Shown here: positions 1-19,355 of the stretch, piece after piece
Position numbering within the stretch: position 1 is the first letter of the stretch
How the letters are laid out: every line of letters begins with the position of its first letter
Assembly (NCBI GenBank): GCA_964615185.1
Contig: CAZTOS010000046.1
Coordinates: 1 to 19,355, forward strand
Origin: an uncultured Thermococci archaeon
GTDB lineage: Archaea; Methanobacteriota_B; Thermococci; Thermococcales; Thermococcaceae
Reading direction: 5' to 3'
DNA length: 19,355 nt
Notes under the pieces: model-generated
The model's database searches: none
The model's input: only the letters and a program-made list of their open reading frames with translations
What the model was told of the DNA's origin: nothing
Position numbers and translations under genes: made by a program

Positions 1-64
1 ACTGGTCTTTAGTTTCATTTTTTCTCTTTAATTTTGGTAGATAGCTAAAGAAGAGGTGTTATGA

Positions 65-1234
65 ATGGCATTAAGCGACAAATTAGAGTTAGTTAGAGTT
101 TCAGAAATTAGGAGGCTTTTTGATCTTGCTCAAGGAATTGAGGGTATAATATCACTTGGAATTGGAGAACCGGACTTTGACACACCAGAGCATATAAAAG
201 AATACGCAAAGGAGGCCCTGGATAAGGGGCTAACGCATTATGGCCCTAATGCCGGGATTAAGGAGCTTAGGGAAGCCGTTGCAGAAAAGTTGAAAAAAGA
301 CAATGGTATTGATGCAGATCCAAAAACTCAAATAATGATAACGGTTGGGGGGAATCAAGGTCTTTTAATGGGTTTTGCGACATTTTTAAAGGATGATGAG
401 GAGGTTCTCATTCCCTCTCCAGCGTTTGTTAGCTATGCTTCAGCTGTTATTCTAGCTGGAGGAAAACCTGTTGAAGTGCCCACATATGAAGAGAACGAAT
501 TCCGCTTAACCGTTGACGAGCTTGAAAAATATGTCACCTCAAAAACAAGGGCTTTAATCATAAACAGCCCGAATAATCCTACTGGAGCTGTTTTGACTAA
601 AAAAGATCTTGAAGAGATTGCGGATTTTGCTGTGGAGCATGATCTAATGATTTTAAGCGACGAAGTTTACGAGTATTTTGTCTATGATGGCGTCAAAAAC
701 TACAGTATTGCCTCCCTTGATGGAATGTTTGAGAGGACAATAATCATAAACAGTTTTTCAAAGACTTTTGCAATGACTGGATGGCGTTTGGGGTTTGTTG
801 TGGCGCCGAAGTGGGTAATTGAGAGGATGACTCGCTTTCAAATGTACAATGTCACGTGCCCTGTAACGTTTGTTCAGTATGCGGCGGCTAAGGCCTTAAG
901 AGACGAAAGGAGTTGGAAGGCAGTTGAGGAAATGCGTAAGGAATATGATCGGAGGAGGAATCTTGTTTGGAAGCGCTTGAATGAGATGGGGTTGCCGACT
1001 ATTAAGCCCAAAGGAGCGTTTTACATCTTTCCAAGGATCAAAGACACGGGTTTAACAAGCAAAGAATTCAGCGAGTTAATGATTAGAGAGGCAAAAGTTG
1101 TTATGGTTCCCGGAAGTGCCTTCGGAAAGGCTGGAGAGGGCTATATGAGGATAAGCTATGCAACAGCTTACGAAAAGCTTGAAGAAGCAATGGATAGAAT
1201 AGAAAAAGTGCTAAAAGAAAAGAATCTCGTTTAA
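65..1234 (+). CDS. Aromatic amino acid aminotransferase (class I/II PLP-dependent)
   Basis: 389 aa. Motifs GIGEPDF, NSPNNPTG, SDEVY and SFSKTFAMTGWRLG (PLP lysine). Closely resembles the Pyrococcus aromatic aminotransferase. SD GAGGTG at 53-58. Confidence 0.92.
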   Translation: MALSDKLELVRVSEIRRLFDLAQGIEGIISLGIGEPDFDTPEHIKEYAKEALDKGLTHYGPNAGIKELREAVAEKLKKDNGIDADPKTQIMITVGGNQGLLMGFATFLKDDEEVLIPSPAFVSYASAVILAGGKPVEVPTYEENEFRLTVDELEKYVTSKTRALIINSPNNPTGAVLTKKDLEEIADFAVEHDLMILSDEVYEYFVYDGVKNYSIASLDGMFERTIIINSFSKTFAMTGWRLGFVVAPKWVIERMTRFQMYNVTCPVTFVQYAAAKALRDERSWKAVEEMRKEYDRRRNLVWKRLNEMGLPTIKPKGAFYIFPRIKDTGLTSKEFSELMIREAKVVMVPGSAFGKAGEGYMRISYATAYEKLEEAMDRIEKVLKEKNLV

Positions 1235-1245
1235 GCTTTCTGGGG

Positions 1246-1860
1246 GTGGTATTGGTGTCTAAAAGTAAGATTGGGGAAAATCTGGAGGAAATAAGGCTCC
1301 ATGGGCGGGGTGGTCAAGGAGTTGTCTTGTGTTCAGAGTTAATTGCCCGAGCTGCATTATATGATGGTAATTTTGCTAGAAGTTTTCCATGGTTTGGAAT
1401 AGCCCGGCGTGGAGCTCCCGTCACAGCATTCGTAGTCATAGGTGAAGGGGATAAAATTACACGAAGCATAGTTTATAATCCCAAATATGTTGTGGTGCTT
1501 GATCCGCACCTTCATAGGGTAATGCCCGAGGTTACTAATAACATCAGAGAGGGAGGTGTGTACATACAGAACTCCACTAAGGCTCCTGCTGAGCTCTTAA
1601 AAGAGCTAAAATTATGTGCTAAGCTAAGGACTATTGCCACAGTAGATGCTACGGGACTAGCCCTGAAGTACATGGGTGCTCCCATTCCTAACATAGCTAT
1701 GCTGGGTGCTTTTGCCAAGGTGACAAATCTCATAACGTTTGATTCTGCTATGAAGGCTATTAAAACCAGATTTTCTGAGAATGTTTGGGAAAAGTACCTA
1801 AAATGCTTTGAAGCCGGATATAAAAAGGTGTATATTGAGGTGTTAGAAAATGAAGAATGA
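1246..1860 (+). CDS. 2-oxoacid:ferredoxin oxidoreductase gamma subunit
   Basis: Motifs EIRLHGRGGQG, FPWFG-RRGAP and PNIAMLGA. The true start may be 1252 or 1255. Confidence 0.92.
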   Translation: MVLVSKSKIGENLEEIRLHGRGGQGVVLCSELIARAALYDGNFARSFPWFGIARRGAPVTAFVVIGEGDKITRSIVYNPKYVVVLDPHLHRVMPEVTNNIREGGVYIQNSTKAPAELLKELKLCAKLRTIATVDATGLALKYMGAPIPNIAMLGAFAKVTNLITFDSAMKAIKTRFSENVWEKYLKCFEAGYKKVYIEVLENEE

Positions 1861-2116
1861 AGAAGGGTATCCTGAAATTCCTGTAATTCCGGTAGGAGAA
1901 ATTGGATCCGAACCAGTGGCTCATTGGAGAGTTATGAAACCTGTTGTCAAGTATGAGATCTGCAAGAAGTGTTGGGTGTGTGTACAGTACTGTCCCGAAG
2001 GAGTGATTAAAGAATCGGAAAGTGGCTCCATAATAGACTACAGGTTCTGTAAGGGTTGTGGTATCTGTGCTAATGAATGTCCCGTAAAAGCAATCGTGAT
2101 GGTTAGGGAGGTGTGA
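1850..2116 (+). CDS. 2-oxoacid:ferredoxin oxidoreductase delta subunit (2x[4Fe-4S])
   Basis: WRVMKPVV, CKKCWVCVQYCP and CKGCGICANECP ferredoxin motifs. Overlaps the gamma gene. Confidence 0.93.
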   Translation: MKNEEGYPEIPVIPVGEIGSEPVAHWRVMKPVVKYEICKKCWVCVQYCPEGVIKESESGSIIDYRFCKGCGICANECPVKAIVMVREV

Positions 2117-2122
2117 GGTATA

Positions 2123-4225
2123 ATGGGAAAGCTTGAATTACTTTCAGGTAATAAAGCAGTAGCATATGGTGCTAAACTCTCCAGGGTGCAAGTGGTTTCA
2201 GCATATCCAATAACACCTCAAACGCCCATAGTTGAATATATAGCCGAATTCATTGCCAATGGCGAGTTAGATGCTGAGTACATACATCCCGAAGGAGAAC
2301 ACTCGGCAATAGCTGCAGCGCTTGGTGCCGCAATAGGGGGCGCAAGAGCTTTTACGGCAACATGCTCTCAAGGATTGGGTTATAGTTTTGAAGTCATAGC
2401 CCAAGCACCTGCGTACAGAGCACCACTCGTGATGGCTATTGCCAATAGAACATTAGGATGGTATTGGAGCGTAGCCAGCGATTACTCAGACACGATGACC
2501 ACGAGAGACCTTGGATGGATTCAATTCTATGCTGAGAGCTGTCAAGAGTGCCTCGATGGCGTGATTCAGATGTATAAGATTGCTGAAGATGAAAGAGTTT
2601 TGTTGCCGGGCATGGTGTGCTTAGATGGCTTCCACCTTTCACATTCTTCAGAACCTGTTAACATACCAGATCAGCAAGAAGTGGATGACTACCTACCTCC
2701 GAGGCAGATATACGAACATACGACTGACCCAACAGAGTCTGAAGGTTACATACTTCCCTCATTGCCCGTGCATTTGCACACTACATATAGAAAGATATTT
2801 GAAGACGTCATGCAAAGAGCTAAGGAGGTCATCTATGAAGCTACCAAAGAGTTTAGTGAAAGGTTTGGAAGAGATACCTACGGGCTTGTAGAGGAGTACC
2901 ACACCGATGGTGCAGAGTTGTTGCTTGTTACAATGGGGTCCATGTCAACAGCAGCTAAAAGAGCCATTGATAGACTGCGTGGCGAAGGAGTTAAAGTGGG
3001 ATTGCTAAGGGTGAGGTTCTTTAGACCCTTCCCTTCTAAGGAGCTACTTGAAGTGGTTAAGAGTAATGACGTTAAAGCCGTAGGGGTTGTTAATAGGGCG
3101 ATAAGTCACGGAACTTCGATGGATCCTTTAGGTATTGAGACTACTGCAACCTTATATGAACTCAAGAATAGACCCAATATAATCAATTTCATAGCCGGAA
3201 TGGGCGGAGGTGATGTTTCAATAAGGGACTTTGAGAGCATGGTGAACAGGCTAACAAATACGCTGAACAAGGAGAACGTGAGGGAGACTGTATATGTGGA
3301 ACGTCCTATAAAAATAAGCAAGCCATCAGTAACATTTAAGGACGTTACATATTGCCCTGGATCCCAGCTTTGCTCTGGTTGTGGTGCCGCTTTAGCTATG
3401 AGACATATACTCAGGATCTTGGGTAAGAACTCGGTGTTAGTGTTCCCTCCAAACTGCGTTTCAGCTTCTTTGGCAATGCACTTCCCCAGCAGTTGGATTG
3501 GTGTTCCCTGTGTCCTAGCTAATTATGCAGCTGCTGCAGCGTATGCGAGGGGTCTTAAAAGAGCATACAAATATAGAGGTAAGAAAGTTTGCGTTACAGT
3601 TATAGCTGGGGACGGCTGTACTGCTGACATAGGACTGCAATCTCTATCTTCAGCTGCCGAGAGCAATGAGCCAATAATATGGATCAACTACGACAACGAG
3701 GCCTATATGAACACAGGCATTCAGAGAAGCGGTACCACTCCATTAAAGGCCTGGACAACAACAACACCTAGTGGAGTTAGGTGGCACGGCAAGAAAGAGC
3801 TTCCTAAGGACCTGATATCGATTATGATGGCTCATAGAACACCGTATATAGCAACAGCGTCTCTGGCATTCATACAGGATTTTGAAACTAAGCTGAAAAA
3901 GGCTATGGAGGTTGTAAAGAAGGGCGAGGGGCTGGCATACATCCACATACAAACCCCATGTCCAACGGGCTGGAGGTTCTCTGAAAGCAAGACTGTTGAA
4001 ATAGCTAAGTTAGCAGTGCTGAGTGGCATGTGGCCTCTTCTCGAAGTGGACCATGGAATCTTTAAGTTAACTCTCAAGCCGTCTAAGTTAAGACCAGTTG
4101 CCGAGTATATTAAGTTGCAGGGGAGGTTTAGGCACTTAACTGATGAAGATGTTGCTGAAATCCAGGAGTTCATTGACAAACGCTGGAAGAGGTTGCTTGA
4201 GTTAGATGGTAAAACCATATGGTGA
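2123..4225 (+). CDS. 2-oxoacid:ferredoxin oxidoreductase, fused alpha+beta subunit
   Basis: The N-terminal ~395 aa is alpha (SGNKAVA, AYPITPQT, EGEHSA, ATCSQGL, RFFRPFP). The C-terminal ~300 aa is beta (CSGCG, TPP motif GDG...YDNEAYMNTGIQRS, PCPTGW, QGRFRHL). Single uninterrupted ORF. Confidence 0.92.
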   Translation: MGKLELLSGNKAVAYGAKLSRVQVVSAYPITPQTPIVEYIAEFIANGELDAEYIHPEGEHSAIAAALGAAIGGARAFTATCSQGLGYSFEVIAQAPAYRAPLVMAIANRTLGWYWSVASDYSDTMTTRDLGWIQFYAESCQECLDGVIQMYKIAEDERVLLPGMVCLDGFHLSHSSEPVNIPDQQEVDDYLPPRQIYEHTTDPTESEGYILPSLPVHLHTTYRKIFEDVMQRAKEVIYEATKEFSERFGRDTYGLVEEYHTDGAELLLVTMGSMSTAAKRAIDRLRGEGVKVGLLRVRFFRPFPSKELLEVVKSNDVKAVGVVNRAISHGTSMDPLGIETTATLYELKNRPNIINFIAGMGGGDVSIRDFESMVNRLTNTLNKENVRETVYVERPIKISKPSVTFKDVTYCPGSQLCSGCGAALAMRHILRILGKNSVLVFPPNCVSASLAMHFPSSWIGVPCVLANYAAAAAYARGLKRAYKYRGKKVCVTVIAGDGCTADIGLQSLSSAAESNEPIIWINYDNEAYMNTGIQRSGTTPLKAWTTTTPSGVRWHGKKELPKDLISIMMAHRTPYIATASLAFIQDFETKLKKAMEVVKKGEGLAYIHIQTPCPTGWRFSESKTVEIAKLAVLSGMWPLLEVDHGIFKLTLKPSKLRPVAEYIKLQGRFRHLTDEDVAEIQEFIDKRWKRLLELDGKTIW

Positions 4226-4251
4226 CATATTAGGTCTTTGGAGGGCCGATT

Positions 4252-5679
4252 ATGGCCGAGTTTAATGTGGATAGCTTAAGATATTTGTTTGAGCCTAATA
4301 GCGTTGCGGTTATTGGAGCCAGCAGAGATCCAAAGGCATGGGGACATGTAATCCTAAAGAATATCATTAGTTACGGTTTTGAAGGGAAAGTGTATCCGAT
4401 AAACCCTAGAGCAGATTCTTTGCTCGGATTAAAGTGCTATCCAGATATTAGAACAGTGCCTAATGATGTGGACTTAGCCATCATTGCTGTACCAGCAAAG
4501 ATAGTTCCAAGTGTCATGGAGGCGTGTGTGGAGAAAGGGGTTAAGGTAGCGGTTGTGATTACTGCAGGATTTAGTGAAATAGGTCCAGAGGGAGAGAAGC
4601 TCGAAAAGGAAGTTGTCAAAATCGCGAGGAGAGGGGGCATTAGAATTGTAGGTCCTAACTGCATGGGGATATTTGTGGCAAAAAGCAAACTTAACGCAGC
4701 ATTTACGGCAATAGCGCCCAAACCCGGAAAGATAGCATTTATCTCACAGTCAGGTGCTTTTGCAGGCACTATGTTATACTGGGCAACTATGAGGGATATA
4801 GGATTCAGTGCAGCAATATCAGTGGGCAATCAAGCCGATTTGGAATTGAGCGACTATTTAATGTACCTAGCTGATGATGAAACGACCAAAGTTACCATAG
4901 CATATATTGAGGGGGTTAAGGATGGCAGAAAATTCATGAAGGCATTAGAGTATTACACGGCAAAGAAACCATTGGTGGTCATGAAGCTGGGGCGCACCTC
5001 AAGCGGTGCCAAGGCGGCATCATCGCACACTGCAGCCATGGTGGGAAGAGATGAGCTCTATGATGTGGTGTTCAAGAAATATGGAGTTATCCGGGTTTAT
5101 GAATTTGATGATATGTTTAACGTAGCTCGAGCATTTGCAAACCTTCCGCTGCCAAAGGGCAATAGAGTGGGGGTTGTATCCGCTGGAGGGGGATGGTGTG
5201 TGGAGGCTTCTGATGCTCTTGAAAGCTTGGGGCTTAAGCTCCCTCCTTTACCAGAGCATGTGATAAGGAAGATGGATGAAATTCTCCCTCCCTTCTGGAA
5301 CAGAAGAAACCCTATGGATCTCGTGGCTACTATAGATCCAGAACCTTTTAAAATTGCCACAGAACTTTTGATGAAAGAGGATCGTTTTGACATATTAATG
5401 CTTATAGGTTACGGAAACTTTGGTAGAATATCCAACTTGCCGTTCATTATACCTAAGGAAGATGCAGTAGCCAAGGAAATAGCTGACCTTGTTAAGAAAT
5501 ATAAAAAACCCCTCGTTGCTGTCAACGTATTTGGCAAGGAGTTTAGCAATGTCAAGGTTTTTGAGGAAAACGGTGTTCCGGTATACCTGTCCATCGAGAA
5601 GGCCGCAAAGGTCGTGAAGGCTTTAGCTGACTATGCACACTACTTGAAATCACTGGAGGAAAGGAAACAAAGCCAGTAG
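4252..5679 (+). CDS. ADP-forming acyl-CoA synthetase alpha subunit (CoA-binding)
   Basis: Motifs PNSVAVIGAS, GPNCMG, FISQSGA, SVGNQAD, phospho-His motif SSHTA and NPMDL. No beta subunit is adjacent. Confidence 0.92.
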   Translation: MAEFNVDSLRYLFEPNSVAVIGASRDPKAWGHVILKNIISYGFEGKVYPINPRADSLLGLKCYPDIRTVPNDVDLAIIAVPAKIVPSVMEACVEKGVKVAVVITAGFSEIGPEGEKLEKEVVKIARRGGIRIVGPNCMGIFVAKSKLNAAFTAIAPKPGKIAFISQSGAFAGTMLYWATMRDIGFSAAISVGNQADLELSDYLMYLADDETTKVTIAYIEGVKDGRKFMKALEYYTAKKPLVVMKLGRTSSGAKAASSHTAAMVGRDELYDVVFKKYGVIRVYEFDDMFNVARAFANLPLPKGNRVGVVSAGGGWCVEASDALESLGLKLPPLPEHVIRKMDEILPPFWNRRNPMDLVATIDPEPFKIATELLMKEDRFDILMLIGYGNFGRISNLPFIIPKEDAVAKEIADLVKKYKKPLVAVNVFGKEFSNVKVFEENGVPVYLSIEKAAKVVKALADYAHYLKSLEERKQSQ

Positions 5680-5709
5680 TTGACACTTTCTCTATCCGGG
5701 GTTATGGAA

Positions 5710-6774
5710 ATGAGCTTTAAAAGAAAACTTAGAAAAAGTCTCTTTGAATTTGAGAAAGAGAGCTATGTCAGAGAGAGTATTTCCAGGAATCTCCTAGATT
5801 GCTCTCTTGGTACAAATCCCTTTGGATTTCCTGAAGAAATCTTAAAAGAAGTAGAGCTGGAGAGCTTTGATCTCTCAAAGTATCCCTCTCCATATAATGA
5901 TCTCTTAAGGGAAAGCCTTGTTAAGCATTGGGAGAGAGCTTTCAAGAAGGATGAGGTATTCATTGGAACAGGCTCTATGGGCTGTTTGGAGAAGATAAAC
6001 AAGTTTGCAATATCTGAAGGCTCTCGCGTGCTGGGCTACGTTCCGCAGTTCCAAGATTACATAACCGAAGTTAAGCTTATGGGTGGAATCTACGAATATG
6101 TGGCACTTAAAGAGGAGAAAGACTTCGAATTCATTCCAGAGCAGCTTATGGAAAAGATAACAGAGAAACACGTACTTGTTTACATAGACAACCCGAACAA
6201 TCCTACTGGCCAAGTGATTCCACTGGACATTATTGAGGAGATAGTAAGGAAAGCCGCAAGCAAAGATGTTATCGTGCTCGTTGATGAAGCCTATGGAGAC
6301 TTTATGGATAAAGAAAACTCTGCAATAAATCTAGACTATCGAAACCTCATAGTCGTGAGGTCGTTCTCGAAAGGTTTTGGTCTGGCAAACCTCAGAGTAG
6401 GCTATGTTGTAATAAAGGGCAAAGAGCTCAGAGAGTTGTACTCTAAGGTAAATCTACCATTTCAAGTTAGCAGCCTAGCCGAAAGAATGGCAGTAAAAGC
6501 TCTGGAGCACCCAGAGTTTCTTAAAGAGAGTATAAGGAAAATCTCAGAGGAAAAGAAAGAGATAGTAAATCACTTGAAGAAAGCAGGCTTTAAAGTTGCC
6601 AAAACTGAGATGAGTGTCCCAATTTTTTTCGCTGGCAAAAGGGACCTTGATACTCACAGCTACTTACTCCAGAAGGGGATTTTAGCTGTGAATGGAGCAT
6701 ACTTCGGAGTTAATTCTTCATACGTCAGAATAAGAATTCCAGAGAAAGCGGAGGTGTTCATAAAACGGGTATAA
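5710..6774 (+). CDS. HisC-like class I/II PLP-dependent aminotransferase (substrate uncertain)
   Basis: Motifs DNPNNPTG, VDEAYGDF and RSFSKGFGLANLRVG. ATG 5704 or 5710 is more likely than TTG 5680. Confidence 0.8.
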   Translation: MSFKRKLRKSLFEFEKESYVRESISRNLLDCSLGTNPFGFPEEILKEVELESFDLSKYPSPYNDLLRESLVKHWERAFKKDEVFIGTGSMGCLEKINKFAISEGSRVLGYVPQFQDYITEVKLMGGIYEYVALKEEKDFEFIPEQLMEKITEKHVLVYIDNPNNPTGQVIPLDIIEEIVRKAASKDVIVLVDEAYGDFMDKENSAINLDYRNLIVVRSFSKGFGLANLRVGYVVIKGKELRELYSKVNLPFQVSSLAERMAVKALEHPEFLKESIRKISEEKKEIVNHLKKAGFKVAKTEMSVPIFFAGKRDLDTHSYLLQKGILAVNGAYFGVNSSYVRIRIPEKAEVFIKRV

Positions 6775-6815
6775 AATCAAATGTAATTAAGCAATACAAC
6801 TGAATAAAAATATGA

Positions 6816-6926
6816 AGGGAATATATAACGCTCTTGAAACTAAAACCCGATGTCTTACTTCCTGGCCATGGGGCTTTTATACTTTCAGATACTACCTCCA
6901 TTAAGATTACTCTTAAACAAGCTTGA
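6816..6926 (+). pseudogene. Remnant of a metallo-beta-lactamase-fold hydrolase C-terminus
   Basis: A short frame bounded by stops reads REYITLLKLKPDVLLPGHGAFIL. The L..L.PD.LLPGHG pattern is the typical MBL-fold C-terminal motif. Confidence 0.45.
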
Positions 6927-6944
6927 TGTACCTTGGACTTATGT

Positions 6945-7895
6945 TTATTTTTTGTTTAATCTAGATAAATGTTCCCATCCCAGAACTGGCATTCTCTCGA
7001 GCTTTCCATTCCTCCTTAAATAAACCCCCTCTCCCTTTTCAACCCTTCCAATCACTGTGAAATCAAAGTCAAGCTTATCCAAGTGCTCCTCAGGAATTGT
7101 AAAGATGAGCTCAAACTCTTCTCCAGACGCTAAGGCAATCTCAATTGGATCTAATCTCAAAATCTCAGCCACTTCAAAAACTTCTTCCCTTATAGGGAGC
7201 TTTTCTGAATCAACTAAAATTTTAACGCCGCTCATCTCCGCTATCAGGTGTAATTCCTTACTCATGCCGTCGCTTATGTCTATAGCGGAGTTTGCGTATT
7301 TACTTAGCGTAATTCCCTCATTAATCCTGGCTTTTGGCTCGAGGAGCCTCTCATATAGTGTTTTCCTCGTTCTCTTCTCAATATCAAGATTTTCAAAATA
7401 CACCTTAAGTCCAGCTAAAGCTCTTCCAACATCTCCAGTAACACAGACCAAATCGCCAGGTTTTGCATTGCTTCTAAGCAAAAGTCTCTTTGTTTTCCCC
7501 AGTGCAATCCCATCGATTATCAAGTCACAGGCTTCATTCGTATCAGCGCTTATTATGGGGATTTTATAAAATTCAGATGCCCTTGCAATTCCTTTTGCAA
7601 TTCCTTCCAAGTATTCCATGTCAAAATTCCTTGGAATGCCGAGGGAAAATAAAAACCCTATTGGTTTGGCTCCCATGGCAGCTAAATCGCTCACGTTCAT
7701 TGTCACAGCTTTAAATCCAACTTGTTCTGGAGTCATTATTTCAGGAACATCCGTTGTTTTAACAAGCATATCATTTGTAGCAACCAGCCACTCTCCACCA
7801 AATTTTAATGCTCCGGCATCATCTCCTAACGGCAAATCTCCCTGAAGCCTGAGATGCTTCATGAAGACTTTTATTATTTCTCGCTCCATACTCAT
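6945..7895 (-). CDS. thiL: Thiamine-monophosphate kinase
   Basis: Motifs GDDA, NVSDLAAMG, AIDISDG, GEEFEL and C-terminal GWEH. Confidence 0.95.
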   Translation of the reverse strand: MSMEREIIKVFMKHLRLQGDLPLGDDAGALKFGGEWLVATNDMLVKTTDVPEIMTPEQVGFKAVTMNVSDLAAMGAKPIGFLFSLGIPRNFDMEYLEGIAKGIARASEFYKIPIISADTNEACDLIIDGIALGKTKRLLLRSNAKPGDLVCVTGDVGRALAGLKVYFENLDIEKRTRKTLYERLLEPKARINEGITLSKYANSAIDISDGMSKELHLIAEMSGVKILVDSEKLPIREEVFEVAEILRLDPIEIALASGEEFELIFTIPEEHLDKLDFDFTVIGRVEKGEGVYLRRNGKLERMPVLGWEHLSRLNKK

Positions 7896-7977
7896 CAGTC
7901 AAATATGACGGACAATTGTTTATTAGAGTTGCCCAAACACATCCCCGACGATTATCGAAGAGACTTCCAGCAAATGC

Positions 7978-7991
7978 GGAAAATTTATAAA
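7978..7991 (+). promoter_or_regulatory. BRE/TATA promoter for the dolichol-kinase-like gene
   Basis: Purine-rich GGAAAA followed by TTTATAAA (7984-7991), upstream of ATG 8038. Confidence 0.55.
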
Positions 7992-8037
7992 CAACTGTTG
8001 AAAAATATCCAATAATTCAGAGATATTTGAAGGGAAT

Positions 8038-8638
8038 ATGATGCTGAAATATCTGGCAATAGGTGTCATGTTTCCCGTACTGGCAATTCTGTTTACGAAG
8101 TATCTCGGAGAAGAATACGCTTGGGTAAATAGAAAAATAATCCACTTCAGCAGTGTTCCTGCAATATTGTTCTTTAGAGAAGGATTAGTAACCGGAAAGG
8201 AGCTTGCCGCAGTGGTTTGCAGTTGGACAGCTATTAACTCATCTCATGAACAAAGAACTATCATGGTATCAGATAAAAGACAACTATGGGGAAGTGTTTT
8301 ACTGTATAATGTTCTCAGCCATGGCACTCTTCATGGATGTTAACTATGCGTCAGCAATAATGCTTGTAATGGCGGTAAGCGATGGAATAACTGGTGTTCT
8401 GAGGTTCTATTACTTCAGAAAGAATGGCTTTAACGTCAAGCTCAGAAAGCATTGGATAGGGAGTGTTGGCTGCATCGTAAGTGCAGTCATAATAGCCTTC
8501 CTAATTCTACCACAGTTAAACATCTTAATGAAAGTCGCATGGTCCGTAATTTTAATGCTTGCAGAATACCAAAAAGTAATTGATGACAATGTAGCTGTGC
8601 CAGTAGCCGCTGTCCTGATAAAACCACTTTTCTTGTGA
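8038..8638 (+). pseudogene. Frameshifted dolichol/phytol kinase-like (CTP-transferase family) membrane protein
   Basis: The N-half (8038 frame) has RKIIH. The C-half (8204 frame) has NYGEVFY, MAVSDGITG, KHWIGS and DDNVAVP. The frames switch near 8210-8220. Could be a real lesion or a sequencing error. Confidence 0.75.
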
Positions 8639-8640
8639 TT

Positions 8641-9906
8641 TTATTTCTTTTTCAAAAAGCTCAGAATTGAAGCCTGCTTTGGTTTATAATAGACTTCCTC
8701 CTCTTTTATCTCAATGCTGTTCAAATCCTGAATCTTTGCTTTCCTTATTTCATCAGGAAGCTTTATCTCACCGTATTTACCTCCACCACCAGGGATAACT
8801 ATGAGCTTTTCATTGCGGAAAGCCCAAATAGCTTTAGCTATGTCTTCGCCAATGAGCTGTGCTATACTTTCAATTGGAACATCAACTAAAACCTTGATCT
8901 CACTGCCAAATTCCCTTAAAAGCCTTTCCCAAACTGCCTTTACACTCTTAGTTTCAGTACCCTTCCCAGTCACCATTGAGATTATCTCCGCGAGAGGAGC
9001 AAGATGAAGGTAAGGAGGCCTGTCTTTTGGCCTTTCTTTTGTGTCGGCAAGCTCTAAAATCCTATCTCGTACACCTTTCTTTATGACTCCTCCACAACGC
9101 TCGCATCTCCAGCTCAAGCGCTTGGCATCTTCAAGCCTGTATTTTGTATAACATTTGGAACAGGCAGTTAAGTGGTACTTCCCTAATCTTGGATCTAAGC
9201 CCGCATTGAGAATTATTTTTCTTCCACCTCTCTTTAGAATTGCCTTCCTAATTTCTTCAAAAGTCGCATCTTTAATCTCGAAACGGTTAAACTCCCTTCC
9301 CAAGCGGTGGGGTTGAGGAGAGTGGGCATCTGAATTTGATAAATAAGTTAGCCTATGGTGAACTTTTATCATGTCTGCCATTTGTGAATCTGCCGAAAGC
9401 CCAAGCTCAAGGAAGTGTATCTTAGCATTTCCATAACATTCCTTTAAATTGTCATATTCCTTGTACAGAGCTGTCCATGGGGTGAATGCATGCGCCGGGC
9501 CAATCAAAACATCAAGCTCATTAGCTAAATCCGCTATTTCTGCTCCGCTCAAGTTCAGGTGAGGTCTGCCCTCACTGTCTATATCTTTGGAATGCTGTCT
9601 CAAACGCTCTCGTGTCTCCCTAACCGCATCAATGCTCGGAAAAATCAGGACATGGTGAACCCTTCTGCTGTCTTCAACTTCAGCCGTTAGTATAAACCTA
9701 ACGCCTTTAATCTCATATGTGCCTTCATCAACTTTTTCTGCATGTTTTAAAAGCTCCTCTTCCCATTTAGGATTCAGAATATCCCCCGTGCCAACAACGT
9801 TAAGTCCCTTAAGTTTAGCATACTCAGCAAGAACTGGAAAAACCATCAGCTTCGAAACTGCTTTTGAATATCGTGAGTGTATGTGCAGATCGGCATCCAC
9901 GTGCAT
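8641..9906 (-). CDS. endoQ: Endonuclease Q (PHP domain + Zn finger; deaminated-base repair)
   Basis: Motifs DLHIHSRYS, GPAHAFTPW and SNSDAHS; Zn finger CSKC..CERC; C-terminal PIP box QASILSFL. Confidence 0.92.
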   Translation of the reverse strand: MHVDADLHIHSRYSKAVSKLMVFPVLAEYAKLKGLNVVGTGDILNPKWEEELLKHAEKVDEGTYEIKGVRFILTAEVEDSRRVHHVLIFPSIDAVRETRERLRQHSKDIDSEGRPHLNLSGAEIADLANELDVLIGPAHAFTPWTALYKEYDNLKECYGNAKIHFLELGLSADSQMADMIKVHHRLTYLSNSDAHSPQPHRLGREFNRFEIKDATFEEIRKAILKRGGRKIILNAGLDPRLGKYHLTACSKCYTKYRLEDAKRLSWRCERCGGVIKKGVRDRILELADTKERPKDRPPYLHLAPLAEIISMVTGKGTETKSVKAVWERLLREFGSEIKVLVDVPIESIAQLIGEDIAKAIWAFRNEKLIVIPGGGGKYGEIKLPDEIRKAKIQDLNSIEIKEEEVYYKPKQASILSFLKKK

Positions 9907-9935
9907 AAAACCACCAAAAAGGAGAAATTAAGATA

Positions 9936-10730
9936 TCAGAGGTATCCCCTGTCTTCCTCCTCATGACTTGGTTGAGGTAATTGTTGCTCAAACATTGCCC
10001 TCTGCATTTCTTGTACTTTCCTGAGAATCTCTTCAGTCTCCTTGGCTCTCTCATCAAGTGCAGTCATGTCGATCTCAAGATTAAGAACTTTCGCCACCAC
10101 CGTTAATACTGACTTAGCTGCTTTAGCATCAACTATGTATCCAAGACTTTCACCAAGGAAGCATGCTCCCCTCATTCCCCTAAGCTTTCCTATGCCAAGC
10201 AGAAGTCCAGCTGCTCCAACAATAGCTCCTCCTTCATCTTCTCTTAACACAACCATGTCCCCAAGGATTTGCTTATACTTTTCCTTTGTCTCCAAATCCG
10301 TAAACGATGCCAAAACTCTCGGCTCACCTTGAAGCTCTGGAACCTGATAGCCACCCATTGTTATTATTTCCCTTGTTCCAAACTGCTCAACGAAGTCAAG
10401 CATTTTTCCAACCACTTCAAAGTGACCGTAGCTGTCTGTTGGAGGAACTTGAGTATCCCCTGTAATTATAATCAAGTCTCTGTGCTCCTTATCCGGACTT
10501 TTCCAGTAGTAGAACTCGTTTTTCATAAGATCAACGGTTGAGTCTTTCTTAATTAGTACTTGGTGCATGAAGTGGGGCGAATAAAGCTCGGCAAACTTTT
10601 TGGCATTGAGCTCTTGAATTAAATGTTCAGCCGCCAATTTTCCAACCAATCCTATTCCGGGCAAACCTTCAATAAAAATCGGATCATAAACCCCAGGTTT
10701 TTCGTACATAACCACAATTGTCTCTTTCAT
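9936..10730 (-). CDS. PAC2-family proteasome assembly chaperone/activator (PbaB-like)
   Basis: EGLPGIGLVGK motif and C-terminal HbYX (GYL). Conserved position after aIF2alpha-nop10. Confidence 0.9.
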   Translation of the reverse strand: MKETIVVMYEKPGVYDPIFIEGLPGIGLVGKLAAEHLIQELNAKKFAELYSPHFMHQVLIKKDSTVDLMKNEFYYWKSPDKEHRDLIIITGDTQVPPTDSYGHFEVVGKMLDFVEQFGTREIITMGGYQVPELQGEPRVLASFTDLETKEKYKQILGDMVVLREDEGGAIVGAAGLLLGIGKLRGMRGACFLGESLGYIVDAKAAKSVLTVVAKVLNLEIDMTALDERAKETEEILRKVQEMQRAMFEQQLPQPSHEEEDRGYL

Positions 10731-10909
10731 TCTGAACGCCTCCCAATACCCAAAAGCTCCCTCTTGAGCTTCCTCCTGTATTCCCCATAGGGATCCTCAG
10801 GTGAAAACCTTGGGGGATGAGCCACTTTGGTTTTTTCACCACATGCTGGACAGACCTCTTTTAAGGTATACCCCCCACATTTAGGACATTTCCTTATGCG
10901 GAACCTCAT
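10727..10909 (-). CDS. nop10: H/ACA RNP protein Nop10
   Basis: CxxC..YTLKEVCxxC followed by HPPRFSPEDPYGEYRR. Confidence 0.96.
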   Translation of the reverse strand: MRFRIRKCPKCGGYTLKEVCPACGEKTKVAHPPRFSPEDPYGEYRRKLKRELLGIGRRSE

Positions 10910-11733
10910 TTACCTCTCCTCTTAATCTTCTTAATTCTCTTTTCCTTTCTAATCAGTGTTGCCTCTCCACCTGCTTTCTTAATTACTCTTAAAATTTCTT
11001 CTGCTATATCCTCAAGAACTTCCTCGGCTTTGTAATAGTCTGGAGCAGTGATGTCAATCCTGTACCTTGGTGCCCCTTGATAGGTGAATTTAACCTCAAT
11101 ATCCTTTTCCTTGTTTGCCCTATCCCTTGCCCTTATCAACGCCTCTTTAATGATTTCAATACCATTTGGCTTTGGAACCGTGATTTCAAATTCGGCGTCA
11201 ATTGTAACAGTCGGAATTTCAACATAGCTCTTAACTATCTCCTCAAGAACTGGAAGCCATTCATCTGGAACTAAGTCCTTGAGAACCTCAACCCCATTTT
11301 GAGCTGCATCTTCAAAAGCTGCATACACCTCTCCGTACTCCTCTTCAAGGGGCACCCAAACTTCTCTCCATGCAGACTCAAAATCTTTACCAAGCTTTTC
11401 AGCTGCCATTTTTAGGAGGTTCTCAGCCTTTTGGGCTCTCTTGAACTCCTGAATCTTTGCTTTCCTCTGCTGCTGGGTTACACGCTTCAAGCTAAGGTCA
11501 ATATGTCCCTTTGTGGGATCAACCCTGATTACCTTTGCAACAACCTTCTGTCCTTCTTTGAGATAGTCCCTTATGTTCTTCACCCAAGTTGATGCAACTT
11601 CGCTTATATGCATGAATCCCTCTTTTCCAGGATACTCGTCAAGCATGAGAAATGCTCCGTAAGGATGGATGCTTTTAACAGTTGCAATTACAAATTCTCC
11701 CTCTTCAGGAAATTCTCTTGCTCTCCTTGGCAT
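10906..11733 (-). CDS. eif2a: Translation initiation factor 2 alpha subunit (aIF2alpha)
   Basis: S1 domain (FPEEGE..EGFMHISEV..GHIDLSLKRV) and GAPRYRI. Start 11733 chosen from SD spacing. Confidence 0.96.
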   Translation of the reverse strand: MPRRAREFPEEGEFVIATVKSIHPYGAFLMLDEYPGKEGFMHISEVASTWVKNIRDYLKEGQKVVAKVIRVDPTKGHIDLSLKRVTQQQRKAKIQEFKRAQKAENLLKMAAEKLGKDFESAWREVWVPLEEEYGEVYAAFEDAAQNGVEVLKDLVPDEWLPVLEEIVKSYVEIPTVTIDAEFEITVPKPNGIEIIKEALIRARDRANKEKDIEVKFTYQGAPRYRIDITAPDYYKAEEVLEDIAEEILRVIKKAGGEATLIRKEKRIKKIKRRGK

Positions 11734-11783
11734 TTTCATCATCTCCTAAATTATTTTTACCCTTTGATTGTTGGCAAAAGAGG

Positions 11784-11797
11784 TTTTTAAAGTTTCG
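11784..11797 (-). promoter_or_regulatory. BRE/TATA promoter for aIF2alpha-nop10-pbaB
   Basis: Minus strand reads CGAAAC TTTAAAAA. Confidence 0.55.
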
Positions 11798-11818
11798 GAG
11801 AAAAGAGGAAAAGAAAGG
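11798..11818 (-). terminator. Oligo-T terminator after rps27e
   Basis: Minus-strand pyrimidine tract CCTTTCTTTTCCTCTTTTCTC directly after the stop codon. Confidence 0.5.
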
Positions 11819-11819
11819 T

Positions 11820-12017
11820 TCACTCAAGAACCTCTAATATTTTAGCCTTTATAATCCCTTTACCGCCAGTTGGCTCAACAAGGGTGGCACCACAGACTAA
11901 GCATCTCACTTTTGTTGCTGGATTACTGAAGACAATTTGCTCGTTGCCACAGTCAATGCACTTAACCCTGAGGAATCTTGACCTTGGCATTGGGATTAAG
12001 CCTTTTGGAAGTGTCAT
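11820..12017 (-). CDS. rps27e: 30S ribosomal protein S27e
   Basis: [31 protein letters not shown] lies 5 nt before ATG 12017. Confidence 0.97.
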
Positions 12018-12019
12018 AT

Positions 12020-12304
12020 TCACACCTCCACAAGCTCAAATCTCTTTACCCTGAATCCTTCGCCTCTTGTGTGGGCCTTCCCACAAACAGTGCATCTAAA
12101 TCTTAAGTCTAATTTTTTAACAGGCTTTTCTCTGCCCTCTGGCTTTGGTCTTGGAAAACCTTTGTAACCCTTGAGGATTCTCCTGAATCTTCTCTGACCC
12201 GCACTAAGCTCACTTCTTGGTCTCTTCTTTACTTTTTCGACCTTATGAATGGTGTGCTTCTTACAGAACGGGCAGTAAGTCCTTATTTGCTTTGGATATT
12301 TCAT
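12020..12304 (-). CDS. rpl44e: 50S ribosomal protein L44e (eL42)
   Basis: [18 protein letters not shown]...[12 protein letters not shown]. Confidence 0.97.
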
Positions 12305-12314
12305 TTTCCCACCT

Positions 12315-12368
12315 CCTCACAGAGGCCCGGTAGGTTCCTACCTTCTCGGATACCCCCGAGCCATGAGG
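12315..12368 (-). promoter_or_regulatory. Structured 5' leader of rpl44e (candidate cis-regulatory RNA)
   Basis: Outer stem CCUCAUGG/CUGUGAGG encloses hairpins CUCGG/CCGAG and GGUAGG/CCUACC. The outer stem overlaps the start of the SD. Confidence 0.6.
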
Positions 12369-12400
12369 TATTATCTTGCATGCCTCCCTAAGCTCAAACC

Positions 12401-12416
12401 CTTTAAAATGTTTTTG
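12401..12416 (-). promoter_or_regulatory. BRE/TATA promoter of rpl44e-rps27e
   Basis: Minus strand CAAAAACA TTTTAAAG implies a TSS near 12377 and a leader of about 70 nt. Confidence 0.6.
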
Positions 12417-12529
12417 CTTAGGAAAACTGCTACAAGTTTTAAATACAAAATGTTATTAAACTGTTATGGAGGTTGAGATTATAAATAAACTTGTTGAAAC
12501 AAGATATACAGGCCAAAGAAGGATACAGA

Positions 12530-12724
12530 GAAAATGAGTTGGAACAATCCGTTCTGGTTATCCGCTACTTTTAAAACATGTGAAACTATCGTAGCGGATA
12601 ACCTTCCCTCCTCCCTTCTTCATTGGAGGGCTTTTGGGGGGAACGGAAACTCCCCACATCTTCAGGACTTTCAGCAGTCCCCATTCGGGCTTAAAACCCC
12701 ACATATCGGGGACTACCACATCAC
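12530..12724 (-). ncRNA. Putative TnpB omegaRNA (reRNA): ~170 nt scaffold plus 3' guide from flanking DNA
   Basis: TATA TTTATATA (12752-12745) with BRE-like CGTAAT. Consecutive GC-rich stems GUAGUCCCC/GGGGACUGC, GGGGA/UCCCC, CCCUCC/GGAGGG and a 13-bp terminal stem, ending at the IS right end. Confidence 0.55.
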
Positions 12725-12811
12725 AATAAGGTTCACCACAAAACTATATAAAAATTACGAAAAACAAAAGTCAGCAAATGTTTCGCTTGTTGCTATCTAC
12801 GAAACAGTCCC
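12549..12811 (-). mobile_element. Non-autonomous (MITE-like) IS607-family/TnpB-derived element
   Basis: GG at both ends on the minus strand. Right end CAGAAC|GG is preceded by a 13-bp perfect hairpin (12556-12568/12591-12603). It encodes a TnpB-like C-terminal tail LKMWGVSVPPKSPPMKKGGGKVIRYD..G* (recognised from memory). The left end has a 7-bp IR TGTTTCG/CGAAACA. The same right end recurs at 19303. The left boundary is uncertain by at least 1 nt. Confidence 0.75.
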
Positions 12812-12845
12812 ATTAAGAATGGATGCTCATAAGAAGTTTAATTGT

Positions 12846-13427
12846 TCAAAGCTGAAGTATAATTGATATTAGAAATGGAGCTATTGCCGTCAGGATAAAT
12901 CCATGAACAAAAGCAATTATTGTAACCTCACTCCCTCCAAACTTTACGATAACAGGAAGAGTGGAATCCATGGTTGTTGCACCACCCATTGAAATCGCAA
13001 GTTCTTTTGGTATTCTCTTAATGGCAATGGGATAGAACAAAATCGTTAGAATTTCTCTTGTGAGATTAGCTAAAAACCCAATCACGCCATAGACGGCGGA
13101 ATACTGAGCTAAAAGTGGCCCCGTCAGTGAATACCATCCAAAACCCGCCGAAACTGCTAACGCCCACTTTATACGAAGACCAAGAAGAAAAGATGCCAAA
13201 AGTCCACCCATTAGGGAGCCCATTACAGTGGCGAGCGGTAAAATGAGTGCTATTTTTCCGAGCTTCCTGATTTCTTTAATTCCTTTGCTCTTTCCCAGAT
13301 CAACCCCAATTATAAAGATTAAGAGATATAGCATCACCTCATATAGATTGCCAAAATGGAAAGATGAATACTTCCCAACAAGTAGACCAATAATTAGTGA
13401 GCCCAATACAAAATACAAAAAGCTCAT
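12846..13427 (-). CDS. LysO (DUF340)-family lysine exporter-like membrane protein
   Basis: Motifs GFGWYSL, FLANLTRE, GGATTMD and AFVHGFIL. Confidence 0.88.
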   Translation of the reverse strand: MSFLYFVLGSLIIGLLVGKYSSFHFGNLYEVMLYLLIFIIGVDLGKSKGIKEIRKLGKIALILPLATVMGSLMGGLLASFLLGLRIKWALAVSAGFGWYSLTGPLLAQYSAVYGVIGFLANLTREILTILFYPIAIKRIPKELAISMGGATTMDSTLPVIVKFGGSEVTIIAFVHGFILTAIAPFLISIILQL

Positions 13428-13669
13428 CTAACTCGTCCCCCCAAAACCACTGCAAAGAACAGACTGCCCAGAATTGTCAGCACTGCAAATGTTAAGGATG
13501 AAATAAAGATGTCAACGGCGTTTATCTCGACTCTTCCTGCCTCAACTCCCATAAAAAAGATCAAAAGCAGAAGCGTTGTACTCATAGGTTTATCAAGGTT
13601 TATGTCAATTCTTCTTCTAAACAAATATCCAAATATGATTCCTGCCAACAGGGGAATAAATATGTTCAT
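13424..13669 (-). CDS. Small membrane protein, probable N-terminal partner of the LysO-family exporter
   Basis: Three hydrophobic segments including LLLIFFMGV. 4-nt overlap with the LysO-like gene. Confidence 0.75.
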   Translation of the reverse strand: MNIFIPLLAGIIFGYLFRRRIDINLDKPMSTTLLLLIFFMGVEAGRVEINAVDIFISSLTFAVLTILGSLFFAVVLGGRVR

Positions 13670-13713
13670 GGACTTTCATTATATCTTTGAGATAATAAAT
13701 TTAACGTTTCAAA

Positions 13714-14277
13714 TCACATTATGCCATATGTTATCTCTATCACAGCGAGCATGAAGACAAATATCCCTCCATAGTACAAGAAATCACTCAGCATGAAGAG
13801 GGTTAAAGCAAATGCCAATGCTCCAGCAAAGAGGAAGAGGGATGACATTAAGAACACATTTTTGTGCTCCCAGTGAGCTATTTCAACGGCAATTCCTGTT
13901 CTGAAAGTTACAAGTGCAAAAGTTATCAGTGTACCGGCATGAAAATAAGCCAAGTCTTTAGTCAATACAAACCCAAGCACACCAACAAAACCGCCAAGAA
14001 TCAAAGGATAAAAGTTAATCCGTGAATTTTTATTCACGGCAATGAACCTCTCCACCACCCAGAGAAGAAGCAATGCACCGATAAACTCAAAAACAGTTGA
14101 ATCAACATCGAGAAGATAATCCAAAAGAGGTTCTGCTAAAAAGAAAGTCCCTATGGCGAGTGCAAGGGAAGATTTATACATTAAAGGAAACTTTTTGGAA
14201 GAAAAGAGGGAGACAGCTGAAATACCGATCGATACCTCAACAACCTCCCTTATTATGGGGCAGATCACTACAGCCAC
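13714..14277 (-). CDS. Hypothetical multi-pass membrane protein
   Basis: About 6-7 hydrophobic segments. Overlaps the upstream gene in the KaiC-like operon. Confidence 0.8.
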   Translation of the reverse strand: MAVVICPIIREVVEVSIGISAVSLFSSKKFPLMYKSSLALAIGTFFLAEPLLDYLLDVDSTVFEFIGALLLLWVVERFIAVNKNSRINFYPLILGGFVGVLGFVLTKDLAYFHAGTLITFALVTFRTGIAVEIAHWEHKNVFLMSSLFLFAGALAFALTLFMLSDFLYYGGIFVFMLAVIEITYGIM

Positions 14278-14894
14278 CTCCTGACATGATCATAACTAAC
14301 AACAGCAGAGAACAGCCACAAAAGGAGCGCAGTGAAGTAGATCAAATATATTAGATAATAATTACACGAACCGATGGAACTAACAGTCAGGTGGCCGAGC
14401 CATGCGTAGATAACCAAGAGCCAAAGTGAGACATCAAGCAGAGTTTTCAGCAACGGATCTGTGAGCTTTATTGAGTTTAGAGACTGGATCAGCAAAAAGA
14501 GGGAGAGAATACCAACTGTCTTGAGGACTACAGTCCAATGAAATCCCATAAGACGTCCAAAAACAGTTGAAAGAACTACCAATATGATTTGGATTGCATT
14601 TATTTTGGAAAACTTCACAAGCTTGTATTTGATCAGGGGATGGATTATTAGAAACGCTCCTATAAGCGCAAGCAAAATCGCAAGAATACCTTCTAACGAG
14701 ATATCTTTAAAACCCATTAGTATAGAGGCAAACACGACAAGAAATGAACCAGTTATCTGGACAAAGACAACTTGTCTCCCCTTTTCCATATATTGTCCAA
14801 GCATCTTAAGTACCATGCTTGTATAGAGAACGCTGAGTATCAGCGTTAAGCTCATCAGACCCCTTATGAGGAAGTATTCATCCAAGTGGCTCAC
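14268..14894 (-). CDS. Hypothetical multi-pass membrane protein
   Basis: About 7 hydrophobic segments. Overlaps its neighbours on both sides. Confidence 0.8.
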   Translation of the reverse strand: MSHLDEYFLIRGLMSLTLILSVLYTSMVLKMLGQYMEKGRQVVFVQITGSFLVVFASILMGFKDISLEGILAILLALIGAFLIIHPLIKYKLVKFSKINAIQIILVVLSTVFGRLMGFHWTVVLKTVGILSLFLLIQSLNSIKLTDPLLKTLLDVSLWLLVIYAWLGHLTVSSIGSCNYYLIYLIYFTALLLWLFSAVVSYDHVRRWL

Positions 14895-15489
14895 CTATAG
14901 TGACTTTCCCATCCTTGATTATCAGCTCGTAAAAACCTGAAGAGCCCTTAGGCGATTTTTTAATACGTATCCCCCGTATAACCCTGAACTTTTCAAGCTC
15001 CTCAACAATCTCAATAACGTGAGTTGACACATTTTCAAACATAGCAAGAGTCCTTCCATCAATCAATCTCTTATCAAGTATTGCAATTAGCACAAGTCTA
15101 TTCTCGTGAGTTATTGACGATACCTCAGAGAAGAACTTATACACTGTTTCAGGAGGATGAAAAACCAAAAGGGGTTGGAGGAAAAACAATCCAACAAGAT
15201 ATCCATTAAGAATCTGCCTGAGCTTGTATGTTATCTTAAACAGCTCTTGAGGAGCAAAGTCCTCTCCAAACACTATATACTTCATGTTTTTAAGTTCTGG
15301 TATTCTCCCAAGTTCCTCCTTCAGCCTTTTTGTAACAAATGCAATGCTTTTATCACTGTTTTCTTTAAGCGCCTCTACTACTATCTCTTCCCCAAGATTT
15401 CCAAGAGTTTCAACCAACACAACACTTCCTTCATGAATTTCCCCAAGTAATCTATCAAGCTTGGGGACACCAAACTTCATTCTAACCAC
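14878..15489 (-). CDS. Degenerate RecA/KaiC-fold protein (inactive ATPase-like)
   Basis: Starts KFGVPKLDRLLG, but Walker A is replaced by ETLGNLGEE. C-terminal RGIRIKKSP strands are typical of KaiC domains. Confidence 0.75.
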   Translation of the reverse strand: MVRMKFGVPKLDRLLGEIHEGSVVLVETLGNLGEEIVVEALKENSDKSIAFVTKRLKEELGRIPELKNMKYIVFGEDFAPQELFKITYKLRQILNGYLVGLFFLQPLLVFHPPETVYKFFSEVSSITHENRLVLIAILDKRLIDGRTLAMFENVSTHVIEIVEELEKFRVIRGIRIKKSPKGSSGFYELIIKDGKVTIGEPLG

Positions 15490-15491
15490 TC

Positions 15492-16187
15492 TCAGAATAT
15501 GTTCTCTTCGCTGTACACCTCAATTCCGTTGCTGGTTATTTTATATGGCCTTAGGGTTTCATCAAAATCGCTGCCCCTGAATTTGACAACTTTAATGCCC
15601 CTAACTGTCTTCCCTCCGATTTCAAATGTTTTCAATTCTATGACACCACTTACCAAGTAGTCCTCAATGCCCATTTCGTAAACTTCAGAGGTCAAAAGCA
15701 GAGTTACATTATAGTTTGCAATCTCCTTTAAAAATCCAAGAAAAGTTCTCCTGTACTCAAGCTCATCCTTCATCGTCAGTTTTATCATTGTAATAGGATC
15801 AATTACAACTCTTGTAAACTCTTCGCCTTCAAGTCTTTCTTTTACAGCCCTTATAAGCTCACTAAAGCCTTTTGCAAATTCTTCATAGTGCATTCCCTCG
15901 AAGAAGCTTCTTTTCTCCTTCACCGGGGTGGCATCAATACCAACAAAGAGAGGATTATCAATATCAAAGCCCAGCTTTCTCATATCATCTTTTAGAATCT
16001 CAATTGGCTCCTCGAGGGTGATGTACAAAACTTTCTCTCCCCTTTTAACTCCCTCCATGAGGAAATGAATAGAGAGGGTAGTTTTTCCACTTCCAGGCCC
16101 ACCTTTAATCAGATACGCTCTCCCTGGTATTAAACCACCACCGAGCATTTTGTCAAGACCATCTATCCCAGTAGATATACGAGTCAT
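15492..16187 (-). CDS. KaiC-like RecA-superfamily ATPase
   Basis: STGIDGLDKMLGGG, Walker A GGPGSGKT, YITLEE, Walker B RVVIDP and KFRGS. Confidence 0.92.
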   Translation of the reverse strand: MTRISTGIDGLDKMLGGGLIPGRAYLIKGGPGSGKTTLSIHFLMEGVKRGEKVLYITLEEPIEILKDDMRKLGFDIDNPLFVGIDATPVKEKRSFFEGMHYEEFAKGFSELIRAVKERLEGEEFTRVVIDPITMIKLTMKDELEYRRTFLGFLKEIANYNVTLLLTSEVYEMGIEDYLVSGVIELKTFEIGGKTVRGIKVVKFRGSDFDETLRPYKITSNGIEVYSEENIF

Positions 16188-16222
16188 GTTATTCCCTCCT
16201 CTCTAAACCGTTTTCTCCCCTT

Positions 16223-16236
16223 GGTTTATATAAACC
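16223..16236 (-). promoter_or_regulatory. TATA box of the KaiC-like operon, embedded in a 14-bp palindrome
   Basis: GGTTTATATAAACC is self-complementary and lies about 40 nt upstream of ATG 16187. Confidence 0.55.
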
Positions 16237-16395
16237 TTATGCACTTAAAAATGAAAAGGATTCTGTACTTTTCCAAGTATTTTGAAAGTTTTTGCCCCCT
16301 AATAGGTCCTCAGTTTAGGGATATTCTACAAAAATGCTCAATAGAATCAACGAATTAAAACAAAATTCAGGATAGGGATATTTTGAACAAGTTAA

Positions 16396-16602
16396 CCCAA
16401 ATATGAGAGAGTCCTGAGTGAAGTTAAAGCGGTGGAGCTGGGAACGGAAAAAGAAACATGGAGATTCTATGAGAAAGCCGCTGAGGAAGTAGAAGATGAG
16501 GATACAAGAAAATTATTCCGTAAGCTGGCAAAAATTGAAGAGGAACATTATGAAAACGGGAATTTGGATGGTTACCAGGACTTCAGCCTTGAGACATATT
16601 AA
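16396..16602 (+). pseudogene. Ferritin-like/rubrerythrin-domain protein remnant
   Basis: The frame reads PKYERVLSEVKAVELGTEKETWRFYEKAAEE..LFRKLAKIEEEHYE..YQDFSLE*, with ferritin-like E..FY and EExH motifs. There is no N-terminal half, and an in-frame TAA sits at 16393. Confidence 0.75.
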
Positions 16603-16678
16603 TTCCATTTTCCAAACTTTTATGTTCTTATGGAAAACTTTATTACTATGAATGTAGAACATTAAGATGGTGATTTAA

Positions 16679-16978
16679 ATGCTTGGTCTGAATCCAATTT
16701 CCATAAATAAAGAGAAGCTTTCTGAAAAAGAAATTATTCAAGCCCTTCGCTGGGCTGTTATAGCTGAGCTCGATGCAATAAACTTCTATGAGCAGTTTGC
16801 TGAACTGATTGATAATGAAGCTGTAAAGCATACATTTCTTGATGTTGCAAATGAAGAAAAGGAACATGTCGGTGAATTTTTGGCACTTCTCTTAAAGCTT
16901 GACCCAGAATTCACTGAATGGATGAAAAAAGGATTCAAAGAAGTTGAAGAGGAGACTGGGATAAAAGTCGAGCTTTAG
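16679..16978 (+). CDS. Short ferritin-like protein (encapsulated-ferritin/Flp type)
   Basis: AELDAINFYEQ..EEKEHVGEF..LLKLDP, resembling the Pyrococcus encapsulin-associated ferritin domain. SD GGTGA upstream. Confidence 0.85.
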   Translation: MLGLNPISINKEKLSEKEIIQALRWAVIAELDAINFYEQFAELIDNEAVKHTFLDVANEEKEHVGEFLALLLKLDPEFTEWMKKGFKEVEEETGIKVEL

Positions 16979-17022
16979 TTTCTTTAATTTTCTTAGAATT
17001 AATTATTCATCCCCCTGCCCAT

Positions 17023-17373
17023 TTAGCCTTTTTCTAAAAGTAAGCCAAGCTCATTATATATCTCAACCCTCTCAAAACCTTCCTCTTTGAGCACTTTGAC
17101 AATTTCCCTTAGAATTTTTCTCTGCACATTTATCGCTATCATTTGGCAAAAATGACAGTGAGGAGTGGAGCGTGCCATCAAAAGAAACACCTGAACCTCA
17201 GACTCTTTGACTGTTAGACCATAAACAAGACCCTCGTCCACTATGTTCAAGTTCGTTTCTGGGTCTTTCACTTTTTTCAATATCTCTATAACCTTTTTCA
17301 CATTTTCTGGCAACTCTGTTTTTCTTTCTGGCTCTTTTTGTTTCAAAAAACTGAAAAGCCCCATGAAGATCAT
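17023..17373 (-). CDS. DUF59/FeS-assembly (SufT/MIP18-like) protein
   Basis: LKKVKDPET..NIVDEGLVY and TPHCHFC. The start may be 17364. Confidence 0.8.
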   Translation of the reverse strand: MIFMGLFSFLKQKEPERKTELPENVKKVIEILKKVKDPETNLNIVDEGLVYGLTVKESEVQVFLLMARSTPHCHFCQMIAINVQRKILREIVKVLKEEGFERVEIYNELGLLLEKG

Positions 17374-17726
17374 CCCAAGTCTTCCGGTTTGTATCTTCCC
17401 TTATTTTCAAATTTCCCAACTACATGATTTGCCAAATCATAAACATAAACATTATCAAACTTAACAAGTGCAAAACGCTCCATTATATCGCCGATTATTT
17501 TTGAGTAAGCGATCGGAGATTCCCCAATAATGTTGTGCTCGGCATGACTTTCAAACCTCAGCCATATCTTTAAGGTGTCCCCATTTACTTCCAAGCCCGC
17601 AACAACACCTGAATCGAGGATATCTCCACCAGTCACGGGATCAGTTATCTTCTTAAGCTCTTCAAGAACTTCACGATATTCTGGCGGATACTCTCTATCT
17701 GGACTGTAAATCCTCATTTTCTTCAC
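17370..17726 (-). CDS. DUF59/FeS-assembly-like protein
   Basis: LKKITDPVTGGDILDSGVVAGL; lacks cysteine. The start may be 17717. Confidence 0.75.
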   Translation of the reverse strand: MKKMRIYSPDREYPPEYREVLEELKKITDPVTGGDILDSGVVAGLEVNGDTLKIWLRFESHAEHNIIGESPIAYSKIIGDIMERFALVKFDNVYVYDLANHVVGKFENKGRYKPEDLG

Positions 17727-17792
17727 CAGTATTATAGTAGATTCACTAATTAAAAACGTTCGTGGACAAAAATGGGCAAAGAAAAGAAAAAA

Positions 17793-18140
17793 TCACTCGA
17801 CATCAACACTGTTTTCCCAAAGCCCATGAATATTACAGTAGCTCAAAGCATAGAGTTTGCCCCTCTTGCTTGTTCTAATATAGAATTTTGCCCTTGGTTC
17901 AGTGAGTGGATCACCGTGGTTGGTAAATGCCACTCTGCCAACCATAATTGGGAACTTCTCTCCCTCAGGATGGAAGTAAAGCTCAATCCAAGCTATGTGG
18001 TGCTCTGGTGTATTTGGATGTGGAATTTCTTTTCCAACACTAACCTCTATCTCAAGCAGGTCTCCTTCCTTCTTGTATTCTATAACTGGAACATGCTTTT
18101 CTCCTTTCCAATCTCCAGAAGCTATGGTTTTGCTCAACAC
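17793..18140 (-). CDS. sor: Superoxide reductase (1Fe-SOR, neelaredoxin type)
   Basis: Iron-ligand motifs EKHVP, HPNTPEHHI and CNIHG. GTG 18140 follows SD GAGGTGA. Confidence 0.95.
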   Translation of the reverse strand: MLSKTIASGDWKGEKHVPVIEYKKEGDLLEIEVSVGKEIPHPNTPEHHIAWIELYFHPEGEKFPIMVGRVAFTNHGDPLTEPRAKFYIRTSKRGKLYALSYCNIHGLWENSVDVE

Positions 18141-18150
18141 CTTCATCACC

Positions 18151-18249
18151 TCACTCTATTTTCTCAAACATATCTTTTCCAGCTCCACAAAGAGGACAAA
18201 CCCTTCCTCATAATATGTATCAGCAAACCAGGCATTTCCACGTTGTCAT
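18151..18249 (-). pseudogene. Rubredoxin pseudogene
   Basis: Reads MTTWKCLVC*YIL*GRVCPLCGAGKDMFEKIE*. Both CxxC knuckles are present, but there are two in-frame TGA stops and ~20 central codons are missing. It sits in the canonical rbr-rd-sor position. Confidence 0.88.
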
Positions 18250-18283
18250 TTCTTAAACCTCACTTTAATATTGTTAGGTCAAC

Positions 18284-18306
18284 CTTATAAAGTTTGTGTT
18301 CCAAAC
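18284..18306 (-). promoter_or_regulatory. rd-sor promoter with a possible SurR site
   Basis: Minus-strand TTTATAAG (18291-18284) preceded by AAAC. GTTccaAAC (GTTn3AAC) at 18298-18306. Confidence 0.45.
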
Positions 18307-18331
18307 CTATAAGGTTAGAAAAAAGGAAATA

Positions 18332-18847
18332 TCACTCAAAGATAACAAACTTTTCCTTTGGAACACCGCAGACTGGACACTTCTCGGGAGCTTCATCAAC
18401 GGCAGTATAACCACAGACAGGACATATATAGATTTTCTTAATTTCCATGTCCTTCTTCTGCTCTGCAAGTTCTTTCGCTTTCCTGTAGAGTTCAGCATGA
18501 ATCTTCTCTGCCTCTAACGCATAGTGTGTACTCCTAACAGCTTCCTTTTCTCCTTGCAATTCTGCAACTGCCTTATAAGCTGGATACATCTCCTCAACTT
18601 CAAAGGTTTCACCATCTATAGCCATTTGTAGATTTTCAGCTGTATCTTTCACATTTCCAAGAGCCTTGAGGTGATTCTTGGCATGAACAAGCTCAGCAAA
18701 TGCAATCGCTCTAAAGAGCTTTGCGATGTTTGGAAATCCTTCCTTTTCAGCAATCTTTGCAAAAATGAGATACTTCATGTGAGCTTGGCTTTCACCTGCA
18801 TAAGCTTCGCTCAAAAACTTTTTTGTCATTTCCCTTTCCACGACCAT
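18332..18847 (-). CDS. rbr: Rubrerythrin
   Basis: AYAGESQAHMKY, AELVHA, GETFEVEEMYP, EKIHA and C-terminal CPVCG..CPVCG. SD GGAGGCGG before ATG 18847 gives 171 aa. Confidence 0.96.
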   Translation of the reverse strand: MVVEREMTKKFLSEAYAGESQAHMKYLIFAKIAEKEGFPNIAKLFRAIAFAELVHAKNHLKALGNVKDTAENLQMAIDGETFEVEEMYPAYKAVAELQGEKEAVRSTHYALEAEKIHAELYRKAKELAEQKKDMEIKKIYICPVCGYTAVDEAPEKCPVCGVPKEKFVIFE

Positions 18848-18894
18848 ATTATCCGCCTCCATCGAATCGTTTCAATATATTTTTCAAAAAAGGA

Positions 18895-18909
18895 ATATAA
18901 AAGGCTTTC
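18895..18909 (-). promoter_or_regulatory. BRE/TATA promoter of rbr
   Basis: Minus strand reads GAAAGCC TTTTATAT. Confidence 0.55.
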
Positions 18910-19039
18910 TCAAGCCATAGGTTGTTTTATGATCCTATTTATGTTAGATTAGCCAAATAATTTTCACAAAAGTCCATTAGGATTTGCTCCGGTCTTGAAG
19001 ATTTTCAAGTTTCCAATCAGTTATGCTAAAATATGCCTC

Positions 19040-19303
19040 TTATTTATTCAGCCTCTTGAGGAGCTTTCTAACTCCCTCTCTGATCTTTTCCTCGTCTTCC
19101 TTAGTTGTTTGTCCCCTAACTTCAATTGTGTCAACATGGTCAAACTTGCTCCTCATTATCATCGTCTCAATTTCCCTCCCAGCGACACCTCCCCAGCCAT
19201 ATGCACCCAGAATCAGCACGGGCTTCTCGTAGTTTGCCTTATCAACTATCTCATAGAGGACGTAGCGAACTCTTGGATGGATGTTTGCCTCATATGTCGA
19301 TGC
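19040..19303 (-). pseudogene. fprA: 3' part of a flavodiiron protein (FprA) gene, interrupted by an IS insertion
   Basis: Reads ASTYEANIHPRVRYVLYEIVDKANYEKPVLILGAYGWGGVAG...LLKRLNK*, a flavodoxin-like domain. The frame hits TAA at 19321 inside the inserted element. Confidence 0.85.
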
Positions 19304-19355
19304 CGTTCTGCCTACCCGTTAAGAGCGTGTAGTGTGTTAATTTCATAGCGGGTAG
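19303..19355 (-). mobile_element. Right end of an IS607-family/TnpB element inserted in fprA (continues beyond the window)
   Basis: Minus strand ...hairpin-CAGAAC|GG, the same architecture as 12549-12603, with the same 24-nt spacing between arms and the same RY(D/E)-x9-G-stop tail. Confidence 0.78.

Follow-up and report, generated by a model that had tools for sequence, protein, structure and literature searches.

A 259-bp IS607-type mini-element of the Thermococcaceae as a candidate stand-alone omegaRNA gene of the sRk48/sRk52 family

The DNA analysed here (hereafter the window) is a stretch of 19,355 nucleotides from an uncultured archaeon of the Thermococcaceae, and the genome assembly that holds it (hereafter named G000) is 95.6% complete and consists of 138 contigs. 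Positions 1246-5679 of the window contain what we take to be a 2-oxoacid:ferredoxin oxidoreductase cluster followed by the gene of an ADP-forming acyl-CoA synthetase subunit. The alpha and beta subunits of this oxidoreductase are apparently fused in a 700-aa ORF (2123-4225), and a membrane-protein gene at 8038-8638 seems to be split into two overlapping frames of 101 and 144 aa, possibly by a frameshift. Further along, between genes presumed to encode a lysO-like membrane protein (12846-13427) and ribosomal protein L44e, an element of 259 bp that codes for no protein spans 12807-12549 on the minus strand, and it is confirmed in substance as a non-autonomous IS607 mini-element (mini) with a tnpB 3' end. 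The lysO-rpl44e interval measures 330 bp in the window versus 960-1490 bp with other genes in 7/7 genus relatives; positions 12500-12834 are without the small HTH gene seen after lysO in all seven and without the rubrerythrin-like gene present in two assemblies (G002 and G004). The insertion is absent from all seven relatives, among which the empty site of the window copy itself was not found, and because the short flanks give no significant alignment, the loss of the lysO-rpl44e genes cannot be ascribed to the element.

All parts of the element are read on the minus strand. The left host flank is GGGA (12808-12811), and in the family as a whole a consensus GGG precedes the left end: G stands at -3, -2 and -1 in 51, 52 and 49 of 53 minis and in 14/14 full-length parents, the window copy being one of the four minis with A at -1 (GGA, not the usual GGG). 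The element starts with CTG at 12807, which opens the IS607 left end (CTGTTTC...ACATTT, 12776-12807), followed by a BRE/TATA promoter (12745-12759) with TTTATATA at 12752-12745. The approximate transcription start predicted at 12724 was transferred from the mapped 5' end of sRk52 (PMC3124441) via the alignment of locus L008. Four hairpins follow, namely P0 (GGTAGTCCCCG/TGGGGACTGCT, 12717-12673), P1 (12638-12655), P2 with a K-loop motif (RAUGA...GA, in the window copy AAUGA-AGAAGG-GA; 12606-12630), and the terminal P3, which has 13 bp in the window copy (12556-12603). A tnpB 3' coding remnant (LKMWG...KSSG*, 12558-12665) overlaps this scaffold; frame 2 of the element translates to LKMWGVSVPPKSPPMKKGGGKVIRYDSFTCFKSSG*, and over 42 aa this peptide is 81% identical to the C-terminal end of a complete IS607 TnpB. 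The right end CAGAACG(G) (CAGAACGG, 12549-12556) borders host DNA that varies among copies, the would-be guide ATTGTTCCAACTCATT (12533-12548), of which 14 nt (12548-12535) precede a T-run starting at 12534. The promoter, stacked stems, 13-bp hairpin, terminus, flank and T-run of an earlier sequence-only reading are thus each present, and its calls of an IS607-type mini-element of ~260 bp and of a Thermococcales TnpB C-terminus within the stems are borne out. The T-run that it listed is incidental, only 10/89 copies having one in the 20 nt next to the right end. At thresholds up to E = 5 the element matched no Rfam model, HgcC and sot RNAs included, and a promoter/terminator scan, built on a sigma-70 model whose reach does not extend to archaeal promoters, detected no terminator.

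BLAST of G000 against itself recovered five further copies, 77-81% identical to the window copy and with unrelated flanks, which makes six in all, so that the copies with different flanks expected by the sequence-only reading exist, as do full tnpA-tnpB parents. Matches, in a count that takes in full-length elements, were obtained from 61 of the 96 other same-family genomes and from 0/24 genomes outside the family. Right ends read CAGAA and then CGG in 84 of 88 cases in a search that did not demand CGG, and the flanks diverge just beyond. The empty orthologous sites of the G000 copies on contigs C4, C8 and C113 are TGGGG; for the C4 copy, inserted in a ferredoxin gene, three of five relatives have TGGGG and the other two GGAG. 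Filled sites show GGG at the left and GG at the right, so one G is gained, and the insertion at a G-rich site takes place without target duplication, as in IS607. At the protein level, once the self-hits L027, L084, L182 and L203 had been removed, seven of eight non-self homology hits fit the one-G gain and one fits a GG gain, and a homology-free reading-frame test of the junction favoured no option clearly (8/6/6). The accessible text of PMC6188088 gives a GG core as the site of exchange in published IS607 elements, and that of bioRxiv 2023.11.20.567912 describes tolerance of mismatched cores by CboIStron. In all DNA-level cases the flank now found after AACGG follows four purines, and a GGGG-like TAM is therefore predicted.

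Several insertions deserve description in their own right. The C4 copy (G000:C4:27263-27523, L076) splits the ferredoxin gene within its CIGDAIC motif, with two more ferredoxin-like genes flanking, and the copy at G000:C13:3017-3277 (L077) bridges a deletion of 735 bp as measured in relatives, by which most of a membrane-protein gene is gone. At L044:769-862 (G029), two right-end hairpins lie back to back in opposite orientation, ~900 bp from a truncated mini.

Full-length parents point to the origin of these parts. Elements of 1.85 kb at loci L041-L043 share both ends with the mini and encode a 202-aa TnpA (Resolvase and HTH) and a 392-aa TnpB (TNB and OrfB_IS605 domains); the window copy matches L041 with 97% identity in its final 119 bases and 89% in its initial 35. 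The parent TnpB retains D-E-D motifs, which we take to be the three acidic RuvC residues. Both ends being common to a parent with a serine-recombinase TnpA and a TnpB, the mini belongs to IS607. In a second parent subtype of ~1.44 kb, tnpA is replaced by an RHH-like ORF of ~54 aa, which scores below the cut-off for Pfam RHH_6; the 14 parents with a left end returned by one script comprise nine of the tnpA type and five of the RHH type. IS607 ends around an RHH-like gene and tnpB were observed at L020:1510-2845, L045:1120-2563, L235, L245, L246 and L252, where the RHH gene sits in the place of tnpA and tnpB shares ~85% identity with its counterpart in tnpA-tnpB elements, and other, distant tnpB genes of G000 (C1, C27, C42 and C56) also adjoin RHH-like genes. 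Another IS607 copy (L027:218-1622, G025) has an internal tnpA deletion and an in-frame tnpB stop, a decay intermediate.

The TATA box lies ~32 nt from the left end in tnpA-type parents and ~57 nt in RHH-type parents; in minis this distance is 57-60 nt in 45/51 cases and ~58 nt in the window copy. Because TATA spacing and alignment match, the mini promoter is assigned to the left end of the tnpA-less RHH-tnpB subtype. The P0 hairpin already exists in the parent tnpB, within the zinc-finger codons (CPxCG..LSPNG), and in minis a second deletion, of ~70 nt, has brought a rewritten P0 up to the scaffold, a gap relative to IS607 orfB that is also displayed by an alignment in PMC3124441 (2011). The sequence-only reading had derived the cassette from one internal deletion that put the left-end promoter before the omegaRNA together with an added 5' hairpin: the left-end promoter stands, two deletions and the spacing of a tnpA-less RHH-tnpB element replace the single event, and the hairpin was remodelled and not added. 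Judged from the shared junctions, the ancestor would have been a tnpA-less IS607 derivative consisting of left end, promoter, small RHH gene and tnpB, from which a first deletion would have taken all the DNA from the promoter as far as the zinc-finger hairpin P0, and a second the ~70 nt that separated P0 from the scaffold.

By sequence similarity, the RNA of the window copy is a member of the sRk48/sRk52 ncRNA family described in PMC3124441. L008, which equals the sRk52 row of supplementary file 6 of that paper letter for letter by eye, is identical to the window copy at 203 of 259 bases, with similarity extending over P0-P3; the distance from BRE/TATA to P0 is 45 nt in the window copy and 44 nt in L008 and L202, and the K-loop in P2 is present by motif. 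The available portion of PMC3124441 reports Northern signals of 130/190 nt for sRk48/sRk52, transcription beginning 22 nt downstream of BRE/TATA, processing to a 130-nt form that comprises P1-P3 and has variable 3' ends, L7Ae binding of sRk52 in a gel shift that was ascribed to the K-loop in P2, and resemblance to the 3' end of IS607 orfB. The earlier claim of an own promoter is thus upheld by homologues transcribed from the same promoter, and an excerpt of PMC4615843 links the family to tnpB sense transcripts. No paper that re-reads sRk48/sRk52 as an omegaRNA was found in the open-access literature; after 2012, among the matches listed, only PMC4615843 contains 'sRk52', and a term search of the text at hand of PMC12558985, PMC3849170, PMC4247193 and PMC10278001 returned nothing on this family. 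Five public RNA runs held at most 5% of the words, and their contigs covered the scaffolds of relatives, not the flanks of the window copy. Deep X1/X2 coverage over scaffold pieces was set aside, those runs being marked as probably DNA and the elements as those of relatives.

From P1 to the right end the window copy measures 114 nt, so the 130-nt form would fit the scaffold plus ~16 nt of flank; against this, the long published clones (177/180 nt), as far as their description goes, end ~1-4 nt past the right end when counted from the mapped start. Clones without a full guide, together with the strong own promoter, would suit an abundant scaffold RNA, with or without a guide, acting as a decoy that soaks up the TnpB of invading full elements and lowers their homing to the benefit of the host or of competing minis. 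We consider this improbable, since copies lie at unrelated sites and disrupt genes, as with selfish elements, and at the four loci checked no copy was seen to occupy the same site in different species.

The 201-nt RNA folds at z = -4.43, with 0/200 shuffles equally stable. Covariation was assessed on an alignment (A2) of 57 of the 59 distinct minis, L019 and L044 being left out, in which 95% of cells pair and 17 pairs have two-sided changes, counts inflated by relatedness among minis; 0/500 shuffles reach this pairing and slid controls pair at 33-51%. A conserved RNA structure, as in stand-alone omegaRNAs, is present. In P3, 8/12 pairs have changes on both sides, and the variants of P2/P3 are common to minis and parents, from which their covariation may have been inherited. 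P0 is the cleaner case for selection on RNA: six of 11 outer pairs have two-sided changes in a mini-specific sequence absent from parents (one pair is C-G in 27, U-A in 16 and U-G in 13 minis), the loop motif AAGCCCGAATG is kept in 54/57 minis although P0 no longer codes, and conservation reaches 0.99 at element positions 121-130, the P0 loop, far from both ends. A strict TATA falls in a fixed window in 44/61 minis versus a 2% background in the flanks, and the K-loop motif is found in 55/57 minis and 26/26 parents. Moreover, CCGTTC of P1 (12646-12641 in the window) exactly complements the terminal GAACGG (12554-12549) in 51/57 minis and 25/26 parents. A pseudoknot adjoining the guide occurs in other TnpB RNAs. 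On this complementarity, a pseudoknot between P1 and the right end is likely, with no compensatory change and in competition with half of P1. The accessible parts of the cited literature contain no kept promoter, covarying stems, right-end pseudoknot, near-invariant K-loop or one-G insertion gain.

The same features could belong to a plain MITE, its transcript a by-product and its promoter and hairpins inherited passengers without TnpB-dependent benefit, the promoter overlapping the ~70-80 nt that TnpA needs at the left end and the hairpins being refreshed by recombination with parents and stabilised by L7Ae. In the portion available of PMC6188088, the left-end stretch covered by IS1535 TnpA amounts to ~70-84 bp; minis are retained and transcribed in genomes that yielded no cognate tnpB, and scaffold types are common to minis and parents with a weak correlation between the 5' and 3' halves of minis (Spearman 0.16), as recombination gives. 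Exchange between minis and parents is also suggested by the 3' half of the window copy, which is nearer the full element of another genome (0.96) than any mini (0.90). This explanation is possible, though we hold it with less confidence than the one preferred below; the mini-specific two-sided changes and almost invariant loop of P0 speak against it, as does the TATA-P0 spacing, which is held at 43-46 nt in 47/56 minis.

As in stand-alone omegaRNAs, a scaffold homologous to the tnpB 3' end stops at the right end with a variable flank beyond, in agreement with the omegaRNA-like scaffold followed by flank DNA that had been claimed. The use of that flank as guide would follow the pattern of IS607 TnpB in the available text of bioRxiv 2023.11.20.567912. 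A compatible TnpB in the same genome, which such an RNA would need, was not found in the G000 assembly: its ten TNB-domain hits include none above 35% identity to the cognate TnpB over a long stretch, with 34% as the best full-length match and 0 at E<1e-60, so that loading in trans by TnpB from another copy, as had been suggested, has no visible partner there. A left end at a contig edge (G000:C62:14142-14180) is either a seventh copy or an unassembled parent. The only TnpA in G000 is 50% identical and comes from another, unrelated IS607 element, which runs off the contig end (G000:C11:42962-43746, L105). Cognate TnpB was found in 49 of the 96 other family genomes, and four mini-bearing genomes assembled into 1-2 contigs at 99% completeness (G007, G013, G024 and G027) yielded none. 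G013 holds a copy identical to the sRk52 row, and the published processing may hence not need TnpB. Where minis and parents reside together, the scaffold types match in 8/18 cases (permutation p = 0.40), and only G062 fits.

The six G000 guides have no GGG-flanked match with at most one mismatch in 12 nt in G000. A viral search returned 27 exact 16-nt matches, only one of them with TGGG and 18 nt; this match, 22 nt long, falls in a Mu-like prophage beside a bacterial mfd gene and was taken as chance, and a 19-nt match in a Rhizobium genome lacks a G-run. The search of genome and viruses thus gave no plausible target. Domesticated TnpB regulators are reported in the literature, and an RNA-guided regulator or defence guide for other loci had been among the original proposals. 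This is very improbable for an insertion that all seven genus relatives lack, for which the six G000 guides gave no TAM-flanked target in G000 and, as the one long viral match, an unrelated Mu-like prophage, and whose parent TnpB keeps its D-E-D motifs.

Considering these results together, we favour, with a probability of roughly 0.55, the reading that the IS607 mini-element is selfish and non-autonomous and doubles as the gene of a stand-alone omegaRNA; mobilisation by TnpA, loading by TnpB and homing would then proceed as follows. A cognate TnpA acting in trans would excise the element and insert it at G-rich sites (GGG^G), past mobility being implied by the many insertion sites. As in its homologues, the promoter would yield an RNA of ~180-190 nt that is trimmed to ~130 nt, covering P1-P3 with some flank, and bound by L7Ae at the K-loop. 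When a cognate TnpB is present, the RNA would be loaded in trans and direct cutting of the empty insertion site on sister chromosomes, whose repair would copy the element back; such TnpB-guided recopying would select for both promoter and fold, which would explain why they are kept. Gene insertions whose orthologous sites are empty in relatives (ferredoxin, C8 and C113) agree with the favoured reading. In the passages available, IS607 TnpB is described as cutting donor joints (bioRxiv 2023.11.20.567912), stand-alone omegaRNAs as acting in trans (PMC10691335, Altae-Tran 2023; PMC10055086, Meers 2023), and IS607 as moving in the form of double-stranded DNA (PMC6188088, bioRxiv 2023.11.20.567912), the conserved fold being seen nonetheless. 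The missing cognate tnpB in G000 and the four near-closed mini-bearing genomes, and the failure of minis overall to track co-resident parents, argue against the favoured reading. Because neither cognate gene, tnpA or tnpB, was found in G000, the window copy is probably an orphan for now.

Compared with known systems, the element is real and its kind is mostly known. The accessible sections on stand-alone omegaRNAs and PATE-like elements portray likewise protein-free, mobilised units with a flank-derived guide and a need for TnpB in trans; those of PMC10691335 and PMC10055086 are IS200/IS605-type with a Y1 transposase and hairpin ends, whereas the window element is of the IS607 (serine-recombinase) type and, relative to them, adds an archaeal TATA promoter, the P0 hairpin and the K-loop. 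The IS607 elements with TnpB, as far as described in the text at hand (CboIStron, bioRxiv 2023.11.20.567912; IS607/IS1535/ISC1926, PMC6188088; ISFba1, PMC11061315), share the parent with serine-recombinase TnpA and TnpB, the G-rich target and a scaffold ending in CGG. The minis differ from them in being without proteins and without an intron, and at GGGG sites the gain in most reconstructed insertions is a single G beyond CTG...AAC, not a full GG. Staphylothermus marinus MITEs of ~260 nt (PMC2678158) are of the same size class, archaeal, IS607-associated and gene-disrupting; no RNA is described in the part of that source available, and the likeness is one of description. The sRk48/sRk52 RNAs of Pyrococcus abyssi and other Thermococcales (Phok et al. 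2011) have the same BRE/TATA, P0-P3, K-loop and ~70-nt gap, and the accessible account in PMC3124441, which predates the omegaRNA concept, is without transposon ends, insertion sites, guide or pseudoknot. The notion of a protein-free guide-RNA cassette therefore agrees with the anatomy, and its novelty does not hold, as family and concept were already in print (PMC3124441, PMC10691335).

The finding gives the sRk48/sRk52 family, to which no function had been assigned in 2011, a concrete identity as complete IS607 minis carrying a candidate omegaRNA. More tentatively, sRk48/sRk52 might be natural genes, each under its own promoter, for the guide RNA of an IS607 TnpB from hyperthermophiles, forming an RNP with L7Ae bound at the near-invariant K-loop in which P0 serves as a loading or processing signal, kept by selection even after the surrounding coding sequence was deleted, and the target supplies a pseudoknot G; minis would then be guide-RNA parasites that bridge the gaps between visits of full elements. 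Full-text literature on TnpB together with L7Ae, as far as titles and abstract starts tell, held no paper on that subject. For work on a heat-stable compact nuclease, the family offers a minimal cassette for expression, a target predicted to be of GGGG type and cognate TnpBs from 49 genomes, and if the L7Ae K-loop matters, L7Ae would be a host cofactor of the TnpB RNP.

Follow-up and report, generated by a model that had tools for sequence, protein, structure and literature searches.

The element analysed here lies closest to the IS607 family of insertion sequences, most members of which are stated, in the available part of the source, to terminate in GG (PMC6188088). A second point of reference is the CboTnpB IS607 system, for which retention of the insertion by TnpB has been shown and whose scaffold ends at CGG; as far as the accessible text of that preprint goes, LE-GC/RE-GG junctions were obtained only from an engineered GC donor, and the mechanism was called unresolved (bioRxiv 10.1101/2023.11.20.567912). 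Two other systems are relevant to gene content: an archaeal RHH/MazE-TnpB clade, described as non-mobile and catalytically rearranged in the accessible sections of the work that proposed a toxin-antitoxin role for it (PMC10691335), and bacterial IS605 elements, including forms carrying only arc and tnpB, where Arc is described in the available text as repressing the promoter (bioRxiv 10.64898/2026.09.24.754181). As for the host, NROR of Thermococcales reduces rubredoxin, which feeds rubrerythrin (Rbr) and superoxide reductase (SOR) as well as flavodiiron proteins, according to the available part of PMC13333549 (citing Thorgersen 2012).

The window, a stretch of 19,355 nucleotides, is the entire contig C46 of its own genome bin, G000, which is 95.6% complete; sequencing run X1 is its possible source. 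It was compared with the genomes of relatives (G002, G004, G005, and G008), with loci on other contigs (numbered L041 and so on), and with four sequencing runs, X1 to X4. The runs were compared with L041 at the contig level, where rare variants drop out. A scan for the pattern of the element end yielded 46 loci on metagenome contigs and 13 on genome contigs. At 1246-5679 of the window lies a cluster that we take to resemble 2-oxoacid:ferredoxin oxidoreductase subunits, among them a fused 700-aa ORF, and an ADP-forming acyl-CoA synthetase; it was possibly acquired horizontally.

At its right border, on the minus strand, the window holds a 3' remnant of fprA (19040..19303; codons 324-410 and the stop, 97% identical to the intact 410-aa flavodiiron protein of G002), abutted by the last 52 nt of a 1436-nt IS607-type element (19304..19355). 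The 87 codons read from 19303 down to 19043 match residues 324-410 of the G002 protein. The right junction GG occupies 19303..19304 on the same strand, with 19303 being the target G and the first base of the Ala324 codon. The original prediction, made from the window alone, had placed this G at the opening of the Ala codon within ASTYE; followed from 19303, the frame of FprA is indeed closed by a stop six codons upstream. The same prediction held that the right end belongs to a tnpB element inserted into fprA, and reading past the window bears this out. Locus L041 repeats the last 5053 nt of the window with one mismatch and continues past its end into the full element (L041:5002-6437), which consists of a left end, a 54-aa RHH-like ORF co-oriented with tnpB and overlapping its start, an intact 392-aa TnpB, and a predicted omega-RNA scaffold; tnpA is absent from its 1436 nt. 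Beyond it lies, in register, the 5' part of fprA, whose product now stops after Gly323 plus eight foreign residues, so that the last 87 of 410 residues are lost. The domain pair of a flavodiiron protein, a metallo-beta-lactamase-like and a flavodoxin domain, is recognized by Pfam matches to ODP (E 4e-23) and, weakly, to Flavodoxin_1; with flavorubredoxin models, the intact G002 orthologue gives E 5.5e-58, a match that stays below the cut-offs of these models.

Run X4 carries the empty site: its joint skips exactly 1436 nt, reads ATT GGG|GCA, and has no duplication. The joints listed for X1, X2, and X3 include none of the empty site at the contig level, where rare variants drop out. The 5' part of fprA was found neither by tblastn nor by Pfam in G000; it is unbinned and present in X1, which has both parts of the gene. 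The same right end also terminates both sides of contig C25, and this repetition explains why the contig breaks at the end of the window. The insertion is a strain-polymorphic one of a non-autonomous IS607-type element, by an ordinary mechanism. The reading that we favour, and regard as likely, is that the window ends in a transposase-less element with an RHH-like gene and intact tnpB, lodged between G and G in fprA and truncating FprA, and that the hit is likely tolerated as the donors rubredoxin and NROR are broken. It builds on directly observed features, namely the anatomy of the element, its two junctions, the uninserted allele of a related strain, the lost FprA residues, and the lesions in the two partner genes.

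The same ends enclose a serine transposase and tnpB in elements of 1.82-1.86 kb, the TnpA of which passes the NF033518 model 'IS607 family transposase' with 239 bits. The element family is therefore IS607, and the 1436-nt copy, lacking tnpA, is filed as a non-autonomous derivative. Since the cognate transposase is a serine recombinase, an IS605-type identity, with its Y1 transposase, does not apply. As in IS607, a RuvC-type tnpB stands as the second ORF. The L041 TnpB reaches 176 bits against a cut-off of 100 for NF040570 and contains the Pfam TNB domain, whereas it scores 36 against a cut-off of 350 for the narrower NF038280 IS607_TnpB model. Its D-E-D motifs (GVD, LEDL, and DRD) are canonical, as in most of 25 relatives, and it has a zinc finger. 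Also as in IS607, terminal inverted repeats are absent and an imperfect subterminal repeat is present, about 25 subterminal nt of the left end aligning in L041 with the reverse complement of the right end; across the family, the inverted-repeat score of the two ends is modestly above shuffles (17.0 vs 14.3).

A DNA search matched the element family in 62 of the 97 genomes of the host family, G000 included, and the 25-nt end pattern had zero matches in 7 genus relatives. Matches also occur in records L081, L084, L086, and L089, titled Thermoproteales, Thermoproteota, and Desulfurococcaceae, which suggests transfer across phyla or mis-binning. G000 itself has three long copies and six ORF-less mini-elements of about 240-260 nt. 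One of the latter is copy 1 of the window (12550..12807, minus strand), with 258 nt comprising a left end, a scaffold, and a right end with the other hairpin sub-type; its empty site found no clean match in G002 or G005. Besides the copy in fprA, the second long copy appears to interrupt what is presumably a cbiM-like gene (end of C42 and start of C25) and the third what we take to be an ABC-ATPase gene (start of C62 and end of C25), both gene names coming from sequence motifs and both contig pairings from the reading frame. Contig C62 opens with a left end, followed by the beginning of a tnpA in which 27 of 27 residues are cognate; the contig end cuts this gene, which may be broken. This copy is the likely trans-acting source of transposase: it would be autonomous and have supplied the cognate serine TnpA that moved the element in fprA. 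A second, more distant IS607-type tnpA (51% identical) lies at G000:C11:42976-43746, with a different tnpB start, also cut by a contig end, and at G000:C59:1-80 a degraded right end of the family abuts the apparent left end of another IS.

In the best 30 loci, a set biased towards the RHH-type query, the 5' slot holds tnpA in 16, RHH in 14, and both in none. The RHH or TnpA label changes 4 times on a weakly supported tree of 25 TnpB proteins, and none of its well-supported branches contradicts a single origin of the swap.

The junctions of the family were collected from 87 right ends, 58 with a locatable left end, which gave 49 non-redundant elements. At the left, 43 of the 49 junctions read GGG|C, and the target is likewise GGG|G in 43. 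The first element base at the left is C in 47 and A in 2; it is never G, so that the GG at both termini typical of IS607 is not seen here. The right junction is GG in 49/49; this dinucleotide was demanded by the search pattern for L033-L091, and it also stands in all 28 of the 30 BLAST-found loci in which the right end is shown. An empty site was available for 3 of 48 elements tested (L041, L105, and L115, the last at 77% identity), with a gap of 0 in each, in agreement with the X4 joint and with the insertion at GG without target-site duplication of IS607. The original IS607 paper reportedly described both 0-bp and 2-bp duplications. From junctions and empty sites it follows that insertion occurs as GGG|G without duplication and that the core dinucleotides mismatch, with GC at the left and GG at the right. 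We propose, tentatively and with less than even confidence, that the family may recombine via unmatched cores (left GC, right GG, target GG) over one shared G, and that repeated recombination may toggle its 5' slot between two genes, one for a serine transposase and one for an RHH repressor. If so, it would be a thermostable model, occurring in nature, in which to study the strand-exchange step of IS607 transposases; and should a heteroduplex remain after excision, part of the donor joints would no longer carry the GGGG TAM and would escape TnpB.

The right end was recognized in the window through CCGTTCTG, which has 3 matches there vs 0.26 expected. At 12549 and 19303 a hairpin follows; behind the third match (12264-12271), inside a ribosomal-protein gene, it is absent. 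Both copies of the right end were re-found as originally described, with the same terminal bases, a spacing of 24 nt, and two T-A pairs replaced by genuine C-G pairs. Their loops share 8 of 24 bases, and the hairpins belong to different sub-types, so the coexistence of diverged sub-types also stands. A third pair is compensated as well (G-C to C-G), one of its two bases being position 19356, which lies 1 nt outside the window; one arm change is uncompensated (T.G on the plus strand, C.A on the element strand). The hairpin of copy 2 (19310..19355, minus strand; 24-nt loop) has its arms at 19310-19321 and 19346-19357, the last 2 nt outside the window, and within the window its folding is weak (z -1.3 on the element strand and -2.2 on the plus strand) vs that of copy 1 (z -5.6 and -6.3). 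The C-terminal codons of tnpB (19312..19355, minus strand) run through the structure, with the stop codon TAG at 19312-19314 in the arm.

Across 42 right ends, hand-picked from 59 unique ones, the terminal helix is paired in 94% of cells and 6 of its 12 pairs are changed on both sides. The whole-structure covariation score of 0.252 exceeds that of shuffles (0.092; 0/500) and of slid controls (<=0.058), and the covarying structure is real. A stop codon (TAG, TAA, or TGA) is kept in the arm of each type. By analogy with the published IS607 case, the structure would be the 3' hairpin of the omega-RNA. The original prediction had put the hairpin under structural selection; of this, the covariation among the 42 copies stands, whereas the RNA and DNA levels are not distinguished, and the arm also holds the tnpB stop codon. 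Compensatory changes might come from DNA-level processes instead of selection on an omega-RNA, for instance a transposase-binding or cruciform end structure, or homogenization of the inverted repeats via template switching. Such an origin is the most serious alternative to our reading, though on balance an unlikely one. It would suit the near-perfect Watson-Crick arms, in which the counts of G.U and A.C cells are both low and similar (12 vs 15) and neither strand is favoured in the 42 right ends, and the presence of about four arm types, which implies few independent events; indeed, the number of pairs changed on both sides is not above shuffles (156/500). It would also suit a motif in the loop and inner arm of copy 2, which forms an imperfect inverted repeat of the left end and is likely, as predicted from its sequence, to be bound by the transposase. 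However, the upstream helix (columns 54-59/74-79) covaries too, ORF-less minis keep the whole scaffold, and published IS607 omega-RNA scaffolds end at the right end in the accessible text (bioRxiv 10.1101/2023.11.20.567912). An RNA-level role for the hairpin appears the likelier one. Separately, a 3-nt loop variant (window 19323-19325) is swapped among three insertion sites between datasets, being present in the fprA copy of X2 and in the copy of L066, and absent from the window, L041, and L055; chimeric assembly, or gene conversion among the copies, may account for it.

On the RNA-level reading, a transcript running through tnpB would yield an omega-RNA with a scaffold that terminates in the covarying hairpin and ...AACGG and, behind it, a guide derived from fprA. 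The predicted guide, the first 20 nt after GG (19283..19302, minus strand), is fprA coding sequence, its boundary being taken from the CboTnpB preprint (bioRxiv 10.1101/2023.11.20.567912). The expectation that the guide would come from fprA is upheld at this level of prediction, and the empty site regenerates a TAM-like GGGG. The guide differs at position 5 from the intact G002 and G004 alleles, and no off-target GGGG-plus-guide site was found in G000 that stays below 4 mismatches over 16 nt. After excision, TnpB would cut the regenerated nGGGG-plus-guide site, and the break would be mended from a chromosome copy that is still occupied, which brings the element back, as published for a bacterial IS607. 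Such 'lock-in' of the insertion is plausible by analogy and corresponds to a known function of TnpB. It is probably not needed here, given that in G000 FprA's supply through NROR and rubredoxin is broken already.

The breakage lies next to the insertion. On the minus strand, intact genes for SOR (17793..18149, desulfoferrodoxin domain) and Rbr (18332..18862) flank a rubredoxin pseudogene (18151..18249), which has a nonsense codon at 18220-18222 and lacks 63 nt vs G002 and G004. The interval between Rbr and the fprA remnant (18863..19039) is where NROR, of 348 aa in G004, has been deleted down to its last ~50 nt. The deletion is common to G000 and G002, and NROR was found in 6 of 8 genus genomes. 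No rubredoxin Pfam match was found in G000 (95.6% complete), whereas all 7 genus relatives have one, as do 74 of the 80 family genomes that are at least 90% complete; five other family genomes (G028, G031, G039, G055, and G077) also have no match. FprA had likely lost its electron supply, which would make the knockout probably near-neutral, and the insertion appears to have hit a gene whose donor was recently lost. If rubredoxin was indeed lost first, as is likely, TnpB retention would meet little opposing selection. Two qualifications apply. Because Rbr and SOR also use rubredoxin and nevertheless stay intact, there are hints that another donor could have fed FprA too; and since G000 is incomplete and has no 5' part of fprA either, the bin might also have missed a further rubredoxin.

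An opposite view is that fprA is still useful and that the TnpB drive keeps the knockout fixed against host selection. The intact catalytic motifs of TnpB, the regeneration of GGGG plus a guide match at the empty site, and the lack of a listed empty-site joint in contigs of X1-X3 would all fit. So would the substitution pattern, which also counts against our own reading: relaxed selection on fprA was not found, as G000-specific changes (8 non-synonymous and 21 synonymous in the 5' part, 2 and 2 in the 3' part) are similar to those of relatives, which points to FprA, under purifying selection, having been maintained until recently. Against this, both known donors are broken at the same locus, and the uninserted allele of X4 carries a frameshifting 1-nt gap at 19191 (a single contig, depth 10). 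We consider a drive against selection unlikely and favour a tolerated insertion. In G008 (C1:903739-903987) the fprA orthologue has an in-frame TGA inside the match, and two more insertions, of another multicopy mini-element, lie near upstream of fprA (L041:8496-8885 and the end of G000 C89), one of them at the start of a 637-aa gene.

The gene occupying the tnpA slot encodes an RHH-like protein that matches Pfam RHH_6 (E 0.0012) and RHH_1 (E 0.0036), both below cut-off, and CopG at E 0.26. Its structural model has an extended N-terminus followed by two helices; the top Foldseek rows are RHH proteins with E > 1, and the fold search returned nothing at E <= 0.001. The gene sits directly upstream of tnpB and is conserved (78-93% identity). 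In place of tnpA, the protein would likely repress the left-end promoter, a role that analogy makes likelier than toxin-antitoxin. An RHH-TnpB toxin-antitoxin pair, with RHH binding and blocking TnpB as modelled in PMC10691335, would agree with a small, conserved gene that lies upstream of tnpB and overlaps it. We nonetheless find this quite improbable. That clade is described, in the available text, as non-mobile with a rearranged active site, whereas this element is mobile and canonical, and promoter repression is reported for the IS605 counterparts in the accessible part of bioRxiv 10.64898/2026.09.24.754181. A rearranged catalytic site is absent in L041 and in most of the 25 relatives, and immobility does not agree with filled and empty alleles in close strains or with several copies per genome. 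RHH paralogues (39-49% identical) occur on G000 contigs C42, C56, C130, C27, C1, and C61, those on C42, C56, C27, and C1 upstream of a different tnpB family; an RHH cassette seems common to several IS families. To judge from sequence, a predicted RHH protein replaces tnpA in mobile, catalytically canonical elements, and such mobile RHH-plus-tnpB forms could separate the repressor from the antitoxin model.

Removal of the element from the mRNA, by IStron-like or archaeal bulge-helix-bulge (BHB) splicing so that FprA is still made, had also been raised by the original prediction and did not survive scrutiny; we hold it to be very improbable. All three long copies of G000 appear co-oriented with their host genes, and the two element ends can pair as RNA. 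However, within long ORFs GGGG lies on the sense strand in 68% of cases, so co-orientation with fprA is expected and three out of three has p ~0.3. The element is filled by ORFs, and an Rfam scan of L041:4800-6700 revealed no intron or known RNA family, the group I intron core of IStrons included, over the element giving one chance match only (E 0.46). BHB geometry was absent at all three sites examined, with just 2/4 or 1/4 pairs in the central helix at fprA. An apparent palindrome in the fprA flanks was attributed to chance, as 16% of mismatched flank pairs fold equally well. Finally, a misassembly at 19303, which a contig ending in a repeat and a 5' part of fprA outside the G000 bin might have suggested, is refuted and has next to no probability, since L041 runs through the element, run X3 spans both of its junctions, and X1 has the 5' part.

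At this locus of a vent archaeon, one branch of oxygen defence, that of NROR, rubredoxin, and the flavodiiron protein, can be seen to decay step by step. Rbr and SOR are intact, and the question arises of what now reduces these two proteins. What the element family has to offer is a thermostable TnpB, its predicted TAM being nGGGG, and a natural asymmetric recombination core for work on the IS607 mechanism. In the literature searched (main texts, with few subscription journals), there was no report on this Thermococcales IS607 family, on IS607 elements with RHH for tnpA, or on rubredoxin loss in Thermococcales.

Compared with known systems, the insertion itself is routine transposon biology, and its variant features, RHH in the tnpA slot and an asymmetric core, are modest. 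With IS607, IS1535, and ISC1926, as presented in the available sections of PMC6188088 and PMC4058570, the family shares a serine TnpA with an N-terminal DNA-binding domain on cognate ends, tnpB, a G-rich target, zero target duplication, and an imperfect inverted repeat near the ends; this copy differs in having RHH in place of tnpA, a left junction GC, and unmatched core dinucleotides. The accessible text on CboIStron (bioRxiv 10.1101/2023.11.20.567912) describes a similar G-rich target/TAM, a scaffold ending in CGG, and a guide from the flank, and TnpB retention is predicted here as well. The engineered GC-core donor of that study gave exactly the LE-GC/RE-GG junctions found naturally here, whereas the present element has no group I intron, uses nGGGG rather than TGGG, and resides in an archaeal host. 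Like the RHH/MazE-TnpB clade (PMC10691335, available part), it has an archaeal RHH-like gene upstream of tnpB, but it has intact ends, recent insertions, and canonical D-E-D residues. It also resembles the Arc elements of the IS605 family in pairing a small RHH-like gene with tnpB, as far as the accessible text goes (bioRxiv 10.64898/2026.09.24.754181), and departs from them in its serine IS607 ends, its archaeal host, and an RHH gene that is co-oriented with tnpB and overlaps it in the tnpA slot. Finally, relative to the Thermococcales NROR-rubredoxin-Rbr/SOR/FDP cascade outlined in the available part of PMC13333549, the same genes occupy the same locus in relatives, whereas here NROR is deleted, rubredoxin is pseudogenized, and the FDP gene is interrupted, with Rbr and SOR left intact.
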